A stretch of DNA of 64,000 nt from a virus. The translations under genes and the position numbers were made by a program. The DNA lies in the IMG/VR virus record IMGVR_UViG_3300020202_000065; one strand, 5' to 3'. Every line of letters begins with the position of its first letter. Within the stretch, counting starts at the first letter, position 1. The notes below the pieces were generated by a model. The model worked only from the letters and a program-made list of their open reading frames with translations, was not told the origin of the DNA and searched no databases. This document shows positions 1 through 64,000 of this stretch, piece after piece.

Positions 1-90
1 CATGATCCGAGCCAACGCCGCCTCCGTCACCAACGTGCCCGGATTCATTTCCCCCAACGCCTGTATGATTCCCTTCGACGATGCTTGCAT
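1..90 (-). CDS. N-terminal fragment of a possible HTH/excisionase-like protein running off the left edge (MQASSKGIIQALGEMNPGTLVTEAALARIM...)
   Basis: Manual translation, open from ATG at 90 to the edge; T-E-x-x-L-A-R resembles the first HTH helix; truncated. Confidence 0.35.
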   Translation of the reverse strand, partial: MQASSKGIIQALGEMNPGTLVTEAALARIM

Positions 91-306
91 AGCGGCGCAC
101 TCGCTCTCTAGGTGCCGAATTCATGATTGTTGACAAGTGGATATATTTTCACTTTGGCAAACCGCATGCAAAAACTCGCAACATTAAGAAAGTAAATTCA
201 AATCCCGCAGCGCTCCGAAACTTACAGTAACTCGGAAGTGAAAAATAACCACCGATCAGCAACGACTTAACATAGGTTGCACGCAGTGCAAAATGAGGGG
301 GTCCGC

Positions 307-404
307 AAAAACGACTATAGGTATATTTTTCTCTCTTTTTCTCTAAAATCCACTTTTCCTCTTTAGAAACACATTTCATTAATTACCCCTATATAGTCGT
401 TTTT
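307..404. repeat. 13-bp perfect inverted repeat (AAAAACGACTATA / TATAGTCGTTTTT) around a 72-bp AT-rich spacer
   Basis: Arms at 307-319 and 392-404 read directly. Confidence 0.85.
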
Positions 405-890
405 CACGACCACCCCGCCTCGCGATGCAGCATTTTAAACCAAACCCTCGTGATACTGTGACATGATTTGGCACACGGAATTACCAGAACTTTCCTACTA
501 CTCCGTTACTTAGCCTCTCATCACTTTTGTTGGTCATTAATCAAAATGGTCAAAAACAAAAAATTTTGTGTCGTGTGAGTTAAGGGCCTCCCGCCTGGCC
601 AGCACTGGCGCTGTGATCGACTGGGAAACTATACCCCCTATGTCATTGTATAGCATAGCCTTACAGACTTCGTGCAGATACCATACGGTATCTACACAAT
701 CACGGTCCAGAGCAGAGGCTCAATTGTCACGATGTGATTTTGCCCTGCAGGTTATTCATTGTGCATAAAAGGATTTCCTTGTCTGAAATACCTAACAAAA
801 TCCCGAACTAGCATCGAAAGTAGGGTCATTCCCTGAGAAATTCATTTAGTTTATCGTTAGGTAATTAGGTAAATACTTGTAAAGCTTAAA

Positions 891-937
891 TTCCAGTGAG
901 TGTAGAGTTTCCAGTCCTGTATCTGTGGAATTCCAGT
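891..937 (+). repeat. Three TTCCAGT direct repeats next to an AT-rich tract (iteron-like)
   Basis: Copies at 891, 909 and 931. Confidence 0.6.
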
Positions 938-958
938 GCCTTGACTTTCCTGTGTATC

Positions 959-1053
959 TAGCGTGATATCACGTTATTTATTACAGATTAAAGCTTTGTG
1001 ATATCACGTGACTTGCGTAGTGATATGGCATCAAAGTAGCGTGATATCACGTT
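959..1053. promoter_or_regulatory. Operator-like array of GTGATATCAC palindromes
   Basis: TAGCGTGATATCACGTT is exact at 959-975 and 1037-1053; GTGATATCAC at 998-1007; half-site GTGATAT at 1020; TTGACA at 1062. Confidence 0.7.
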
Positions 1054-1128
1054 GCTTGCGCTTGACACTCTGTCCATTGTGGACAAGTCAAGGTGCAAGG
1101 GGAGCAAGGCCTAAAGGGAGTGCTTACC

Positions 1129-1206
1129 ATGAGGGGATTCAAGCTTGTGTCTCTGGCAGTTCTGACAGGATATGCGCTTTCCTTCATGCTGGCTTGCATT
1201 CTCTAG
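1129..1206 (+). CDS. 25-aa hydrophobic single-TM peptide MRGFKLVSLAVLTGYALSFMLACIL (type I toxin-like)
   Basis: SD-like AAAGGGAGT 7 nt upstream; below the ORF-track size cutoff. Confidence 0.5.
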   Translation: MRGFKLVSLAVLTGYALSFMLACIL

Positions 1207-1245
1207 GGTGTTACGTGGCGCTATGCCACAGAGGGAGTAGGGATC

Positions 1246-1755
1246 ATGGGTAACACGGTTGAAGTTTCTGAGAAGGTCACGGCAAAGCACATCGGTGCTG
1301 CTCTTTCGGCGCTTGTGATCAATACGCGCGGGAAACTGGCCTGCATTGGCGGAATGATCCTCGCCTACGGCAAGGCACACGGTCATGAGAGCAAGGCGGA
1401 CACTCTGGACGCTCTCGAAACTGAATTGAAGCTTCAGAAAATGACTCTGGACAAGTCCCTGTGCAATCGCGCGCTGAAGGCGCATGCGGACCGGAAAACG
1501 GCCAACGAAAAAGGCGTCTATGCGGAATGGAGCAAGGCCAGCACAGATGCAGAGGCACAGGCCATTTTGGACAAGGCCTGCAACAAAGAGCGCAAAGAGA
1601 AGACGCCAAAGAGCGACCTTTCGAAGGTGCTCGCGCTGATTGCGAAGCTTGACGCTGCAGGACTGTCAAGCGCTTTGACGGCGATTGAGGCGCAGTTGAG
1701 CGCTATCGAAGCGGCAAAGGCCAGCACGAGCAAGGCGGGCACTGCTGCAGCGTAG
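1246..1755 (+). CDS. Hypothetical protein, Ala/Lys-rich helical, 169 aa
   Basis: SD AGGGAG; coherent ORF followed by a long hairpin. Confidence 0.8.
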   Translation: MGNTVEVSEKVTAKHIGAALSALVINTRGKLACIGGMILAYGKAHGHESKADTLDALETELKLQKMTLDKSLCNRALKAHADRKTANEKGVYAEWSKASTDAEAQAILDKACNKERKEKTPKSDLSKVLALIAKLDAAGLSSALTAIEAQLSAIEAAKASTSKAGTAAA

Positions 1756-1760
1756 CGTCT

Positions 1761-1821
1761 ACTCCCTTCGCTCCCTTGACCCCTGCGCAGTACTGGCAGG
1801 GGTTAAGGCATTGAAGGGAGT
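1761..1821 (+). other. Long stem-loop after the 169-aa gene
   Basis: ACTCCCTTC/GAAGGGAGT and CCTTGACCCCTGC/GCAGGGGTTAAGG pair. Confidence 0.75.
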
Positions 1822-1838
1822 CCGCATTCGTTCTCTTC

Positions 1839-1850
1839 GCTCTTTGACAA
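1839..1850 (+). promoter_or_regulatory. boxA-like antitermination element GCTCTTTGACAA
   Basis: Resembles the rrn boxA consensus (GCTCTTTAACA); the TTGACA has no -10 at the proper spacing. Confidence 0.55.
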
Positions 1851-2109
1851 TCCTGTGTCGTATGAGTCGGCAGCAGACTGGACGTGCAAGCGGTAATACC
1901 GTTGCGCGTGCAGTGCTTCCAGTTCTAGCGCTTCGCTCTTTCCCTGTGGCTCTAGGTTCTCGGGACTAGATCACAGGAAAAAACCGCTTTCGGTTTTGGC
2001 GGGAAAGGATGTGCGGTCTAGCGCTACGGGAAGCATACGCGCGCAACGGTTAAACCCGTCAGTGATCCACACGGTACACGGGCACCTTAACTGCCACAGG
2101 ATGAAAGGG

Positions 2110-2122
2110 AGTCTTTGACAAT
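2110..2122 (+). promoter_or_regulatory. Second boxA-like element AGTCTTTGACAAT
   Basis: Shares TCTTTGACAAT with the 1839 copy; sits between two closed RNA domains. Confidence 0.5.
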
Positions 2123-2693
2123 CTAGAGACCGATTGAAGGCCAGCACAGGACTTGTCCTGTGTTGCTGCCGATGTGCGATAAATCGCCTGTGTACGCTTG
2201 CGCTATGCAAGCTATCGACACTCGCGACGATACGCGCGGTATCGGTCCGAATAGTGCACGCCGTGAAGTTTTGCGGTTAGATACTCTGCCATGTCGCAAC
2301 GGATGATTTTGCGGCCGCGCGGACCAGGTTAGAAACTCTGCCTGGCCTGAACGGTGCAAAAGAATCGCGTGGGCCTGGCATCGAGTGTTTTGCTGTGAAC
2401 AGATCGTGTGCGCCATCCCCTGCCGTTGGATGTGGAGCTCTCAGTGCGCTGTGCGTTATGCCGGCGAATGAGCGAACGGAATGTGCGTGCCGGCAATTTT
2501 CGTGAGGAACGATTAGGCCGGGCAGATGATGATGGAACAGGTGAGGGGCATTGCTGCCTCAGTCTACGGGACTTTAACCTGCCATCGGGGTATCTATCGC
2601 CCCTTGGGAACGAGACGGAGTGCTGAACTCTGTCCAGTGAGCCAGCCAGGTCGGCAGAGCTCTGCCCGAGAACGAGATGGACAGATCCAGATT

Positions 2694-2736
2694 GCGGCGG
2701 GGGTCACGCCTAGTTAGCGTGGCCCTCGCCGTTTTT
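2694..2736 (+). terminator. Intrinsic terminator ending the large RNA
   Basis: GC-rich stem around loop CTAGTTA followed by a T-run. Confidence 0.7.
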
Positions 2737-2917
2737 CACAGAACAGACTCACCTTCCCGTTAGCAACTCTGTCCGGACAAATCATTTTCACGCCGCATTA
2801 TGCGTTTTTTTGGCCGGATTATGCATGAACAGGCCTGAATTATTCGCTTTCGGCCGCGCCTTATTACTCCACTCGAATTGAACGATCGAGCCCTCGTGTG
2901 TGAGGACTCTGCCGCTC

Positions 2918-2945
2918 GCCCCGGTGATTGTCACCGGGGCTTTTT
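2918..2945 (+). terminator. Intrinsic terminator GCCCCGGTGA-TTG-TCACCGGGGC-TTTTT
   Basis: 10-bp stem plus T5; near copy at 4504. Confidence 0.75.
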
Positions 2946-2963
2946 CGTGTCTGGAGATTACCT

Positions 2964-3119
2964 ATGAAGATTTGGCGCGTCTGTGATGAACACGGCAACA
3001 CCGTGGTTGACGAGGTGATCGGCGAGCTGGTCTTTTGTTCCATGACCGTTGCCGCCGCGACCGCGTTTCAACTCACCAAGCAGAGCCGCAGGCCCCACCA
3101 CGTCGAATTCAATTTCTAA
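2964..3119 (+). CDS. Small hypothetical protein (MKIWRVCDEHG...)
   Basis: SD GGAG; ATG at 2964. Confidence 0.7.
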   Translation: MKIWRVCDEHGNTVVDEVIGELVFCSMTVAAATAFQLTKQSRRPHHVEFNF

Positions 3120-3197
3120 CCGTGAACGCAGAGCACGCCGGCGGCGCCGGCGCAATGCGGCCGCCCCGGAGGGCGCCAGTTGCAAGCCTGGGAGAGC
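3111..3197 (+). ncRNA. Possible degenerate third tRNA-like element
   Basis: D-arm-like CGTG-AACGCAGAG-CACG, T-arm-like CCAG-TTGCAAGC-CTGG, only ~4 bp of acceptor pairing. Confidence 0.3.
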
Positions 3198-3203
3198 ACA
3201 GCC

Positions 3204-3359
3204 ATGGAATCACCGGAACAGTACGAAGCGAAGGTCGACGCCTACTACAGCGGGTACGTGCACGAGGAACTCGCGCGCCCCGCGATCGTGGAAGCGAATT
3301 ACGAACAGCAGTACCACAACGAGTACCTCTACGCCGCGCCCACCGCGGCCGCCGCCTGA
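3204..3359 (+). CDS. 51-aa acidic Tyr-rich hypothetical protein (MESPEQYEAKVDAYY...)
   Basis: Manual translation; SD GGAGAG; not in the ORF track. Confidence 0.7.
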   Translation: MESPEQYEAKVDAYYSGYVHEELARPAIVEANYEQQYHNEYLYAAPTAAAA

Positions 3360-3428
3360 ACGTGGTTTCGTGTCCGCGCCTCTTCGCTGGGGCGCGGGAA
3401 TGAACCCATGTCAAAGGAGAACAGGACT

Positions 3429-3647
3429 ATGGATTACTGCTACATCGTCACCTCGAATGACGGCCAGGTGCTCGGCGTCTTCGACAAGATGAACAAAGCC
3501 GTCGACAGCGTCTCGCTCAGCTACAGCGCGACCGGACACGTCAATTTCGATGCCTATGGACCGAACGAAGTCCGGGCCCAGGCGCCGAACGGCGATAAGC
3601 TGCGCATCACCGGCATGCCGGTCAAGACCACCGTTGATCATCTGTAA
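3429..3647 (+). CDS. Hypothetical protein
   Basis: SD AAGGAG/AGGA; phage-like codon use. Confidence 0.75.
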   Translation: MDYCYIVTSNDGQVLGVFDKMNKAVDSVSLSYSATGHVNFDAYGPNEVRAQAPNGDKLRITGMPVKTTVDHL

Positions 3648-3681
3648 TTGAACAAACCCCCGAACAGCAAAGGAGAATGCC

Positions 3682-3930
3682 ATGAAAGTCACCGCGCGCA
3701 CGCGTGGCGGCGGCGCCGTCAAATTCAGCAGCAAGCACGGCGTCTGGGCCAGCTACAAAGTAGCAGGTGTCGCCGATCTTCCAACGCCTGAGATTTTTTA
3801 CGCCGGCGCCAAGCTGCCCGACGGCAGACGCATTCAGTTTTTCCTGAACCGCGAGACCAACCTCGTAGTGGTCGATGTGATCGATCGCAGCGGCCGCAGC
3901 GGTACGGAGATCGTCCGCCGGAAAGTCTGA
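3682..3930 (+). CDS. Hypothetical protein, 82 aa
   Basis: SD AAAGGAG. Confidence 0.8.
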   Translation: MKVTARTRGGGAVKFSSKHGVWASYKVAGVADLPTPEIFYAGAKLPDGRRIQFFLNRETNLVVVDVIDRSGRSGTEIVRRKV

Positions 3931-4045
3931 ACCGCTTTACACCCATGAACGTTGTCAAGTGAACGGCTCATTTCGGGCCGTTTTGTCAAGTAAACCAGCT
4001 AAAAGAAAGAAGGTTCCGCGTCACACCGTTCGAAAAGTGAACCGC

Positions 4046-4087
4046 AGGTGGACGACTTTTTTGACCCGCCCGAAAAGTCTTCCACCT
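4046..4087 (+). other. Intergenic long imperfect hairpin
   Basis: AGGTGGA/TCCACCT and GACTTTT/AAAAGTC pair. Confidence 0.65.
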
Positions 4088-4141
4088 CTCCTATGAAAAC
4101 AGGGTGGACTAATTTTGAAAAAGGAAAGGAGGTGTAGTCCA

Positions 4142-4432
4142 GTGGCCACGCAAAAGCCTGTCTGCCGTGACGTTCAGGCCTATCTCAAATTTCATCTCGG
4201 CAAGAACTGGTCCGCGCCGCTCACCGGAACAGATTGGCGCGCCTTTGCCGCGTTCTGTCACCTGGTGGATCTCTGGTGTACGACCGAGTCACCGCACGCC
4301 GAAGAAGCCATGCGGCAAACGCTGAAGGTCTGCCAGAGTTCCGTGCTGCCGATTTTCTATCATGCCGCCGCCGGCATCACGATGGAAAGCACGGCTGAAC
4401 GGCTCTGGCCGCGCATCAAACCGAAAGAGTAA
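4142..4432 (+). CDS. Hypothetical protein
   Basis: GTG start behind AGGAGG. Confidence 0.75.
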   Translation: MATQKPVCRDVQAYLKFHLGKNWSAPLTGTDWRAFAAFCHLVDLWCTTESPHAEEAMRQTLKVCQSSVLPIFYHAAAGITMESTAERLWPRIKPKE

Positions 4433-4503
4433 GACGAACCCGCCATTAACCTCCCGGCGCCGCCGGGGGGCCATGATGGGCTCGTGAATTTGAAGACAAA
4501 CCC

Positions 4504-4530
4504 GCCCCGGTTGAACACCGGGGCTTTTCT
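4504..4530 (+). terminator. Intrinsic terminator GCCCCGGT-TGAAC-ACCGGGGC-TTTT
   Basis: Same stem as at 2918. Confidence 0.7.
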
Positions 4531-4546
4531 TTGGGAGGAACAGGTC

Positions 4547-4774
4547 ATGGCTACTGTCACGCAACACATTGTCAGCATTCGTGCTGAACGTCTCTACCGT
4601 GAAGTCATCGCTCCCGGCGGTGTCGATTTCTCGAAATTTGAAATCGATGAGATCCTCGAGGTTCGGGCGCATGCCCAGCTCGTCGCCACCAACGGCGAAT
4701 ACCATGAGCGCCGCAAGGCCCTCGCCACGCTGATCGAGATCGAAGACGTCCTGTTCCTGCGCCTGCAGTCCTAA
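4547..4774 (+). CDS. Hypothetical protein
   Basis: SD GGAGG; ATG at 4547. Confidence 0.8.
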   Translation: MATVTQHIVSIRAERLYREVIAPGGVDFSKFEIDEILEVRAHAQLVATNGEYHERRKALATLIEIEDVLFLRLQS

Positions 4775-4816
4775 CCCCCGCTGATTCCGCCAGAAAGCTT
4801 AAAGTTTAAACGATAC
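4773..4816 (+). promoter_or_regulatory. Phage-specific promoter-like motif, copy 1
   Basis: AACCCCCGCTG-N14-CTTAAAGT-N5-CGATAC. Confidence 0.7.
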
Positions 4817-4823
4817 GCAACCA

Positions 4824-4934
4824 ACAGCGGCCGCGTGGACAGTGACATGCAGCGCGAAGAGACGCGGATTGATGTTGCGGGAACTCTCTTATGTGGCCGT
4901 CAATCCAGCAGCCGGTGCAACTCCGGCCCGCTGT
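4824..4934 (+). ncRNA. tRNA-like RNA 1 with the anticodon region replaced by a kissing-loop domain
   Basis: 7-bp acceptor ACAGCGG/CCGCTGT, 5-bp D stem, T arm GCCGG-TGCAACT-CCGGC, then T8. Confidence 0.75.
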
Positions 4935-4942
4935 TTTTTTTC

Positions 4943-4968
4943 AACCCCGCACCGTGCGGGTTTTTTTT
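4943..4968 (+). terminator. Intrinsic terminator
   Basis: CCCGCAC-C-GTGCGGG-like stem followed by T8. Confidence 0.7.
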
Positions 4969-4992
4969 ATGCCATGACAGAAGGAGACTGCC

Positions 4993-5187
4993 ATGAACCT
5001 CAACGCAGCCGCCGCCCAGCTCATCCAGGAACTCGATTCAATCCCGGCAGCAACGTGGGGCGGCGTCTTTGTCCGCTACGACACGCCGCGGGACACCATT
5101 GCGATCGATCTGCGCAGTGTCGGTCTGGTCGAAATCTTTGAACTCTACACCAACGGCATGCGGATCCGTTGGGCCAACCCCCGCTGA
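4993..5187 (+). CDS. Hypothetical protein, 64 aa
   Basis: SD AAGGAG. Confidence 0.8.
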   Translation: MNLNAAAAQLIQELDSIPAATWGGVFVRYDTPRDTIAIDLRSVGLVEIFELYTNGMRIRWANPR

Positions 5188-5219
5188 TCCCGCCAGATTT
5201 CCTCAAGTTCCAACGATAC
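5176..5219 (+). promoter_or_regulatory. Phage-specific promoter-like motif, copy 2
   Basis: AACCCCCGCTG-N14-CCTCAAGT-N5-CGATAC. Confidence 0.7.
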
Positions 5220-5230
5220 GAAGTTTTTAG

Positions 5231-5366
5231 CGCGGCGTTCTCGTGGCTGGTGTCACGGGCGAAAAACAGAACGGACGGAGCTTGATTTCCGTTTCGCGTT
5301 TCAGTTCTCCGGTAGAGCGCGAACGCCAATAGCGAAACGCAGAGGGTTCGATTCCCCGCGCCGCAA
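5231..5366 (+). ncRNA. tRNA-like RNA 2 with an initiator-like acceptor stem and an ~80-nt insert in place of the anticodon arm
   Basis: CGCGGCG/CGCCGCA (C1-A72 mismatch), T8, D stem CTCGTG/CACGGG with loop GG, T loop GGG-TTCGATT-CCC. Confidence 0.7.
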
Positions 5367-5395
5367 AGCACTTCAAACCACGGGAGGAAACCAAC

Positions 5396-5407
5396 ATGAA
5401 GAACTGA
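5396..5407 (+). CDS. Three-codon minigene MKN*
   Basis: GGAGG SD, then ATG AAG AAC TGA. Confidence 0.45.
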   Translation: MKN

Positions 5408-5413
5408 ACACAC

Positions 5414-5553
5414 CGGTGCTCCAGCCGTCTCCCACAAAAGCTCTGGAGCACTGCGGTCTCGACGGCAAACAACCTCCGCGAGGTGAGACTGGGGATCCGG
5501 AAATGGCCGGATCGCGAATAGGAGCCAGGCCTTTAAAAACGAAGGGCTTTTTT
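5414..5553 (+). ncRNA. Pseudoknotted structured element ending in a weak terminator
   Basis: P1 5414-5424/5443-5453, P2 5454-5460/5485-5491, CCGTC/GACGG pseudoknot, hairpin 5494-5513. Confidence 0.5.
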
Positions 5554-5844
5554 ATGACTCTCGAAAAGGAACTCCGTAAAGCCACGTCCAGCATTGCTCT
5601 GCGCGTGGACAACTCACGCCAGGACACAAAGCCGGAACCGGCGCGGCCCAAGCGCAACGAACTCGAGCAGCACCTGCGCGAAGAAAATCGGAAGCTGCGC
5701 AGCGGCCAGCGCTGGTTTGCCTTCGACACCAAGCACGGCCGTGTTGCGCGCCAGGCCTATGTCCCCGTTCCGCTGGCCGGCGAAAAGCTCGTAGGCAACC
5801 GCCGCGGCTATCTCTCCGCCTCTGAAGCCATGAAGGCCAAATGA
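5554..5844 (+). CDS. Hypothetical protein
   Basis: ATGA overlap with the next gene; start uncertain. Confidence 0.65.
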   Translation: MTLEKELRKATSSIALRVDNSRQDTKPEPARPKRNELEQHLREENRKLRSGQRWFAFDTKHGRVARQAYVPVPLAGEKLVGNRRGYLSASEAMKAK

Positions 5845-6251
5845 GCCTTCTCGCGCAAAAAATCGCGCGCGTCGTTAAGTGGGGTACCAAACGAGCTCAG
5901 GCACTTGAAATCATCGTGTCGATGTCCCCGCCGCGCGGCGTCCGCTTTGATCCAACGGTCCACGGCGCCACCGCGGCTGAACTGACCGAGGATATCGGCT
6001 GCGTCAATCGCATGAGCGTCTACACGATGCTGGGAATCCTCGAGAAGGCTGGGCTGATCCAGCGCCTGGAAGACAAACGCGACAAGAATTTCATCTACGT
6101 GGCCAAGCCACAGATCCTTCAGGAGAGCAGAACAGATGGCCAATCGCCGCAACAAATCCGAACGCCGCAAAAAGCGCAAGTCCGCAGGCACCAAGCGCCG
6201 CGCATATCGGCGCCGCAGCGCCCTGCGCAACTCCGCCGATCTGTTCCGTGA
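5841..6251 (+). CDS. Winged-helix DNA-binding protein (MarR-like fold)
   Basis: TAAELTEDIG...SVYTMLGILEKAGLIQR...DKR pattern. Confidence 0.65.
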   Translation: MSLLAQKIARVVKWGTKRAQALEIIVSMSPPRGVRFDPTVHGATAAELTEDIGCVNRMSVYTMLGILEKAGLIQRLEDKRDKNFIYVAKPQILQESRTDGQSPQQIRTPQKAQVRRHQAPRISAPQRPAQLRRSVP

Positions 6252-6300
6252 AGTCATCACTCAAACGATGGCTGCAACCATGAAAGGAACTGGCGAGTAA
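6136..6300 (+). CDS. 54-aa very basic protein (MANRRNKSERRKKRKSAGTKRRAYRRRS...)
   Basis: Manual translation; SD AGGAG; TAATG coupling to the next gene. Confidence 0.6.
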   Translation: MANRRNKSERRKKRKSAGTKRRAYRRRSALRNSADLFREVITQTMAATMKGTGE

Positions 6301-6569
6301 TGATGAGCACCGATCACCTTTTACTTGGCCCAGGACGCCCCAATCCGAACTTTGGAAAGGGGGGCAAAATCAGCGGCAACGCGCCGTGCCCCTGCGCAAG
6401 CGGCAAGAAGTTCAAAAAGTGCTGCATGTACAAGGGCGTTACGAACACGCGGCCGCAGCTCACCGAAGAAGAAAAGCAGCAGCGCGCCGCTGAACGCGCA
6501 CAGTTACGCAGCAAGGCCCCATTGCTAATGAGCCTGGCTGTGCTCGGCAGTGTGCATCCCGGAAATTGA
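6300..6569 (+). CDS. SEC-C motif Zn-binding protein
   Basis: NAPCPCASGKKFKKCC. Confidence 0.85.
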   Translation: MMSTDHLLLGPGRPNPNFGKGGKISGNAPCPCASGKKFKKCCMYKGVTNTRPQLTEEEKQQRAAERAQLRSKAPLLMSLAVLGSVHPGN

Positions 6570-6592
6570 ACCGCCTATTTATTGGAGGCCCA

Positions 6593-6829
6593 ATGGCCAA
6601 GAAAGATACCGAACTCAAGCGCGTTGTCCGAGCCGCCAAATATGCGGCCTACAACCGTGAGAACACGAACTTCGCGCTCAGCCGCGTGCAGAACCGCGTG
6701 CTCGAGCAAAAGTTCAATCTCACGGATGACCAGGCATGGGATGCGCTCGATCTGGCCGAGCGTTTCGATTTCCCTCAACAGACCAGCATTGCCGAACTCA
6801 TCACCGACGGTGTCACGCCGGCGGTGTGA
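6593..6829 (+). CDS. Hypothetical protein
   Basis: SD GGAGG. Confidence 0.75.
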   Translation: MAKKDTELKRVVRAAKYAAYNRENTNFALSRVQNRVLEQKFNLTDDQAWDALDLAERFDFPQQTSIAELITDGVTPAV

Positions 6830-6844
6830 ACAGAAAGGAAGATC

Positions 6845-7045
6845 GTGGAACACAAATTCTGGATGGTTTACTGCCCTGGCCGTGGCGCACCCAGCCACCA
6901 TCACGAGACCCAGAGCGAAGCGGTTATCGAAGCTGAGCGCATCGTCAGGAAAGAACACAGGCCTTGCTACGTTCTCGAGGCTGTCAAAGTCGTTCAATTC
7001 GAGAACCCGCCGATCGTCTCACGGGATCTCGAAGTAAAGAAGTGA
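6845..7045 (+). CDS. Small hypothetical phage protein
   Basis: SD AAAGGA. Confidence 0.75.
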   Translation: MEHKFWMVYCPGRGAPSHHHETQSEAVIEAERIVRKEHRPCYVLEAVKVVQFENPPIVSRDLEVKK

Positions 7046-7056
7046 TCGTCGATCGC

Positions 7057-7112
7057 TCAGGCCGGAAGGGTGGTCCGAGAACACTCTGTGTGTTCCGCGC
7101 CCTTCCGGCTGA
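7057..7112 (+). other. Long intergenic hairpin (possible RNase III site)
   Basis: TCAG(G)CCGGAAGGGTG/CGCCCTTCCGGCTGA plus inner GAACAC/GTGTTC. Confidence 0.65.
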
Positions 7113-7136
7113 CTTCGCTCTGCAAGGAAAGCTCTA

Positions 7137-7322
7137 ATGCGTCAGGGCGCCAAGCTCACGCGAGCAAAGATGCGCGCCACGCCCTACCCTGAGATGACTG
7201 TCACCTGTCCTCTCTGTCACTATCAAATGCGCGTTTGCTACAACCCCGAACGCACCACGGCCGAATTATTTCGCATCTCAACTGAACTTTCGATGCGACT
7301 CAACTGCCCCGCTCATAAGTAA
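7137..7322 (+). CDS. Small Zn-ribbon-like protein
   Basis: CPLC...CPAH. Confidence 0.6.
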   Translation: MRQGAKLTRAKMRATPYPEMTVTCPLCHYQMRVCYNPERTTAELFRISTELSMRLNCPAHK

Positions 7323-7360
7323 AGACTCAATGTCGTGCGACCACAAAAAAGGAGGTCATT

Positions 7361-7843
7361 ATGTGCATGTGCGGCAAGCCGGTCATCAACGGCCAGCCCG
7401 GTTACTCGTGGAACGGCAACGGCACGTCCGTTTATCCCGTCAATCCACCGGAACTGAAGGCTGACGATACCTTGATCTATGACGAGCCTGGCCGCTGCGG
7501 CGGGCTCGATTCTCATTGCCACCATTTCAGGCTCGTCAAAGACCGCTGGGGTGACGTCGCTATTCTCGTGCGCCACGGTGGCGGCGACGAAAGATTCAGT
7601 ATTGCCAAATACATGCCAGGTATGACGCAGCTCCTGGCCGCTATGGAACGGCAGGACACGAACGGCCGTTACTGGTTCATGCATCTGCTTCACTCCATCC
7701 ATCACAACGCGGAGTCCGCTGCGAAGTCTCGCGAGCGTGGCATATGGGCAATGGCTGCGATCGAAAAGCGCATCAAGGTCCGGCGCCGTAACGGACAAAC
7801 TCGAGCCGAAATCGTTACGTCTCCAGCCATCGCCGGCGTTTAA
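7361..7843 (+). CDS. Hypothetical phage protein, 160 aa
   Basis: SD AGGAGG. Confidence 0.8.
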   Translation: MCMCGKPVINGQPGYSWNGNGTSVYPVNPPELKADDTLIYDEPGRCGGLDSHCHHFRLVKDRWGDVAILVRHGGGDERFSIAKYMPGMTQLLAAMERQDTNGRYWFMHLLHSIHHNAESAAKSRERGIWAMAAIEKRIKVRRRNGQTRAEIVTSPAIAGV

Positions 7844-7870
7844 CACCAAAACAAACGCAAAGGAGACATC

Positions 7871-8194
7871 ATGCGCACGTGGATCAGCGAGCACGGCAAG
7901 GAATATGACGTGCCGCAGGAAATTCTGTCCGCCGGCATCCCCGATATCTCCTGGCACAACGATCTGTGCCCCTGTTTTGGAACCCAGATCGGCGACACCA
8001 GAGTCAGGCTCTGGGTTGAACACCCGCTTTGGGTCAAGCGCGAGCTCGGCGGACCGCGCTTCACGGTCGATCGCTACGACGAACAGACCAGCGAATACCT
8101 GGCCCAGCATCAGACCGACGACGTCAACGAAGCCATGCGCCTTTACCGCGTTGAAGTGGAACTGGCCTCTGACAGAGAAAGGGAACAGCTTTGA
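7871..8194 (+). CDS. Hypothetical protein
   Basis: SD AAGGAG. Confidence 0.8.
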   Translation: MRTWISEHGKEYDVPQEILSAGIPDISWHNDLCPCFGTQIGDTRVRLWVEHPLWVKRELGGPRFTVDRYDEQTSEYLAQHQTDDVNEAMRLYRVEVELASDREREQL

Positions 8195-8331
8195 AACGCT
8201 ACGTCATGCGCATCGTTTGCGGAGATAAAGTTTTCCAGCTCCGCATCCGCGCCGCCGATCGCCACTTCGCCCTGCGCTACGTCCTGCACGAATTCGACAA
8301 CGCCACCATCGAAGCCTTCGCGGAGCTTTAA
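8191..8331 (+). CDS. 46-aa hypothetical protein (MKRYVMRIVCG...)
   Basis: TTG start overlapping the upstream TGA; fills the gap between genes. Confidence 0.55.
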   Translation: MKRYVMRIVCGDKVFQLRIRAADRHFALRYVLHEFDNATIEAFAEL

Positions 8332-8335
8332 AAAA

Positions 8336-8533
8336 ATGGTCACGACTAATGCCAAGTGTATCTGCGGTGCCGAGTTCGAAATCGTTTCGAACAATCCCGA
8401 GCGCGCGCAGAAGTTCATCGATCTGTGGTGGTCGCAGCACAGCGGCAAAGGCCACGGCCCTGCCAAGCCGCCTCCGCTGCAGCCACAGTTTATTAAGGAA
8501 GGCGGCTTTTCACCGCCTCGGCCAAATAAGTAA
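8336..8533 (+). CDS. Small Zn-ribbon-like protein
   Basis: CICG...HSGKGH. Confidence 0.6.
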   Translation: MVTTNAKCICGAEFEIVSNNPERAQKFIDLWWSQHSGKGHGPAKPPPLQPQFIKEGGFSPPRPNK

Positions 8534-8554
8534 TTCGAAGCGAAAGGAACCCCT

Positions 8555-8770
8555 ATGAGCAACAAAAGCCTTATCGCTCTCCTGAGTATCCTCCGGCCAG
8601 CCACCGGCAATCACGTGCTCTGGGTCGCTCGGGCACCGCATGCCTGCGCCTTTGGACTCGCACCCGAGCACGCACAGATCATTCCGCAGGTGAGTGCCGC
8701 GCTGCAGGTTGGCAACGGCGTATTCATCAACGTCCACACTTTCGATATCCGCGTCAAGGAGGCCGCATGA
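8555..8770 (+). CDS. Hypothetical protein
   Basis: SD AAAGGA; ATGA coupling. Confidence 0.7.
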   Translation: MSNKSLIALLSILRPATGNHVLWVARAPHACAFGLAPEHAQIIPQVSAALQVGNGVFINVHTFDIRVKEAA

Positions 8771-9018
8771 AATGTTACGCGATTGTCGTCTGGCAGCCGC
8801 ATGTCATTACACCGCGCCGTTACAAGGGTCGCTTTCAGCGCACACCCCGGATCAATGTTCTGAAGGTTCTCGGTGTGGATTACGTGGAGAAGCGCGGGGA
8901 CAAGATTCATATCAGCGAAGTGACTGAAGAACTCTATCACGTGCTCAAGGAATTCGAATGGATCAGCGCTGATTCCAGGGGCGCGGCCCGCGCCGTCCTG
9001 GCCCAGCTCAAGTCTTAA
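8767..9018 (+). CDS. Hypothetical protein
   Basis: SD AAGGAGG. Confidence 0.75.
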   Translation: MKCYAIVVWQPHVITPRRYKGRFQRTPRINVLKVLGVDYVEKRGDKIHISEVTEELYHVLKEFEWISADSRGAARAVLAQLKS

Positions 9019-9052
9019 AGCTTCGCGCCACCGCGCGCGAGAAAGGAGGTTT

Positions 9053-9325
9053 ATGAAGTTCAATCGCATCTATGTTGAACGCGGGAAATTCTACCGCGTG
9101 AAACTCCCGTGGAGCGAAGTCTGCATGCACATGCAGGTCGCCGGCAAGGAGATGCTCATCTCCGTCGTCGGCGAATACTACGCCATGGCCCAGATCCACG
9201 AGGACAATGGCCAGGTGTTTTCTGCCCCGGTCACCCTCGGTGAAGCCGGTGTCTACTCCGAAGGTGAACGCCTCTACGTCTACGGCGAAGAAGCCAGCAT
9301 CGCCTCCGCCGCTCTCGCCGCCTGA
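9053..9325 (+). CDS. Hypothetical protein
   Basis: SD AAAGGAGG. Confidence 0.8.
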   Translation: MKFNRIYVERGKFYRVKLPWSEVCMHMQVAGKEMLISVVGEYYAMAQIHEDNGQVFSAPVTLGEAGVYSEGERLYVYGEEASIASAALAA

Positions 9326-9327
9326 TC

Positions 9328-9371
9328 AACCCCCGCTGAAGTGTCCGTTTTTCCTCAAGTTCAATCCGACA
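9328..9371 (+). promoter_or_regulatory. Phage-specific promoter-like motif, copy 3
   Basis: AACCCCCGCTG-N14-CCTCAAGT-N6-CGACAC. Confidence 0.65.
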
Positions 9372-9390
9372 CCACTTCCAAGGAGGCCGC

Positions 9391-9753
9391 ATGGACTTCA
9401 TGGAGCGGATGGCTTTTGAATCACGGCTCAAAGCGGGCGATCGCGTCCGCGTGCGCTGGACCAATTGCCGCAACCGCTACGCGACCGACGGACAGATCGT
9501 AAAGGTGAACGCCTCAAGCTTCTTTGTCGTGCTCACCGAACCGGTGGGCCATGCCTTTCTGAAGGGCGCGGGTGTCCGCGTCCCACGCTGCACAGCCAAT
9601 GGTTTCTCGGTGAACAACTGCGTCGATCGCATCAGCACCGACGCACTGAGGAAATTCACATGCGCCGCATCAACCCGGACTTCACGCAGAACGACTTCGA
9701 CAAGCTCGCGTTCGGCATGGCCGTATCCTTCGCCGGCGCCGTCCTTGTTCTGA
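9391..9753 (+). CDS. Hypothetical protein (SH3/KOW-like N-terminus)
   Basis: SD AAGGAGG; LKAGDRVRV motif. Confidence 0.7.
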   Translation: MDFMERMAFESRLKAGDRVRVRWTNCRNRYATDGQIVKVNASSFFVVLTEPVGHAFLKGAGVRVPRCTANGFSVNNCVDRISTDALRKFTCAASTRTSRRTTSTSSRSAWPYPSPAPSLF

Positions 9754-9830
9754 TCCTCGGCTTAACGTTCTGTCTGAAGAAACCCGCAACGGAATCCGCC
9801 GCGCCGAATCCCACAGTCGGCGCACGGTAG
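9660..9830 (+). CDS. Small single-TM membrane protein
   Basis: SD GAGG; hydrophobic LAFGMAVSFAGAVLVLILGLTFCL. Confidence 0.65.
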   Translation: MRRINPDFTQNDFDKLAFGMAVSFAGAVLVLILGLTFCLKKPATESAAPNPTVGAR

Positions 9831-9834
9831 ACGG

Positions 9835-9952
9835 GCCGCTGGCCTATTGTCCCGGTCCAGCACGCCGGGGCTTTGCACCGGATCGCGTACGGTGAACGGA
9901 CCAGCGGCAAGACAAGGCCCGGAGACTGTGCCCTCCGGGCCTTTATTTTTTT
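9835..9952 (+). other. Structured intergenic element plus intrinsic terminator
   Basis: GCCGCTGG/CCAGCGGC closing stem; AAGGCCCGGAG/CTCCGGGCCTT followed by a T-run. Confidence 0.55.
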
Positions 9953-9968
9953 CCTGATGAGGATCCCT

Positions 9969-10469
9969 ATGAAACGAATCCTTTCCATCTTTTTCGCAGT
10001 GCTCTGTGTCTCGGCCGCCGCGCAGGACTATCACTTTCCCCGGTTCACTCCGGGCAAATTCAAGAAGGAAGTCCGCGCCGCTGCGCAGATCTGGAACGAC
10101 ACCAGCGGGAACATTCACTTCCGCGAGACCAGGCGCGACGGCATCCCCGTGATCTTCGACAAGCGCGGCTACAAAATTCCATCGCAGTACCTGCTGGGCT
10201 GGTACGACGGCAAACAGATCATCATCAATGGGCTCTATTTCAAACGCAGGCCCCATCCGCTCGGCCGCTTTTCGATGCGCGCCATTCTGCTGCATGAATT
10301 CGGTCACGCCGGCGGGTTGCGGCACAACCAGCGCCGCACATCCATCATGTTCCCGATCATTTACCCGAGCACCAAGCCAGAACTCGATGAGAACGACAAG
10401 CTTGCCCCGCTGAACGTTCAGTCCGTCAACCCCGAACATCCGAAACGCCCATTCCCGCCATCGCTATAG
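9969..10469 (+). CDS. Secreted matrixin-family (metzincin) Zn metalloprotease
   Basis: Signal peptide MKRILSIFFAVLCVSAAAQ; HEFGHAGGLRH; Met-turn SIMFP. Confidence 0.85.
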   Translation: MKRILSIFFAVLCVSAAAQDYHFPRFTPGKFKKEVRAAAQIWNDTSGNIHFRETRRDGIPVIFDKRGYKIPSQYLLGWYDGKQIIINGLYFKRRPHPLGRFSMRAILLHEFGHAGGLRHNQRRTSIMFPIIYPSTKPELDENDKLAPLNVQSVNPEHPKRPFPPSL

Positions 10470-10560
10470 GGCGGGGCAGTGGTCCCAATGCGCTCGCCTC
10501 CACGGGGCGGGACTGGACTCCGCGATTGTCGCGGATGACTGAGCAGCGCGGAAAGGAGTT

Positions 10561-11034
10561 ATGGACGCTAAAGATAAGGCGATCCTCAAGCTGGCGATCG
10601 CAGTTGCCTCGCTGCTTGAAGTCAACGCCTTCAGCCACGGCGGTCCTGGAAGTCGCGACGAATTCGAAAAGATCATCGCCGACGAAAGCACCCCCGGTGT
10701 CAGCGACGTTGTCGACGGCATCTTCAGAGAAAGCGAATTGCAGGTTGCCTTCGACGCGCTGGAAACAGCCAAACAGTTCGGCTTCGATGTCCCGCTCGAA
10801 CACTACGCGCTCGAGAAATACATCGAGGACGCGGCCAGGGAAACCCCAAGCATCAAGGATGAGCACGCACTTGCGCTGCACGGCCTGAACATGGCGTGCG
10901 CCGCGATTCAAACCGAACTGGGTGTCACCAAGGGCGACATCGCCGGCGTGTTCTTCTCCGGCGAAGTCGAGCATATGACCTTGAACATCTTCAAGAAATA
11001 TATCCGCCTGCAGAAGGAGTTCCCCAATGGCTGA
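10561..11034 (+). CDS. Hypothetical acidic protein
   Basis: SD AAAGGAG. Confidence 0.8.
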   Translation: MDAKDKAILKLAIAVASLLEVNAFSHGGPGSRDEFEKIIADESTPGVSDVVDGIFRESELQVAFDALETAKQFGFDVPLEHYALEKYIEDAARETPSIKDEHALALHGLNMACAAIQTELGVTKGDIAGVFFSGEVEHMTLNIFKKYIRLQKEFPNG

Positions 11035-11257
11035 CACTGAATCGGACTTCATGTCCGCACATCTGCAGCAGCTCATCGGGCTCACCGTTGTCGCCGTTGT
11101 CCGCGACGGAGGTCACGCCCACACCGACGAATGCCACGGACTTCTATTCACCGATGGCACCATCGCCTGGGTGATGCGGGATCCCGAGGGCAATGGCCCC
11201 GGCTTCCTCGACATCCAGATTTCTGAAAAGAAGAAGGGAGGCAAGAAAAATGGGTGA
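11027..11257 (+). CDS. Hypothetical phage protein
   Basis: SD AAGGAG; coupled to neighbours. Confidence 0.75.
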   Translation: MADTESDFMSAHLQQLIGLTVVAVVRDGGHAHTDECHGLLFTDGTIAWVMRDPEGNGPGFLDIQISEKKKGGKKNG

Positions 11258-11705
11258 CCGCTGCTACATCAGCCTGACCTGCCGTGCCACAGACGCATCG
11301 AAGTTCGAAGAGCTTGGTTACAGACGAGACAATGAAAGCACGTCTCTGTCTCCGAACTGTGTGGACATGGAGAAAGACGAAGGCTACGTCACCGATCTGT
11401 TCGAAGGCAGCGAAGTTATCACCAGCCTGAAAGGGGTTCCGTTCGTTGGCCAGAGTGGGCCAGGCTGTGCGTACGGCGCCTACGTGTTTGCCTCAGACGG
11501 AATTCACTTCAGAGAAGTCGAGACACGCCATGGAGATCGAAACGTAGTCGTAGCTCTGGATGAGAACGGCAACCCCGTGCGCAGCGAACTCACTTTGCTT
11601 CGCGCCTACATCCGTTTCAGTAAGCACTGTGAAAAGATTCTCAAGAAAACGAAGGCCGCACCCCCGCCGCCGCGGCCTCTAGTGCTCGCCGGTACAGGCT
11701 TCTAA
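11250..11705 (+). CDS. Hypothetical protein
   Basis: SD GGAGG; ATG at 11250. Confidence 0.75.
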   Translation: MGDRCYISLTCRATDASKFEELGYRRDNESTSLSPNCVDMEKDEGYVTDLFEGSEVITSLKGVPFVGQSGPGCAYGAYVFASDGIHFREVETRHGDRNVVVALDENGNPVRSELTLLRAYIRFSKHCEKILKKTKAAPPPPRPLVLAGTGF

Positions 11706-11718
11706 CGAAAGGAGTCAC

Positions 11719-12180
11719 ATGAAGACGCTCACTGAGTCGCAGTGGAAGGCCATCCCCGAAGAACAGAAGGTGCGCGGCTACGATGGAATCTTGCGCATGA
11801 TCTCAACGGAGAGAGAAAAACCTGAGATCGTCACCGTTCAGATCGTCTCGGACTTCGATGATCCGCCCTTTGCACCGGCACTGGTGCTGTCAGAACTCAA
11901 CGATGACAAGATTCCTACGGGTAAATACACAGTCCATCTTCCCGAAGAATCGCAGAGAATCCTCAAGCGCTTCAACAGCTATCAGCCCATGTCCGAAATG
12001 GATGCGCGCTTTCGTAAACGCATCCGCTCCGCCATAAACCTTCATTCCGAATTGGTGAAGGCGCTCCGCGAAATCGACAGCACCACGCAGGACCAGCTCA
12101 ACTATCGCCAGATCACCTACCGCGTTCAGAAGGTCGCGCAGGAAGCGCTCGGCAAAGTCATCGAGGCCGAGAACAAGTAG
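11719..12180 (+). CDS. Hypothetical protein
   Basis: SD AAAGGAG. Confidence 0.8.
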   Translation: MKTLTESQWKAIPEEQKVRGYDGILRMISTEREKPEIVTVQIVSDFDDPPFAPALVLSELNDDKIPTGKYTVHLPEESQRILKRFNSYQPMSEMDARFRKRIRSAINLHSELVKALREIDSTTQDQLNYRQITYRVQKVAQEALGKVIEAENK

Positions 12181-12188
12181 GAGGCCCC

Positions 12189-14177
12189 GTGCCCTTCCGC
12201 AGAACGAAACGTGTCTACAACCCAGACGGCTCTTACTTCAGCGAGCCCATTACACAGGAGGTCCGCATGTCCCATACCATCAGGCCTGGCACTCGAGAAG
12301 GCTTCGTCGAAATCGTCTTCGACGGCAAGCCTTCAGACGACATCATCAAGGCGCTCAAAGCCGCGAAGTTCCGCTTCACCAGCAGTGGCGGCGAGCCCCG
12401 CTGGTACGGAAAGGAAGACGCCATGCCAGCAGCGCTCAAGACAACGCCGGCGGCCGCCGCACCTGCACCCGTCACCCGAAAGGATGGCGCGTGTCCGTCC
12501 TATCCCAAGCCAACACCGCCGCCGCCCACTGCCAAGCCCGGACAGAAGAAGTACAAATCACGCAAGGAAGTCAACGCCGTCGCCTACGCCATGGGCTACC
12601 GCGAATGGTTCACTGGCACCGAGTGGTGCAAGATCGATCCGGAGGCCCCTGATCATCCGGGAAGCGCGCCGCGTGAATACTGGATCACCGAAGACGAAAA
12701 GGTTCCGCACCTGGCCAACCTGCGCATGTTCGATGAGAAGATGGGCACATCTTTCGGCTGGCCCATCCGCAAGCAGCAGGTCGATCAGAATCCCGACGGC
12801 AGCGAAACGCTCACCGCGCCCGACGGCGTGAAGATCCGCATCACTCCGGCGAAGAAAGCTAAGCCGGCAAAGACCAGTGCGATCGCACATCTCGACACGC
12901 TGGACTTCGATCCGGCGCAGGCCTTGACCAAGAACTGGTGCGACCCGGCCGTCCCCTATATTACCGACGGGCGCACGCTCCTGATCAGAAAGATGGTCAC
13001 CGACGTCCAGTTCCTGACTTCTCTGGAACGCGAGCAAGGCAAGGATATCCCCGGCAAATCCGTTCGCATCGTTATCGACAAGGCGACGGAAGAAGCGGTC
13101 AGCATTGCCAGAATTGGCGGCTGGATTTCCGGTTCAGAACTCAACATCAATGAACCCATCGGTTTCCTCTACACTGACGATGTTGCTGTTCCAGCCAATG
13201 CGCAGCGCATCAAGCAGATTCTTGCACTCACCGGCGCAGACGTCGTCAAGATCAGCAAGCCCAACCGGGCCGTTGTTTTCTTTAAGGGCAACGAGCTGGC
13301 GGCAATCCTCATGCCCTTCACCGTGAACAAGGAGTTCCAGCTGAGCCTGGTACTCAAGCGCCTCAAGGAATTCGAAGCCGCACAGGCTCCGAAGTCGCAG
13401 CCCGTCGAAGTCAAAGCGCCGGAACTCACCCTCGCCGATGCCAATAAGGCGCTGAAGACACTGTCGGGTTTTATCGGCGGCGACCAGCTCAAGGTCGTTC
13501 GCTCCGGTCTCAAGGGTGAAGAGAGTCAGTTCTTCATCGACAAGATGGTCGAACTCGCCGGCGTCGTCGAGAAGATGCCGAAGGTGTACGGCCAGGAGAA
13601 ACTTGGCGACCAGGCCATCGTCTACCTGCACTACTTCAAGAACAGCTTCGACTGGTACATCACCGAGAAGGACAGCGAGACGTTTCAGTTGCAGGCCTTC
13701 GGCCTGGCGTGCATGCACGAGGACGAAATGGGTTACATCAACCTCGTCGAACTCACCAAGAACAATGTCGAACTCGACTTCCACTGGAAGCCGAAGACCC
13801 TCGCGGAGATCCGCAAGGAACGCAATCCCGAGGAACCCGGACCGCACGCCCCGTCGCCGGATCCAGAACCGGCGCCGCCTGAACAGCCCAAGCCCAACTC
13901 GTGGAAGATCGGCGTCAAGACGTCCTCGTCAGCGACAAAGTGGGGCGAGAATGCCATGCGCTACTCGACCCGCGAAGCCGCACAGAAGGCCGGGGAGGAC
14001 CTCGCCAGCCGCTGGATGGCTGTCACCGAGTGGACCGTGCTCGAATCAGAGGACATGCCAAACGACGTGAAGCCGGAGAAGGTTGAAGCGCCGGCGCCGA
14101 ACATCACGCCGATCACCGACGGCATGTCCATGCGTGAGCGCATTGCCCGTCTGCGCCAGCGCTTTGCCGCAGTCTGA
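12189..14177 (+). CDS. Polyvalent multidomain protein (DUF3560-associated-like N-terminal domain, clamp-like middle, DUF2958-like domain)
   Basis: EIVFDGKPSDDIIKALKAAKFRF; YITDG...AAILMP; LHYF...DWYITEKD...AFGLAC...EMGYINLVEL. Confidence 0.7.
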   Translation: MPFRRTKRVYNPDGSYFSEPITQEVRMSHTIRPGTREGFVEIVFDGKPSDDIIKALKAAKFRFTSSGGEPRWYGKEDAMPAALKTTPAAAAPAPVTRKDGACPSYPKPTPPPPTAKPGQKKYKSRKEVNAVAYAMGYREWFTGTEWCKIDPEAPDHPGSAPREYWITEDEKVPHLANLRMFDEKMGTSFGWPIRKQQVDQNPDGSETLTAPDGVKIRITPAKKAKPAKTSAIAHLDTLDFDPAQALTKNWCDPAVPYITDGRTLLIRKMVTDVQFLTSLEREQGKDIPGKSVRIVIDKATEEAVSIARIGGWISGSELNINEPIGFLYTDDVAVPANAQRIKQILALTGADVVKISKPNRAVVFFKGNELAAILMPFTVNKEFQLSLVLKRLKEFEAAQAPKSQPVEVKAPELTLADANKALKTLSGFIGGDQLKVVRSGLKGEESQFFIDKMVELAGVVEKMPKVYGQEKLGDQAIVYLHYFKNSFDWYITEKDSETFQLQAFGLACMHEDEMGYINLVELTKNNVELDFHWKPKTLAEIRKERNPEEPGPHAPSPDPEPAPPEQPKPNSWKIGVKTSSSATKWGENAMRYSTREAAQKAGEDLASRWMAVTEWTVLESEDMPNDVKPEKVEAPAPNITPITDGMSMRERIARLRQRFAAV

Positions 14178-14180
14178 TCC

Positions 14181-14224
14181 AACCCCTGCTGTTTTCTGAA
14201 AATCACTCAAGTTCCCTTCGATAC
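14181..14224 (+). promoter_or_regulatory. Phage-specific promoter-like motif, copy 4
   Basis: AACCCCTGCTG-N13-ACTCAAGT-N6-CGATAC. Confidence 0.65.
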
Positions 14225-14397
14225 CACCAACTCAGGGCGCGATTACCGCTCCGCTCTCATGCCTCAGCCCCCCAGGCCAATGCATGAAGCGGGCGGTGAC
14301 CGCCCCGCATCTCTCTCTTCCTGCCGCCGCCGGTCCTCGCGCTCACAACGCCAGGACCGGCCTCCGGGCTAGGGAAAGAGTGAAAGGATTCTGTACC

Positions 14398-15528
14398 GTG
14401 CGAGAAATTGGACGCATCGCTCAGGGCTACTTCCCTACACAGCCCCGCATCGCTCAAGCCATCGCCAACCTGTTCATCGCGCCGCCCCATTCCAAGGTCA
14501 CCCTCCTGGATCCCGGCTGCGGCTGCGCTACAGCCATCAACGATATTCGCCACAGCCTGCAGTGCCGCACACCGAGCGCGACGGTCAAATGCTACGGCAT
14601 TGAATCCGACCGCGGCCGCGCCGAGCAGGCTCATCAGGACGTTTCCAGTTTCAAGGGCGGCGGCGAAGTGCTCTGGTCCGCGATCGAAGACTGCGACGTC
14701 GAAGTGCCCGCTTCGCTGCTGTTCTTCAATCCACCCTATGACCGCATCCGCAAGGGCGGCCGCCTCGAAACGCTGCTCTTCAACAAGGTCAAGACCTGGG
14801 CCGCGCGCAACGCTCATCTGGTTCTCATCGTTCCCGATTACATCCTCGCCGATCAGAGCAACGGCCTGGCTGTTTCGGTCGAGCGCGACTTCCGCATGCT
14901 GCATGTGTTCCGCTATCCCGAACCGGAATACAAGATCTTCAAGCAGTGCGTGTTCGTCGGCCAGCGCCGCGAGAAAGCGCTGGCAATAAACCGGGTCGAC
15001 TTCCCGAGCTGGGCCTGGGATGCCAAGAGCTGGCCAATCCTTCCTGATAAGTTCCTGCAGCCAAAGCCGCTGCTCAGCGTCGCCGATGAGGTCTCTTTCT
15101 ACCGCACCAGCATCGGTAAGGAACTCATCCTTGAAACTCTCTCTCGTTCCCCGCTGCGCAACTCGCTACTGCGCGAAGCGCTGGCGCCTGAGCCTCCCAT
15201 CGAACGGCCGCTGCTGCCGCTGCGCGATGGACACCTCGCGCTCGCCCTCGCCGGCGGTCTCTGCGACGGAGCGATCGAGGACAAGGAAACGGGCGACAAG
15301 TTTCTGGTGAAGGGCACGCTCGAACGCAAGACGGTGAAGGTGGGCAGCAGAGAAAAGTTCGGCTTCAAAGGTGAGAAGACGCACGACATCCACATTCACC
15401 GCACCCGCTATTGCATGAACGTCCGCTGTCTCCGCGAAGACGGCACCATCGAGAATTATTCCTCCCAGCCGCCCGAAGAAGAGAAGGTCGAAACAACCCC
15501 AATCGAAAGCGAGGACGCGCATGTATAA
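14398..15528 (+). CDS. SAM-dependent amino (N6-A/N4-C) DNA methyltransferase, DUF6094-like
   Basis: GYFPTQP, LLDPGCGCA (motif I), FFNPPYD (motif IV); GTG start behind GAAAGGA. Confidence 0.85.
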   Translation: MREIGRIAQGYFPTQPRIAQAIANLFIAPPHSKVTLLDPGCGCATAINDIRHSLQCRTPSATVKCYGIESDRGRAEQAHQDVSSFKGGGEVLWSAIEDCDVEVPASLLFFNPPYDRIRKGGRLETLLFNKVKTWAARNAHLVLIVPDYILADQSNGLAVSVERDFRMLHVFRYPEPEYKIFKQCVFVGQRREKALAINRVDFPSWAWDAKSWPILPDKFLQPKPLLSVADEVSFYRTSIGKELILETLSRSPLRNSLLREALAPEPPIERPLLPLRDGHLALALAGGLCDGAIEDKETGDKFLVKGTLERKTVKVGSREKFGFKGEKTHDIHIHRTRYCMNVRCLREDGTIENYSSQPPEEEKVETTPIESEDAHV

Positions 15529-16210
15529 GACGCAAGCTGACCGGCTCGCCGAACTTTACAGCGACATTCACGATGGCAAGCCGCTGCCCGCCGACATCGA
15601 ACAGGAAGCGCTCAACGAAGAAATCTCAGACCTCCAGCAGGACCAGTTGCCCCAGCTCCACGTTGTCGTGTCCGGAAAGAAGGATGTTATCGCCGATCTG
15701 GTCGCGACCATGCCCGCCTGCATCATGGCCGCAAACAAGATCTATTACTTCGAACTGGCCTGCACCTCTTCGGCGACGGCGCATGCCTTTGCAGGCGCGC
15801 TCTCCGAGAACCGAGTCAACGCCAAGTGGCAGGTGAAATGGCCAGGTGTCACGAAGGAATTCATCGACGTCGAGATGGCCGACTCCATGAACATTCAGGA
15901 CTGCCGCCTCGTCGTGAAGGGCTGGCACAAGCAGCTTCACCACGTCGCCGCTCTCTCCAGCAGCGGCGAACTCTTCATCGCTGACAGCGACGAAGTGCTC
16001 TGGCAGAAGCTGCGCAACCGCATGAGTTGCCCCGCGCTGCCGGACTGGGGTAAAGCGCTGATGCCCCGCGTCCACCGCGCCGGACTCTTCATCGAGACCA
16101 AGACCGAGGGCATCAAGGAGAATGTCAAGACCTACATCCTGTCCCCAGACGCCAGCGACCTCTTCGACAACATCATCAGCGAACACGTCCGCAAGATCGG
16201 AGGTCTGTGA
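15521..16210 (+). CDS. Hypothetical protein of the MTase-helicase module
   Basis: SD GAGG; overlaps neighbours. Confidence 0.8.
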   Translation: MYKTQADRLAELYSDIHDGKPLPADIEQEALNEEISDLQQDQLPQLHVVVSGKKDVIADLVATMPACIMAANKIYYFELACTSSATAHAFAGALSENRVNAKWQVKWPGVTKEFIDVEMADSMNIQDCRLVVKGWHKQLHHVAALSSSGELFIADSDEVLWQKLRNRMSCPALPDWGKALMPRVHRAGLFIETKTEGIKENVKTYILSPDASDLFDNIISEHVRKIGGL

Positions 16211-17625
16211 TGATGACCGTCGAACGCAGGATCACGCTCTCAGAACTCGGACTGGATCCAAAGAAGTTCGAAGACCAGTTCATGTACGGCGGCATCCGGC
16301 CAGGCAAAGACGGCCGTGTCTCCCTCAAACATATCTTCGAACACGAAGGAAAGAAGTACGCCTGCCCAAAGAGCGACAGTGTGTGGGGCGCGGCGTGCTA
16401 CACCTTTTCCGAACTGCTCACACCGGAAGAGTTCGCGCAGCGGCATCCCGAACTGGCCACGTACGATACCTACGACGAGGTGCCCAACTTCGCCAGCGGT
16501 CGGCCCGAGGGCACCGCAGAACTTTGCAGCCAGCGCCAGGCCACTCTGGGCCACGACTGCGGCCTGCTGATCAGCCACAAGGGTAAGAAGTACCGGCTCT
16601 GCCCCTATGTCCCCGGAATGCAGATCTGCACCGACGACTACGAGGCCAAAAAGAAGGAGTATGACGCTTGGGTCGCCGACGGACGCCCCTCGTATTGCGT
16701 ATGGGTCGGTGACTACAGCGGAACCTATGGCTGGTCCTGCGCCGGACATCCTCGCACCGAAGAAGAAGCTCTGACTCTTTACAACCATCACAGTCAGATC
16801 GGCTGGACGAAAAGTTATCCCTGGGCACAGAAGGACAAGTCCCTGCCGCCGGTCGTTCTACTGAATCCAGACGGCCACATCGTCAGCGCTCATTTTCCCG
16901 CTGACTGCGACATCCCCAAGTTCGTTCAAGGCATGGAATATTTCATGGGCTTCTCGGCCTGGACGCCGCAGTTGCAGGCGGAGTTTATGTCACAACTCAA
17001 AACGGAAGTGGCTGCCGTCGTTCACACCGAGCTTCAGAAAATGGTGGACGAAGGCACTGTCGAACAGCTTCAGCCGAACCCCGCAGAAACGGGGGGTAGT
17101 GCAGGTGACACCGACCTGATGCGGCAAAACGGAGGTGACTTGAGCGCAGTGAAGCGGGAGCCAGTCTTCGGCGGAATCAATGCCGAAGGCTGGCCCAACC
17201 CGCTGCGCGAAGCCTATGAGGAACGCGGCGAAGAAGTCCTCGATGTAGCCCACGAAGAGACGCTCAACGAGCTCATCGCCTATCGCACAGAACTTGAAGC
17301 CGCCGAGAAGTTATCGGCAGCACCGCTGGATCCAACCAACGGTAAACCGTGGGCCGAATCAAAGGGCGGACTCAAGCGCCTCGAAAGTTACAAAGAGTCC
17401 ATCCTCAAGCTGAAGATCTCCATCTCCGACACGCTCGCTGCCTATCACGACTGGTTCGGCAATCTCGGCGTTCAGATCATGTGCACGCGCGCCGGACTGC
17501 CGGTTCCCGAGTGGGCCGCTGAACGCAAGGTCGAAGAAGTCTGCACCGTCCCCGCCAATCAACTCTCGCTCTTCGATGACATCGAACTCAAACCCGAGCC
17601 CGTTCCACAGATGTGGCTCTTCTAA
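16207..17625 (+). CDS. Hypothetical protein, 472 aa, with C-terminal QLSLF and QMWLF motifs
   Basis: Long coupled ORF. Confidence 0.8.
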   Translation: MMMTVERRITLSELGLDPKKFEDQFMYGGIRPGKDGRVSLKHIFEHEGKKYACPKSDSVWGAACYTFSELLTPEEFAQRHPELATYDTYDEVPNFASGRPEGTAELCSQRQATLGHDCGLLISHKGKKYRLCPYVPGMQICTDDYEAKKKEYDAWVADGRPSYCVWVGDYSGTYGWSCAGHPRTEEEALTLYNHHSQIGWTKSYPWAQKDKSLPPVVLLNPDGHIVSAHFPADCDIPKFVQGMEYFMGFSAWTPQLQAEFMSQLKTEVAAVVHTELQKMVDEGTVEQLQPNPAETGGSAGDTDLMRQNGGDLSAVKREPVFGGINAEGWPNPLREAYEERGEEVLDVAHEETLNELIAYRTELEAAEKLSAAPLDPTNGKPWAESKGGLKRLESYKESILKLKISISDTLAAYHDWFGNLGVQIMCTRAGLPVPEWAAERKVEEVCTVPANQLSLFDDIELKPEPVPQMWLF

Positions 17626-17632
17626 GAAAGGA

Positions 17633-17980
17633 ATGCCTGTGAAATTCACAACAAAGTTCAGCCCCAGAGACACGGTTTGGTGTGTCGAAGAAACCGAAGA
17701 GGCTGGTGCGCAGTGTCCACATTGCAAACTCTACCGCCGCGGCAAACCGCTCGGCAAGATACGTCGCTGCATCGTCGAAGACCTGTCTTTCCACACCAGT
17801 GATCGGTTCCACAACAAGCCCGAGACGTACTACACCTGCCGCCCCACGCGTCGCGGTGCGAAGGCGCACACCTATACCGAAGACCACGTTCACTCCACGC
17901 TCAAGGAAGCACAGGCCTTTGCCAAACGATGGCAACGCAAAGCCCGCCGTAAGCAGATCGAAGAATCCAAAAAGTATTAA
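17633..17980 (+). CDS. Hypothetical protein (CPHC Zn ribbon)
   Basis: SD AAAGGA. Confidence 0.7.
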   Translation: MPVKFTTKFSPRDTVWCVEETEEAGAQCPHCKLYRRGKPLGKIRRCIVEDLSFHTSDRFHNKPETYYTCRPTRRGAKAHTYTEDHVHSTLKEAQAFAKRWQRKARRKQIEESKKY

Positions 17981-18010
17981 CCCTGTTCTCTGCGCCTCTG
18001 CGTCTCTGCG

Positions 18011-20359
18011 GTGAAAAAAAATATCAACGAAAGGAGTGACACCTTGAAGCTCGCGAAAGACTTGAACGAACTGATCCGCAAATACGGCCCTGCGATGGCC
18101 GTCTCCGCTGAAGCAGCGCTCAAGCCCCTGCACGATCCGGCCGTCCACGCCGAACTCGACTTCTCGGTTGTGGAAGCCAACCGCAGCCGCATGTTCGGCA
18201 AGCCCTTCCGTTACTTCCCCAGCCAGCGCAGCAAGATGACAGCGCTGGTGAAGGGCTACAGCACGCACCGCCGGCTCTGGCTCATCGCCGAGCCTGGCTG
18301 CGGTAAGTCGCCGATGTCCCTTGGCGTAGCCTTCCATCTCTTCAAGCACAAGCCTGACTACCGCGCGCTCGTGCTCTGCCCCGGCCACATCGTCCGCAAG
18401 TGGCGCCGCGAAGTGGAGTGGGCTGTGCCGAACGTCCTGGTCCGTGTCATCCGCAACTTCGCCGAACTGCTGAAGTGGAAGGACGCAGCCGCCAGGCACG
18501 ACGGCCCAGCCTACGCCGTGATCAGCAAAGAAACCGCGAAGCTCGGCTTCGATGTCGATCGCCCCTGCGCCGCGCGCCGCAAGGTGTTCGAAACAATCAA
18601 GCAGCCCGATGGCGAAGAGGTCACCCAGACTCTTGACGCGGCCGCCTGCCCATCCTGCGGAACGCCGCTACGTCTCGATGAGGACGATCCGGTCATCGGC
18701 TACTACGAATACCTGCGCGAGAACACACCGGCCCGCTGCCTCAACTGCGGCGACAAACTCGCCACGAATGCGCGTGGCTACCTGAAGACCCCGCACATCG
18801 ATCGCTACATCCAGCGCAAGATGAAAGGCTTCTTCGATTTCCTCATCGCCGATGAAGTCCATGAACTCGCCGGCGCCGACACCATTCAGGGCAACACGTT
18901 CGGAACACTCGCCGCCGCCTGCACCTACACACTGGCCCTCACCGGCACACTCATCGGCGGCAAGGCCGAAGACCTGCACGCGCCGCTCTGGCGCATGTCG
19001 CCGGCGCTGCTGCGCCAGCGCGGCTTCGACCTCAAGCCGCTCACTGGCGGCAAGATCGGTCCCATTGGCCGCAACGCACGCAACTTCATCGAACGCTACG
19101 GTGTCCTGGAACATCTCGAAATTCGCAGCGTCAACGATGATATCGACAGCCGCGTCGAGCGCGGGGCCTGCGGCCGTAAGAAAAGCTATAAGACGACCGA
19201 ACATCCGCGCCCCGGTATCAGCCCCGATCTGTACAACCACTTCCTCATCGGACGCGCGGTGTTCATGTCCCTCAGTGAACTCGGACCTGCGCTGCCCACG
19301 CTCGAGCGTGTTCTGGTGGGCTGCAAGATGAGCGAAGAACTGCGGCAGGAATATGACCGTATCGACGCCTACATCACCGCAGAGATCAAAGAGAAGTCGA
19401 AGGGCGGTGGAAAGGGGCCTCCAGTCCTCTCCACCATCCGCATTCAGGTGCTCGACGCCTACTCAGACAAGCCGTGGGGCTGGGATCCGGTCATGTGTCC
19501 GGACTATGACCAGTCCGGCACGCGCTGCGGTCAGCACGTAGTCGTCACGCCGCGCGATCTGGGTCTCAACCGCCGCGACGACAAGGATGAGAAGCTTCTC
19601 AAGATCTGCCAGGACGAACTCGCCGACGGTCGCCGCTGCTGCATCTATCCGGTCTTCACCGGCAAGCACGATGTCCGCCCGAAGATCCAGGAGATGCTGG
19701 TCGAGAACGGCATTCGCGCCGTGATCCTGCCCGACACCATCCAGCCGGCCGCGCGCGAAGACTGGATCCTGAAGCACTGCGCTGAAATCGACGTGCTGAT
19801 CGTTCATCCCAAGCGCGTCATGACAGGGCTCGATCTGATCCAGTTCCCATCGCTGATCTGGTATCAGGTTGGTTACAGCACCCACGTGTTGCGGCAGGCC
19901 TCGGCGCGCGCGCGGCGCCCAATCCAGACCCTGCCGTGCAAAGTGTTCTATCTCTACAACGAGAACTCCATCCAGTCCGGAGCGCTCGCGCTGATGGGCG
20001 AGAAGGAATCGGCCAGCCAGGCGCTGGAAGGAACCTTCGACGTCGATGCCCTGAAGAACATGATGAACGGCGGCGAGAACGACGACATCATGGCTGCCCT
20101 CGCGCACAGCATCGGCCGCTCCGATGTGAAGAGTGCCTGGGCCAAGGTTGACCAGAAGCACCCCGAGCAGGCGCCGGAACCCGAGGCGCAGACAAAGCAC
20201 ACGGCGGAGCCATCCCGCCGGCGCACGGCACCGAAACCTATCGAAAGCCCATGCTTATCCAAGGCAGCCTGTTTGATTCAGGACAGCCTGTTCGGCGCCG
20301 AGGACTTCCACGAAAACGAAAACGCCCCAAGCCTCTTTGACCTCGTGGAGGTCGCATGA
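18011..20359 (+). CDS. SNF2/SF2 helicase-like ATPase with a Zn-finger insert
   Basis: AEPGCGKS, LIADEVHE, LTGT, LTGLDL-like MTGLDL, QASARARR. Confidence 0.9.
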   Translation: MKKNINERSDTLKLAKDLNELIRKYGPAMAVSAEAALKPLHDPAVHAELDFSVVEANRSRMFGKPFRYFPSQRSKMTALVKGYSTHRRLWLIAEPGCGKSPMSLGVAFHLFKHKPDYRALVLCPGHIVRKWRREVEWAVPNVLVRVIRNFAELLKWKDAAARHDGPAYAVISKETAKLGFDVDRPCAARRKVFETIKQPDGEEVTQTLDAAACPSCGTPLRLDEDDPVIGYYEYLRENTPARCLNCGDKLATNARGYLKTPHIDRYIQRKMKGFFDFLIADEVHELAGADTIQGNTFGTLAAACTYTLALTGTLIGGKAEDLHAPLWRMSPALLRQRGFDLKPLTGGKIGPIGRNARNFIERYGVLEHLEIRSVNDDIDSRVERGACGRKKSYKTTEHPRPGISPDLYNHFLIGRAVFMSLSELGPALPTLERVLVGCKMSEELRQEYDRIDAYITAEIKEKSKGGGKGPPVLSTIRIQVLDAYSDKPWGWDPVMCPDYDQSGTRCGQHVVVTPRDLGLNRRDDKDEKLLKICQDELADGRRCCIYPVFTGKHDVRPKIQEMLVENGIRAVILPDTIQPAAREDWILKHCAEIDVLIVHPKRVMTGLDLIQFPSLIWYQVGYSTHVLRQASARARRPIQTLPCKVFYLYNENSIQSGALALMGEKESASQALEGTFDVDALKNMMNGGENDDIMAALAHSIGRSDVKSAWAKVDQKHPEQAPEPEAQTKHTAEPSRRRTAPKPIESPCLSKAACLIQDSLFGAEDFHENENAPSLFDLVEVA

Positions 20360-21120
20360 CGCAGCCTGGGCTATGGAATCACCGGAAGATCGTATGGTTC
20401 TCTTGCGGCGCCGCGTCGGCCTGCGCCGCAAAGATTGCCGTTACCGATGATCCTGAAGTTCAGGTGATGTATTGCGATACGTCTGTCAACGAAAGCGAGG
20501 ACAACAACAGATTCCTTGCCGATGTTGAGCGCTGGATTGGATGCAATATTCAGCGTCTCCGCTCAAACGAATTCCCGTCAATGAACATTTATGACGTGTT
20601 TCGAAAACGTAAGTACATAGTTGGCCGGCTTGGTGCTCCGTGCACACAGGCGCTCAAGAAAGAAGTGCGCTGGGACATCGAAGAGGTAGGCGACACACAC
20701 ATCTTTGGTTATACAGCCGACGAAGAAAAGCGAATTAAGCGCTTTGTTGCCAATAATCCAGAGCTACTGCTTGAATTTCCACTGCGCGATCGCGGGATAA
20801 CGAAGGCTGCTTGCTATGAAATCGTAAAGGCTGCGGGTATCGAACTGCCGCTGCTCTACAGGCAAGGATACAACAACAATAACTGCATCGGCTGCGTAAA
20901 GGGTGGCATCGGATACTGGAACAAAATCCGCGTCGATTATCCAGATGCCTTCCAAAAGATGGCTGCGCTCGAGCGCGAACTCGGTGCCAAAATCTGCAAA
21001 CTGACCATCGACGGTAAACGTGAACTCATTTACCTCGATGAACTCCCTCCAAACGTTGGCGATCACAAATCCGAACCAGAAATGGAATGCGGCCCCATGT
21101 GCCAGGTGGAACCCGAATGA
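20356..21120 (+). CDS. PAPS-reductase-family (PP-loop) protein
   Basis: VWFSCGAAS PP-loop; GAPCTQALKK; NNNCIGCVKG. Confidence 0.8.
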   Translation: MTQPGLWNHRKIVWFSCGAASACAAKIAVTDDPEVQVMYCDTSVNESEDNNRFLADVERWIGCNIQRLRSNEFPSMNIYDVFRKRKYIVGRLGAPCTQALKKEVRWDIEEVGDTHIFGYTADEEKRIKRFVANNPELLLEFPLRDRGITKAACYEIVKAAGIELPLLYRQGYNNNNCIGCVKGGIGYWNKIRVDYPDAFQKMAALERELGAKICKLTIDGKRELIYLDELPPNVGDHKSEPEMECGPMCQVEPE

Positions 21121-21335
21121 AAGCTATTTACCTGATGGACAAGAACAGCGCCGGTCTCGATGAACTCGAGCACGACTGCAAGGTCCATATCGACCTGGGC
21201 CCGAGCAAGCACATCACCATCGACGTCGGTGCGCAGGACCTGAAGAGTGACACCGTCGTCATCGAAGTCGTCGGCGGCAAGCCCTTCGCCAAACTCGCCG
21301 GCAACAAACTCATGCTTGGAATAAAGGAGAACTGA
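21117..21335 (+). CDS. Hypothetical protein
   Basis: ATGA coupling. Confidence 0.7.
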   Translation: MKAIYLMDKNSAGLDELEHDCKVHIDLGPSKHITIDVGAQDLKSDTVVIEVVGGKPFAKLAGNKLMLGIKEN

Positions 21336-21338
21336 AAC

Positions 21339-21506
21339 GTGCGCTTTCTGTTTTTAGTGCTGTTCGTTGTGATGTTCGCCGGCTGGCTTGTCATTCTCGC
21401 CGAAGCTCACTCGAACCCGCTCAGAGTCATTGCCGTGGTCTTCTGCGCTTTGAACCTGGGCGCGATCATCACCATCGTTCGCGATGAACGGAACAGGTGT
21501 CTCTAA
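21339..21506 (+). CDS. 55-aa two-TM membrane protein (MRFLFLVLFVVMFAGWL...)
   Basis: Manual translation; SD AAGGAG; TAATG coupling. Confidence 0.65.
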   Translation: MRFLFLVLFVVMFAGWLVILAEAHSNPLRVIAVVFCALNLGAIITIVRDERNRCL

Positions 21507-22156
21507 TGAACCGCCTGCTTCTTCCCCTCCTGCTCTGCGCTGTCTGCGCAGCGGCTGAACCGGCGGCCGCCGTGGCCAGGCTGCGCTACGAACGCATCGC
21601 CGGTGAAGCTGTCGTGACCGGCCACGGCACCGCCTTCGCCGTCGACCTGGCCGCGTATGGAAGGGAAGGGAAGCGCTACCTTCTCACTGCTGCCCACAAC
21701 GTACTCGATGACGCCACTCGCAAACCGTACGACACCCTCATCCTCGAAACCGCGAAGCTGAAGTGGTGCGGCGTCAAGGTGTTGGCATTCAACGTTTCGC
21801 TGGACCTGTGCCTCTTGGAGTGCACTGAGGAACTCCCCGCCGTCTTGTCTCTGGCCGACAAAGAAGCTGCGCACAACACTGCGATCGAACTCACCGGATC
21901 CAAGCGCGGAAAACCGCTCACCGTCCACACCGGCACAGTTGTCGAACGCTTTGAACGCGGCACCGTCCGCACACGAGCTGCCGTGGCCTTCGACCACGGG
22001 GATAGCGGCGGGCCCGTCACAGCCGCCGGCGCCGTGGTTGGTGTCGCCGTGGCGGGTATCCCAAAAGACGGCGATCTGGACACCAACGTCTGCCTCTTCG
22101 TCCCATTGATTGCCATCCGCAGCTTTCTCGACCAGCACCTGAGGGCCGGGAAATGA
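21506..22156 (+). CDS. Secreted trypsin-like serine protease
   Basis: Signal peptide; triad motifs LTAAHNV, DLCLL, GDSGGP. Confidence 0.9.
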   Translation: MNRLLLPLLLCAVCAAAEPAAAVARLRYERIAGEAVVTGHGTAFAVDLAAYGREGKRYLLTAAHNVLDDATRKPYDTLILETAKLKWCGVKVLAFNVSLDLCLLECTEELPAVLSLADKEAAHNTAIELTGSKRGKPLTVHTGTVVERFERGTVRTRAAVAFDHGDSGGPVTAAGAVVGVAVAGIPKDGDLDTNVCLFVPLIAIRSFLDQHLRAGK

Positions 22157-23148
22157 GGCGAGCTCTCCTGCTTCAACTGGACGGCAAGGTCCCCAACATT
22201 GCGCTGATGCGCATCGCTGCAAACGAGCGCGCGCAGGGTGCCGAAGTTTCATTGCGCTTTGCAGGAACGATCGAAGCCATTCAACCCCAGCTCTTCGAAC
22301 ACGAGCCCGACATTGTCTACGCTTCGCTGATCTTCGAACGGTCACGTCCGCTGGCTCACAAGGTAAAGGAGTTTTACCCGCGGGCCTACATCGGCGGGAC
22401 AGGCTGGGATTTAAAGGTGACGCTCGAGCAATATGGGATCCATTCGCTGCAACAGGACTATTCCATTTATCCCTGGTATCGCCAGTCCATCGGCTTCACG
22501 CAGCGCGGTTGCCGACTCAAGTGCAAGTTCTGCGTTGTCCCTGAAAAGGAAGGCTCTGTCCGGGAAGAGAACAGCATCAATGAGATCTGGCGCGGTGAGC
22601 CTTGGCCGCGCGAGGTGGTCTTGCTCGACAATGATTTCTTCGGCCAGCCCAACTGGCGCCGGCGCATAGACGAATTGCAGGCCGGAAAGTTCAAGGTCAG
22701 CTTCAACCAAGGCATCAATGCCAGATTCCTGACAGATGAAGCCGCTGAGTCGATCGCTCATGTGGATTACCGCGACGACAGCATGAAGACCAAGCGCATT
22801 TACACCGCTTGGGATAACCGCAAAGACGAAGAGCGATTGTTCGAAGGACTCGACCGTCTCTGTAAGTACGGCGTGAAGCCGGATCACATCATGGTCTACA
22901 TGCTCATCGGCTACTGGCCTGGTGAGACTCACGAGGACCGCGACTTCCGGCGCCAGCGCCTGCGGGAATACGGCGCGCGGCCCTACCCGATGCCGTACGT
23001 GCGAACGCCTGAACTCGTCGGCTTTCAGCGCTGGGTCATCGGCGCATACGACAAGCGCATCCCCTGGTCTGATTGGCAAGCCGCGCGTTACCAGCCGTGC
23101 AACCTGCGCGCACCGCAAAGCAATCTGTTCTCGGAGACACTTCAATGA
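22153..23148 (+). CDS. Radical SAM protein
   Basis: TQRGCRLKCKFC (CxxxCxxC). Confidence 0.85.
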   Translation: MRRALLLQLDGKVPNIALMRIAANERAQGAEVSLRFAGTIEAIQPQLFEHEPDIVYASLIFERSRPLAHKVKEFYPRAYIGGTGWDLKVTLEQYGIHSLQQDYSIYPWYRQSIGFTQRGCRLKCKFCVVPEKEGSVREENSINEIWRGEPWPREVVLLDNDFFGQPNWRRRIDELQAGKFKVSFNQGINARFLTDEAAESIAHVDYRDDSMKTKRIYTAWDNRKDEERLFEGLDRLCKYGVKPDHIMVYMLIGYWPGETHEDRDFRRQRLREYGARPYPMPYVRTPELVGFQRWVIGAYDKRIPWSDWQAARYQPCNLRAPQSNLFSETLQ

Positions 23149-23672
23149 TCCGGCTCGCAGGCCCCATCGGTGAGGCGTGTTACAGCGAGTGCATGAACTA
23201 CCGCTACGTGCTGACGCGTCCGCTTCAGGATCTCCTGAGTATCACCAACCGTCCCACGCGCGCGGTCAACTTCATCATGCTCAACCCGAGCACCGCGACT
23301 GAACAGCAGAACGATCCAACGATCCGGCGCTGCATGGGCTACGCCAGTGACTGGGACTACGACGAACTGCTGATCACCAATATCTTCGCCTACCGCTCGA
23401 CGGATCCATTCCAGCTCCGATTGCAGTCAGACCCGATCGGCCGGGAGAACAATCACTATCTCCGGGAGATCGCTAAGCTCTCGGACCGGATCATCTGCGC
23501 GTGGGGTACGCACGGCGAATTGAACAACCGCGGTGCTGAAGTCCTCCGCCTGCTCTCTGACTTCGACCTGTATTGCCTGAAGCAGACCAGCGGCGATCAC
23601 CCCTCACACCCGCTCTATCTCAAGCGCTCGCTTCAGCCCGTCCTCTGGAAATCGAAGGGCGGTGCTAAGTGA
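23145..23672 (+). CDS. DUF1643 family protein
   Basis: YRYVL...FIMLNPSTA...NDPTIRRC...NIFAYRSTDP...CAWG...HPSHPLY. Confidence 0.85.
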   Translation: MIRLAGPIGEACYSECMNYRYVLTRPLQDLLSITNRPTRAVNFIMLNPSTATEQQNDPTIRRCMGYASDWDYDELLITNIFAYRSTDPFQLRLQSDPIGRENNHYLREIAKLSDRIICAWGTHGELNNRGAEVLRLLSDFDLYCLKQTSGDHPSHPLYLKRSLQPVLWKSKGGAK

Positions 23673-24076
23673 ATCACCCCGAACCGCCGCCCGATCTGCC
23701 ACACTTCTTTCAGTACCGGCCAGGTGAAGGCTGGTTCTTTATCTACCGCACACCAGGACATGGCACCGGGATCTGGGCCGAGCCCGGATGTGTCCATCAT
23801 GTATTGCTCGCAGACCTATCCGGTGACCGCCTCGAGATGGCGCGCGGCATCGCCGTCACACACTGGCTGCGCAAACAGAAGGTGTTCCACAAAGTCTATA
23901 GGCGAGCCCGCTACGCAACACTGCCGCGGCAGCAACACCTCAAAGACCCTGATGTCTTGAGACTCAAACACGATGCCAAGTGGGCCGAGCGCAACGTTGC
24001 AGCCTGGCTGCTCTGGCGAACGGAACAGGAAAGGGAAGAACAGCATGTCAAAAATAATCGCCTTCGACGGCGTTGA
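23669..24076 (+). CDS. Hypothetical protein
   Basis: GTGA overlap; continuous operon. Confidence 0.6.
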   Translation: MNHPEPPPDLPHFFQYRPGEGWFFIYRTPGHGTGIWAEPGCVHHVLLADLSGDRLEMARGIAVTHWLRKQKVFHKVYRRARYATLPRQQHLKDPDVLRLKHDAKWAERNVAAWLLWRTEQEREEQHVKNNRLRRR

Positions 24077-24686
24077 CGGATCCGGAAAGAGCACCACTGC
24101 GCGACTGGTTCATGACTACCTCAGCATCGACCGCGGTCTCAATGCCACGCTGGTCAACATGCCGGGTGCCACCAAGCTCGGCCAGGAACTGCGCCGCATC
24201 GTCAAGTCCAAAGAGTTCCGCATCGACCCGAAAGCTGAGCGGCTTATCTTTGCCGCCGACAGCGCTCAGTTCATCAGCGAAGTTGTTCCCGCCGCAGACA
24301 TCCTCGTGTGCGATCGCTTTTCGTACATCACCGACCTGTTCTATGGCCATGCCAGCGGCAACGATCTGGAGTGGCTCAACAACCTTCAGACTCATGTCGT
24401 CGGGCAGCCAATAGCAGACATCCTCTTCCTGCTGCAGTGCCCCTACGAAGTCTCCAGCGCCCGCAAGGCTGCAATCAACAGCGCGCGCCCCGAGAACTGT
24501 CGCATCGAAGAAAAGGGTAACGGCTTCCTCGAGAAAGTCGCCGAGCTCTACAACACCTTGCCGCCACAGATCATGAGTTATCTCACCGAACGCGCCAAGG
24601 AGATTGTGTTTCTCGACGCTGCTAAACCACAGGCTGAGAACATGGACATCATCAAACGCAATCTCGAGCGCCTCATCGCCAGCTGA
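24045..24686 (+). CDS. tmk: Thymidylate (dTMP) kinase
   Basis: IAFDGVDGSGKST P-loop, PGAT, LVCDRF. Confidence 0.9.
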   Translation: MSKIIAFDGVDGSGKSTTARLVHDYLSIDRGLNATLVNMPGATKLGQELRRIVKSKEFRIDPKAERLIFAADSAQFISEVVPAADILVCDRFSYITDLFYGHASGNDLEWLNNLQTHVVGQPIADILFLLQCPYEVSSARKAAINSARPENCRIEEKGNGFLEKVAELYNTLPPQIMSYLTERAKEIVFLDAAKPQAENMDIIKRNLERLIAS

Positions 24687-24724
24687 AACAGCGATTCACT
24701 CACCCATCCAGCGAAAGGAATTAC

Positions 24725-25612
24725 ATGACTCAGGACCTGCTCAACGGATTGACTCGCGAATGTAAGATCGGTGAACACGGCATCGTTCGGCTCATCGACT
24801 GCATGCCCCGGCTCGTTGAGCCCGGACAGAACTTCGATCATGCCGTCTGCCAGGCCGCGCGCGTCTCCTACGGCAATAACGAGAAACCATCCACCGATGC
24901 GGCGGACCGCGGCCTCATCCGCTACCTCATGCGCCATCATCACGGCACGCCATTCGAAATGGTGGACGTCAAATTTTATATGTCGCTGCCGATCTTCGTT
25001 GCACGCCAGCTCATCCGGCACCGCACGGCATCGATCAATGAATACTCCATGCGGTACAAGCAGCCGAAGGACCGGTTCTTTGTTCCGGATCTGGAGAACG
25101 TCCGAAAGCAGTCGAAGAATAATAAACAGGGCACCGAAGGCTCTACTGAAATTCGGGACGCTCAGGCATTCATCGACTACACAGACGCAAACAATCGGAA
25201 TCAGTTCGCACGGTATAACCATCACAACGAAGTCGAAGGTGTCGGGCGCGAGATTGCCCGCATCAACCTGCCGCTGACTACGTTCACCGAGTGGTACTGG
25301 GAAATTGATCTGCGCAACCTGCTTGGATTCCTTCGTCTCCGCATGCACCCGCATGCTCAGAAGGAAATACGCGATTACGCAGAGGCGCTGTACACGCTAA
25401 CCAGGCCGCTGGCGCCGCACACCTTCGAGGCCTTTGAAGACTTCCAGTTGCAGTCAATGGAACTGACCGCCCTCGAAATCCAGGCGATTCAGAACGGACG
25501 CCCGCTCAATGAGCGCGCAACCGATCGGGAACGCGATGAGTTCAAGGCGAAGGTTGCCCGCCTTGGCCTCTCGATGTCCGTGTACTTCAACCCTGACCGG
25601 AGCGCCGAGTGA
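24725..25612 (+). CDS. thyX: FAD-dependent thymidylate synthase
   Basis: HGTPFEM; RQLIRHRTASINEYSMRY (RHRx7S); HAQKEIR. Confidence 0.95.
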   Translation: MTQDLLNGLTRECKIGEHGIVRLIDCMPRLVEPGQNFDHAVCQAARVSYGNNEKPSTDAADRGLIRYLMRHHHGTPFEMVDVKFYMSLPIFVARQLIRHRTASINEYSMRYKQPKDRFFVPDLENVRKQSKNNKQGTEGSTEIRDAQAFIDYTDANNRNQFARYNHHNEVEGVGREIARINLPLTTFTEWYWEIDLRNLLGFLRLRMHPHAQKEIRDYAEALYTLTRPLAPHTFEAFEDFQLQSMELTALEIQAIQNGRPLNERATDRERDEFKAKVARLGLSMSVYFNPDRSAE

Positions 25613-26334
25613 TGGATCAGAACCAGGGACACGTCTTATATTTCAACGTCACTCCTAAAGCGAACGTCCACTTCATGACGCTCAGCAGGGAGTATCAACA
25701 CGCCGTGCCGCTGCGTGACAATCTTTCGTCTCGCGGCCCTGCGGCTCACTATGTGATCACCGGTGCCAAGGGTATCACCGCCGGTTACAACGAATGCGCC
25801 CGGCGCGCCCCTACGGTCATTCCGTTCTACTGCTTCATCCACGAAGACGCGCGTCTACACTTCGACTGGAACACAATCATCCCCGAGTATTTCAACCAGC
25901 TGCCCAACGCCGGCGTGCTCGGCTTCGTCGGGTGTCGCCGCATGTCCTGTGATTCCCGCTGGTGGGTAAACCAGCCCCGCTTCGGCTCGCTTATCCAGGG
26001 CGGCTATCCCGAACAGGATCCGCCGAACCTGTGTTTCGATAAGCCAACGCAGGGACACGAGGGTATGAAGTACGAACCCGTCGACGCGGTCGACGGTTAC
26101 TGCCTCTTCATCCGTCGCGAAGTGTTTCAAGTTGTCGGCGGCTTCGATGAACGCTTCGATGCCTGGCACTGCTATGACGCCGATCTCTGCCTGTCCTGTA
26201 TCCAGCACGGCTTCCAGAACTATGTGATTGACCAGAAGTCGCAGCACCATTCCGGCGGCTCGCTCGCTGACCCGTGGGCGCGCGAGAACGCTAAGTTCCA
26301 GGACAAGTGGCGCACATTCCTCGCCGCTCGCTGA
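25609..26334 (+). CDS. GT-A fold glycosyltransferase (GT2-like)
   Basis: CFIHED; DAVDGYCLFIRR...GFDERF...HCYDADLC. Confidence 0.85.
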   Translation: MMDQNQGHVLYFNVTPKANVHFMTLSREYQHAVPLRDNLSSRGPAAHYVITGAKGITAGYNECARRAPTVIPFYCFIHEDARLHFDWNTIIPEYFNQLPNAGVLGFVGCRRMSCDSRWWVNQPRFGSLIQGGYPEQDPPNLCFDKPTQGHEGMKYEPVDAVDGYCLFIRREVFQVVGGFDERFDAWHCYDADLCLSCIQHGFQNYVIDQKSQHHSGGSLADPWARENAKFQDKWRTFLAAR

Positions 26335-26344
26335 AAGGATCGTC

Positions 26345-26977
26345 ATGCTCGAACTCGTGATCTCCCGCTACAACGAAGACCTCACCTGGCTGCGCGATCT
26401 GCCGGGAACACAGAGCGACGTATGCGCCAAGGTCTACAACAAGGGCCACCCGCTGCCGCCGACCTTTGTCGGTGTCACCGAGCTTCCGAACGTCGGCCGC
26501 GAAGCGCACACGTATCTGCATCACATCATCGAGAACTATGAAACGCTGGCGGACTATACCGTCTTCCTCCAGGGCAGGCCCTTCGACCACTGCCCGGACC
26601 TGATGGAAAGACTGCACCGTTATGAAGAACAGCTTCGCTTCGGCCTCGTGCCGCTCGAAGACTTCATCCCGCTCGGTCACCACTGCACCTGCGATGCGAT
26701 CGGCATGCCGCAGCATCAGCTCCCGATCGCTCAGACCTACCGCATTCTTTTCAACGAACTGAACACGCCGCACAGTTTCACGTTCGTTGTGGGCGCGCAG
26801 TTCGTCGTCTCGCGCAAGGCTATCCAATCGCGCTCGCATCTGTTCTACCGCCGTGCAATCGAAATGGTGAACAAGGACAGGGGCGCCACCATCAACGGCA
26901 GAAATGACGGCCTGACCTGGGGCGCTCACATCATGGAACGCATGTGGAGGTACGTATTCAATGTTGAAACTCTCTGA
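26345..26977 (+). CDS. DUF3431 family protein (GT-like)
   Basis: LVISRYNEDLTWL, VYNKG, PNVGREAHTYLHHII, GAQF, MERMW. Confidence 0.85.
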   Translation: MLELVISRYNEDLTWLRDLPGTQSDVCAKVYNKGHPLPPTFVGVTELPNVGREAHTYLHHIIENYETLADYTVFLQGRPFDHCPDLMERLHRYEEQLRFGLVPLEDFIPLGHHCTCDAIGMPQHQLPIAQTYRILFNELNTPHSFTFVVGAQFVVSRKAIQSRSHLFYRRAIEMVNKDRGATINGRNDGLTWGAHIMERMWRYVFNVETL

Positions 26978-27602
26978 TCTGCACGCTTTTGACCCATACT
27001 GGGACTCGCGCGGTCGCGAACTTCCGCGCCGAATCGATCTCTCCGGTTGGCACGGAAACTACCCGTTTATCCAGGAAGCTGTCCGTGCATGGAAGCCTGA
27101 ACTGATTATCGAAGTTGGATCGTGGAAAGGTCAGTCTGCAATCAACTTTGCCGAAGAACTCAAGCGTAGCGTGCCGGCGGGCAAAATACTTTGCGTCGAT
27201 ACGTGGCTTGGCGCGCTCGAGTTCTGGGAGAACCAAAAGGACAGCGAGCGTTATGTCAGCCTTCATCATGACCGCGGATACCCATCGGTCTATTATCAGT
27301 TCCTCGCCAATGTCCTCTACCATGGCCTGCAGGACTATGTAATTCCGTTCCCGCAGACCTCGCTTATCGCCGCGCGCTGGCTTGCCAAGCGCGGCATCAA
27401 AGCTGGACTCATCTACATCGACGGCAGCCACGATTACGAAGACGTCACCCGAGACCTTCAGGCTTACTGGCCCCTGCTGAAGCCAGGCGGACTGATGTTC
27501 GGTGACGACTACGACTGGCCCGACGTTTCCAAAGCGGTGAACGCATTCCCTCAAGGCCGCTTCGAGCTTCGCGCCCCGTTCTGGCTCTTACACAAAGCCT
27601 GA
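26961..27602 (+). CDS. Class I SAM methyltransferase (Methyltransf_24-like)
   Basis: IEVGSWKGQS, IYIDGSHDYEDV, GGLMFGDDY. Confidence 0.85.
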   Translation: MLKLSDLHAFDPYWDSRGRELPRRIDLSGWHGNYPFIQEAVRAWKPELIIEVGSWKGQSAINFAEELKRSVPAGKILCVDTWLGALEFWENQKDSERYVSLHHDRGYPSVYYQFLANVLYHGLQDYVIPFPQTSLIAARWLAKRGIKAGLIYIDGSHDYEDVTRDLQAYWPLLKPGGLMFGDDYDWPDVSKAVNAFPQGRFELRAPFWLLHKA

Positions 27603-27617
27603 TCTCAAAGGAACATC

Positions 27618-28577
27618 ATGGAACCATTGATCGCTGTTGTCGTGCCCACCATTCGAGAGGAATGTCTACAGGCGTTCCTCGCTGCATGGAAATTCCTGTT
27701 CGATCTCCATCGCGTTGAACTCATCGTCGTGAAGGACGGGGATGAGCCCGCGCTTGATCACTACACCTACCACCGCGAAAACGATAAGAAGGGGCCTCAC
27801 TTCGTCGATTGCTGCAACGATCCGCGGATGCTTCTCAAAGAGAACGCAGACCTGATCTTCAATCGCACCGATGCCGTCCGCAATTTCGGCTTCGCCTATA
27901 TCGCTCTCAATCTTCCAACCGTCGAATACATCATCACCTTCGACGACGACGTGGCTCCGATTCCAGACACAGACCCTATCGAAGAACACAAAGCAATCCT
28001 GAGCCAGCGCGCGCCGCTGTCATGGATGTCCAGCACCGCGTTCGGCGGCATGTACATGCGCGGCATGCCGTACGTGGTGCGTAACGAAGCACCGATCATG
28101 CTCAGCCACGGCGTCTGGCACGGGGTGCCGGATCTGGACGCTCCGACGCAGCTCCTGAATCCCGAACTCAAGAATTATTATGGTCCGTTCTACCGCGGCG
28201 TCGTTCCCTCCGGCGCCTACTTCCCGGTCTGCGGGATGAACGTGGCCTTCCGCCGTAAAGCTCTCAAGTATGCGTACTGGGCACCCATGGGACCGCGCGC
28301 CTTTGGGCTCGGCCGCTGGGCCGACATCTTCATGGGCGTGAAACTCAAGGAATATTTCGACAGCGCAAGGTGGGCCATCTTCACTGGCGGCGCTCCCGTG
28401 CGGCACACCCGCGCGAGCAACGTCTGGAAGAACCTCGCCGCTGAATCCACCGTTCTCGAACTCAACGAATCCTTCTGGCAGGGTGACGAATCCAAGCACC
28501 CGCAGTACTTCGAACTCTATCGCACCTGCCGCGACCGCTGGCAGCAGTTCATTGAAGGGACCGAAAAGAAAAAATGA
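27618..28577 (+). CDS. RGP family protein (reversibly glycosylated polypeptide / UDP-arabinopyranose mutase-like)
   Basis: TFDDD, RGMPY, SHGVWHGVPDLDAPTQL, PVCGMNVAFRR, GRWADIFMG. Confidence 0.8.
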   Translation: MEPLIAVVVPTIREECLQAFLAAWKFLFDLHRVELIVVKDGDEPALDHYTYHRENDKKGPHFVDCCNDPRMLLKENADLIFNRTDAVRNFGFAYIALNLPTVEYIITFDDDVAPIPDTDPIEEHKAILSQRAPLSWMSSTAFGGMYMRGMPYVVRNEAPIMLSHGVWHGVPDLDAPTQLLNPELKNYYGPFYRGVVPSGAYFPVCGMNVAFRRKALKYAYWAPMGPRAFGLGRWADIFMGVKLKEYFDSARWAIFTGGAPVRHTRASNVWKNLAAESTVLELNESFWQGDESKHPQYFELYRTCRDRWQQFIEGTEKKK

Positions 28578-29140
28578 CGATCTATGACTCCAAGTGGATT
28601 GACTCGCTTATCGTTCAAAACATGTATCGCCTCGCGCGTTACGACGTGAACAACGGTCTGCGCACGGTCGAGAACCACAAGTACATCCGCCGCTGTACAC
28701 ACTATGACGCGAAGAGCGGAACCTTGATGATCTTTAATCGGGATCAAGGCCCGCATTCTCATGGCTGGTGGAAGAATCCAGACTACGAGCGTTGCTTCCA
28801 CCTCTCGCTATCGTTCAAGGATCCGGTCACGGGTCAGCACCGCGGTGAACGCGACGCCATTCTCACCAAGGTTTGGCTCGATCTGATCTACGGATCGAAC
28901 CAGAAATACATCTGGTGTGAACCGCCCGTCGGAAAGGATGGCAAGCGCCTCATTGTCTGGCACTACCGCCTCTTTATGCAGCCGGATTGGAAAACGCCGC
29001 TTCTCCCGCGCGGCGAAGTCTACAGCAAAGAAAACACCCCGCCTGGCTTCAAGTCCTTCAGCGAAGTGCAGGCTGAACTGGAATACGAACTCGAACTCAA
29101 AAAGGAGAGAGCCGCAGATGCCTCCATCAAACTGGGCTGA
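28574..29140 (+). CDS. Hypothetical phage protein
   Basis: ATGA coupling. Confidence 0.8.
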   Translation: MTIYDSKWIDSLIVQNMYRLARYDVNNGLRTVENHKYIRRCTHYDAKSGTLMIFNRDQGPHSHGWWKNPDYERCFHLSLSFKDPVTGQHRGERDAILTKVWLDLIYGSNQKYIWCEPPVGKDGKRLIVWHYRLFMQPDWKTPLLPRGEVYSKENTPPGFKSFSEVQAELEYELELKKERAADASIKLG

Positions 29141-29324
29141 CATAAGCATTACCGCTACGAACGCGAAGATCACACCGAAAAACATGAGCCGCGCGACGGT
29201 TGCACTTGAGGAAGTGGACATCGAGGAAGTCATCGAACAGATCGGTACCGATGTCATCCTGAACGTCATCGGCAAAGAGGCCGTAATCGAGCACTTCGAT
29301 ATCACCGAAGCCGAAACTGAATGA
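29118..29324 (+). CDS. Small acidic hypothetical protein
   Basis: SD AAGGAG. Confidence 0.65.
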   Translation: MPPSNWADISITATNAKITPKNMSRATVALEEVDIEEVIEQIGTDVILNVIGKEAVIEHFDITEAETE

Positions 29325-29698
29325 AGTACGAACCGAAAATAGACAGCCCCGCCGAAGGCTTTCGCATTCGCCTCATCGTCAGAGGCGACGACTACCGCTC
29401 AGAATGCTGGGCCCTCATCGGACCGGACGATCTGGTCTGGTCAACATCCTGGTCACCCGGCGGCGAACTCACTCGCCGTCGCCGCGAACTGCAGCGCGCT
29501 TACGAACTGGGCCGCGTGATGGCTCGGAACGAAATGGAACTTTCAAACGGAGAATCCCCTCATGGTGGCACTCAAAATCAATTACCGGACAAAGGAACCC
29601 GGCACGATCCGCAACTCTCCGATCGACGGGCTGATCATCGACAACTTTGCCGGCGGCGGCGGCGCCAGCCTCGGCCTCAACCGAGCGCTCGGACGTGA
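29321..29698 (+). CDS. Hypothetical protein; 3' end overlaps the MTase gene
   Basis: ATGA coupling. Confidence 0.55.
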   Translation: MKYEPKIDSPAEGFRIRLIVRGDDYRSECWALIGPDDLVWSTSWSPGGELTRRRRELQRAYELGRVMARNEMELSNGESPHGGTQNQLPDKGTRHDPQLSDRRADHRQLCRRRRRQPRPQPSART

Positions 29699-31946
29699 CC
29701 CCGACATCGCCATCAATCACGATCTCTCCGCCGTTCGTATGCACGAAGCCAATCACCCAGGCACGAAGCACTACTGCGAAAGCGTCTGGGACGTGGATCC
29801 CGTAAAGGCCTGCGGCGGCCGAAAGGTCTCCGTGGCGTGGTTCTCTCCGGACTGTAAGCACTTCAGCCGCGCCAAGGGTTCCAAGCCAGTTGACAAGAAC
29901 ATTCGCGGCCTGGCCTGGGTCGTCGTGCGCTGGGCCAAATCCGTCCGCCCCCAGATCATCTTCCTCGAAAACGTCCGGGAGTTTCAGGACTGGGGACCGC
30001 TGATCGAGGCGCTCAACTCACGCGGCAAGCCAGTGAAGGATGAGTACGGCAATATCAAGATGATCCCGGATCCTGCGCGTAAAGGCCAGACCTTTCGCCG
30101 CTGGGTTACCACGCTGCGCAACCTCGGCTACACCGTGCAGTGGAAGGAACTCAACGCCGCTGACTACGGCGCACCGACGCACCGCCGGCGCCTGTTCCTC
30201 GTTGCGCGCTGCGATGGCCAGGCGATCTGCTGGCCCGAACCGACCCATGGCCCTGGCCGCATGTATCCGTATCGCACGGCCGCTGACTGCATCGACTGGA
30301 CCATCCCGTGCCACTCGATTTTTCTCACCAAGGAAGAAGGCAAGAAGGTTCGCGTTAATCGCCCGCTCGCAGAGAACACGCTGCGCCGCATCGCCAATGG
30401 CCTGCGCAAATATGTCCTCGAGGCCAAGGAACCGTTCATCGTGGGACTGCGCGGCCCAACCGGCTCGCTCGAACCGCGTTCGGTCAGCCGGCCCATGGAT
30501 ACGATCATGCCGGGTAAGACCAAACATCTCGTCACAGGAATCGCTGTTAAAGGCGGAGAGTACAGGGGCACAGTTCCGTACATCGCCGGTGTTGGCGGAC
30601 GACAGGCCCAAACACCGCCACTATCCGCCAATCACACGCTGTCGACGGTCACCGCCAAGAACGACAAGGTTCTCGTCACCCCCTGCATTGTGAAGGTGAA
30701 CCACGGAAAGGGGCACACCGATCGCTCACACACGGTCGATTCGCCGCTGCATACGGTCACCGGAAAGCACGGAACAGGCATCGCCGCCGCATCCCTGGTC
30801 CCGGCCGGCATCGTTCAGGCCAATCACGGCGGACACAATTATCGATCGCAGGACCTCCATCAGCCGTTGAATACAGTCACAACCGAGCGCAGCCATGCGG
30901 TCTCCGCGGCGTACGTCACACGCATCGGCCAGACCGGCAGCAACGGCGGCAACGTGAACCCGCCCGACGCACCGCTCACAACCGTTGTCAGTAAGAACGA
31001 ACACCTGCTCACCTGCGCGACGCTCGTGCAGACCGGCTACGGCGAACGCGAAGGCCAGGCACCGCGCTCTCTGGATCCCAATCAGCCGCTCGGAACCGTT
31101 GTCGCCGGCGGCGTGAAGCACGCAATCGCCGCTGCTCATCTCATGCGCTACAACACCGAGAAGGGTAACGACACGCAGCGCTCATCCAGTATGGAAGGCC
31201 CTATCGGGACTGTGGTCACCGAGAACCGTCACGCCATGGTCAGCGCCTTTCTGGCCAAGCACTACGGCGGCGTTACCGGCCATGGCCTTGAACGCCCAAT
31301 CGGCACCGTCACCGCGAAAGATCACCACAGTTTAGTCGCCGCTCACGTAACAAAGTTCAATCAGAACGGAGACGGGCAGCCCGCCAGTGAACCGCTGAAG
31401 ACCGTTGTCGCCGGCGCCACGCGCTTCGGTGTCGTAGCCCCGACACTGACGAAGTTTTACGGCACGTGCAAAGATGGTCAGCGCGTGACAGACCCGGTGC
31501 CAACGGTTACCGCGGATGGCCAGCACGTTGGCGTCGTGGCGCCATATATGACTCAGTTCAACGGCCAGAGCATCGGAAGCTCTGTGGATGAGCCCGTTCA
31601 GACAGTGACCAGCATGAATAAAATCGGGGAGGTCCGGGCTTTCCTCGTCAAGTTCTATGGCACCTGCAATGATGGTCAGCCGATCAACGAACCGGCACAC
31701 ACCCTCACGGCCAAGGCGCGTCTGGGTTTAGTTACTATCGAAGGACAGGATTATCAGATCGTGGATATCGGTATGCGTATGCTCAAGCCACGGGAACTGT
31801 TCAGGGCACAGGGTTTTCCAGACACGTACATCCTGACCGGAACCGACACCGAACAGGTTGCGCGCTGCGGGAATTCTGTGCCCCCCGTTATGGCCGAAGT
31901 CCTCGCTCGAGCGAACGTGCATCAGCTCGCCGCAAAAGTGGCGTGA
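29562..31946 (+). CDS. dcm: C5-cytosine DNA methyltransferase with ~12 internal PxxTV repeats
   Basis: DNFAGGGG, SPDCKHFS, LENV, RRRLF, RAQGFP, GNSVPP. Confidence 0.92.
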   Translation: MVALKINYRTKEPGTIRNSPIDGLIIDNFAGGGGASLGLNRALGRDPDIAINHDLSAVRMHEANHPGTKHYCESVWDVDPVKACGGRKVSVAWFSPDCKHFSRAKGSKPVDKNIRGLAWVVVRWAKSVRPQIIFLENVREFQDWGPLIEALNSRGKPVKDEYGNIKMIPDPARKGQTFRRWVTTLRNLGYTVQWKELNAADYGAPTHRRRLFLVARCDGQAICWPEPTHGPGRMYPYRTAADCIDWTIPCHSIFLTKEEGKKVRVNRPLAENTLRRIANGLRKYVLEAKEPFIVGLRGPTGSLEPRSVSRPMDTIMPGKTKHLVTGIAVKGGEYRGTVPYIAGVGGRQAQTPPLSANHTLSTVTAKNDKVLVTPCIVKVNHGKGHTDRSHTVDSPLHTVTGKHGTGIAAASLVPAGIVQANHGGHNYRSQDLHQPLNTVTTERSHAVSAAYVTRIGQTGSNGGNVNPPDAPLTTVVSKNEHLLTCATLVQTGYGEREGQAPRSLDPNQPLGTVVAGGVKHAIAAAHLMRYNTEKGNDTQRSSSMEGPIGTVVTENRHAMVSAFLAKHYGGVTGHGLERPIGTVTAKDHHSLVAAHVTKFNQNGDGQPASEPLKTVVAGATRFGVVAPTLTKFYGTCKDGQRVTDPVPTVTADGQHVGVVAPYMTQFNGQSIGSSVDEPVQTVTSMNKIGEVRAFLVKFYGTCNDGQPINEPAHTLTAKARLGLVTIEGQDYQIVDIGMRMLKPRELFRAQGFPDTYILTGTDTEQVARCGNSVPPVMAEVLARANVHQLAAKVA

Positions 31947-32000
31947 TTACTTTGGCATTATTGTGGCATTTTTTGCAAACAGTTTAATACTGGAGGGCAG

Positions 32001-32291
32001 ATGAAAATTATCAAAGAGTGGAACGTCTTGGATTGCCGTACGGATCCTGCGCAGTGCTACCGGCTGCGCATTTGCCGGCGGAATGATCTCGCGATTGTCG
32101 TCGTGAAGACGGTCACCGAGTTCCCATTCAATAATGCAGAGGCGGCTGTATTCAAAAACACGACACTCGCTGCAATGCCAGAGATGACCGTCGAAACGGC
32201 AGACCAGTACACCCGCCAATTCGTCGATCGCTTGGAGAAACATTCCTGCGTCGTCTGCGATATTCCCGTCGCTTCATCGGAAAAGGCTTGA
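32001..32291 (+). CDS. Hypothetical protein
   Basis: SD GGAGG. Confidence 0.7.
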   Translation: MKIIKEWNVLDCRTDPAQCYRLRICRRNDLAIVVVKTVTEFPFNNAEAAVFKNTTLAAMPEMTVETADQYTRQFVDRLEKHSCVVCDIPVASSEKA

Positions 32292-32354
32292 TTTCGTTCT
32301 CGCCGTGGTGTCTCCTTAAACCACGTGCAACTCACGTAACTTCAGGAGACTTAC

Positions 32355-32759
32355 ATGCAAAAGAACGATCTGATCGCGCAGGCCGCGCAGGCGGCGGACG
32401 TGTCCCAGGACAAAGCCAAGACACTCGTCAACGAATTCCTCAAAGGCCTGATGCAGAAGGTCGCAGACGACGGCTACATCGAGATCCGGGGATTCGGACG
32501 CATCGCTGCCTTTGTGAAACCCGGCCGCATGGTCTCATCCGCGGCGTTGCATAACGTAAAGAAACGCGAGGTCAAGGTCTCGCGCCCGCTGGTTCATATT
32601 CGCTTCAAGGCCATGGACGATTTTAAAGAACTCGTATTGGAGAAACATCAATGCCGAGATCAGAAAAGCTCATCGAACTCTACGAGCGCGAGCTCCGCGA
32701 CGTCCTCGACTGCGCCGACAACACCGTCCGAGCCTACACCCGCGAAATCGCCAGCCTGA
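32355..32759 (+). CDS. HU/IHF-family DNA-binding protein
   Basis: MQKNDLI...IEIRGFG...KPGR...FKA. Confidence 0.85.
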   Translation: MQKNDLIAQAAQAADVSQDKAKTLVNEFLKGLMQKVADDGYIEIRGFGRIAAFVKPGRMVSSAALHNVKKREVKVSRPLVHIRFKAMDDFKELVLEKHQCRDQKSSSNSTSASSATSSTAPTTPSEPTPAKSPA

Positions 32760-33580
32760 AATCCTGGCTGGCAGCGCGGGATAAGACCCTGCTCACAGCC
32801 AAGCGCGACGATTTTATCGATTACAAAGCCAGCCTCGACCGTGCCCCCAATGGCATCGCCATGGCCATCAAAGCGGCACGGTCTTTCTATGGGTTCCTCG
32901 AAGATCAGAACTTCCTTGCCCCCTCGCCGTTCCCGCTGAATCTCAAGGTGAAGGTGAAGAAACAGGAACCGACCGACGTGCCAACAGCCGCACAGTTCCT
33001 GGCCATGCGTGTCAAACTGGACGCGCCTGTCTCGGATCCGCGCGCGGTACCGGCAGACATCCGCAGAGCAGTAGTCGAGGTCCTCGCCGGAAGCGGCTTG
33101 CGCATCGAAGCGCTGCTCACGCTCAAGCCCCGGCACCTGCGCCTTGGCACGCGGCCTATCATTCTCGTGGACGCCGAGGACATGAGTTGTAAGGGAAAGA
33201 TCGCCGGCGAAGTTCCGCTCTCGGCCTATGCCGCGGCGCTCCTGCAGGCGCATCTCGATACGCATAAGCCTGGCTGGGATGATCCGGTCTTCCAGCTTTC
33301 GCAGTCCATGGTACGGAAGATTCTTGATCAGATCCAGCCCGCCGATCTGAACCTCAAGCCGCACAGCCTGCGGCATTTCTACTGCAGCATGACCTATTAC
33401 CGGAACTTCGACGGCGGCCGCTGCGATGCCGTCTGGGTGCGTGATGCTGCCGGCCACGGCTCCATCAGCACCACGGACAACTATCTCAAGCTGGCGCGGC
33501 GCATCTGCCAGAGCGATGCGGAGTGGGAAGCATGGACCACTGGCAAGCCGCTAGCACAAAGCGGTGAGCAGGCAGCGTAA
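32651..33580 (+). CDS. Tyrosine recombinase (XerC/D-like)
   Basis: NTVRAY, GSGLRIEAL, HSLRH, GHGSISTTDNY. Confidence 0.9.
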   Translation: MPRSEKLIELYERELRDVLDCADNTVRAYTREIASLKSWLAARDKTLLTAKRDDFIDYKASLDRAPNGIAMAIKAARSFYGFLEDQNFLAPSPFPLNLKVKVKKQEPTDVPTAAQFLAMRVKLDAPVSDPRAVPADIRRAVVEVLAGSGLRIEALLTLKPRHLRLGTRPIILVDAEDMSCKGKIAGEVPLSAYAAALLQAHLDTHKPGWDDPVFQLSQSMVRKILDQIQPADLNLKPHSLRHFYCSMTYYRNFDGGRCDAVWVRDAAGHGSISTTDNYLKLARRICQSDAEWEAWTTGKPLAQSGEQAA

Positions 33581-33585
33581 GTTCC

Positions 33586-33628
33586 AACCCCCGCTGAATA
33601 ATTAATTTCCTCAAGTAATCCTCCGATT
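33586..33628 (+). promoter_or_regulatory. Phage-specific promoter-like motif, copy 5
   Basis: AACCCCCGCTG-N12-CCTCAAGT-N7-CGATT. Confidence 0.6.
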
Positions 33629-33659
33629 GAATTCACGTACTCTGTCGGAGGATTTTCAT

Positions 33660-33902
33660 GTGAGCACGTCCAGCCGTGTGCTGACATTCGTCAAAGCGTT
33701 TCATGTCGAATGCGATAAGCATCTGCGTGGAACCAAGGACAGGCCGCTCAGCGAACGCGTGAAACTCGCGCGCGCCGCGTTCCCTTCCTGGGCCAAGCGC
33801 AACACCTACCGCCGCCGTCTGTGGAACCACTACATCAAAGAGATGCTCGGGCTCAAGCGCCTTCGTGACGCATCGCCGCGAAAGAAGGCGATGGCGATAT
33901 GA
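33660..33902 (+). CDS. Hypothetical basic protein
   Basis: GTG start behind GGAGG. Confidence 0.7.
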   Translation: MSTSSRVLTFVKAFHVECDKHLRGTKDRPLSERVKLARAAFPSWAKRNTYRRRLWNHYIKEMLGLKRLRDASPRKKAMAI

Positions 33903-34408
33903 CACACGATGAACTTGTCGCACGCGCTGTTCGCTGGCTCAAAAACACCAAGCGCTGCGGCGTTATTGTTCATGAGTGGTATAGCGCCTGCCGCGAATTC
34001 CCAGATGCGATCGGATGGCGGCTGGGTTCGTTCTCATATCTCGTGGAATGCAAGGTCAGCGTCGAAGACTTTCACGCTGATAAGCAGAAGCACTTCCGAA
34101 GAGAAAACAAGTCTGCCGGATCGTTCCGCTACTACATGACGCCGCGCGGGCTACTTGACGGCAAACACCATCTCATTCTGCCAGGCTGGGGATTGCTCGA
34201 AGTACATGGCAGGATCGTTAAGGAAGTTATACCCGCCGTTCAGGACTATGAGGCTGGAGCACGTCACGAAGTTCAGATGTTGTACTCAGCTCTCAGGCGA
34301 ATCTCCGTCGGCTATAAGCCGCGAAACCTGATTCTCACCGAGACCATCCATGAAGAAGACCAGAAAACAGGAACCGACGCCGGCGAACCCAAAGGAACTC
34401 CTGCGTGA
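33899..34408 (+). CDS. PD-(D/E)XK-fold, MmcB-like protein
   Basis: PDAIG...VECKVS..DF..D...RYY..P.GL...GWGLL. Confidence 0.7.
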   Translation: MTHDELVARAVRWLKNTKRCGVIVHEWYSACREFPDAIGWRLGSFSYLVECKVSVEDFHADKQKHFRRENKSAGSFRYYMTPRGLLDGKHHLILPGWGLLEVHGRIVKEVIPAVQDYEAGARHEVQMLYSALRRISVGYKPRNLILTETIHEEDQKTGTDAGEPKGTPA

Positions 34409-34664
34409 ACTGACCAGCGATCAACTCATAAAGGAACTTGAGCGCCGTTTTCCCGCCATGCTGTTTGCAGGTCTGCGTCAGATCGACGGCAACAAGATGG
34501 ACACCGTCTACAGCGAGAAGGGGCCTCCGGAGATTCAAATTGCCTTGTTCGCCGGCATGGAAGGGCGGGTCAGTGGCCACTGCAAGACCTCAAAGATTCA
34601 GCGGCCGGAAGAAGATGATGAGGACGGCGGAAACACAGAGCGCGTTGGATCATTCAATCTTTAA
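34350..34664 (+). CDS. Hypothetical protein
   Basis: TAATG coupling to the next gene. Confidence 0.65.
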   Translation: MKKTRKQEPTPANPKELLRELTSDQLIKELERRFPAMLFAGLRQIDGNKMDTVYSEKGPPEIQIALFAGMEGRVSGHCKTSKIQRPEEDDEDGGNTERVGSFNL

Positions 34665-35107
34665 TGAGTGCAACAACTGAGATGACTCCGGACTGGTGGG
34701 TGACAAAAGATGGCGACAAAGCGTGCCTCTCACTCTTCAAACGGCACTACACCGCGCGCAAAGCGAGGAAGATCGAACAATTCGTTGGCCCAGGAGAGTC
34801 CCTTGTTCTCCGCACCTGGGACGAACTCGCAATGTTCGTCTGGCGCAAGTTTATCGACGACGCAGTCCCAAAACAGGAAGGTGTCAACTGTGCGGTCTTC
34901 AGGAACGAAGGACCGTACCTCAGTTCAGAGCTTATCCGACAGGCTGACGCCATCGCTGATATCGGCTGGCCTGGTGAGAGGCACTATACCTACGTCGATC
35001 CGGAGAGAGTCAGATCCAAAAATCCGGGCTACTGCTTTCTTATGGCCGGCTGGAAACGATGTGGATTCACAAAGACCGGGCTGTTGATTTTGGAAAGGAA
35101 CCCATGA
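34664..35107 (+). CDS. Putative Mom/GNAT-like DNA-modification protein
   Basis: RHY...VGPGE...CAVFRNE...YTYVD...NPGYCF..AGW. Confidence 0.5.
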   Translation: MSATTEMTPDWWVTKDGDKACLSLFKRHYTARKARKIEQFVGPGESLVLRTWDELAMFVWRKFIDDAVPKQEGVNCAVFRNEGPYLSSELIRQADAIADIGWPGERHYTYVDPERVRSKNPGYCFLMAGWKRCGFTKTGLLILERNP

Positions 35108-36219
35108 GTAAGTCACAGATCGAATGGACAGACTTCACCTGGAATCCTGTCACGGGGTGCGATCGCACCTCGCCGGGGTGCCTGAACTGCTACGCCAAGC
35201 AGCTCCATGACATGCGGTACAAGGCTCACTTAGCGGGCAAGAACGTGGCGCCGTGCTATCACGAGCCGTTTGAAAGCGTGCAGTGCCATCCCGATCGCCT
35301 CGATGCCTTGCCGCTGAATGGAGCGCCACGCAAGGTGTTTGTGAATTCGATGAGCGACCTGTTCCACAAGGACGTGCCCGACGAATTCATCGACGAAGTT
35401 TTTGCGGCCATGGCTTTCCGGCCGCACATGACGTTTCAAATTCTCACGAAGCGAGCGCAACGGTTGCCGCAATATTTCGAGGGATTGAACAGGCGCCGGC
35501 AGGGATTTTTTCACGAGCACCACGGTTACTTCAGTGAACTGTTAGAAGAGCGCTACGGAAGTGATGCGGCTCAGGCGGCGTGGTCGAGATTGAAAGCGTT
35601 CCATCATGGGCCCAAGCCGGCGACATCGATCGGTGATGCTACCGCGTGGCCCTGGCCGCTCCCCAACGTCTGGCTCGGCGTGTCGGTGGAAAACCAGAAG
35701 TACGCCGACGAGCGCGGCTATTGGCTACGGAAGACGCCCGCGGCTGTACGCTTCTTTAGCTGTGAGCCGCTGCTTGGGGCGCTCGACCTGTCGGCATCGC
35801 TTGCCTGTAGTAATTGCGGCGCTGTCGTCGCAGCACGGGACGAAATGGGCGCGTGCGGACGGTGCGGCTCGGGGCTGCCAGGCATTCACTGGGTGATCGT
35901 CGGCGGTGAGTCCGGCGCCGGCGCTCGGCCGATGCACCCCGATTGGGCGCGCTCGATCCGGGATCAGTGCACCGCTGCCGGCGTACAATTCTTCTTTAAA
36001 CAGTGGGGGGAGTGGCGCTTACGGGAACTCGGAGATAGCGACGATCAACCCCGGCTGCGTATCGGCGAGCACGGTAAGAACACACAGGACCTTGCGAATT
36101 GCGGTCCGGACATGGGGAATGAAGTCTGGATGCAGCGAGTTGGCACGAAGCGTGCCGGCCGGCTGCTCGACGGCCGCGAGTGGAACGAATTCCCTGCACA
36201 GGAAAGGGTCAGTGCATGA
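35104..36219 (+). CDS. Gp37/Gp68 (DUF5131) radical-SAM-like protein
   Basis: IEWTD.TWNPVTGCDRTSPGCLNCYA; FVNSMSDLFH; WVIVGGESG; FFFKQWG. Confidence 0.9.
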   Translation: MSKSQIEWTDFTWNPVTGCDRTSPGCLNCYAKQLHDMRYKAHLAGKNVAPCYHEPFESVQCHPDRLDALPLNGAPRKVFVNSMSDLFHKDVPDEFIDEVFAAMAFRPHMTFQILTKRAQRLPQYFEGLNRRRQGFFHEHHGYFSELLEERYGSDAAQAAWSRLKAFHHGPKPATSIGDATAWPWPLPNVWLGVSVENQKYADERGYWLRKTPAAVRFFSCEPLLGALDLSASLACSNCGAVVAARDEMGACGRCGSGLPGIHWVIVGGESGAGARPMHPDWARSIRDQCTAAGVQFFFKQWGEWRLRELGDSDDQPRLRIGEHGKNTQDLANCGPDMGNEVWMQRVGTKRAGRLLDGREWNEFPAQERVSA

Positions 36220-36473
36220 GCGACAATCAGACGCTGTATGTGGACATCGCTAACATGGAAGAGGACAGCCGCATCGATACCATCGGTCAGACCGTCATGA
36301 AGCACCGCAAAACAGTGGCCTTCATGACCGACTCTGATCCTGGGAAAGCCGAGCGCTACATTGCCAAACTGAAGGCGAAGTTTCCAGGCATCAGAATCGT
36401 CGACTTTTTCAATGGTCCTGTTCCTGGCGCTGTCACCGTCAAGGTGGCGCCGGCGGATTCAACACTTAACTGA
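36216..36473 (+). CDS. Hypothetical protein
   Basis: ATGA coupling. Confidence 0.75.
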   Translation: MSDNQTLYVDIANMEEDSRIDTIGQTVMKHRKTVAFMTDSDPGKAERYIAKLKAKFPGIRIVDFFNGPVPGAVTVKVAPADSTLN

Positions 36474-36482
36474 GATGCCACT

Positions 36483-37214
36483 GTGGACCTGAATCACATC
36501 CTCACATCCAAGCCAGTTGTCGATCGCACCGATGTGAAGGCGCATCTCGAAACGCTGCTCAGCGGCAAGGCGCGGCGCTACTCGCTGCCGATGCTGCGCG
36601 CACTTCTGCCTGGATCCCCGCGTACGCTCTTCGAACTTGCCAAAGCCGGGAAGGTGTCACGAAATTTCGCCCGGACCTGGCTCAAGCCCTTTGTCGAGAC
36701 GCGCGCGGTGAAAGCCGTCGAGTCCGATCTGCGTGGCCCAGGTGCCCCGCGTTTTGTTTACTCGTCCACAGATGAACTCCGTTCAGTGCTTCAACTCTGC
36801 GTTGAAGAGGTTGAGAATGCAGCGCAGCGCCGCAAGCTGGAAGAATACTTCGGCTACGTTCCGGCATTCTCTGAGATGAAGGATCTCGCCGCACCAGTCA
36901 CCAAGGCCGAGCGCCTCTACTTCTGTCAGCGCTATATGCATCTGGTTGCTGCGTTTACCGAGTTCTGTGAGCAGGCGCATCAGGTTCGCGCCCGCGGCAG
37001 CCTCGCACTGCTCTGTGCCAAAGAGTTGCAGAAGGGGCCTCTGACCAGAAAGGCGCTCTGTGCCAGGCTGGACCTCAAGCCAGAATCATCGCGGTTCGTT
37101 CTTCAGACGCTCAAGTCCATGCAGAAACGCTTCGGCCTGGTCGAGAAAGTCAGCGGCCGGTTCTATCTTGTCGCTGAAAAGCGTCTGCTGATTTCCTACG
37201 CTGAAAATATTTAG
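36483..37214 (+). CDS. Tandem winged-helix DNA-binding protein
   Basis: PRTLFELA...GPGAPRFVY and GPLTRKALC...GLVEKVSGRFYL. Confidence 0.6.
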   Translation: MDLNHILTSKPVVDRTDVKAHLETLLSGKARRYSLPMLRALLPGSPRTLFELAKAGKVSRNFARTWLKPFVETRAVKAVESDLRGPGAPRFVYSSTDELRSVLQLCVEEVENAAQRRKLEEYFGYVPAFSEMKDLAAPVTKAERLYFCQRYMHLVAAFTEFCEQAHQVRARGSLALLCAKELQKGPLTRKALCARLDLKPESSRFVLQTLKSMQKRFGLVEKVSGRFYLVAEKRLLISYAENI

Positions 37215-37223
37215 CGCTTGCTA

Positions 37224-38231
37224 TCAACCCCAGTCGATCACGAGTGGTCGCGCCGTTCCTTCCACGGAGTGCGACCCGAACGAATAGCCAGATATTTGTC
37301 CGACGCTGCCTCCTGAAGTACCTCCGCCTGCCGTCTCGTTGTCTGTCCCGAGGATAAAGGAAAGGCGAGCACCTTTTTGCGGCTCGATGATCGCAGCGCT
37401 CACCGGCAGGTTGTAATCGCCAACAGCTGGCGCAGCGACCTGCAGAAGATTGTTGAGGTTGTATGCGACAGCAACTGATCCGTAGGTGTGATCATCTGTA
37501 TTGGATGAATACAGAACAAGATTGAAAGCTTCCAGCGTCTGATCGACAACAACTACGCCGAAACGTAGCTGGGCCGATACAACGTGTGCCTGATCAAACC
37601 AGTCTGGAATCCTGTGCGATTGCAAAAAGCGGCGGCGTAGCATGCGTGTGCCGGCACCTGACGCCCGCTCCTTGCCGATGCGACCTGTCAGGCTTCCGAG
37701 GCTTTCAGAGACCAGCGTATTGTACGGATTGTCGTTTCGATTGAAGCCCGTTGATTCGGTGCTGAACGTTGGAATCTTCTGCACGCCAGCGATGCGCAAC
37801 GATTTACGCAACTCAGCTATGGCATCGCCCTTCATTCTCTTTCCGGCGCCAACGTCTGCGAAAAATGAAAAGTTCGCGAAACCTTCAGCGACACGCAAGG
37901 CATTGATGCGCGTGCGCGCCGTCGTGATGTGCGCCACAGTGATGCGTGTGCCAGGTGTGATGTATGTGAGCGTGAGAAGACTGGTTCCAAATAGTGTGTT
38001 AAACGTTCGGATGCGACGGTTTGCCAAACCATAGATCTGATTCAGGTCGGATGATGCGTTTAGTTCAGGTATCGTTGGAGTGGTCGAGAAGCCAGCTGAT
38101 GAGCCGGCCTGAATACGCGTTGGTTCGCCAGTGTCGATGGTGCCATCAAGTTTCGTCGCACCGGGAATGTTATATAGATCATCGCCGCTGGTTCCGACGC
38201 GCGGCGCCCAGGTGACTAAATCGAATGCCAT
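37224..38231 (-). CDS. Minor tail/baseplate-associated protein
   Basis: Last gene of the structural operon; TAATG coupling. Confidence 0.6.
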   Translation of the reverse strand: MAFDLVTWAPRVGTSGDDLYNIPGATKLDGTIDTGEPTRIQAGSSAGFSTTPTIPELNASSDLNQIYGLANRRIRTFNTLFGTSLLTLTYITPGTRITVAHITTARTRINALRVAEGFANFSFFADVGAGKRMKGDAIAELRKSLRIAGVQKIPTFSTESTGFNRNDNPYNTLVSESLGSLTGRIGKERASGAGTRMLRRRFLQSHRIPDWFDQAHVVSAQLRFGVVVVDQTLEAFNLVLYSSNTDDHTYGSVAVAYNLNNLLQVAAPAVGDYNLPVSAAIIEPQKGARLSFILGTDNETAGGGTSGGSVGQISGYSFGSHSVEGTARPLVIDWG

Positions 38232-41086
38232 TAACCCCAGACCGCCTTTCTTGCCGTGTACGTGTTCGCAGCCGTGAGCATGAATCCGAGCTGACCGTTG
38301 ACGGTGCCGTTCAGAACTTCGCAGATGGTTGGCTGATCGATCTTCGTCCAGGCACCGCCGCCGGCGGGAACGGAGTAGCGTCCGTTTTGTGACGCAGTGG
38401 TCTGATTCTTCGCAAGAACGATCTTTCCAGCGATTGCGACACCATCTACATTTGCGGTTCCAGAGAGCGCCAGGTTCGCTGTGGATGCACAGTCTGCTAT
38501 CTTGATATCGGCCGCCGCAGAAATTTCGCTATGCCAGGCATGAGCGGAGTTGTTGATGTCCTGCAGGGTGATTCCTGTGAGCCCTGTTTCTTCCTCAGTA
38601 ATTTCGACCACATAGATAATTTCCCCGACTAGCCACGCCTCTTTTACGTGCTGCGTTTCCGTGTTGGTACCGTCGAAGACCTCTCGTTCGATTGCGGAAG
38701 AATACGTATAGGTCAGTCCGCCGATCGTGTTGCCGTCAAAGGGTGTTCTTCTTAATAGATAGGGTTTAGCCACCTCTACAGGCTCTGCCTCTGGATCATC
38801 GACAGGTACACACCAGAGAGTGTCATCATCAACGGAATCGACGGTGTACGCTTTGACCGATGTGCCACCGCCGCCGCCGCCGATACGTACCGGGATCAAG
38901 GCCAAGCCTTCTGGAACATCTTTTAAGGCCACCATTGGTCCGCTGCCTTTTTGCAGCGCCCAATCGTCAACGTTGAATTCTAAAGCATCTCCCTGGGCAA
39001 CAGGTCCAGCCACCCAGGCTTGTGCAATACCCGACGTGACAACACTCAGCTTGCCGTCTCCGTCTGACAGGCTGATGCCGATCATGCGCTTGTCTTTTGC
39101 CTCGACATCCCCCTCTGGTACGACGGAGAATTGACCATCTGCTCGAGGCGTGGCGATGACCGGATCGCCAAAGGCGAAGCTTTCTTCTGCGTCGTTTTCA
39201 ACCGTGACGAAGTTGTCGCGATTCAACGCTTCGAGCGCAGCTTTAACATTTGTCTCATGTTTTGTGCGCGGCCGGTTCTTGCCCTGATTGAGCAGCGAAA
39301 GTGCAGAACGGAGTTGGCTGCGCTCAAACGCACTCTTCACCCGATCTATGCGCTTGCTCTCGCGGTCGACGGCAATCTTGCGCCTAAGTTCGATCTGCGG
39401 TTCATACTCGGGTGACGGCTCATCATTGCCGTAACTGATGCGCTCGACGATTCCATCCGTCGGACTGACGTTTACTGTCACCCGATGCACATCGCCAGTC
39501 GGCATCCAGCCGGCGGTCCCTCGAATCTCCGCCTCACCGCTCTTAACAAAGCGGGGGCGATTGAGTAGTGCTGTCGCTACGTCCTCCGCAATCGCATCAG
39601 CCGGCTTCTCGCCGGCGAGCAGATATTCGTTGGCACCTGCGTGGTCAGCAGTGATGAAGTTCGATCCTTCTAAAGGTCCAGGATCATTAATCGTAAACGC
39701 TTTGCGCAGACCGGAAACCTGTTTGCTTCCGACGCGTTCGTCAGTTCCCCAGAAGGATTTGTAATTCTTGCCAAGAATGACAGCGTCAATATAGGGTTCG
39801 TCTGGCTCAAGATCGTTCGGTGTGAGATAGATAGCTCCGGCATCTTTCGTCGCCTGCTTGATTCGGATTCTCGGCTCTGTGAAAACGACGTGTCCGGTAG
39901 TTGGAATGACCTTGTAGCCATCCTTCATTTCGGAATAACCGTCTGCCACATCCATTGGCAGTTCTACACGCTTGGTATCCAGCTTCACGTCGTGAGCGAA
40001 GACGCGGAAGTCCTTGGTCGGATCTGAGACGAGACCGTCCGTGGCGATTCTGGCCTCACGAACAGGAACTAATCCGTCGAACTCATCCGCAGTCAGTACA
40101 TTTTCGATACCGTCCATGCGGAAGACATGGAACGGAATTGACCTCACATACTCTTCAATCGTCATGTCGTTAAAGAATCGGCCCTCAAGAAAACCGGGGT
40201 CTGGGAGAAAGTCTCCGACAAGGTCGACAAGTGAATTCAGGCCCTCATTCTTGAGATCAGTCTCAAGCTTCATGGGGTCCAAGAAATAAGGGTTCCAAGC
40301 CTCGTTCCATGCTGGGTAAAGAAAGATACCGCGGTATTCATACCGGTTGCGATCGCCAACCACCCACAGACCTGTGTCCACGTCAGGCTGCAGCGCCAGA
40401 CCCTCACGGCCAGACACAATGAACGTTGTCAGGTTGACGAGCATGTCCTCGATATCGCCGATGCCTTTGACGGTGAAGCGCAGGTGGCGCGTGCCGTCAA
40501 AAAGGATGGTCATCTGGATCCCGAGAAGTTCGCAGATCTGGTCCAACGCTGCACCGACCTTGATGCCGGCTGACCAGTCGATGTTGTAGACGTTGTACCG
40601 GCTGTTTTCCCACGAGCTCTGCGCCTCCGCGCGCAGCAGGTCCTGAGCATTCGTCGAATACGTGACTGTGAATCCGGCGATCGCCGACAGCCAAGAGATG
40701 ATCTCATAGGCGTAGATCTTGCCTAAATCATTGAAGTCAGCATCATCAGGGTGAACGTCGAGATCGACTTCAGTATAGACCTCACCGGTGTTCTCATCGA
40801 TCATGTTGAACTTGGCAAAGACGGTGTGGTCGAAGAGGAAATCGCGGAAGTCGACGGCCGTGAGTATGCTACCGCGGCCCTCACCGTTGTTGATAACAGC
40901 CTGAACGTCGACCAGATTGCCCGTCCACCGGCTGGAGGAAACGAGAACGTCGACCTGGCTTCCGCTGATAGAAGCGGCAGGGAATGGCGTATAGATTTCG
41001 CATTGCTGCGGTGCCGCGCCATGCGCCTTTGTAAAGCTGATCCGTTCAATCCAATTGTTGCCGTTTCGAACCTGAGGGACAGGCAT
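38231..41086 (-). CDS. Large tail tip/hub protein, 951 aa
   Basis: Size and position downstream of the tape measure gene. Confidence 0.65.
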   Translation of the reverse strand: MPVPQVRNGNNWIERISFTKAHGAAPQQCEIYTPFPAASISGSQVDVLVSSSRWTGNLVDVQAVINNGEGRGSILTAVDFRDFLFDHTVFAKFNMIDENTGEVYTEVDLDVHPDDADFNDLGKIYAYEIISWLSAIAGFTVTYSTNAQDLLRAEAQSSWENSRYNVYNIDWSAGIKVGAALDQICELLGIQMTILFDGTRHLRFTVKGIGDIEDMLVNLTTFIVSGREGLALQPDVDTGLWVVGDRNRYEYRGIFLYPAWNEAWNPYFLDPMKLETDLKNEGLNSLVDLVGDFLPDPGFLEGRFFNDMTIEEYVRSIPFHVFRMDGIENVLTADEFDGLVPVREARIATDGLVSDPTKDFRVFAHDVKLDTKRVELPMDVADGYSEMKDGYKVIPTTGHVVFTEPRIRIKQATKDAGAIYLTPNDLEPDEPYIDAVILGKNYKSFWGTDERVGSKQVSGLRKAFTINDPGPLEGSNFITADHAGANEYLLAGEKPADAIAEDVATALLNRPRFVKSGEAEIRGTAGWMPTGDVHRVTVNVSPTDGIVERISYGNDEPSPEYEPQIELRRKIAVDRESKRIDRVKSAFERSQLRSALSLLNQGKNRPRTKHETNVKAALEALNRDNFVTVENDAEESFAFGDPVIATPRADGQFSVVPEGDVEAKDKRMIGISLSDGDGKLSVVTSGIAQAWVAGPVAQGDALEFNVDDWALQKGSGPMVALKDVPEGLALIPVRIGGGGGGTSVKAYTVDSVDDDTLWCVPVDDPEAEPVEVAKPYLLRRTPFDGNTIGGLTYTYSSAIEREVFDGTNTETQHVKEAWLVGEIIYVVEITEEETGLTGITLQDINNSAHAWHSEISAAADIKIADCASTANLALSGTANVDGVAIAGKIVLAKNQTTASQNGRYSVPAGGGAWTKIDQPTICEVLNGTVNGQLGFMLTAANTYTARKAVWG

Positions 41087-41088
41087 AA

Positions 41089-41442
41089 TCAGACTTCCTC
41101 GTCTTGCCGGTAAATCGTTGTTGGCATCGGGTCCGTATTGATGACGCGTTGGATCAACGTTCCCGGACCCAGGCCCGAGGGCGTCAGTCCCCCTCCGCTA
41201 AACTCAACTTCGTTCATCGCGATCATCAGCCCGTCTTGTGAACGCCAGACGAAACCGCTGGCGGGCACGTCATAGTCAACACCGATCCGGACCGCCACGC
41301 AGTCCAGAAGGATGCTGCCCACGCTGAGAAACAGATCGCCGCTGACAAGAATCGTGCTCAGCCGCCCACCTGAAAGATGAGTGGCTCTGCGCGCGTCAGC
41401 GCCGAATACGAAGCGCCCCGACAGAAGGGGAATGAGGTTCAT
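41089..41442 (-). CDS. Hypothetical tail-region protein
   Basis: SD GGGAGG; operon position. Confidence 0.65.
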   Translation of the reverse strand: MNLIPLLSGRFVFGADARRATHLSGGRLSTILVSGDLFLSVGSILLDCVAVRIGVDYDVPASGFVWRSQDGLMIAMNEVEFSGGGLTPSGLGPGTLIQRVINTDPMPTTIYRQDEEV

Positions 41443-41455
41443 GTTCGCCCTCCCG

Positions 41456-42157
41456 TCAGTTCAGTGACTGTGCAGCATCGCCGCTTGTGTAGTCCACTCC
41501 GTCGATCGTCACGCGGACATGTACCGAATAGTTCTTATTCGGACTGAGCGATACGCTCGGCTTTTGCAGGTAAAAGCGGCCGTTGCCGTCCGGGCTTGCG
41601 CTGGTGAGATTGGCAATCACAGTGCCCGTCGCTGTCTCACGCAGAATGACCTGGCAAGATGTCGGCGTGGTGTAGAGCTGGCCGTTGCGGTGCGCCCACA
41701 CCGTAAAGTCCACGATCTGACCGCTGTAGTCATACTGAGGATTGGCGAAGACCTGAAAGACCGGCTCGGCTGCATCCTCGAGCGCCTTACCGACCGTGTC
41801 CGTCGAGAAGCCGGTAGCCGCGGCATTGAGCAGCCTGGCTTCTACGCGCTTGTCAATCGAACTTACGGCCCGGTAGACCTGATTGCCATCCGGCGGAATG
41901 ACCAGAAGGCCGAAGAGTCCTTCCTGATTGATGATCGTTCCCGGAAGCGCCAAGGCGTACAGACCTTCGCCACGCTCAGACCAGTCCTCAGCCCCCGGTG
42001 AATGCGCTTGAAGTGCCGAGTCCCCGTGACGCGTGTACTTCACAGTGATCTGACCGTAAGCGATTCCGGTTGCCGGGGATCCTGAATTGGTCAGCAGCCA
42101 CACCGGAAGTTTGGCAGCTTCGTCTTTCCAAAGAGTCGGGATTGTGACTGGTTCCAT
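41456..42157 (-). CDS. Virion structural protein (Ig-like beta folds)
   Basis: Beta-rich; tail region. Confidence 0.6.
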   Translation of the reverse strand: MEPVTIPTLWKDEAAKLPVWLLTNSGSPATGIAYGQITVKYTRHGDSALQAHSPGAEDWSERGEGLYALALPGTIINQEGLFGLLVIPPDGNQVYRAVSSIDKRVEARLLNAAATGFSTDTVGKALEDAAEPVFQVFANPQYDYSGQIVDFTVWAHRNGQLYTTPTSCQVILRETATGTVIANLTSASPDGNGRFYLQKPSVSLSPNKNYSVHVRVTIDGVDYTSGDAAQSLN

Positions 42158-42165
42158 GTCCGTTC

Positions 42166-42585
42166 CTATCCGCCAATCGTGGCGCCATTGAGTGTTCGCA
42201 CGGCAACGATCTCATCGTTTACCAGTGCAGTGAACATCGCATCCGCTGGGACCTGGTCTCCTACAGGCCCCGTAAATCTAAGTTTGGCAGTCGCCCGCGT
42301 GGCAACTGCATCGACAGCCAGGCTGGAAAACGCACTCTCATTGCCGTCCGCGTCGACGGCCTTGACCTTTGCATAAACGGTCAGTCCGAAGGATAGGTTC
42401 ACGATCTTGGTCTTTGTGCCTGTCACCGGTTTGAAATTTGCCTTGCTGAACGTTCCCGTGGGTGATGTGGCAATGTAGACATCATAATGGCTCACGGGAT
42501 CCACAGAGGCCGTCCACTGCATTTCCAGAACGCCGTTGCCGACGTTCCGTGTCATGACATTCGTGGGAGCTGCTGGGCTCGGCAT
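42166..42585 (-). CDS. Fibronectin type III domain virion protein
   Basis: PAAPTNV...MQWTAS...YDVY...VKAVDADGNESAFS. Confidence 0.8.
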   Translation of the reverse strand: MPSPAAPTNVMTRNVGNGVLEMQWTASVDPVSHYDVYIATSPTGTFSKANFKPVTGTKTKIVNLSFGLTVYAKVKAVDADGNESAFSSLAVDAVATRATAKLRFTGPVGDQVPADAMFTALVNDEIVAVRTLNGATIGG

Positions 42586-42586
42586 A

Positions 42587-42826
42587 TTAGACGATCGCTC
42601 CGTTCTTCACACAGAAGTGGCCGCATTCGCCGGCGTCAATCGACGGTGAGAGCGTAATCGTCTCAACGCTCTCTCCGGATTCACGCTTCCAGACCAGACC
42701 GCTTCTCGTAGGTGCAGGTTCAGGTGCGCCTCCAATCGGTGGTGAAAACGGCACGCGAATATTCCCGCCGCAGCGGTGTGCCCCCTGACATTCAACGATA
42801 AGAACGTTCCCGCCTTTAATCTCCAT
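42587..42826 (-). CDS. DUF6527-like small Zn-binding protein
   Basis: C...CG...W...TLSPSI...CGHF.VKNG. Confidence 0.65.
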   Translation of the reverse strand: MEIKGGNVLIVECQGAHRCGGNIRVPFSPPIGGAPEPAPTRSGLVWKRESGESVETITLSPSIDAGECGHFCVKNGAIV

Positions 42827-42835
42827 TGGCGTCTC

Positions 42836-43876
42836 CTAGAAGATGACAGGACTTCCACCGTAGACCCCGCCGGTGAGCGCCGGCGTTGGGTAGAACCGAG
42901 TGACATTCCACTCGATCTTGTACTCGCTGGGGTACTCCACAATCCTGCGGTTCTCTTCAATCACATCCGAAGTCACTGGGAACTGTGCGGCGATCTCCGT
43001 CATGGCGGCCGCCCGAGCATTCGCCATCGTGTCTGCAACGATGAACCCGGATGCAATGATATGCTGACCGTTGCGGCCCAGTCGCTGTGTCAGAGCATCA
43101 TTGGAGAAGGGCAGGTAGTGCACGGCCACGCGCTCGCTGTTATCGATGCTGCGTGAACTCGACATCTTCTTGACGCCGCTGGCCGCGACCTGGGTGTCAT
43201 AGTCAAAGGACAGCGTATAACTCAGTCGCCGGTCACCAATATCTGGCGCATATGTTGCGCGACCGGCCCTGACAGACTGAACGAAACTGCCATAGGTCAG
43301 CGTGCCGTCGGTGGCCATCGCAGCCAGTATTGCGTTCCACTCCGTGAAATTTCCTGTCGTGGTGCCTTTGTCCAAGATTCCCTGAAGGGTAATGGTCACT
43401 CTGGCCGCATCCCGAGCTGCCTCAGGCGATGGGCGGTTTACAACAAACTCTCGTCCCATAATCGGAATAGGGTTGAAGGTGTAGCCGTTGTAACTGACGG
43501 TGATGGGATTGTAGTGCGTCTCACTCAGCGGGAAATACAGCAGCCGGATCGTGTATTCTGCGTCATACTGCCCCCAATCCTCGGGGATATCCACGCTCAA
43601 TACCTTGGCGATCGTATTGACGCGCGTTGTCACGCCGTCATTGATGTAAAGTACTTGCCCATCGAGAGCGAGAGCTGCCTGCAGAGCCCAGATTTTTGTC
43701 TGTACCTCGTTCAGGTTGCTGCCGAAAAGGTTTCCTTTCAGCGTGACGCTGCGCTCGATATTGCCGCCGCCGTAACCGCTTTCACCCAACCGCTTGATGT
43801 TGTCGCGGATCCCGAACTGGGGCACAGGATTGAAGGTGTAGTTACCATACTTGATCGTTGCCAAACTCTGAGCCAT
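42836..43876 (-). CDS. Distal tail-like protein with an internal duplication
   Basis: Directly after the tape measure gene; YGNYTFNPVP and YNGYTFNPIP repeats. Confidence 0.7.
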   Translation of the reverse strand: MAQSLATIKYGNYTFNPVPQFGIRDNIKRLGESGYGGGNIERSVTLKGNLFGSNLNEVQTKIWALQAALALDGQVLYINDGVTTRVNTIAKVLSVDIPEDWGQYDAEYTIRLLYFPLSETHYNPITVSYNGYTFNPIPIMGREFVVNRPSPEAARDAARVTITLQGILDKGTTTGNFTEWNAILAAMATDGTLTYGSFVQSVRAGRATYAPDIGDRRLSYTLSFDYDTQVAASGVKKMSSSRSIDNSERVAVHYLPFSNDALTQRLGRNGQHIIASGFIVADTMANARAAAMTEIAAQFPVTSDVIEENRRIVEYPSEYKIEWNVTRFYPTPALTGGVYGGSPVIF

Positions 43877-46800
43877 TAGGCGCGACTCCTTACTGGCGCG
43901 GAGAACCCTGCCGCGATCGCCTTTTCGCCACGTTGAACTGCGCCATCCACGATTTCCTGTGCCACCCTGCGAACCTCGAGTCCGATCAGGTTCACGATCT
44001 TGTCAGCCGGGACTTCCAGACCGTTCAGGTTCAAGTCGATGTTCAGGGCGCCAGGCGGGGGAGCGGACACACCCTTGGCTGCCGGCGGCACAGGAATCTC
44101 CTGAGGCCCCTGAAGGATCACTTGCCGCGCGTTCAGCCGCAGGTTTTCAAGACTGCGCTGCGCAGCACCGCCGATGTTTTCCGGATCCGCGCCGATGGCT
44201 CCCACGAGTGAGCGTCGGATATTCTGTTCCTGCTGGCTGAGGGGAAGTCTGTCTTGCGTCAAATTGACGTTCCTGCTGAAGGCTTCCGGTCCAAAGCCGA
44301 GGTCAAGATTCGGAGCGATCGCCTTGCCTGGGAATAGTTCATCAAACTTCGTGATGAACTTTCGTGTCTCCTGATTGAAGTTCAGGAACTCCGCCTGGTT
44401 AGGTTTCTCGACCTGACCTTCCTTGACGCGCTGCGCAAAGATGCGCACCCGAATCAGTTCGATGTCGGAAAGCCCGCTGAGTTCCTTACGGGTCTCTTCG
44501 GCCTGCTTTTGCTGCTCCTGCCTGATCTTGCGCATGGTCTCAAGCTGCGCTTCTGTCTTGTCGTTTACGCGATCGTTCAGGCGTTCCTTCGCCGCGATCA
44601 ACTGATTCTCAAGCTCGTGCTCGGAAATGCGGCGTTGCGCCTCCGCTGCCACGTCCGCCGATGGCTTCTGCTCCCGCGAGGCCTTCAGTCGATTCTCCAG
44701 TTCGGCAATCGTTTGCTTCTCGGCATTGATGCGCGCCTCTGCTCTGTCAATGTCGCGCGTATCTTCAGGACCATCGCCTGCCAGGAACTCCGCGATTTTG
44801 TCGCGCAGGTTCAGGCCGCGCTGGAACCTGTTTTTGAACTCATCGGCGGCTTTCTTGATACCCTCCTTCAATTGCTCGGCATTGCGCCGCTCCGTCAGCT
44901 CAGCTTCCTTGTCGCGAAGCTTATCGATTTGCTCCTTGGCTTCCTTACGCTGCTCAACTGCTTCATCCGGAATGGCGGCGGCGCGTGTCTCAAACGCATC
45001 AATCAAAGCCTTCGTCTGCTTGAGTTCTGTATCGATACGATCAATCGACCGCTCAGCCAGATCCGTTTCAATGATGAAGCGGAGTTTTGTCTTCTTCTCA
45101 ATGAAGTCTAAGTCTTCTTTCAATTGATCGATGTCGGTGAAGTCCTGCTCGAATTTCGGTTCTTCCTTCGGTCCATCACGCCGCTCGATGAGTTTGTCAG
45201 TCGCTGCGCGAAGGTCCTCGAGTTCCTTTGCCTTCTTCTCGATTTCCTTGTTTATCGCGGCGAGCGAATCGCGGGCACCGCGTTCACGGCCGCGCGCTGT
45301 GGGATTGCGGCGCGCGCTGCTCAGTTCCGCTTCGATCCGGCGCTTCTCTCCCCGTAGCGCTTCCAACTCGCCCGCTGCCTGGACCTGGCGCCTGCCGCTG
45401 GAATCGATTTGCTGCTGGACCTCGTCGCGCAGCTTCTGGGTCTCACGGATGGCCTGCTGCTTCAGACGCTCGGCGATGATCGTGACATCAGCAGCCTTCA
45501 GTTCCTTCCGCGAGGCTTTGCTGATTTCATCACCAGTCAACCCGTGCAGCTTGATGATGTTCGAGTAAATTTGCTCACGTGTTTTGCCGGCCGTCTTGGT
45601 CACCCCGGCGCCGGACAGTTCGGCATCCTCGATCGCCTTGAGCGCCTTTGCAGCATTTTCTGCGAACCGGATGTTCTGCTTGAAGGATTCAACCCGGTTC
45701 TCTGACGTCTTGATGCGTTCCTCAGATCTCGCATTCTGTTCCCGAGCCTGTTCCTGCCTCGACTGGGGGGACGTTGATCCGCGAATGAGCGCAATAGCTG
45801 AGATCGCAGCGGTCGCTACAGCGATTGCCGTTCCAATTGGACCAAGCAATGCAAGAGCGCGTGTAGCCAGCCCTGCGGTTGCTGTTCCAGCCGCCGCACT
45901 CGCAGCCGTGGAGGCCTGGGCCAGGCGCTGATACGAGGCGGCAAGGGCCTGATTCGCAGCGACACCGCGCAGCGACGCTGCCTGCTGCGCTGAACTTGTG
46001 GCGACGAACTGAAGCTGCGCGTTCGACGCAGTCTGAATCGATCGCGAAAGACTCAGGAACTCCAGCGATGCGGCCAAGACTGATTTCAGGATTAGCCCGC
46101 TGATGGTGGCGCCGATCGCAGTCAGAGCCAATCCGCCGACTGTCCCGAGTTCGGCGAAGCCACGAACCATATTTGTCAGGAACCCGATCAGTGTCTTAAG
46201 TAAGTCTCCCAGTCCAGACTGCCCGATTGAAACAGCGAGTTGTTCGAACGCTGCTTTGAGGGATGTGATCTTTGCAGCGAGTGTCGAGAGAACGCGCGCG
46301 TTTTCTTCTTCAGCGGACTTGGCTGAATTGAGTTGCTGAATAACTTGGCCTTGAATATTGAAATAGTTGTCCAGCGCCGCTTGCAGGATGTTTCGCTGGC
46401 GGGCGCCGGCGATTGTCGTGGTGATGTCGGCCTTTTGCGCATCCGACAGGCTCTGGAACTTCACAACGAGATCCGAAAGGATCTGATCCAGGGGTTTGAA
46501 TTGACCGACCACGTTTCGAATGCCAACGCCTGACTGCTCAAAAACCTTGGCCTGATTCTTTGCTTCGCCCAATCGTGTGACGATCGTCTTCAGGGCATTT
46601 CCGATTTCGGCACCGGTCCGACCCGTGCTCTGTCCGACGACGGCAGTGATCGCAGCAAGCTGTTCGAAACTTCCGCCGGCTTCACGGAACACACCGCCGG
46701 TTCGGGAGATCGATTGCAGCAGATCGTCTGTTGTGATGCGATTGTTGTTTTCCAGCGTGTTGAGCTTGTTCAACAGGTCCGGCAGTTCGCGTGCTGACAG

Positions 46801-48108
46801 CTGGAACTGTGCCATGGCGGAAGCCAGCAGGCGCGCAGCGTCGGCGGCGCCGATTCCGGCAACGTTTGAAGCCAGTAATGAAACACGCACGGCCTCGAGC
46901 GTCTCTGTCTGAGACAGGCCCAGGCGAGCGAAGATCACAGCGGCCTCCTGTGCCTCGTCGCCTGTCTGGCCGAATGCCACCTTCATGCGCAGGATCTCGC
47001 TCGAAACAGTCTGGGCACCCTGCGCGATGACTTCCTGGCCTTTGCCGAAGCCGCGGCCGACACGTTCAAGCCGTATCTGCGCCTGTTCCGCTTCGATGAA
47101 GGCCCTGCCACCAGCGCGAATGGCATTGAACGTTCCCAGGACAGCCGAGGTAGCCAGGGTCCACAGGAGCACCTTCCCAGCCGCATTCTGGAACGTATCG
47201 CCAGTGTTCTTGGTCTCCTGATTTAGTAAACGAGTACTGGCTGTGGCCCTGCCAGTCTCTGCATTTAACTTGGCGACGATCTTTCCGGCTTCGTCCACGA
47301 GCAGGCGATCGCGCACGAGTTCGCCGCTCTGGGTGAAGCGCTCCGGACCAAACGCCTCGCGCACACCAGGCCGCTGGCGAATACTGTTGAAGTTCTGAGA
47401 GAAACGTTCGCGTTTCTGTTTCTCGCGCAATGCGGAATCGAATGCTTCAGTCTCTTCACGTTGCTGCTGCTTGAACTCTGCAACACGGCGTTTGCCGTAG
47501 TCGCGGAAGTAGTCTGCCTGCTGATTCTGGATCAGGCGGTTCTCACGAACTCTTTGCTGGCCATACTGCTTGTTCAGGTCCGCTTCCTGGCGAGCCGCCT
47601 CCCGCGCGTCTTTCACGCGCTGCTGGCCGTAAAGCTTGAGCAGTTCAGCTTCCTGGCGCGCCTGAACCGCTGCCGGCGTCTTGCGGAAGTCAACTGCTAC
47701 GGAACTGACGCCGGTTTCTTTCGTGAAGCTGGCCGTCAGACCGGGCCCTGCAAGCGTCTTTGTGGTGCGGACCTCGCCACTCTTGAGGACGCGCTGAACC
47801 TCTTTCACTCGGTCCGCGACAATCCCAAGTTCCTTCTCACGGTCCGTGAGCAGCTTTCCGAAGTTGGTAAAATCGGCTTTCGCATCGCGCGCGGCTTTGG
47901 TCGCCTTCTGAATTCCACTCGCTGCATTGTTCAGAGCGCCGCCAAGGTTCTCAGTGCCGGTGACCTGGACCGTCAGTTTCAGACGGCCATTGGCTTCAGC
48001 CACACGGCGCTCTAGCGCGGCTACTTTCGCTATGGCCGCGTCGATCGCGGAGAGGTTCGACTCGGAGCGCAGGGCCAGCAGGATGTCACGTCGGATTTCA
48101 TTTGCCAC
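43876..48108 (-). CDS. Tail tape measure protein, 1410 aa
   Basis: TP901-type core (FEQLAAITAVVGQSTGRTGAEIGNALKTIVTRL), coiled coils, position. Confidence 0.92.
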   Translation of the reverse strand: MANEIRRDILLALRSESNLSAIDAAIAKVAALERRVAEANGRLKLTVQVTGTENLGGALNNAASGIQKATKAARDAKADFTNFGKLLTDREKELGIVADRVKEVQRVLKSGEVRTTKTLAGPGLTASFTKETGVSSVAVDFRKTPAAVQARQEAELLKLYGQQRVKDAREAARQEADLNKQYGQQRVRENRLIQNQQADYFRDYGKRRVAEFKQQQREETEAFDSALREKQKRERFSQNFNSIRQRPGVREAFGPERFTQSGELVRDRLLVDEAGKIVAKLNAETGRATASTRLLNQETKNTGDTFQNAAGKVLLWTLATSAVLGTFNAIRAGGRAFIEAEQAQIRLERVGRGFGKGQEVIAQGAQTVSSEILRMKVAFGQTGDEAQEAAVIFARLGLSQTETLEAVRVSLLASNVAGIGAADAARLLASAMAQFQLSARELPDLLNKLNTLENNNRITTDDLLQSISRTGGVFREAGGSFEQLAAITAVVGQSTGRTGAEIGNALKTIVTRLGEAKNQAKVFEQSGVGIRNVVGQFKPLDQILSDLVVKFQSLSDAQKADITTTIAGARQRNILQAALDNYFNIQGQVIQQLNSAKSAEEENARVLSTLAAKITSLKAAFEQLAVSIGQSGLGDLLKTLIGFLTNMVRGFAELGTVGGLALTAIGATISGLILKSVLAASLEFLSLSRSIQTASNAQLQFVATSSAQQAASLRGVAANQALAASYQRLAQASTAASAAAGTATAGLATRALALLGPIGTAIAVATAAISAIALIRGSTSPQSRQEQAREQNARSEERIKTSENRVESFKQNIRFAENAAKALKAIEDAELSGAGVTKTAGKTREQIYSNIIKLHGLTGDEISKASRKELKAADVTIIAERLKQQAIRETQKLRDEVQQQIDSSGRRQVQAAGELEALRGEKRRIEAELSSARRNPTARGRERGARDSLAAINKEIEKKAKELEDLRAATDKLIERRDGPKEEPKFEQDFTDIDQLKEDLDFIEKKTKLRFIIETDLAERSIDRIDTELKQTKALIDAFETRAAAIPDEAVEQRKEAKEQIDKLRDKEAELTERRNAEQLKEGIKKAADEFKNRFQRGLNLRDKIAEFLAGDGPEDTRDIDRAEARINAEKQTIAELENRLKASREQKPSADVAAEAQRRISEHELENQLIAAKERLNDRVNDKTEAQLETMRKIRQEQQKQAEETRKELSGLSDIELIRVRIFAQRVKEGQVEKPNQAEFLNFNQETRKFITKFDELFPGKAIAPNLDLGFGPEAFSRNVNLTQDRLPLSQQEQNIRRSLVGAIGADPENIGGAAQRSLENLRLNARQVILQGPQEIPVPPAAKGVSAPPPGALNIDLNLNGLEVPADKIVNLIGLEVRRVAQEIVDGAVQRGEKAIAAGFSAPVRSRA

Positions 48109-48122
48109 AGTTCACAGGCTCC

Positions 48123-48614
48123 TTACGCGACCGGGTGTGCAAAGTTCTGTGTAATGCGGAATGTGACGATGCGCTGTGACACATGGTACTCCTGTGACGC
48201 ATCGAGCGGGATGGGGAGGGTATTTCCGACACGGACAACGCGCATGCCGGCGGCGCCGAGCTCGCTGGCAGCCGAGAAGAAAAGCATGTGCAGGAGATTG
48301 GCGACGTTGTCGTGATCCGCCCAGTTCAGGTTCGTGCTGGCGGTGAAGATCAGAAACCGCATAGGGTGATCTTCATAGGATATCATTCCGGTCTTCGTCG
48401 CCTTGCGCGTCTGCTTCAAGATGTCGTATTCATCGATGGCAATCAGCGGCTTGGTCAGCGCGGCGCCAAGTTGCGGCCGCCGGAAATGAATATCGACCTC
48501 TGGAAAGACGATCGACTTTGCGCCAAACGTGTGATTGCCTCCGTCGAAGTACTTCTTGAGAAAGGGCTTCAACGTTTTGCGCACATCTCTGTGAAAGGAC
48601 TCTGGGTTGATCAT
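48123..48614 (-). CDS. Tail terminator-like protein
   Basis: Position after the gp10-like gene; ATG at 48614 overlaps the upstream TGA. Confidence 0.6.
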   Translation of the reverse strand: MINPESFHRDVRKTLKPFLKKYFDGGNHTFGAKSIVFPEVDIHFRRPQLGAALTKPLIAIDEYDILKQTRKATKTGMISYEDHPMRFLIFTASTNLNWADHDNVANLLHMLFFSAASELGAAGMRVVRVGNTLPIPLDASQEYHVSQRIVTFRITQNFAHPVA

Positions 48615-49090
48615 TCGCGCGCCAGCTCCTGATCGATCGCCGCCGCCATGCGCAGCGGCACAAGCTCGCTGAACGTGGCCATCCACACCGAAAGGAAATC
48701 ACGAACGACGGGTACCCCCGCCGCTCGGTTCGCCGGACTGTTCAGAAAGCTGCGGTGTGCTTCCTCAGGAAGGAAGAACCGCGCATACGAAACGCCCTCA
48801 TCGCCCTTGGCCTGTACTCCATCCGTGAGTTGAATGACGATTCCGGCAGCCGGGGCTGAACCCTCCAGGCGCACGGCTCCAACTGCGTTCAATAGTTCAA
48901 AGGTTCTCTGATAAACCTTCGGGCTGTACACGGCATAGACCACGGTCTGAACGTCGCGCTTGGCGATCGCATTCATCTCGCTGAGCGCTGAATTTCCGGA
49001 CACACTGGCTTCAACGGCTTTGGGAATGTCCTTCCTCAGCCGCTGAAGCCACTGACGCGTCTCGCGAGCACCTTTGAGTTCCAGACCCAT
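48611..49090 (-). CDS. HK97 gp10-like neck/tail completion protein
   Basis: LELKGARE...Y.RTFELLN..G. Confidence 0.6.
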   Translation of the reverse strand: MGLELKGARETRQWLQRLRKDIPKAVEASVSGNSALSEMNAIAKRDVQTVVYAVYSPKVYQRTFELLNAVGAVRLEGSAPAAGIVIQLTDGVQAKGDEGVSYARFFLPEEAHRSFLNSPANRAAGVPVVRDFLSVWMATFSELVPLRMAAAIDQELARE

Positions 49091-49093
49091 ACC

Positions 49094-49531
49094 TTACCTC
49101 TTTGGCCGGCAATAGATTTCCTGCACGAATCGCTGTCCAGACGGGTGCAGAACGTCATGGGACCACGCTGCAATCGGCGGCTTTGCCTCTGGTGTGAAAT
49201 TCCCAAGACCAGAAAATTCGAACCAGAGTTTTCGCTTGTTCGAAAGATCCACATCCGGCTTTAAGAGGATGACCAGATCGCCGGTCTGCTGATCGTTCGT
49301 GCGTTGATGCTGCACTGCCCGGACACTCACGTTGTGGTTGCTCACCGGGGAAGCATGGCAGCGCACTACTTCAGCCATTTCAACTTCGGTTGGATAATTG
49401 TCGTACTCGTCGGGCATGCCTGTGACTTCCGTCCAGTGCATTGTGGTATTGCACCCATCGGGCCCGTCGATGAGGGCGCCATGATCGATTTGGATCTGGC
49501 GGAGTTCGTGAGGCTGAAGAAAGCCGTTCAT
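49094..49531 (-). CDS. Head closure/stopper-like protein
   Basis: Position and size. Confidence 0.5.
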   Translation of the reverse strand: MNGFLQPHELRQIQIDHGALIDGPDGCNTTMHWTEVTGMPDEYDNYPTEVEMAEVVRCHASPVSNHNVSVRAVQHQRTNDQQTGDLVILLKPDVDLSNKRKLWFEFSGLGNFTPEAKPPIAAWSHDVLHPSGQRFVQEIYCRPKR

Positions 49532-49755
49532 CGATCGTTCTCCATCTTCGCGTGCGCCTCGGACATCTCGTAATGATAGGCTTCGACGTTGGCCTGTACC
49601 CAGTTGAACGCCATCATCTCGGCTTTCTCATTCGGCTCCTTGGCGTCGAACTCGAACGGCGTTAGCCCCCAGTAGTGTGCTGTCTCAAGTTCCAGATAAC
49701 GCCAGTTAAGGTCCGGTGTCTTCCACTTACGCGGCTTGGGGCTCCAACCCTGCAA
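49528..49755 (-). CDS. Tail assembly chaperone C-terminal extension (gpT-like, reached by -1 frameshift)
   Basis: Open in the -1 frame across the end of the upstream ORF; no SD or ATG; YWGLTPFEFD typical. Confidence 0.65.
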   Translation of the reverse strand: MQGWSPKPRKWKTPDLNWRYLELETAHYWGLTPFEFDAKEPNEKAEMMAFNWVQANVEAYHYEMSEAHAKMENDR

Positions 49756-49775
49756 CTGGGGTGGAGTCAGAGCCC

Positions 49776-50672
49776 TTACATAAAATCGGTGTTGCTCCTG
49801 TACGACATCACGTCCTGCTTCAGAAAGCGGATCAGTTCGCTGACCTCGCCGGATGGGCGCTGACCGACCCAGGCAATCTTCTCCTGCACCGTTGTCCCTG
49901 GCACACTGAACCCGAGCGCGTTCTCAAGCATCATGACGTTGCGCGCTTCGTGGCACTCTTCGACCTTCCGCTTGTAGCGAGGATTGTCATAGTTCGGCAC
50001 AGGGATGCCGCGGCGGTCGCCGGCTGGTGACTTGGTCAGTTCAACTGGCGGCTGGCCGGGGTCTGTGGACAGTTCGATCTGCTTCATTTTCGCCGAGCTG
50101 ATTCCCTTCACTGAGAACACAAGGCGCTCGCCGGCACGCTCGAAGCTGTAAAGGGTCGGCACCTTCGACGATTCCATCCACTGCTGTGGAGTTGATATGG
50201 CGATTTCGGACTCGTCTTCTGGCTTCTGGGCGCGCCCGTAGCCTGAGACAGAAAGAATTTCGTAATAGAGGTTCAGCATGTCGCCGCCACGCCAGAGATG
50301 TTCCTGCGCCCACTCGACTTTCTCCTCGAGCGTGGCGCCTGGCAGCGATGACCAGCACTTGTCGATCGTTTCCACGTAGCGCCGGAACTTGGCTGCGGCC
50401 AAGCGGTCTTTGTAGTCAGGATCGTCCGGATTCTTCACCATGATCATCCCGCGTTTGACTTCGGGAGGCTCCGGATCCGGCGAGTGGACAAAGGTTAGGT
50501 TCTCTTCGGCGTATGACAAAGCGCGCAGCATGAATTTCATCTGCCCGCGAACGGTGCTTATGGACCGCTCTTCTTTGACGTCAGTGGCCGGCGCCCAGTG
50601 CTCGGGCGCGGTGACTTGAGTTACTTTGACTTTCGGCTGTTCAGCTTTCGGCTGTTCCGCGACGGCTTCCAT
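49776..50672 (-). CDS. Tail assembly chaperone (gpG-like) with a duplicated domain
   Basis: Repeats PGATLEEKVEW and PGTTVQEKIAW; NPDDPDY and NYDNPRY. Confidence 0.7.
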   Translation of the reverse strand: MEAVAEQPKAEQPKVKVTQVTAPEHWAPATDVKEERSISTVRGQMKFMLRALSYAEENLTFVHSPDPEPPEVKRGMIMVKNPDDPDYKDRLAAAKFRRYVETIDKCWSSLPGATLEEKVEWAQEHLWRGGDMLNLYYEILSVSGYGRAQKPEDESEIAISTPQQWMESSKVPTLYSFERAGERLVFSVKGISSAKMKQIELSTDPGQPPVELTKSPAGDRRGIPVPNYDNPRYKRKVEECHEARNVMMLENALGFSVPGTTVQEKIAWVGQRPSGEVSELIRFLKQDVMSYRSNTDFM

Positions 50673-50696
50673 GTGTTCCTTTCCAATCCATGTGAC

Positions 50697-51137
50697 CTAT
50701 GCCTTCCATTCGGCCTGAAGAACAAGGTCGGTTTCTAAAATCCCATCTTCGTCAAACTGAAATCCAGGTCCGTCGATCACCTTCGCATAGCGATAATCGG
50801 CCTCGTCGTTCTCAAGCGGCGCAACTCCCGAGTACCGGGGGTTGACCAGTTGCAGCAGCACACGCCAGCGCTTGGTCGAATCTTCAAACGGCGTGAGTTG
50901 TGTAGACTTCCGACTGAAAAGTTCTCCAATCCTGATCTCGTGGCCGATGATTGCCGTGTTCACTTCCTCATAGCCAACGCCTGGCTGTTGAAATTTTTTC
51001 ACCCGCCGGATCGGACGGCATGAAAGCTTCCGGCCTTTCGATAGTTCACGCACCGCCGGCGACAGAATAATCCCGCTGGAATCGATCTCCCAGAAGGTGA
51101 CAGTCGCCTCGAATGCGCTCCAGACTTCCCGCGTCAC
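50697..51137 (-). CDS. Tail tube-like protein
   Basis: Precedes the chaperone; beta-rich, ends LETDLVLQAE. Confidence 0.5.
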   Translation of the reverse strand: MTREVWSAFEATVTFWEIDSSGIILSPAVRELSKGRKLSCRPIRRVKKFQQPGVGYEEVNTAIIGHEIRIGELFSRKSTQLTPFEDSTKRWRVLLQLVNPRYSGVAPLENDEADYRYAKVIDGPGFQFDEDGILETDLVLQAEWKA

Positions 51138-51140
51138 GTG

Positions 51141-51482
51141 TTAGTCCTTGAGACCAAGTTTCAAAGCCAGCCATCCCAGTCCGAGCGTCGTGGCGATTCG
51201 TGTTACGTATGTCCAGAGCCTGTTGTAAAACTTGATATCCTTCTCGAGCTTATCGAGACGCGCGTCGTGAGCGTCAAAGCGAGTGTCGCCAGCCTTAAGA
51301 CGGCTGTTGGTTTCCTTGTTCGCTTCTTCGATTCGCGCCAAGCTGGCATTCTGATTAACAGTCTGCTTGAGCAGATACTGCTGGCTGGTTTCGAGTTTCT
51401 TCCAACGATCAACGTCCTCTTTGCGGCGCTCCGCTTTCAGTGCATCAAGTTGCGCTTGGAGTTCGCGTTCTCGATCGGTCAT
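51141..51482 (-). CDS. Coiled-coil protein with a C-terminal TM (holin/XhlA-like)
   Basis: Coiled coil then IATTLGLGWLAL. Confidence 0.55.
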   Translation of the reverse strand: MTDRERELQAQLDALKAERRKEDVDRWKKLETSQQYLLKQTVNQNASLARIEEANKETNSRLKAGDTRFDAHDARLDKLEKDIKFYNRLWTYVTRIATTLGLGWLALKLGLKD

Positions 51483-51685
51483 TTCCCATGACCTCCATCT
51501 TTGTGCCTCTGTGCCCGGAAGCCCTTTTCAACCTTGTGGCCGATACCCAGTGCAATCATGCCCTCGCCGATCAGCCTGGCGCCGTCGTCCCATTTTTTGT
51601 GATAAAGCAGAAAGGCCCCGAGCCCGAACAGAATCGTGCTGCCAATAATCGTCTTCCATCCGTCGAGGGCGTTGATCAGTTTCAT
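51479..51685 (-). CDS. Small two-TM holin-like protein
   Basis: LDGWKTIIG...; GMIALGIGHK. Confidence 0.65.
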   Translation of the reverse strand: MKLINALDGWKTIIGSTILFGLGAFLLYHKKWDDGARLIGEGMIALGIGHKVEKGFRAQRHKDGGHGK

Positions 51686-52110
51686 TCCCCGTAGATCTCC
51701 TGCACCGCCGCAATCTGCTCACTAGAAAGCGTCATACTCAACGGCGATTCGTCCAGCAGCCCCAGCACGTGCCCGAACTCATGCAGCAGCGTTGCGCCAA
51801 GGTAGCTCCGCCAGGCGTAGGCGCGTCCGTTCACGACAATCAGCGCCGACTTGATTTCGCCTTCCACCGCGCTCCAGCACGTCACCGCGTAGTGAAAGCG
51901 GCTGGGGAAGCATTTGCCTTTGCGGTCGAGCACGATTCGCACCTCCGGCCCGTATCCGAACTCCACGCCCGAAACGCTGCTCCACTGCTGGCAGGCGTAA
52001 AGCGTTGCCTCGAGCAGCCGCTCGTCAGGCTGCACGCCAATGACGCCACGCCACCGCGCTTCGCTTGCGCTGAGTGTGCTGCAAAGGAGTAGCAGGCAGA
52101 GGAGTTTCAT
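51682..52110 (-). CDS. Secreted metzincin-like Zn metalloprotease
   Basis: Signal MKLLCLLLLCSTLSASEA; HEFGHVLGLLD; ATG at 52110 overlaps the upstream TGA. Confidence 0.75.
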   Translation of the reverse strand: MKLLCLLLLCSTLSASEARWRGVIGVQPDERLLEATLYACQQWSSVSGVEFGYGPEVRIVLDRKGKCFPSRFHYAVTCWSAVEGEIKSALIVVNGRAYAWRSYLGATLLHEFGHVLGLLDESPLSMTLSSEQIAAVQEIYGE

Positions 52111-53672
52111 CAGCGTGCGCTCGTGGGAATCCATTTAACGTGCATGTAATCGACTGAACACGTCCGCGTCCCCGAGCCCGACGTGCTCAACGTCGTCCAC
52201 CCGTAGCCCGTTTCGCGACCCGTTCCCGTTGGAATGTTCGTGGTCTGTGTTGCAACGGTCGTATCATTAATTTTGAAAACAACGGATGTTCCAGCGGCAT
52301 TCACTTCCACGCGCAGGCGATAATATGTTCCAGCTACGACTGTTTGTCCGCTATCGCCAGCGGTTTCAACGCCGTTGCTTCGCGTGACGCATTGCCACTT
52401 TCCGCTGTTCGTTCCATGCGTGTACCGGAAATATGCGCCATCCGTAGGTTCGCCCGTGGATGAGTCTAGGAAGCCAAAGCGCTGAGTAAATTCGGACGTT
52501 GCATCGCTCAGCGTGTCGATACTGCCAGAGCATTCGAGCGTCCATGCGCCGCCGCCAAATACAAGGATAACAGTATTTGTGACAATCGAGGCGCGGTGAG
52601 TTCCACCGCCCACGGTCATCAAACAAATGCCAGGGCGTGCAGCCGTTCCTGTGCCCGCGCCCACTGTTCCGCCAAACGCCGACGATGCATTGATACCAAG
52701 CGGCGCAAAACTCGCAGTTTGCGGTGGGTACATAAAATCGTCGTACGCTTCAAATTTTGTTCTTAGGTTTATTTCCGCACTGATCCCCGTCAGCGCCGAA
52801 CCGTCAATCGGGGGAAGAGCGCCGGTGAGCTGGCCAGAGGGAATGTTGGTGCAATTCGAAAGGTTTCCGCTAGCTGGTGTGCCAAGAGGACCGTTGGCGA
52901 ATAATGCGTTGCCTGTGCCGTTTTCGTCAGTCAGCGCCGCACGCAGATTTGCACTTGTCGGAGTGGCAAGGAAGGTGGCAATGTTCGCAGCCAACCCAGA
53001 GACGCCCGTGCTGATCGGTAGGTCTGTGCAGTTGGTCAGCGTGCCACTTTGTGGCGTACCCAGCACCGGCGAGGTGAGCGTCGGTGAGTTGATCAGCACC
53101 GGCCCGTCGTTGTCAATCGTCACGCCTGCAGAACTGTTCGTGCCCAAGATCAGCGGCGTCATGCTGTCGGCCGCGTCGATGGATAAAGCCCGAATGTTGC
53201 TCACTTCGGCTTGACCACCAGTAATCGTTCCAAAACTACCGAGGGTTATCGTCGATCCGGTGATCGTGGTTGTGCCGGAACCATTTCCAACTGTTACGGT
53301 CGCTGCACTTCCCCCGATCGGAAGTGTGGTTGAGGGCGCATCTATTCCCGCGTTTGCATAGACCGTGCTATTCGCTGTCAGGGTATTATTTACTGTGACT
53401 GTGCTTTCGAACGTGTTTTGGCCATTCCACTGATTTGCATTTTCAACCGTCGGAAACGATCCCGCCGTTCCGGTCTCGTCCAACGAATAGATCTTTTGGT
53501 TCGCCGCGAAAAGGCGCACGTAACCAGAATCTGGCTGGGACGGATTGCTGACTTGGATGGCGTAGTCCGAATAACTGGTAATCTTCATATACGCTACGCC
53601 GGCCAGAAGCGTGGCGATAAAGACAGCAATGATACCTTTCTTTGTGTTCAACTGATCGGATGGATCTGGCAT
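52110..53672 (-). CDS. Tail fibre/spike-like protein with a lectin-like C-terminus
   Basis: Thr/Gly/Ser-rich shaft repeats (LGTPQSGTLTNCT, LGTPASGNLSNCT). Confidence 0.7.
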   Translation of the reverse strand: MPDPSDQLNTKKGIIAVFIATLLAGVAYMKITSYSDYAIQVSNPSQPDSGYVRLFAANQKIYSLDETGTAGSFPTVENANQWNGQNTFESTVTVNNTLTANSTVYANAGIDAPSTTLPIGGSAATVTVGNGSGTTTITGSTITLGSFGTITGGQAEVSNIRALSIDAADSMTPLILGTNSSAGVTIDNDGPVLINSPTLTSPVLGTPQSGTLTNCTDLPISTGVSGLAANIATFLATPTSANLRAALTDENGTGNALFANGPLGTPASGNLSNCTNIPSGQLTGALPPIDGSALTGISAEINLRTKFEAYDDFMYPPQTASFAPLGINASSAFGGTVGAGTGTAARPGICLMTVGGGTHRASIVTNTVILVFGGGAWTLECSGSIDTLSDATSEFTQRFGFLDSSTGEPTDGAYFRYTHGTNSGKWQCVTRSNGVETAGDSGQTVVAGTYYRLRVEVNAAGTSVVFKINDTTVATQTTNIPTGTGRETGYGWTTLSTSGSGTRTCSVDYMHVKWIPTSAR

Positions 53673-53685
53673 GGCTTAAGTCTCC

Positions 53686-54237
53686 TTAATCACGGATCGC
53701 GCGAATTGTCAGCTTGCCGGAGATCGTCAAGTCGCCAGGCGCGCCGTTCTTCAAAGCTGAAAGGTAGAGTCCGACAGCGGCGCCGGTAACCACGACAGCT
53801 TCAGGCAGGGACTCTGTTTCAAAAACATCCGCCTGCGAATTGAGGTAGATGAAATCCACGTTTTCAGAGTGCGAGCCATCAGCCAGAAGTTTCTCTATTA
53901 CAGCTGACCAAAAATCGTTACCGTCCAGCCATGGGCTGTCGGTGCGTGAAAGTACGCGTAGGTCTACGAGAAAGGATGAGGCACCCTCTACGGCCGGGAA
54001 CGGAACCGTACCCAGGCCCATGGCTTCATCCGTTTTACCGAAACTAAAATCGAACTGATAAAGCTGCTCGGTCAGCCACTTGCCGAGTTCTTCATTCCAG
54101 CGCCATAGAACCCCAGCGTCTGTCTCAAACCACAGCGTTCCGTCAACGGGACTGTCCGGCGGATCGTCCTGTGCAGCCACGCCGGATCCGCCGCCAGCAG
54201 TCCCCGCAGGGATGATTCCACAACCAGGCGTATGCAC
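53686..54237 (-). CDS. Virion structural/fibre-associated protein
   Basis: PPDSPVDGTLWFET motif. Confidence 0.6.
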   Translation of the reverse strand: MHTPGCGIIPAGTAGGGSGVAAQDDPPDSPVDGTLWFETDAGVLWRWNEELGKWLTEQLYQFDFSFGKTDEAMGLGTVPFPAVEGASSFLVDLRVLSRTDSPWLDGNDFWSAVIEKLLADGSHSENVDFIYLNSQADVFETESLPEAVVVTGAAVGLYLSALKNGAPGDLTISGKLTIRAIRD

Positions 54238-54248
54238 GGTTTCCCCCT

Positions 54249-54542
54249 TTACTCGGCCAAAGCCTGAATCTTGCCGGCGCCGCTCGCTGTCTTCGCAGAA
54301 AAGAAAGTACAGTTGCTCGGGATGCGGCAGGCTTCGCCAGGCTCCAGATAGCCCTTATTGCTTTCCTCGGTGTCATCAGCCGTGACGTCTGCTTTGTTCC
54401 AGCCGAAGTAAACTGCGACGCTTCCGCGGTTGATCAGAGAAGGCTGAGATCCCTTCGGGCCGCTGCGTGGCTGGCATTCGATGCGTCTGGCGGTTCCGTC
54501 CACGTCGAAGAAATCGCCGAGATCCAGTACGAACGTGTCCAT
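54249..54542 (-). CDS. Small virion structural protein
   Basis: SD GGAGG. Confidence 0.65.
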   Translation of the reverse strand: MDTFVLDLGDFFDVDGTARRIECQPRSGPKGSQPSLINRGSVAVYFGWNKADVTADDTEESNKGYLEPGEACRIPSNCTFFSAKTASGAGKIQALAE

Positions 54543-54568
54543 TGTTTCAATTCCTCCATCTAGCCCAA

Positions 54569-54601
54569 GGTGAGCCGGGATCAGATCAACCCCGGCTCAC
54601 C
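54569..54601 (-). terminator. 11-bp hairpin after the major tail gene (terminator or stabiliser)
   Basis: GGTGAGCCGGG/CCCGGCTCACC; no long T-run. Confidence 0.5.
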
Positions 54602-54619
54602 CTTAGAATGATTCACCGA

Positions 54620-55384
54620 CTAGCTGAAGATGAAGAGGCGTCCGTACGAACCTTCGCCCTTGACGGTGCACTCGCCGTCATCCGCCGAGGGGGCCTCGCG
54701 CGTGACACCCAGACGCACCTTGTCGACGTACACGACTTCGGTGATGGAGTTTCCACCATCGTCTTTGAAGTCCTGGCGCAGCGTGACTTCGCGGTTGTTG
54801 ATGCGCGCCAGGCCCGTGTAGTTGTTCGTGTAGAAGCCCGACAGCGACATCGTGCGATCGCCGCGGATGCGCTTGTTGTGGTCGAGATTGTACTTGTCGT
54901 AGATCGGCTTGATTTCCTTGCCGGGGTTGATCGTCAAACCCTGATCGAAGGCAATCACCTCGTCATTGGCCGAGTCCGGAAGGACGCAGATGTCGAAGCC
55001 GTCACCGAGGATACCGTTGCTGATCACAACGCTCGAGATGGTCTTGAACTTGATTCCATCCCGGTTCGGAACGACCTGGTACGACTGGCCTTCCGCGACC
55101 TGCGCCTTGATCACAGCATTTCCGACAAGCGCGGCATTGTCGCTGCCGGTGCCGGTGATGGTGATGCCGATGTCAGTCTCGGAGTTGATGTTCTGGTTGG
55201 CACGCACAACCAGATTCTCGCCCGAAGCAGGAAGCGAGTAATCAGCGTCGGGTGTGAACGTACCGGATCCCGGCGCCGAACACACAAACTTGCCGACGTC
55301 TTTGATAAGCCCCATGTTGTAGGAAATGACCGACTCGAGCTGGAGCTTCACAACCGCTGTCGAGTGGCCGTCTAGCGTAATCAT
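54620..55384 (-). CDS. Major tail protein-like
   Basis: Position after the neck genes; tube-like C-terminal half. Confidence 0.6.
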   Translation of the reverse strand: MITLDGHSTAVVKLQLESVISYNMGLIKDVGKFVCSAPGSGTFTPDADYSLPASGENLVVRANQNINSETDIGITITGTGSDNAALVGNAVIKAQVAEGQSYQVVPNRDGIKFKTISSVVISNGILGDGFDICVLPDSANDEVIAFDQGLTINPGKEIKPIYDKYNLDHNKRIRGDRTMSLSGFYTNNYTGLARINNREVTLRQDFKDDGGNSITEVVYVDKVRLGVTREAPSADDGECTVKGEGSYGRLFIFS

Positions 55385-55409
55385 TTCAAAAAACCTCCAA
55401 GGTTCGGGT

Positions 55410-55658
55410 TTAGGAAGGCAAGTTGCCCTGCGCGTTATTCTTCAGAATCACCATGCGGGCATTGCCGATTTTTGTGACCGACAGCATCAAGGGCTTCTTC
55501 ACGAGGGTGTCCACGACCTTCATGTCGATTCCGGGGATCGGCTTTCCGTCCGGATTCAGCAATGCATCAAGGTTGTTCAGGACCTGTACCTTCAGGACGT
55601 CGAGGTTGTAGTCGATGTCCTGGCATGCACCGCTGATCGCGTCCTGTCGCTTGTCCAC
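55410..55658 (-). CDS. Hypothetical protein
   Basis: SD AAGGAGG. Confidence 0.65.
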   Translation of the reverse strand: MDKRQDAISGACQDIDYNLDVLKVQVLNNLDALLNPDGKPIPGIDMKVVDTLVKKPLMLSVTKIGNARMVILKNNAQGNLPS

Positions 55659-55673
55659 AGAACCTCCTTCAAA

Positions 55674-56111
55674 TCAGGTCGGGAAGCTATTCAACTTAGA
55701 GATCGCTTCAGCAGACCCGCGTAAGAACTGATCCCATTCCGTTTCCGAAGCCACTGCCATCGATCCATTGGTCAACTCGTGGAGTTGTGATTCCAGCCAT
55801 CCCAGGTGTCCCGCGCGCCCGTTCTCGCGCGTGACGCTCAAGACTTTCGTCCGGTAGCTCATCGCTCCGGACGCGGGGGAGAGAAGGGCGATCGCTGCCA
55901 TGATGGCCAGCCGCGCCTTCGCATTGCCGGTTAGGTCTGGTGTGATTGTGCGCTCGCCGCTGTCTTCTGGACCTTCGGAGAATTCCCCGTTGGACAGCAG
56001 CAGAGCGGACTCGATTCCAAGGTCCAGCTGATCTTCCGAGTACATCGGAATCGCGCTGATGTCGCCGAGAAACGTGCGGGTGGGAGAGTAGAGGTCGCTG
56101 AAATGTGTCAC
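55674..56111 (-). CDS. Head-tail adaptor/connector
   Basis: Directly after the capsid gene; RTFLGD...YSEDQL. Confidence 0.7.
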   Translation of the reverse strand: MTHFSDLYSPTRTFLGDISAIPMYSEDQLDLGIESALLLSNGEFSEGPEDSGERTITPDLTGNAKARLAIMAAIALLSPASGAMSYRTKVLSVTRENGRAGHLGWLESQLHELTNGSMAVASETEWDQFLRGSAEAISKLNSFPT

Positions 56112-56153
56112 GTCTCAATCCTCCCACCCGCAATCCAGCCAGTTACGCCGCGA

Positions 56154-57299
56154 TTACCACTTCACCTTGCCGAAGCGGTACATCCACGGCTCGGGCAGCA
56201 CGAACGCGTGAACCTTCGACATGTTCATGCGGCCCTTGTTGTCCTCGCTTTCCTCCTTGCGGCCGGTCATCGCCATACCCGGCTTTTCGAAGTAGTAGCC
56301 GACGGGCTTGTTGCTGGCCGCGAGCGCATCGCCATGCGCGATCGTGTTACGGGTGATCGTCGCGAAGCTCTGTCCGAAGAGGCTGTCGAGCTTGCCGCTG
56401 CGCCAGATCTCCAGCTTGGCCGCGCCGGGGACCACATCCTTTCCATCCTGGATTGCGCCGGACAGGTTGTAGCCGGCCACGACTTCGGCGAAGTCCCAGA
56501 GGTCGCGCTGGTTCTTCGACGAGATGAACATCGTCTGAAGCTGCAGTGGCGCGCCGTCGAGTTCCACGTCCGAAGCGAACAGCAGGAAGTGCTCGAGCAG
56601 ACGCTTCATCTTCTCGAGCGTAATCTTGCCGTTGAAACCGGATCCGCCGACGCCGGTGAAGTCCAGGTAGTTCGTGTCTGGGATGTTCGCCGAGACGATT
56701 TCCTTGTGCAGGTTGAGCTTGCTGCGCAGGCCCGACGTGACGTAGTTTGCGTTCAGCAGGGTGCGGGCGATCTTGTCGATGCCGAGCGTGAACTCGTACG
56801 ACAGTTCGTTGGCCACACGGTCAGCCGCCGAAACGTTTCCGACCTGCAGGTCGATGAGCTGGTACTCAACCCACTCGGTCGCGAAGCGCTCCAGCAAGTG
56901 CTGCAGGTGCGTCCGGCGATCGACGAACTGGCGCTTGGGCTTGCCATTCGCCTCGCCGATGCTCGACACCCTGAACTTGCCGTCTCGCTGCATCGTTTCG
57001 ATGATCGGCCATTCGTCGTCAGCCAGGCTGACAAGCTGGAAGAACGCCAGGGCAAACATCTGCGCCAGAACGTCCTTGTTCACCGCGAACTTCACGGCAG
57101 CGGCGAACTCGTTTGAGTTCCACTTGTCCCGCAGCCACTGCGCGCGCTGTTCCTTCGTGACGCCGGCGCGAGCCTCGGCGTACTGCGTGAGTTCCTGCAC
57201 GAACTCCGAGATGCCCTTGCCGTAGCTCAGGCGGTCGGTGTTCTTGTAGAACTTTGTCGCGATCTCCTGCGCGACTTTGATTCCGGATTCCGTCAACAC
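56154..57299 (-). CDS. Major capsid protein
   Basis: 381 aa; position after the decoration and scaffold genes; SD AAGGAG. Confidence 0.85.
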   Translation of the reverse strand: MLTESGIKVAQEIATKFYKNTDRLSYGKGISEFVQELTQYAEARAGVTKEQRAQWLRDKWNSNEFAAAVKFAVNKDVLAQMFALAFFQLVSLADDEWPIIETMQRDGKFRVSSIGEANGKPKRQFVDRRTHLQHLLERFATEWVEYQLIDLQVGNVSAADRVANELSYEFTLGIDKIARTLLNANYVTSGLRSKLNLHKEIVSANIPDTNYLDFTGVGGSGFNGKITLEKMKRLLEHFLLFASDVELDGAPLQLQTMFISSKNQRDLWDFAEVVAGYNLSGAIQDGKDVVPGAAKLEIWRSGKLDSLFGQSFATITRNTIAHGDALAASNKPVGYYFEKPGMAMTGRKEESEDNKGRMNMSKVHAFVLPEPWMYRFGKVKW

Positions 57300-57372
57300 G
57301 GTTCTTTCTCCTTAAAACGGTTTTGAAAATGCTGGATGCAGATCAGCCGCTCAGTGCGGCCAATCAGAAGGT

Positions 57373-57912
57373 TTAGGCCTTCTTGCCCTGGCGGCGGATC
57401 TCGATGGCCACGCGCACATTGCTCGCGTCGGCAACCGGATCGACCTGGCGCTTGATCACGCCTTCGACGTAGTCACCGCTCTGAGCCACGCGGAAGCGGC
57501 CGCTCTGCAGAGACACCTCGGTCTCAGCAGCCGTGCTGGTGCTGATCGCACCCGTGCCGCTTGTAACCAGGTGGCCGAGCTGCGCTACGTTGTGCGCCTT
57601 GCTGGGCTGGCCTTCCACTTCGATCAGCGAGCCGTCGGGCAGCACGCCGAGCGTGACCTTCTGGCCAGTCTTCGCCGGCAGATCGGGATAGCCGAGCGTC
57701 ATCTTCTCGAACGTCGGACCGTCATCCGTGATCTGTTTCGTCAGGAAGCCGGCAGCCGGAGCTCCCGAGGAAGTCGCAGGCTTGCAGTGTTCCGCGCCCT
57801 CGCGCTGCATGAACATGCCCTTCTCAGCGGGAGACGTGAAACCCGTCGGGGTCAGTTCACCAACGTGAACCGGTTCCCCGTGAATGATCTGGAAATAGTC
57901 AGTGCCGAACAT
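57373..57912 (-). CDS. Capsid decoration protein
   Basis: Position between scaffold and capsid; beta-rich. Confidence 0.65.
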   Translation of the reverse strand: MFGTDYFQIIHGEPVHVGELTPTGFTSPAEKGMFMQREGAEHCKPATSSGAPAAGFLTKQITDDGPTFEKMTLGYPDLPAKTGQKVTLGVLPDGSLIEVEGQPSKAHNVAQLGHLVTSGTGAISTSTAAETEVSLQSGRFRVAQSGDYVEGVIKRQVDPVADASNVRVAIEIRRQGKKA

Positions 57913-57988
57913 GGATGGTTCTCTCCTAAAAGTGGTTGGAACGCTCTGTCGCCTGTTTCCTCAGGCGACCGGGGCCTTGCGCCTTCGA

Positions 57989-58570
57989 TTACATGAAGGC
58001 GTAGGCAGGTTTATCCGAAGCCTCGGACTGCGTGGTGTCCTTGCCGCTGATCGGCGGAATGGTCTTGCCGCTCGTGCCGCCGCCCTTGTTGGAAGCAGTG
58101 GCCTGCCCGGTTTTCTTGGACAGCGTGATCCATTCTTCCTTGCGTTCGGCGAAGTGCTTATCGCCCTCTTCGCCGACGGGAATCGCGGCGACGACGCTTT
58201 CAATCGTCCGGTCCTTTCCGAGAGCGAACTTCGGATCCAGCCCCGCGTCCGCAATTTCTTTCAGGCGGCTCGCGACGGTCTCCTGCTTCTTCTTTTCCGC
58301 AGCGGCCTTTTCCTCGACTTCCTTCAGCGCTGCTTCCTTGCCCTTCTTCTCGGCCTCGGCGACAGCGGTCTCGTGCGCGGCTTTCGGCACCAGATCGCCG
58401 TTCTTGATGCGCGCGGCAATCGTCGCTTCAACGTCGTCGCTCGCCTTGGCTTTCTGCGCTTCCTTCTCCACCTCGCTGGCATGGTCATTCCAGACCTTCG
58501 CCAGCTCGGGGTGCTTCGCTTCGAGAGCCTTCGCCTGCTCTCGCAGGAACTTGATGTACTTGTCCGGCAT
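57989..58570 (-). CDS. Scaffold protein
   Basis: Ala/Glu/Lys coiled coil between protease and capsid genes. Confidence 0.7.
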   Translation of the reverse strand: MPDKYIKFLREQAKALEAKHPELAKVWNDHASEVEKEAQKAKASDDVEATIAARIKNGDLVPKAAHETAVAEAEKKGKEAALKEVEEKAAAEKKKQETVASRLKEIADAGLDPKFALGKDRTIESVVAAIPVGEEGDKHFAERKEEWITLSKKTGQATASNKGGGTSGKTIPPISGKDTTQSEASDKPAYAFM

Positions 58571-58629
58571 GTGTTCTTTCCTCCCTTGAGAGCGGGGCTC
58601 ACGCCACCGGCTCCAACCCTAAGCAGTCT

Positions 58630-59715
58630 TCAGACTGCCCGATGCGATTTGAAATCTTCCGCCTCGACTTTTGGCGGGTGCACAACAATGCTGGCGGACT
58701 CGGATTTCGACGAACCGCCCAGTTCCACGAGATGAACGTGCTCAACCCAGCGCGAGGCGTCGTTGTAGTAGCCGCCGCTGCTGGTAAGGCCTTCTAAAAC
58801 TCCCTTCGCGGGATCAAAATTCACGGGCGTGAACCAGTGCATGTGCCCGTTTGCCGGCAGAATCTGAAGGTTCATCGTGATGTCGTGGGTGTGGCCGTCT
58901 TCAGCTGGCTGCGTCTTGCCAATGATGATGCTGGCCTTCGCATCAGTGACTGGCTTAACGGTCCTGTCGCTGGCAACAGCCTGGCGCCAATCATCCTGCG
59001 AGCGCCACCCGAAAGTGATCAGTTTGCTGCTGCGATCGGCGGCTGCGCTGGCGGCAACCTGGGTGACATCGGCATTCTTGTCGGCCGGCCACTTGGTCAG
59101 GGCGCCACCGGTGAAAAGCACGGTGCCGTCCTTGCCGCCCATAATGAGCGCCATGTCTTTGCCGTTCCATTTTTCAACGGTGTGCGGCTTGACAATCTCT
59201 TTCATTTCGCTCGAGCATTCATTCCATTCGTGGAACGTCTTTCCATCCCAAAGAGCGCTGTCAGCCGTCGGCCACTCGCACTCCATGGAAACCTGCCACG
59301 GATTTTCTTCCGAGGCCATTTCTTCGAGCGCGTCTTCGACGCCGGCGGCTTTGCGCCACAGCGCGAAGAGGATCTTCATCGGAACTTTTTCGCCGGCCTC
59401 GGCCCGCTCGATCGCATCTTTCTTTTTCGGGAACTCGGCAGCGGCAATTGCGCCGCAGATGGCGTCCTTCTCAGCGCCGTAAAACTCAAGCGCGTGCTCG
59501 AAGTCGAACATCTGCATAACGGCACTGCTGAAAGAATTGGCCAGTGTGGCCGCTGTGAATCCGCGCTTCTTCGAATTGAGCACGGGCAGAGGGTGGCACA
59601 AGCTGGCCACTACGTAAGCAAGCTTGCGGTTCGGCTTCCATACCCGATCCGCAAACTCGATGCTTTTCTCCACGACTGTCGCGTTAGCCTGCTGGTAAAC
59701 GCCCCATTCTTTCAT
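58630..59715 (-). CDS. Prohead maturation protease with a His-rich C-terminus
   Basis: FDFEH, WQVSMEC, FTGGALT.WPA; start MKEWG at 59715 behind AGGAG. Confidence 0.65.
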   Translation of the reverse strand: MKEWGVYQQANATVVEKSIEFADRVWKPNRKLAYVVASLCHPLPVLNSKKRGFTAATLANSFSSAVMQMFDFEHALEFYGAEKDAICGAIAAAEFPKKKDAIERAEAGEKVPMKILFALWRKAAGVEDALEEMASEENPWQVSMECEWPTADSALWDGKTFHEWNECSSEMKEIVKPHTVEKWNGKDMALIMGGKDGTVLFTGGALTKWPADKNADVTQVAASAAADRSSKLITFGWRSQDDWRQAVASDRTVKPVTDAKASIIIGKTQPAEDGHTHDITMNLQILPANGHMHWFTPVNFDPAKGVLEGLTSSGGYYNDASRWVEHVHLVELGGSSKSESASIVVHPPKVEAEDFKSHRAV

Positions 59716-59716
59716 T

Positions 59717-61270
59717 TCAACTCTCCTGTTGCTCATCGGCCTTTTCAGACCGTGATGGCTTCGGCCGCTTGCTCGGCGCCGGCGTGGGTTTGCCGTCCGA
59801 CGGCCGCCCGCCGGGGTCTTCCTGGAGAAGTCCCTGGCTCGGTTCAAAAGTTGGAACCCAGAAATCTTTGCTCTTGGCGTCTTCTTCCTTGCGCGCCTTG
59901 ACCTGTTCAAAGTTCAGGCCGACGCGCTCGATGAAGGTCTGGTTGTCGATGAGGCCGCGGTCCCAGCCTGACTCGAGTTCGTCCAGGACCTGCTTGGGAT
60001 CCTTGAGGTTCTGCTCATCCCAGGAGACCTGGGCTTTGCTTCCCTTCGGAATCTTCAGCGCACCTGAAACACTGGGATGAAGCAGGAAGGCAGAGAACAT
60101 CTCGCCGATGGTCTGGCGCGTGCGCTTGCCCTGGGCGATGAAACGCCGCGCGCCGAGATGGCCTTGGCTGAAGCCTTCGCCTTTGCCGGTCATCAGCACG
60201 TCAATGACGCCGCCCCAGCGAAGTATTCGCTCCTCGACCTTTTCGTACTTCTGCGGATCAAAGACCTTCGGATCCGGGAATTTGTATTCAATATCGACCG
60301 TGTGATCGGTGAAGATGCGCAGAGCATCGCCGATCTGTTTGAACTGCTCTCGAAGTTTGTCGATATCTTCCTTCTTCGGATAGAGTTGCTTCAGGTTGCC
60401 GTGATGACCAGCAGGCGCTTTCTCGCCGGCCTTCACCTGTTCAATAATGCGGCGGATGAAATAGGCGACAGCCCAGTCGCCGCCGATCAGCAATTGCCGC
60501 AGAAGGATGTCATCGAAGATTGAGAACATCGACGGCTTGGCCAGACCGCCGAAGCGCCGCGCGCGCGTGCGGACGATCCAATACTCGCCGTGCTCATTCT
60601 TGAGTTCGACGTAGCGCTTACCGGTTCGGACGGCATCGATGTATTTTTGTGGAAAGGTCTCTTTTAACTCGGCAAGTTTCTTCTTGTCAGCGAGCGCTGC
60701 ATAGATGAGAGCGATTGTTTCTTTTTCGAGTTCGACCGAGAGCGTTTCGACGCCAAGACTGTTTTTATAATCGACCCGTGCCGGACTCAGCGTCATGACA
60801 TAATCGATTTTTCCGCCGTCGACCTTCCAATGGAGAATCGCGTTATCCGTAGCGCTGATATCGAAGACGAGTTCTTCGGCAATTTTGCTCAACTCGTGAG
60901 ACGCGATCGCCTCATCAATGCGTTCTTCCATCGCCGCCTTGTTCTGTTTGTTCGGCGGTTTGATTTCGATGGAGAAGCCAGCGGCATAAAAATCGATCTT
61001 GGTCTCAATGAGAGACTGGATGAGGTCGGACTCGCCGCGTGCGTAATCGATCGCCTGCTGGAGCTGCGCTGAAAGCGAGCCAGGCATCATCGAACGCAGA
61101 AGTTCTTTGAGCGAACCTTTTGTTGTCTTGAGAAGTAAATTGAGGGCGGAACCGATTTCGAATTGAAAGTCGGCTTTTGTGCTGCTCTTTTCTTTCGTCG
61201 TTACGGCTGACTTTTGTGCTGCACTGCGAGACTTCCTGAGCAAACCCGAAACTTTCTGTTTTGGGTCCAC
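59717..61270 (-). CDS. Portal protein
   Basis: 517 aa after the terminase; IDFYAAGF, WDRGLID..TF.ER.G. Confidence 0.85.
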   Translation of the reverse strand: MDPKQKVSGLLRKSRSAAQKSAVTTKEKSSTKADFQFEIGSALNLLLKTTKGSLKELLRSMMPGSLSAQLQQAIDYARGESDLIQSLIETKIDFYAAGFSIEIKPPNKQNKAAMEERIDEAIASHELSKIAEELVFDISATDNAILHWKVDGGKIDYVMTLSPARVDYKNSLGVETLSVELEKETIALIYAALADKKKLAELKETFPQKYIDAVRTGKRYVELKNEHGEYWIVRTRARRFGGLAKPSMFSIFDDILLRQLLIGGDWAVAYFIRRIIEQVKAGEKAPAGHHGNLKQLYPKKEDIDKLREQFKQIGDALRIFTDHTVDIEYKFPDPKVFDPQKYEKVEERILRWGGVIDVLMTGKGEGFSQGHLGARRFIAQGKRTRQTIGEMFSAFLLHPSVSGALKIPKGSKAQVSWDEQNLKDPKQVLDELESGWDRGLIDNQTFIERVGLNFEQVKARKEEDAKSKDFWVPTFEPSQGLLQEDPGGRPSDGKPTPAPSKRPKPSRSEKADEQQES

Positions 61271-61321
61271 TCCCCCTTGTTCGGATGTAGCGATTACTCC
61301 TTATTGGCGCAAATGTCAAGC

Positions 61322-62194
61322 CTAAACTTCATCGGAGGAAAGGTAGATGCCTTCATTCGGCGTGATATTGCGGTTAAAGAATTCGTGCTCCTGGCGCAGT
61401 ATCCATAGTGCAAAGAAGGCGTAGACCACGGCGTAAGCACTGTCTTTCTTCTGCGACGAGACGAATTCGTAAAATCCAAATTTATCCTGATATGGCGTCG
61501 TCATGTCCGGGTTCATCTTGCGATCGACCTGGATCAACTGAGCCAGTGCCAAGTCGATCTCAGCGCTGGCGCGGTCTCGCGGCTTGAGGTTTCCCTGTTC
61601 GTTCAGGTAGTCGCGCATTTCATTAGCATCTGAAAAGTTTACTTTCGACCAGCCTGGCCAGCGCGCTGGAAACGCAATTCGTTGCGGTGAGGATTCTAGA
61701 ACTCCACGGAAGAGTTCATGCATTTTGTTCGGAAGCATGCTCTCTGCATTGAAGATCAATCCTACGCCTGGGCACATTGGATCATTCGGCTTACCTACGA
61801 TCCGGCTGTCGCTGCGGCCGAAGAGAACAAGACGATCATCGCCAACGCCGGCCATCTGTTCATCATCGCGCGTGATCAGTGGAGTCACTCTGAATTTTTC
61901 TCTGCCGGTGTCCTGCATCGGATTGCGCAGTTTGTCTCGCACGAACAGTCCGCCGCCATTGGGATCCATCAGCAGCAAGTCGTAGTTAAACTTCTGATGC
62001 TTCTGGTGAATGACGGCCGACATCTGGTCATCGGTGAGTCCGCTATAGCGTTCCAGGTTGACCAGTTCTGCCGTGCCCTCTGGCATTCCGCGCATCGTTG
62101 CGATCGCAAAGTCGTCACTCGCGGTGCGGTCCTTCCCTGTCTTTGTGCGGCCCACACCGCCGGCGGCGGGGTCAATTCCAGCGACGTACCACAT
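61322..62194 (-). CDS. terL: Large terminase nuclease domain (separate gene)
   Basis: YVAGIDPA, DDFA, KKDSAYA (RNase H-like fold). Confidence 0.85.
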   Translation of the reverse strand: MWYVAGIDPAAGGVGRTKTGKDRTASDDFAIATMRGMPEGTAELVNLERYSGLTDDQMSAVIHQKHQKFNYDLLLMDPNGGGLFVRDKLRNPMQDTGREKFRVTPLITRDDEQMAGVGDDRLVLFGRSDSRIVGKPNDPMCPGVGLIFNAESMLPNKMHELFRGVLESSPQRIAFPARWPGWSKVNFSDANEMRDYLNEQGNLKPRDRASAEIDLALAQLIQVDRKMNPDMTTPYQDKFGFYEFVSSQKKDSAYAVVYAFFALWILRQEHEFFNRNITPNEGIYLSSDEV

Positions 62195-63069
62195 TAGACT
62201 CTCTCCAGAAGAATGGGGCAGGGATGCTCACGCGCTGATTCAACATCGGCGTAGCTGTAATACCCCTGCGAATCCTTCACCCAGATGCCCATGATTTCCT
62301 GCTGCACCAGATCGCGCGGCAGCGATTCTTCGAGATCCTTGATCACGTCCATTTCAAGCAGGTGACGGTACCGCTCGGGCACATGAGTATAGTTCCAGGA
62401 CTGAACCTCATGCTTAAGTGAACCGTTCTTCACTTTCTCCTGGTACGACTTCACTTTGTTGTATGAGGCGTGCCACTGGTACTTTGCTGTCGCGCCCATG
62501 TAAATGTGACGATCGAAGACAGGATCTTTATGGTTGTAGTTTTTGCTCACCGGCTTGCGGATACGTGTCATGAATTGCCGCAGGAACGCATTGAAGTTCG
62601 GATACTTCGTCCACTCGTCGAAATAGCCATCATTCCAGTCTTCTGATCCAGCGCGCTCGGCGCCGCGTCTGAAATCTGGCGGGATAGTTCGGATGCGGCT
62701 GCCGTTTCGAAACGGCATCTGCCATGCGTTGCTGCCGTGCAGGGAGCGCGGCTGACCTGACGCATCCTTCTCGACTTCGTTGCGGAAGATTGCCGACGTC
62801 GCGAGCCACTTGTCGAAATATTGATAGACTTCCTGCGACTGCGCGAAGGTTGCGCTTAAGATTCCTTCTGTCCGTTCTTCCATCAGCATCGCACGCAGCG
62901 CGCTGCACAGTGCGATCGACAGCGATTTCGCGGTACCGTATCCCGATGAATCGATAAAGAATTTACTGGTCCACATTCCCCAGATACGGAGTTCCATGTG
63001 CGGCGGGATTTCGTAGTTCAGCAGCACCTTTGCTCCGAGGATGGGATCGTGAAGACAGTCATCGATCAT
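62194..63069 (-). CDS. terL: Large terminase ATPase domain (separate gene)
   Basis: SSGYGTAKS Walker A, ATFAQS, GYFDEW Walker B; alternative start at 63093. Confidence 0.85.
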   Translation of the reverse strand: MIDDCLHDPILGAKVLLNYEIPPHMELRIWGMWTSKFFIDSSGYGTAKSLSIALCSALRAMLMEERTEGILSATFAQSQEVYQYFDKWLATSAIFRNEVEKDASGQPRSLHGSNAWQMPFRNGSRIRTIPPDFRRGAERAGSEDWNDGYFDEWTKYPNFNAFLRQFMTRIRKPVSKNYNHKDPVFDRHIYMGATAKYQWHASYNKVKSYQEKVKNGSLKHEVQSWNYTHVPERYRHLLEMDVIKDLEESLPRDLVQQEIMGIWVKDSQGYYSYADVESAREHPCPILLERV

Positions 63070-63085
63070 GCATGCGGTAAGCCAT

Positions 63086-63775
63086 CTAGACATCGCTATC
63101 GTCCTCGTCGACCTTGCCGTCCTGATGATCCTTGATCGCATCGTCTCTCACGCTGTCCGGAAGAGCGGCTGATTGATACTTCTCCGGGTTCAAACCTACA
63201 GAACGCGCCAGATCCAAAGCTTCTGCTGTGGGCCTTCCAATCCCTTGGCCCGATGCCTTACGCGCTTCGATTTCTTTGATGTAGCGGATGTGTACGCTGC
63301 TCAGTGTTTCCTCTGAGGTTGAATCGCGAAGTGCCGAATCTTTCGGCAGGTATCCGATGGCCTCGAGCGCGGCGGTGTGGCGAGCCAGCAAACCAGAGCG
63401 AACCTTATCCATCCGCAGAAGCCACTGCGTTTCTTCTTCAGAAAGCTTTTTCGAGCCCCACGTGCGGCGCTGTGTGGCCACAGATGCGTCGTGCCGTTCC
63501 ATCTCGACGGCCGTCAGAATAATTTCCTGAACATAAACCTTCGCGCCTGGGCTCTTCTTTAAAATCTTCAAATACTGTTTCTGCTGCTCAGTGATGTACT
63601 GCTTTTCGTGAGCCTTGAAGCTCGTAGCTGGCTGACCGAGTAGATAGGTCTCTGAATCGTCTTCTGGCGCCGGCGGTATCGGCAGTGGAGTTTCTGCTTC
63701 AGGCTCTGCCTTTGGCCGGCCACGGCCGGGCTTTTTCGGAACCGCTGCAAACGGATTTTCGTCGGCCTTGCTCAT
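63086..63775 (-). CDS. Probable small terminase subunit
   Basis: Position upstream of terL; helical; SD AAAGGA. Confidence 0.5.
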   Translation of the reverse strand: MSKADENPFAAVPKKPGRGRPKAEPEAETPLPIPPAPEDDSETYLLGQPATSFKAHEKQYITEQQKQYLKILKKSPGAKVYVQEIILTAVEMERHDASVATQRRTWGSKKLSEEETQWLLRMDKVRSGLLARHTAALEAIGYLPKDSALRDSTSEETLSSVHIRYIKEIEARKASGQGIGRPTAEALDLARSVGLNPEKYQSAALPDSVRDDAIKDHQDGKVDEDDSDV

Positions 63776-63999
63776 ACCTTGAATTTCCTTTCCAGCAGTT
63801 CTTCGTCTTCATCGGTCTCGGGCAGAAAGAACTCGACGATTGTCTTTTCATCTCCGATGACCTGATCGCGGTAAATGTCGACCAGCCAATTACAGTGATC
63901 GGTGACACACCAGCCGGCCCACTGGATGGCATCCAGCAGAGGCTTGCATCCGCCAATGTGATTGCCGCGGTCAAACCGTTTCGGCCGCCGGACCGTGAT
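63772..63999 (-). CDS. RusA-like Holliday junction resolvase, C-terminal part (truncated by the window edge)
   Basis: ...RRPKRFDRGNHIGGCKPLLDAIQWAGWCVTD...; TGA overlaps the next ATG. Confidence 0.6.
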   Translation of the reverse strand: MTVRRPKRFDRGNHIGGCKPLLDAIQWAGWCVTDHCNWLVDIYRDQVIGDEKTIVEFFLPETDEDEELLERKFKV

Positions 64000-64000
64000 A

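Follow-up and report, generated by a model that had tools for sequence, protein, structure and literature searches.

In phage lambda the early operon of a temperate phage has nut sites at its head and terminators that gate the delayed-early genes. A nut site consists of boxA and a boxB hairpin; nutL lies upstream of N and nutR downstream of it, and at these two sites the loop of the boxB hairpin is matched within a phage and different between phages. The putL and putR sites of phage HK022 are about 70 nt long, fold into two stems and do not need boxA. In rRNA operons as well as at lambda nut sites, boxA loads NusB/NusE and other Nus factors, as set out in PMC3177189, PMC2800207 and PMC10250234, and the published boxA consensus is GYTCTTTAANA (PMC5725501). 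Here we describe a gene-free stretch at the head of the early operon of a soil phage that, by analogy, would work most like an rrn leader-spacer arrangement joined to a lambda-type gated early operon, and that is a member of neither group. New in it are an RNA domain family and a terminator-linked motif, both within a familiar regulatory logic. Our preferred reading, to which we give about an even chance of being right, is that positions 1756-2963 form a cis-acting rrn/nut-like antitermination leader of the rightward early operon that also yields a folded RNA.

The window, i.e. the whole stretch of 64,000 nt that was analysed (IMG/VR record IMGVR_UViG_3300020202_000065), is the left part of a temperate siphovirus-like prophage. 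It encodes a tape-measure protein, a helicase and a DNA methyltransferase, and the prophage proteins in its gene set are mostly without family assignment. The DNA is found in identical copies on two contigs from ENA and one from JGI, and there an integrase gene lies just upstream. Among sequencing runs the region occurs in two only, both of them soil DNA metagenomes, and in no RNA run, and the phage is known from soil metagenomes alone. From about 1.1 kb to 36 kb of the window every gene is on the + strand, and a tRNA scan of the window returned zero tRNAs. A palindrome-rich promoter region (about 930-1060) has GTGATATCAC repeats at 959-1053. It is followed on the + strand by an ORF for a hydrophobic peptide of 25 aa (1129-1206), by the first sizeable early gene, which we call ORF169 (169 aa, 1246-1755), by a gap of 1208 nt without a called gene (1756-2963) and by a string of small ORFs, the first of which has its start codon at 2964.

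A sequence-only reading of this DNA had described 1850-2736 as an ORF-free, densely structured RNA-like region, and the first part of that description is practically correct. No gene was placed within 1756-2963 by the gene callers on the three identical public contigs, none of the longest ORFs of the gap (97, 72 and 63 aa) had a Pfam match above the cut-off, and tblastx among eight homologous gaps revealed nothing coding, the sole signal being the nucleotide-level identity of one hairpin. The only gene call in the homologous gaps is a 36-aa ORF on the opposite strand.

No known RNA family was found in the region either. A cmscan search against Rfam (the window at gathering thresholds, and positions 1-4200 at E up to 10) gave no family match in 1756-2963, which upholds the earlier statement that the region cannot be matched to GOLLD, ROOL, tmRNA, RNase P or introns: none of these appeared at E up to 10. 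Chance microRNA and sRNA rows were all that the permissive search listed in the region, and the scan of the window placed a twister ribozyme near it. The 6S models had no match in 1-4200 at E up to 10, and the consensus of domain A (see below) has only small internal loops, in contrast to the large central bubble of 6S-type RNAs. The eight homologous loci contained no GOLLD, ROOL or other large Rfam RNA by cmscan. The region does resemble GOLLD and ROOL in being phage-borne, several hundred nucleotides long, noncoding and structured. It differs from them in that there is no covariance-model match, no ornate core is seen across the relatives and part of it is unstructured; moreover, it is embedded in an operon between regulatory signals. 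The dicBF-type leaders (DicF) of lambdoid prophages are likewise gene-free, modular folded RNAs behind an early promoter; here there is no sequence or model similarity to them by cmscan, and the soil phage lineage is unrelated.

The folding free energies were compared with those of shuffled sequences (16 shuffles each for whole gaps, 100 for single domains). The segment 1850-2736 beat its shuffles with z-scores of -4.0 on the + strand and -3.8 on the - strand, and the whole gap 1756-2963 reached -7.0 and -4.8, respectively, whereas five coding controls of equal length from the same window ranged from -1.1 to +1.8. The six full-length homologous gaps gave -7.0 to -11.7 on the + strand, and in all six of them the - strand was weaker (-4.8 to -8.3). 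The signal is unevenly distributed. On the + strand it is strong for a hairpin that we call H0 (-7.1), for domain A (-4.4), for domain B (-4.1) and for the terminator T1 (-7.8). Domain C scored -1.8 on the + strand and +0.2 on the - strand, or -5.1 and -1.1 if a 150-nt window was used. The stretch that follows, D (2360-2693, + strand), is at the chance level with z -0.6; its two parts gave +1.2 (2360-2525) and -1.8 (2526-2693). Because of these uneven scores the region can be called densely structured in its 5' 400 nt and in the terminator, and not in its middle third; the earlier remark that almost every stretch pairs thus holds for the former parts and overstates the case for 2360-2693. The individual helices that had been named are all present at their coordinates, the TGCAC strand at 2255 being one base off, and the minimum-free-energy folds include every one of them except CTGTCCA/TGGACAG at 2629-2685, for which an alternative pairing is preferred.

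These data also bear on the least probable of the explanations that we weighed, namely that the gap is coding sequence that has decayed or escaped recognition, or an intergenic scar whose structure is due to chance. In its favour are the short ORFs of 63-97 aa and stretch D, which folds like its shuffles. Yet no frame is conserved among the eight gaps, the homologs are without gene calls bar the one opposite-strand ORF, the gaps fold with z-scores of -7 to -12 against coding controls near 0, and compensatory changes are present in domain A. In our opinion this explanation is hardly credible.

Domain A (1851-2101, + strand) is closed by the helix 1851-1857/2095-2101 and has a long hairpin core at 1884-2053. 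A covariance model built from the predicted fold of 1876-2062 of the window matches the syntenic stretch of two related phages, L005 (E 1.6e-6) and L004 (E 3.7e-3). When L004 and L005 are taken by themselves, the structure derived from the window reaches 92.5% pairing, with compensatory change at 16 pairs, as opposed to 32-40% pairing if the 3' partners are slid by 1-3 columns. In the reverse direction, a model built only from L004 and L005 recovers window positions 1884-2053 (87.7 bits, E 1.6e-19), with no match on the reverse strand. In the three-way alignment 95.3% of the cells pair and 30 of the 54 pairs are compensatory; in the slid controls 32-46% of the cells pair, and at most 6 pairs are changed on both sides. 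The alignments are model-fitted, which favours pairing, and the difference from the slid controls is still large. The apical 10-nt loop, GGUUyNyGGrAC, is kept in all three phages. L004 and L005 also retain the closing helix, made up of entirely different sequences (in part a direct reading), and in all three phages it starts immediately behind the first boxA-like element, with 2-8 nt left between its end and the second. Domain A is thus proven by covariation, in three sequences, to be a conserved RNA structure. The three-way junction that had been seen in it is present in the window; however, it is due to an inserted hairpin that L004 and L005 lack. The domain A models had no match in five further relatives (L006, L007, L123, L124 and L128).

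The strand on which this structure is formed can be read from the pair tables, in which the helices of domain A are 95% paired on the + strand versus about 84% on the opposite strand; therefore the structure belongs to the + strand RNA. The tables contain 18 G-U cells, and two of the seven unpaired cells are A-C. This matters for the view that the region acts as DNA, i.e. as a replication origin, an iteron array or a protein-binding region in which a recurring 16-nt motif (see below) provides the sites and the hairpins are inverted repeats. Five copies of the motif lie in the same orientation within 650 bp, and both strands fold better than chance, as this view would have it. On the other hand, the + strand folds better in all six homologous gaps, domain A retains its helices via G-U intermediates, each of which would become an A-C mismatch in the opposite strand, the spacing of the motif is irregular, the composition shows no AT-rich unwinding region, and the boxA elements and terminators, which point the same way as the operon, are signals at the level of RNA. 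We regard a DNA-level element as very unlikely. Both this and hidden coding are disfavoured, since the strands are asymmetric, the covariation includes G-U pairs and no frame is conserved, and the data support the region as a noncoding, structured, strand-specific RNA.

The other folded parts flank domain A. H0 is a long hairpin directly 3' of the ORF169 stop codon (1757-1825, + strand; core 1781-1803) with no U-tract after it. Its core is 91-95% identical in L004 and L123, and a hairpin or terminator is found at the equivalent place in all homologs. Domain B (2128-2247, + strand) is closed by the helix GACCGAU/AUCGGUC and has two inner arms and a small pentaloop hairpin. Searches with its model returned no significant homolog; with the filters off, L005 aligned weakly at the syntenic place over the full length (9.9 bits, E 0.09). 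Domain C (2255-2358, + strand) holds two copies of GTTAGAWACTCTGCC, m1 at 2276-2291 and m2 at 2328-2343, and L007 has two copies of the motif at the identical start-to-start spacing of 52 nt. Taken together, the notion of a single ornate RNA of about 890 nt could not be maintained, since only the 5' part of about 400 nt and the terminator beat chance, and the models of domains A and B miss the distant relatives. The region looks like a modular leader rather than one giant ornate RNA.

The order of the modules is H0, then two rrn-type boxA elements, each placed directly before a domain that is closed by its own long-range helix. The first boxA-like element, GCTCTTTGACAA, is at 1839-1850 and was recognised both as a repeat and by its match to the consensus; the second, AGTCTTTGACAA, is at 2110-2121, 8 nt after the closing helix of domain A and 6 nt before that of domain B (both + strand). 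The string they share, TCTTTGACAATC, has exactly two sites in 64 kb, at 1841 and 2112. Compared with the published consensus (PMC5725501), GCTCTTTGACA agrees at 10 of 11 positions and the second copy at 9 of 11. The rrn leaders of six genomes related to G001, a genome that hosts a related prophage (L129) and not this phage, have GATCTTTGAGAAC or GGTCCTTGAGAAC. The first element resembles GATCTTTGAGAAC, a comparison made with relatives of a different prophage's host. We take the G001-type rrn leader to be actinobacterial, after the mycobacterial rrn leaders. Most homologous gaps have one to three boxA-like elements, the first of which lies 60-110 nt past the stop codon and behind a hairpin. The elements stand on the sense strand, in the untranslated region and upstream of the folded domains. 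We also considered them as sigma-70 promoters: the TTGACA within them is also the sigma-70 -35 consensus, yet there is no -10 hexamer at a usable spacing, and this candidate was dropped.

The similarity to rRNA operons goes beyond the boxA sequence. With the antitermination arrangement of these operons (PMC10250234, PMC4807359 and PMC3177189) it has in common a near-identical boxA that is repeated before each folded domain, a long-range helix that closes each domain beside boxA, and a long untranslated RNA. The phage region differs in that its domains measure 120-250 nt and are not rRNA, its closing helices have 7-12 bp as opposed to long RNase III stems, no boxC was recognised, and it ends in intrinsic terminators before protein genes. 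One might imagine that the phage imitates an rRNA operon in miniature: boxA would recruit the host antitermination and folding machinery so that domains A and B become stable RNAs acting in trans in early infection, and the 16-nt motif would be the recognition site of ORF169, a protein of a previously unknown family controlling termination. Domains A and B might then divert a host nuclease or a defence system as decoys, or soak up Nus factors. We consider this imitation unlikely, and return to the antitermination leader as the preferred reading.

The leader would resemble the lambda system through a second small element. A hairpin with a GCUAU pentaloop occurs at 1215-1229, about 17 nt 5' of the start codon and Shine-Dalgarno site of ORF169, and again inside domain B at 2197-2211 (both + strand); the exact 9-mer GCGCTATGC has two sites in 64 kb, at 1218 and 2200. 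In each of L004, L005 and the window there are two G(C/U)UAU-loop hairpins of this type, one about 17-25 nt 5' of the ORF169 start and one in domain B. Over these six instances from three phages 96.7% of the cells pair, and four of the five pairs are compensatory. In L007 a different matched hairpin pair, GCTACTTTTAGC, is found at the equivalent two places. Homologs with covariation, on which the RNA call had been made to depend, were thus obtained, strongly for domain A and also for the pentaloop hairpin, in three phages only.

Like the lambda nut sites with N, the present region is at the head of a temperate-phage early operon, and has boxA and terminators gating delayed-early genes; its small pentaloop hairpin, the loop of which is matched per phage, occurs at two sites, and one of these is just 5' of the first early gene. 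The differences are considerable. Searched for in the manner of a nut site, boxA1 has no hairpin close after it and boxA2 has the pentaloop hairpin about 75 nt after it, as compared with 8 nt in lambda; no N homolog was found among the early ORFs in Pfam or PHROG; the structured RNA exceeds that of lambda by more than 1 kb; and the 16-nt motif is without a lambda counterpart. The resemblance to HK022 put sites and EAR RNAs, likened by description only, is that of a folded early-leader RNA possibly modifying RNA polymerase in cis so that it passes the terminators further downstream.

ORF169 is the conserved partner of the gap, and an exhaustive HMMER search with it gave 22 homolog clusters. Its AlphaFold2 model is confident (pLDDT 84) and all-alpha; the 169-aa protein is thus predicted to be folded and helical, it is not similar to N, and the fold had no informative match in PDB or AFDB. 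Neither ORF169 nor the other early ORFs matched the N or Q families in Pfam or PHROG, and in family and fold searches ORF169 did not resemble known antiterminators or RNA-binding proteins. The family and fold results of ORF169 itself therefore lend zero support to a role as antiterminator.

A comparable gene-free gap follows the ORF169 homolog in every sufficiently long contig examined except L130, which is the most distant relative examined and is without a gap. The gaps are 1237 nt (L006), 1204 nt (L007), 1215 nt (L123) and 1243 nt (L128) in length, and shorter ones occur in contig P0004 (1105 nt), L124 (880 nt) and contig P0015 (634 nt). The contigs of L004 and L005 break off within the gap, domains C and D are covered by no close relative, and contig P0010 ends at the ORF169-family gene. 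Apart from short motifs the primary sequences of the gaps cannot be aligned between relatives, and the distant relatives retain just the architecture, i.e. boxA-like elements, the 16-nt motif and terminator hairpins. Further relatives were sought in several collections. There were none among the INPHARED phage genomes by blastn in distant mode, none in IMG/VR by the ORF169 protein, its alignment or the H0 pattern, and no confirmed one in the JGI metagenome and GTDB genome collections by protein alignment. Among 401 genomes of the family of G001, the ORF169 family was found in G001 alone. The strict m1-m2 pattern had 0 matches in GTDB genomes and one in IMG/VR, an unrelated AT-rich phage. A loose two-motif DNA pattern gave 115 loci in IMG/VR, which we attribute to chance and none of which has an ORF169 relative, and the matches to the H0 pattern among metagenome contigs were six unrelated loci of eukaryote-like character, where splice-site-like sequences lie on either side of the 22-mer.

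Two intrinsic terminators follow. T1 (2694-2736, + strand) is a 16-bp G+C-rich hairpin followed by TTTTT with a dG of about -30 kcal/mol, and T2 (2918-2948, + strand) has a 10-bp stem, in which 8 pairs are GC, and a TTTTT tail; it ends 16 nt ahead of the start codon at 2964. Both have the G+C-rich hairpin and U-tract of an intrinsic terminator on the transcribed strand, and the call of a terminator at 2694-2736 in the sequence-only reading was right. Since T2 ends 16 nt before the next ORF and leaves no room for a promoter, the downstream early genes need read-through. The layout is that of a regulatory leader because an operator-controlled promoter comes before it, two boxA elements and two terminators lie in it, and no promoter room is left after the second terminator.

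We suggest the following course of events. Transcription most likely starts in the promoter region with GTGATATCAC palindromes at about 930-1060 and takes in the small peptide ORF, ORF169 and the leader. The boxA elements would load host NusB/NusE with NusA/NusG onto RNA polymerase, and this loading would shield 1.2 kb of untranslated RNA from Rho and aid its folding. The 16-nt motif and the G(C/U)UAU pentaloop hairpin may be recognition sites for a trans-acting phage factor, which would set termination versus read-through in the way that N does at lambda nut sites. The ORF169 protein would be the first candidate for this factor because it is the product of the sole gene that travels with the gap and one copy of the hairpin is in its own leader. 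Transcripts that stop at T1 or T2 would leave a folded RNA tail. We infer the promoter, the RNA ends and the read-through from sequence. Several facts speak against the leader: conserved domains of 250 nt are not obviously needed by one; in L124 and L128 an intrinsic terminator is located before boxA, where the boxA mechanism alone could not bypass it; covariation is confined to domain A and one small hairpin, in three sequences; and the distance of about 75 nt between pentaloop hairpin and boxA2 makes for a far looser arrangement than a lambda nut site.

The main rival explanation puts the sequence-only reading into modular form: the gap would contain one or more stand-alone genes for trans-acting noncoding RNA, and what is set free (domain A, domain B or everything up to T1) would serve as a decoy, sponge or scaffold. 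It might be directed at RNase III, at Nus factors, at a defence system or at RNA polymerase, and boxA would serve only RNA production and folding, as in rRNA operons. Domain A is a closed, covariation-supported unit of about 250 nt with a conserved 10-nt apical loop, a gap length of about 1.2 kb is retained in five phages despite sequence turnover, a strong terminator closes the structured part, and boxA with a closing helix is the arrangement of stable RNAs (PMC10250234). The nearby twister ribozyme may be counted as a sign of transcript processing. However, relatives with less than about 57% identity in ORF169 gave no match to domains A and B, folding is at the chance level in a third of the region, no separate promoter is recognisable, and closing helices of just 7-12 bp are too short for a classical RNase III release. 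We regard release of a trans-acting RNA as possible, if doubtful. It is inseparable from the antitermination leader on these data, and both may be true.

If the leader reading is true, temperate phages other than the enterobacterial lambdoid ones gate their early genes by a signal borrowed from ribosomal RNA antitermination, combined with folded RNA domains of their own and a new short RNA motif tied to terminators. It would be a further case of boxA use beyond rRNA and lambda, and it would give a new structured RNA domain with solid covariation (in three sequences), an uncatalogued RNA family to be added to the databases, and a candidate pair of RNA motif and protein for termination control.

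The 16-nt motif, GTTAGATACTCTGYC, has five copies on the + strand within 650 bp at irregular spacing. The 16-mer search gave 4 matches versus 0.12 expected by chance, and the core ACTCTGYC has 7 matches in the window, 6 of which lie within 1067-2913, these six all on the + strand. CTCTGTC is the sole 7-mer common to all eight gaps. Besides m1 and m2, copy m3 is in stretch D (core 2627-2634). Copy m4, GTTAGCAACTCTGTCC (2759-2774), has a weak hairpin with a T7 run downstream of it, at 2795-2815, and the identical 16-mer is at the equivalent place in L123. Copy m5 (2899-2913, core ACTCTGCC at 2906-2913) is 4 nt 5' of T2; all three are on the + strand. The association with terminator hairpins recurs in the relatives: the motif is directly 5' of a terminator in L006, as is m5 in the window, it follows T1 in the window and the equivalent hairpin in L123 by 22-30 nt, and it sits at the apex of the strongest hairpin in L124 and L007. 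We rejected it as a general promoter, given that m5 adjoins T2 with no room for a transcript and the copies share no -35, and as an antisense RNA target, there being no complementary copy on either strand of the 64 kb. By direct reading, the small stem of the motif itself keeps its pairing between L007 and L124 through a change from A-U to G-C. Another copy, at 33639, lies in a hairpin loop; the hairpin in question buries the Shine-Dalgarno sequence of the ORF that follows.

The short core of the 16-nt motif repeated in the leader, the gene-free, folded region that follows ORF169 in the early operon, also occurs far downstream, in a hairpin on the + strand at 33620-33662. Its arms are AATCCTCCG and CGGAGGATT, its loop holds the motif core TACTCTGTC, and the arm on the 3' side is formed by the Shine-Dalgarno sequence for an ORF starting at about 33659. 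The hairpin may be a translational switch that shares its motif with the leader.

Two further kinds of element are repeated between the genes of the early region. One is a 45-nt repeat beginning with AACCCCCGCTGA, found at 4773-4817, 5176-5220 and about 33588; it differs from the 16-nt leader motif and was labelled a promoter motif elsewhere in the sequence-only reading. The other is a G+C-rich hairpin ending in GGGAATG, which recurs between early genes both in the window (3372-3410) and in L006, a locus with a relative of ORF169 (1512-1550 and 2644-2686). The 150-nt stretch 3301-3450 of the window folds with a z score of -4.0. Just downstream of the leader, between the first two 51-aa ORFs, there is a match to the Type-P5 twister self-cleaving ribozyme (3127-3191, + strand; 38.6 bits vs. 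a gathering score of 37.6), and no twister match was found in the 8 homolog loci searched.

Upstream of the operon there is a second gene-poor stretch of about 1 kb (134-1128), which is AT-richer and folds at a z score of -3.8. It includes a large inverted repeat at about 301-420 and four GTGATATCAC palindromes at 959-1053. Immediately 5' of the ORF169-family gene, three phages have kept an ORF for a hydrophobic peptide of 25-26 amino acids with a basic N-terminus (window 1129-1206; L004 75-152; L005 1415-1495).

The exact 22-nt core of H0, the hairpin directly after the ORF169 stop codon (1757-1825), is also present in six unrelated, A-tract-rich JGI metagenome contigs (L138-L143). There its flanks resemble a 3' splice site and a 5' splice site, and the match is probably either a coincidence or a eukaryotic mini-exon.

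In L128, a partial tmRNA-like match (854-956) adjoins the integrase of a related prophage, which suggests that this prophage integrated at the ssrA gene.

Follow-up and report, generated by a model that had tools for sequence, protein, structure and literature searches.

The gap between two early genes of an uncultured soil phage was found to hold a tRNA-shaped RNA module, TLS2, on the sense (+) strand. The reading of this module as tRNA-shaped and non-decoding, with its anticodon arm replaced, holds. The DNA analyzed, here called the window, is a stretch of 64,000 nucleotides (64 kb), and the features discussed below are compiled in Table 1. The best explanation we have for TLS2, offered tentatively and at less than even confidence, is a handle resembling the t-elements of plant mitochondria, which RNase P, RNase Z and the CCA-adding enzyme would recognize and which would release a stable RNA and cut the operon transcript. 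TLS2 is a single-lineage candidate and a well-defined target for a simple bench test.

Table 1. Positions of TLS2, its paralogue and neighbouring elements in the window
Feature	Position	Strand	Basis or remarks
TLS2 tRNA-shaped RNA module	5231-5366	+	pair-by-pair check, MFE and constrained folds, Rfam tRNA-Sec 26.3 bits
TLS2 acceptor strands	5′ 5231-5237, 3′ 5359-5365	+	discriminator A5366
TLS2 D arm	5240-5259	+	stem from position 10
TLS2 T arm	5342-5358	+	paired 5344-5346/5354-5356, loop 5347-5353
TLS2 central domain	5260-5341	+	82 nt replacing anticodon/variable region; folds, pair check
Conserved upstream motif, copy 1	4775-4817	+	motif comparison
Conserved upstream motif, copy 2 (AACCCCCGCTGATCCCGCCAGA...AAGTTCCAACGATACG)	5178-5220	+	overlaps stop codon of gene 4993-5187
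TLS1 paralogous tRNA-shaped module	4824-4934	+	pair check
Twister-P5 ribozyme	3127-3191	+	Rfam RF02684, 38.6 bits (gathering score 37.6 exceeded)
HDV-like ribozyme candidate	5455-5527	+	RF00094, descriptor, pair check
10-bp hairpin	5415-5452	+	pair check, fold
Second, weaker HDV-like fold	10481-10546	+	descriptor match; RF02682 17.7 bits, E 0.37
Shine-Dalgarno-like GGGAGG and putative mini-ORF	5382-5407	+	GGGAGG 5382-5387, read from sequence
Terminator-like hairpin and U run	5527-5553	+	terminator scan, sequence

Structure and coding context of TLS2

The acceptor of TLS2 consists of six Watson-Crick pairs (5232-5237 with 5359-5364) and a C5231-A5365 mismatch, i.e. six of seven positions are paired. 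Positions 8 and 9 are U5238 and U5239. The D stem comprises 6-8 bp (up to 5240-5247/5252-5259) and is closed by a UGGU tetraloop with GG. The T loop UUCGAUU is carried by just three G-C pairs (3/5), with 49:65 and 50:64 mismatched. The T arm abuts the acceptor 3′ strand, and both the D and the T arm stand in canonical tRNA register. Past the stem, the sequence continues with AAGC (A5366, then AGC). When counting starts from G5232 as +1, the stem is ordinary and A5365 becomes the discriminator.

Between the two arms, an A-rich linker is followed by hairpins at 5273-5294 (8 bp with the 6-nt loop CUUGAU) and 5296-5326 and by a mini-hairpin at 5332-5340, with loops of 6, 5 and 3 nt, respectively. 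An alternative long-range pairing of CGUUUCGC (5290-5297) with GCGAAACG (5332-5339) is possible. No 7-nt anticodon loop in any register, no CAU and no anticodon stem were detected in 5260-5341. The tRNA-like fold of TLS2 is the MFE structure or lies within 0.3 kcal/mol of it, and the pair probability of the acceptor is ~1.0 for the module alone and 0.9 in a 283-nt context.

A sequence-only reading of this DNA had described an acceptor with C1-A72, G2-C71, C3-G70, G4-C69 and A73, a T at position 8 (U5238), a 6-7 bp D stem with GG in its loop, the T loop TTCGATT on a 3-bp stem, no encoded CCA, alternative stems in place of the anticodon arm and a start ~11 nt past motif copy 2, which ends at 5220. 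All of these were found, the acceptor features in the pair-by-pair check; the D stem proved extendable to 8 bp, and the alternative stems are the three hairpins of the central domain.

Codon-position GC is flat in the gap holding TLS2 (0.58/0.57/0.52), whereas the GC3 of the genes is 0.68-0.80; coding read-through across the gap was ruled out on this basis. The upstream gene ends in UGA, and the same frame stays open to 5844. This open frame, together with the end-to-end Rfam alignment of TLS2 with tRNA-Sec, could be taken as a sign that TLS2 is a tRNA able to decode, with an intron or enlarged arms. We regard such a tRNA as very improbable: besides the lack of a 7-nt anticodon loop anywhere in the central domain, bacterial group I introns are longer than the ~59-nt insert, codon-position GC shows the read-through frame to be non-coding, and the long ORFs of the window read normally with table 11. 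ARAGORN at default settings, with or without introns, reported 0 tRNA genes at TLS2, as the sequence-only reading had anticipated. An attP remnant was rejected as the identity of TLS2, the integrase being 27 kb away and both acceptor strands being present.

Downstream of TLS2, the putative mini-ORF of three codons (ATG AAG AAC TGA, 5396-5407) starts 8 nt past the GGGAGG. The terminator-like hairpin further downstream adjoins the ATG of the next gene (5554) and encloses the likely Shine-Dalgarno sequence of that gene, GAAGGG.

Chance expectation and a paralogous module

Taken by itself, the shape of TLS2 is not beyond chance. The folding z-score against shuffles was -0.75, i.e. TLS2 is no more stable than shuffled sequence. 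Shape descriptors matched the real window 9 and 3 times, compared with 6.8 and 1.9 matches in shuffles, and a relaxed ARAGORN run returned 149 noise calls in the window and was uninformative. The best Rfam match was tRNA-Sec (RF01852), which covered the full model length with 26.3 bits versus a gathering score of 47; its E-value was 0.0049 in 501 nt (5100-5600) and 0.63 across the whole window, and the alignment needs insertions of 28 nt and 34 nt.

TLS2 rises above chance because of its context, which includes (i) the position in a non-coding gap on the sense strand; (ii) the sole tRNA-clan Rfam match and the sole GGTTCRANYCC in the 64-kb window, the latter at 5345-5355 inside the TLS2 fold; and (iii) a second module behind the same upstream motif. 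For a match to the common, least stringent descriptor to lie within 15 nt past each of the two motif copies, the chance is ~0.004.

Most positions of the two motif copies are identical in pairwise alignment, and no third copy of the motif or of the D-arm core CGTGGNNNGTGNCAYG, which is common to TLS1 and TLS2 only, was detected within the window. The copies sit in different frames relative to their upstream genes, which points to a nucleotide-level element. The motif, earlier suggested to be a promoter, did not match the sigma-70 consensus, and a sigma-70 promoter was discarded on this account. An antiterminator formed by pairing of the motif with an acceptor strand is possible for copy 1 alone and was likewise dropped.

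TLS1 shows the same layout. Its acceptor (ACAGCGG/CCGCUGU) pairs perfectly over 7 bp, its D stem has 5 bp and its central domain 60 nt, and its T arm, which abuts the acceptor 3′ strand, has a perfect 5-bp stem and a 7-nt loop, UGCAACU, with G at position 55. Compared with TLS2, acceptor pairs 2, 3, 5 and 6 are changed on both sides with pairing kept, and the T stem differs in sequence and is still paired. The tRNA-like fold of TLS1 lies 1.2 kcal/mol above the MFE, which belongs to a different fold, and its acceptor has a probability of 0.2-0.4. The TLS1 T arm was also scored as a weak terminator, and a U8 run followed by a strong terminator (4946-4960) lies past the module.

Searches for homologues covered several collections. 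An exact search of viral contigs with a 21-mer from the T arm and acceptor of TLS2 gave 0 matches, the proteins flanking TLS2 had no relatives in viral contigs, and nothing matching 5100-5600 was found by blastn in cultured phages. Word-index searches with the neighbouring proteins of 64, 96 and 662 aa returned only the proteins themselves or partial domain matches. A full HMMER search with the 64-aa protein detected one distant homologue of 143 aa, whose locus (L126) is tightly packed and has no tRNA-like element. The TLS2 region was identical to the window in two other contigs. A half-motif scan of metagenome contigs produced at least 120 random matches, the second motif half being absent from all of those listed, and gapped scans with the full motif gave 0 matches in genome and viral contigs. 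Since no TLS2 homologue was found in these searches, covariation is limited to one paralogue pair.

The last 23 nt of TLS2 are identical to those of a genuine C1-A72 tRNA-Met(CAU) from a Clostridia MAG (L125, 4093-4168), which also has the 5′ CGCGGC in common with TLS2; the similarity between the middle of TLS2 and this tRNA is no better than in shuffled controls. The same 21-mer also occurs within coding sequence (FDSPRR) of two unrelated high-GC MAGs.

The tRNA likeness might be a coincidence. TLS2 would then be a structured leader or attenuator of the usual kind in the early operon, with a T-loop-like hairpin and a closing helix that resemble a tRNA. Descriptors that are equally common in shuffles, the window-wide Rfam E-value, the folding z-score and the recurrence of the 21-mer in coding sequence are in line with this explanation, as are the TLS1 T arm scored as a weak terminator, the differing MFE fold of TLS1 and the terminators in several gaps of the operon. 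We nevertheless consider it unlikely, though deserving serious weight, because two modules of the same layout behind the same motif are rarely expected by chance (p ~0.004), both have helices whose ends fit the tRNA register exactly, the GG of the D tetraloop faces a canonical UUCGAUU loop, and the acceptor end equals a real tRNA-Met over 23 nt.

TLS2 could also be a decaying phage tRNA gene, of initiator-like tRNA-Met or of tRNA-Sec/allo-tRNA type, in which insertions destroyed the anticodon and which is now functionless. Its tRNA-like ends do flank a middle that is not tRNA, and its T stem lacks two pairs when compared with the natural tRNA that has an identical 3′ end (GAGGG vs CGGGG). Allo-tRNA genes, which are found in soil bacteria and phages, are often disrupted (Mukai et al. 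2017, PMC5389517). Neutral decay, however, would not keep the full terminal helices that TLS1 and TLS2 retain despite wholesale divergence; the high conservation of the upstream motif, the well-folded central domain and the MFE status of the whole fold are further points against decay, which we judge rather improbable.

Ribozyme motifs and a possible processing handle

Self-cleaving motifs were detected elsewhere in the operon. The Twister-P5 ribozyme is placed between two small early genes. For the HDV-like candidate downstream of TLS2, cleavage is predicted at C5454/G5455. The fold has (i) a 6-bp P1 with G5455-U5490; (ii) a P2 of just 3 bp (5464-5466/5524-5526); (iii) a 3-bp P3 with L3 UCCGCGA; (iv) a P1.1 of C5476/C5477 with G5492/G5491; (v) a 7-bp P4; and (vi) a J4/2 GCGAAUA, in which C5515 is aligned to the catalytic C of RF00094. 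The RF00094 score of 26.5 bits (E 0.082 in 501 nt) is below the gathering score of 50, from a covariance model that leaves the P1.1 and P2 pseudoknots of the HDV-like fold unscored. A generic HDV descriptor matched the same segment, with 0.135 matches per shuffled window. All core elements of the nested double pseudoknot were verified in the pair check. The 10-bp hairpin, ending 2 nt ahead of the predicted cut, would protect the 3′ end of the upstream RNA. The weaker HDV-like fold lies in the gap past the matrixin gene and has A where the catalytic C aligns.

According to the terminator scan, several gaps of the operon carry terminators. None was found ahead of the motif upstream of TLS2, so read-through RNA from the upstream genes would need endonucleolytic release.

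A processing handle could provide this release. TLS2 keeps the part that processing enzymes read, i.e. what would be a coaxial stack of acceptor and T arm and an elbow formed by the GG of the D loop and the T loop UUCGAUU. We infer that TLS2 would be transcribed with or inside the + strand operon and that host RNase P would cut its 5′ edge at ~5230/5231. RNase Z or exonucleases, followed by the CCA-adding enzyme, would then finish the 3′ edge near 5366. A stable RNA of ~135 nt would thereby be released, and the polycistronic mRNA would be severed at the same junction. Elsewhere in the operon, the self-cleaving ribozymes (twister at 3127-3191 and the HDV-like cut at 5454/5455) may do the same job. 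The proposed mechanism is that of plant-mitochondrial t-elements.

Several observations speak for a handle, namely the helices and loops in canonical register, the MFE fold, the unique tRNA-clan match, the TLS1 paralogue and the non-coding gap, as well as the predicted use of RNA self-cleavage at gene junctions of this operon, with the twister above its gathering score and the HDV-like motif as a candidate. On the opposite side stand the z-score, an Rfam score far below gathering, the occurrence of tRNA-like shapes by chance and the single paralogue pair. RNase P and RNase Z may recognize TLS2 less well because of its three-pair T stem and the two mismatches at the acceptor/T junction, and CCA is not encoded. 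TLS1 has an MFE structure other than the tRNA-like fold and, at position 55 of its T loop, a G. A promoter function of the motif, with transcription starting near 5229, would leave little to process at the 5′ end. From the tRNA-like 3′ end to the predicted HDV-like cut the distance is 89 nt, as opposed to ≤5 nt in theta ribozymes.

Going further, the two modules might represent a class of small phage RNAs that is new and uses the tRNA as its chassis. The processing half would recruit host RNase P and the CCA-adding enzyme, and a distal 3′ end would be created by the HDV-like ribozyme. The part directed against a translation or defence factor of the host, as its decoy or regulator, would be the central domain or, in TLS2, the initiator-like acceptor end. 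We put this forward as speculation, with little expectation that all of it is correct.

Should the handle be real, soil phages would reuse the tRNA shape as a module for RNA processing and stability inside protein-coding operons, a reuse for which organelles (t-elements) and a small number of eukaryotic long non-coding RNAs have so far been the main examples. One operon would then be punctuated by a tRNA-shaped module and two classes of self-cleaving ribozymes, and TLS2 would join an increasing number of phage tRNA mimics that gene finders and Rfam miss.

Relation to known RNA classes

With bacterial tRNA-fMet, TLS2 shares C1-A72, G2-C71, C3-G70, G4-C69, G5-C68 and A73 at the acceptor end. This resemblance depends on counting C5231 and A5365 in the stem. 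Pair 6:67 is flipped relative to tRNA-fMet, and TLS2 lacks the A11-U24 pair (11:24 is U5241-G5258), the three G-C pairs of the anticodon stem and the CAU of bacterial initiators. With that count, the initiator-like acceptor of the sequence-only reading is real, and the 23-nt identity with tRNA-Met covers the same end.

Such an acceptor could serve as a decoy. After release and CCA addition, the RNA would mimic the initiator acceptor and soak up formyltransferase, IF2 or an effector of the toxSAS/GNAT/MenT type, thereby protecting or re-programming translation. Toxins that read the acceptor exist, and some are antiphage effectors (bioRxiv 10.1101/2024.07.05.602228; PMC10435456; PMC9071432). The shared acceptor identities in canonical register and the 3′ end identical over 23 nt to that of a natural C1-A72 tRNA-Met(CAU) would suit this role, and proteins that recognize just the acceptor stem and CCA can do without the anticodon half. 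A decoy is nonetheless doubtful. There is a C-A mismatch only in a mature RNA that includes both 5231 and 5365, 6:67 is flipped, CCA is not encoded, and most known tRNA-targeting defences cut anticodon loops, which TLS2 does not have. The TLS1 acceptor is quite different (A1-U72), so the family as a whole does not mimic the initiator. The initiator-like acceptor end nevertheless offers a testable link to acceptor-reading antiphage toxins.

The tRNA-Sec/allo-tRNA type fits the scaffold of TLS2 at least as well as the initiator tRNA. Common to both are a tetraloop on a long D stem (~6 bp in the tRNA-Sec/allo-tRNA type), a T stem of the short class (3-4 bp) and a long extra arm. tRNA-Sec and allo-tRNAs have a 12-bp acceptor branch in an 8/5, 8/4 or 9/3 arrangement (PMC5389517); the 12 layers of TLS2 comprise six Watson-Crick pairs, a U5238-G5358 wobble, three T-stem pairs and the mismatches C5231-A5365 and U5239-C5357. 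In tRNA-Sec and allo-tRNAs, an elongated anticodon stem carries a loop of 7 nt (UCA for Sec); TLS2 has no such stem and loop, and it contains an A-rich linker of 12-13 nt past the D arm and ~15 nt (linker and third hairpin) before the T arm.

With tmRNA, TLS2 has in common a mimic of acceptor and T arm without an anticodon arm and a short ORF nearby. In tmRNA, however, 3:70 is G-U and the tag ORF lies inside the 5′/3′ closure, whereas in TLS2 3:70 is C-G and the ORF lies outside, with its own Shine-Dalgarno sequence and AUG. ARAGORN in tmRNA mode reported none even at 80% thresholds, and the Rfam tmRNA model none at E≤10, which leaves the mini-tmRNA considered earlier unsupported. The Ro-binding stem of YrlA is made by the two RNA ends and lies at the anticodon-stem side. 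YrlA (RF02553) and TLS2 both contain a tRNA-like module within a non-coding RNA, but the ends of TLS2 form the acceptor instead. The earlier suggestion of a Yrl-like RNA found no support, with the YrlA model giving no match at E≤10 in 5100-5600; no Ro60/TROVE domain was detected in the 29 ORFs scanned, a part of those in the window. TLS2 was rejected as a canonical decoding tRNA, tmRNA or YrlA.

The stable 'species 1 and 2' RNAs of T4, encoded beside the T4 tRNAs, are phage RNase P substrates. RNase P also cuts other non-tRNA phage RNAs and mRNAs, M3 RNA and the P1/P7 C4 antisense RNA being natural substrates (PMC11143913). Like these, TLS2 would be a small non-decoding phage RNA; maturation by the 5′-processing enzyme of the host is only proposed for TLS2, and there is no relation in sequence or detailed structure.

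Theta ribozymes, i.e. minimal HDV-like ribozymes located by phage tRNAs (Kienbeck et al. 2024, PMC10879173), provide a parallel in that an HDV-like fold lies downstream on the same strand in a Caudoviricetes-type phage, as it does here. Their cuts fall within 5 nt of the tRNA 3′ end (PMC10879173), whereas the cut predicted here lies behind the mini-ORF and the hairpin. The HDV-like candidate also differs in having a full 7-bp P4 rather than a minimal fold, and in coming from soil rather than gut.

The closest functional parallel for a processing handle is provided by the t-elements of plant mitochondria, which guide RNase P and RNase Z to their cut sites at the ends of mRNAs and were found via GGTTCRANYCC (PMC1920247). 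t-elements and TLS2 share a non-canonical cloverleaf, a T arm with GGTTCRANYCC and an acceptor-like closing helix. Both are intergenic, on the sense strand and non-decoding, with a proposed role in the definition of RNA ends that leaves a small stable by-product. They belong to different domains of life and have no sequence relation, and TLS2 carries a structured domain of 82 nt where t-elements have a degenerate anticodon arm. The enzymes acting on TLS2 would be bacterial RNase P RNA together with RNase Z or exonucleases, at ends that for TLS2 are predicted.

Location and fold of the module

The tRNA-shaped module TLS2 lies at the head of the window, within a run of small plus-strand genes. 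The window sequence comes from soil metagenomes only, and its phage genes include those for a tape-measure protein, a C5 methylase and an integrase. TLS2 is contained in the 366-nt gap between genes 4993-5187 and 5554-5844 (boundaries as called for contig L001, which is identical to the window), on the sense strand of the flanking genes, and this gap does not show the marked codon-position GC pattern seen in genes. Coding read-through was rejected: an in-frame open reading exists, but without a coding signal. We also noted a double coincidence: read in the frame of its upstream gene, neither 4775-4996 nor 5188-5844 (+) contains a stop codon; the former ends in ATGA overlapping the next start codon, and the latter joins the next gene without a change of frame. 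Flat codon-position GC gives both a non-coding look.

All TLS2 features listed in the sequence-only reading were found (see table). The tRNA-like fold comes very close to the minimum-energy one (-50.7 versus -51.0 kcal/mol), and its acceptor helix has a probability of ~1.0 when the module is folded by itself and 0.9 when 283 nt of context are included. None of the three hairpins of the 82-nt central domain has a 7-nt loop, and CAU is absent from it. A decoding tRNA was rejected, since an anticodon loop is lacking and a bacterial group I intron would need a longer insert; an intron-bearing true tRNA is extremely improbable.

Coordinates of the tRNA-shaped modules and neighbouring RNA elements
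Feature	Position	Strand	Details
Upstream motif, copy 1	4775-4817		precedes TLS1
TLS1, sister module	4824-4934	+	60-nt central domain
Upstream motif, copy 2	5178-5220		precedes TLS2
TLS2	5231-5366	+	central domain 5260-5341
TLS2 acceptor	5232-5237 with 5359-5364	+	six Watson-Crick pairs
TLS2 terminal mismatch	C5231 opposite A5365	+	
TLS2 position 8	U5238	+	
TLS2 D stem	starts exactly at position 10	+	extendable to 8 bp, UGGU tetraloop
TLS2 T loop		+	canonical UUCGAUU; three G-C pairs; 49:65 and 50:64 mismatched
TLS2 discriminator	A5366	+	CCA not encoded after it
TLS2 between D and T arms		+	82 nt; A-rich linker, then three hairpins
Twister-P5 ribozyme	3127-3191	+	Rfam 38.6 bits, above gathering score 37.6
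GGGAGG site and three-codon ORF (ATG AAG AAC TGA)	5382-5407	+	spacing 8 nt
10-bp hairpin	5415-5452	+	2 nt before HDV-like fold
HDV-like ribozyme fold, candidate	5455-5527	+	predicted cut 5454/5455; Rfam 26.5 bits, below gathering score 50
Second HDV-like fold	10481-10546	+	gap after matrixin gene; RF02682 17.7 bits and descriptor match
Terminator-like hairpin and U run	5527-5553	+	directly abuts ATG of gene 5554-5844

Chance likeness and the sister module

Taken alone, TLS2 is not above chance. Its stability is no greater than that of shuffles (folding z -0.75). ARAGORN, which had been expected to miss it or call it pseudo, reported nothing at default settings, and relaxed settings returned 149 'tRNAs' across the window, i.e. 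noise. Our own tRNA shape descriptors gave similar counts in the window and in dinucleotide shuffles (9 versus 6.8 and 3 versus 1.9). The best Rfam match was tRNA-Sec, whose 26.3 bits fall short of the gathering score, 47 (E is 0.0049 when 501 nt are searched and 0.63 over the entire window), and a 21-mer spanning the T loop and acceptor also lies within coding regions of two unrelated high-GC MAGs. A chance likeness inside an ordinary structured leader is somewhat unlikely in our judgement. TLS2 weighs more than its shape because of its context: it is the sole tRNA-clan Rfam match and the sole GGTTCRANYCC in 64 kb, on the sense strand of a non-coding gap, and a second module is linked to it by a shared motif.

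This sister module, TLS1, lies ~400 nt upstream and is preceded by the other copy of the same motif, which occurs only twice in the window with most positions identical. The two copies are read in different frames and therefore represent a nucleotide-level element. The chance that both precede the least stringent descriptor common to the modules within 15 nt is ~0.004. A D-arm core is common to the two modules and absent from the rest of the window, and each module has a 7-nt-loop hairpin immediately adjoining the acceptor 3′ strand. Acceptor pairs 2, 3, 5, and 6 differ on both strands with pairing kept. Shared ancestry could explain the co-occurrence, but does not account for pairing preserved through sequence turnover, the comparative evidence for the fold being this pair (n = 2 sequences).

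In TLS1, hairpin 4852-4865 has the loop AAGAGA, the exact complement of UCUCUU in the long arm; TLS2 showed no comparable match between loops. After TLS1 come a U run and then a strong terminator. No terminator was found before either motif copy, so any transcript reading through from the upstream genes would include the modules.

Searches of viral, metagenome and genome collections and of libraries of 5.8 and 1.8 billion proteins yielded no relative of the TLS2 region or of the small proteins next to it, with one exception: a distantly homologous protein, encoded in an unrelated element that is tightly packed and has no such RNA. The 64-aa protein encoded between the modules (gene 4993-5187, +) has no close relatives; in HMMER, it matches a domain present in up to nine repeats in giant proteins (P0013, P0014, and P0016; 1700-2082 aa).

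Neighbouring RNA elements

The operon around TLS2 is rich in RNA-processing motifs. The Twister-P5 ribozyme exactly occupies the 84-nt gap between two early genes of 51 aa each. Between TLS2 and the first HDV-like fold, the strong GGGAGG site and three-codon ORF are reminiscent of a minigene or start-stop leader. This HDV-like candidate has all core elements: a P1 of 6 bp whose first pair is G-U, a two-pair P1.1, a weak 3-bp P2, a 3-bp P3 with L3 UCCGCGA, a 7-bp P4, and J4/2 GCGAAUA, in which C5515 aligns with the catalytic cytosine. A generic HDV descriptor matched two intergenic sites (5455 and 10481) versus 0.135 per shuffled window. The second fold, with A at the expected catalytic C, is a weak candidate, possibly a false positive or an inactive fold. 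Terminators occur in several other gaps; the hairpin before gene 5554-5844 encloses its likely Shine-Dalgarno sequence and could gate translation rather than terminate.

Resemblances and possible role

The proposed likeness to initiator tRNA holds for the acceptor end and its canonical register; other initiator marks are absent. A genuine tRNA-Met(CAU) with C1-A72, on a contig of a Clostridia MAG (L125), shares its last 23 nt and 5′ CGCGGC with TLS2, whereas the middles are unrelated; the 'C1-A72' reading of TLS2 depends on the position of the mature 5′ end. The L125 tRNA (4093-4168, -) also carries an A7-C66 mismatch, and the G-C triplet typical of initiators is missing from its anticodon stem. 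Possibly, TLS2 would act as a decoy, presenting an initiator-like acceptor end to host factors or toxins that read acceptors, which is plausible given toxSAS, GNAT, and MenT toxins (bioRxiv 10.1101/2024.07.05.602228; PMC10435456); TLS1, however, does not share this end, and we consider such a decoy quite unlikely.

With its long D stem and tetraloop, 12-layer acceptor branch, short T stem, and long extra arm, TLS2 has a scaffold of the tRNA-Sec/allo-tRNA type, which accounts for tRNA-Sec being the top-scoring Rfam family. Both comparisons hold together. Allo-tRNAs have been reported in soil bacteria and phages (PMC5389517); a decaying tRNA or allo-tRNA gene seems improbable here. The suggested mini-tmRNA-like reading was not borne out (pair 3:70 is C-G, the mini-ORF lies outside the closure, and neither ARAGORN nor Rfam gave a tmRNA signal), nor was a Yrl-like RNA: Rfam YrlA had no match at E<=10, both termini of TLS2 belong to its acceptor, and the window ORFs scanned included no Ro60-like gene. 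An attP remnant was also rejected, with both acceptor strands present and the integrase 27 kb off.

Tentatively, we favour a t-element-like handle for the host tRNA enzymes RNase P, RNase Z, and CCA-adding enzyme. TLS2 retains the tRNA half that these enzymes read and sits between cistrons; cuts at its edges would free a small, stable RNA and disconnect the mRNAs on either side, complementing the ribozymes predicted to cleave at other operon junctions. Sequence, fold, paralogy, and neighbouring motifs are observed here; that the module is transcribed and cut, and that its product has a role, we infer. Known substrates of RNase P include non-tRNA phage RNAs and mRNAs (PMC11143913). Theta ribozymes cut <=5 nt from a tRNA 3′ end (PMC10879173); the predicted HDV-like cut falls 89 nt past the TLS2 3′ end, and the arrangement therefore differs from theirs. 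TLS2 is best described as a well-defined, unproven candidate, a variant of the known 'tRNA-like structure' kind, with the plant-mitochondrial t-element (PMC1920247) as the model for its proposed action.
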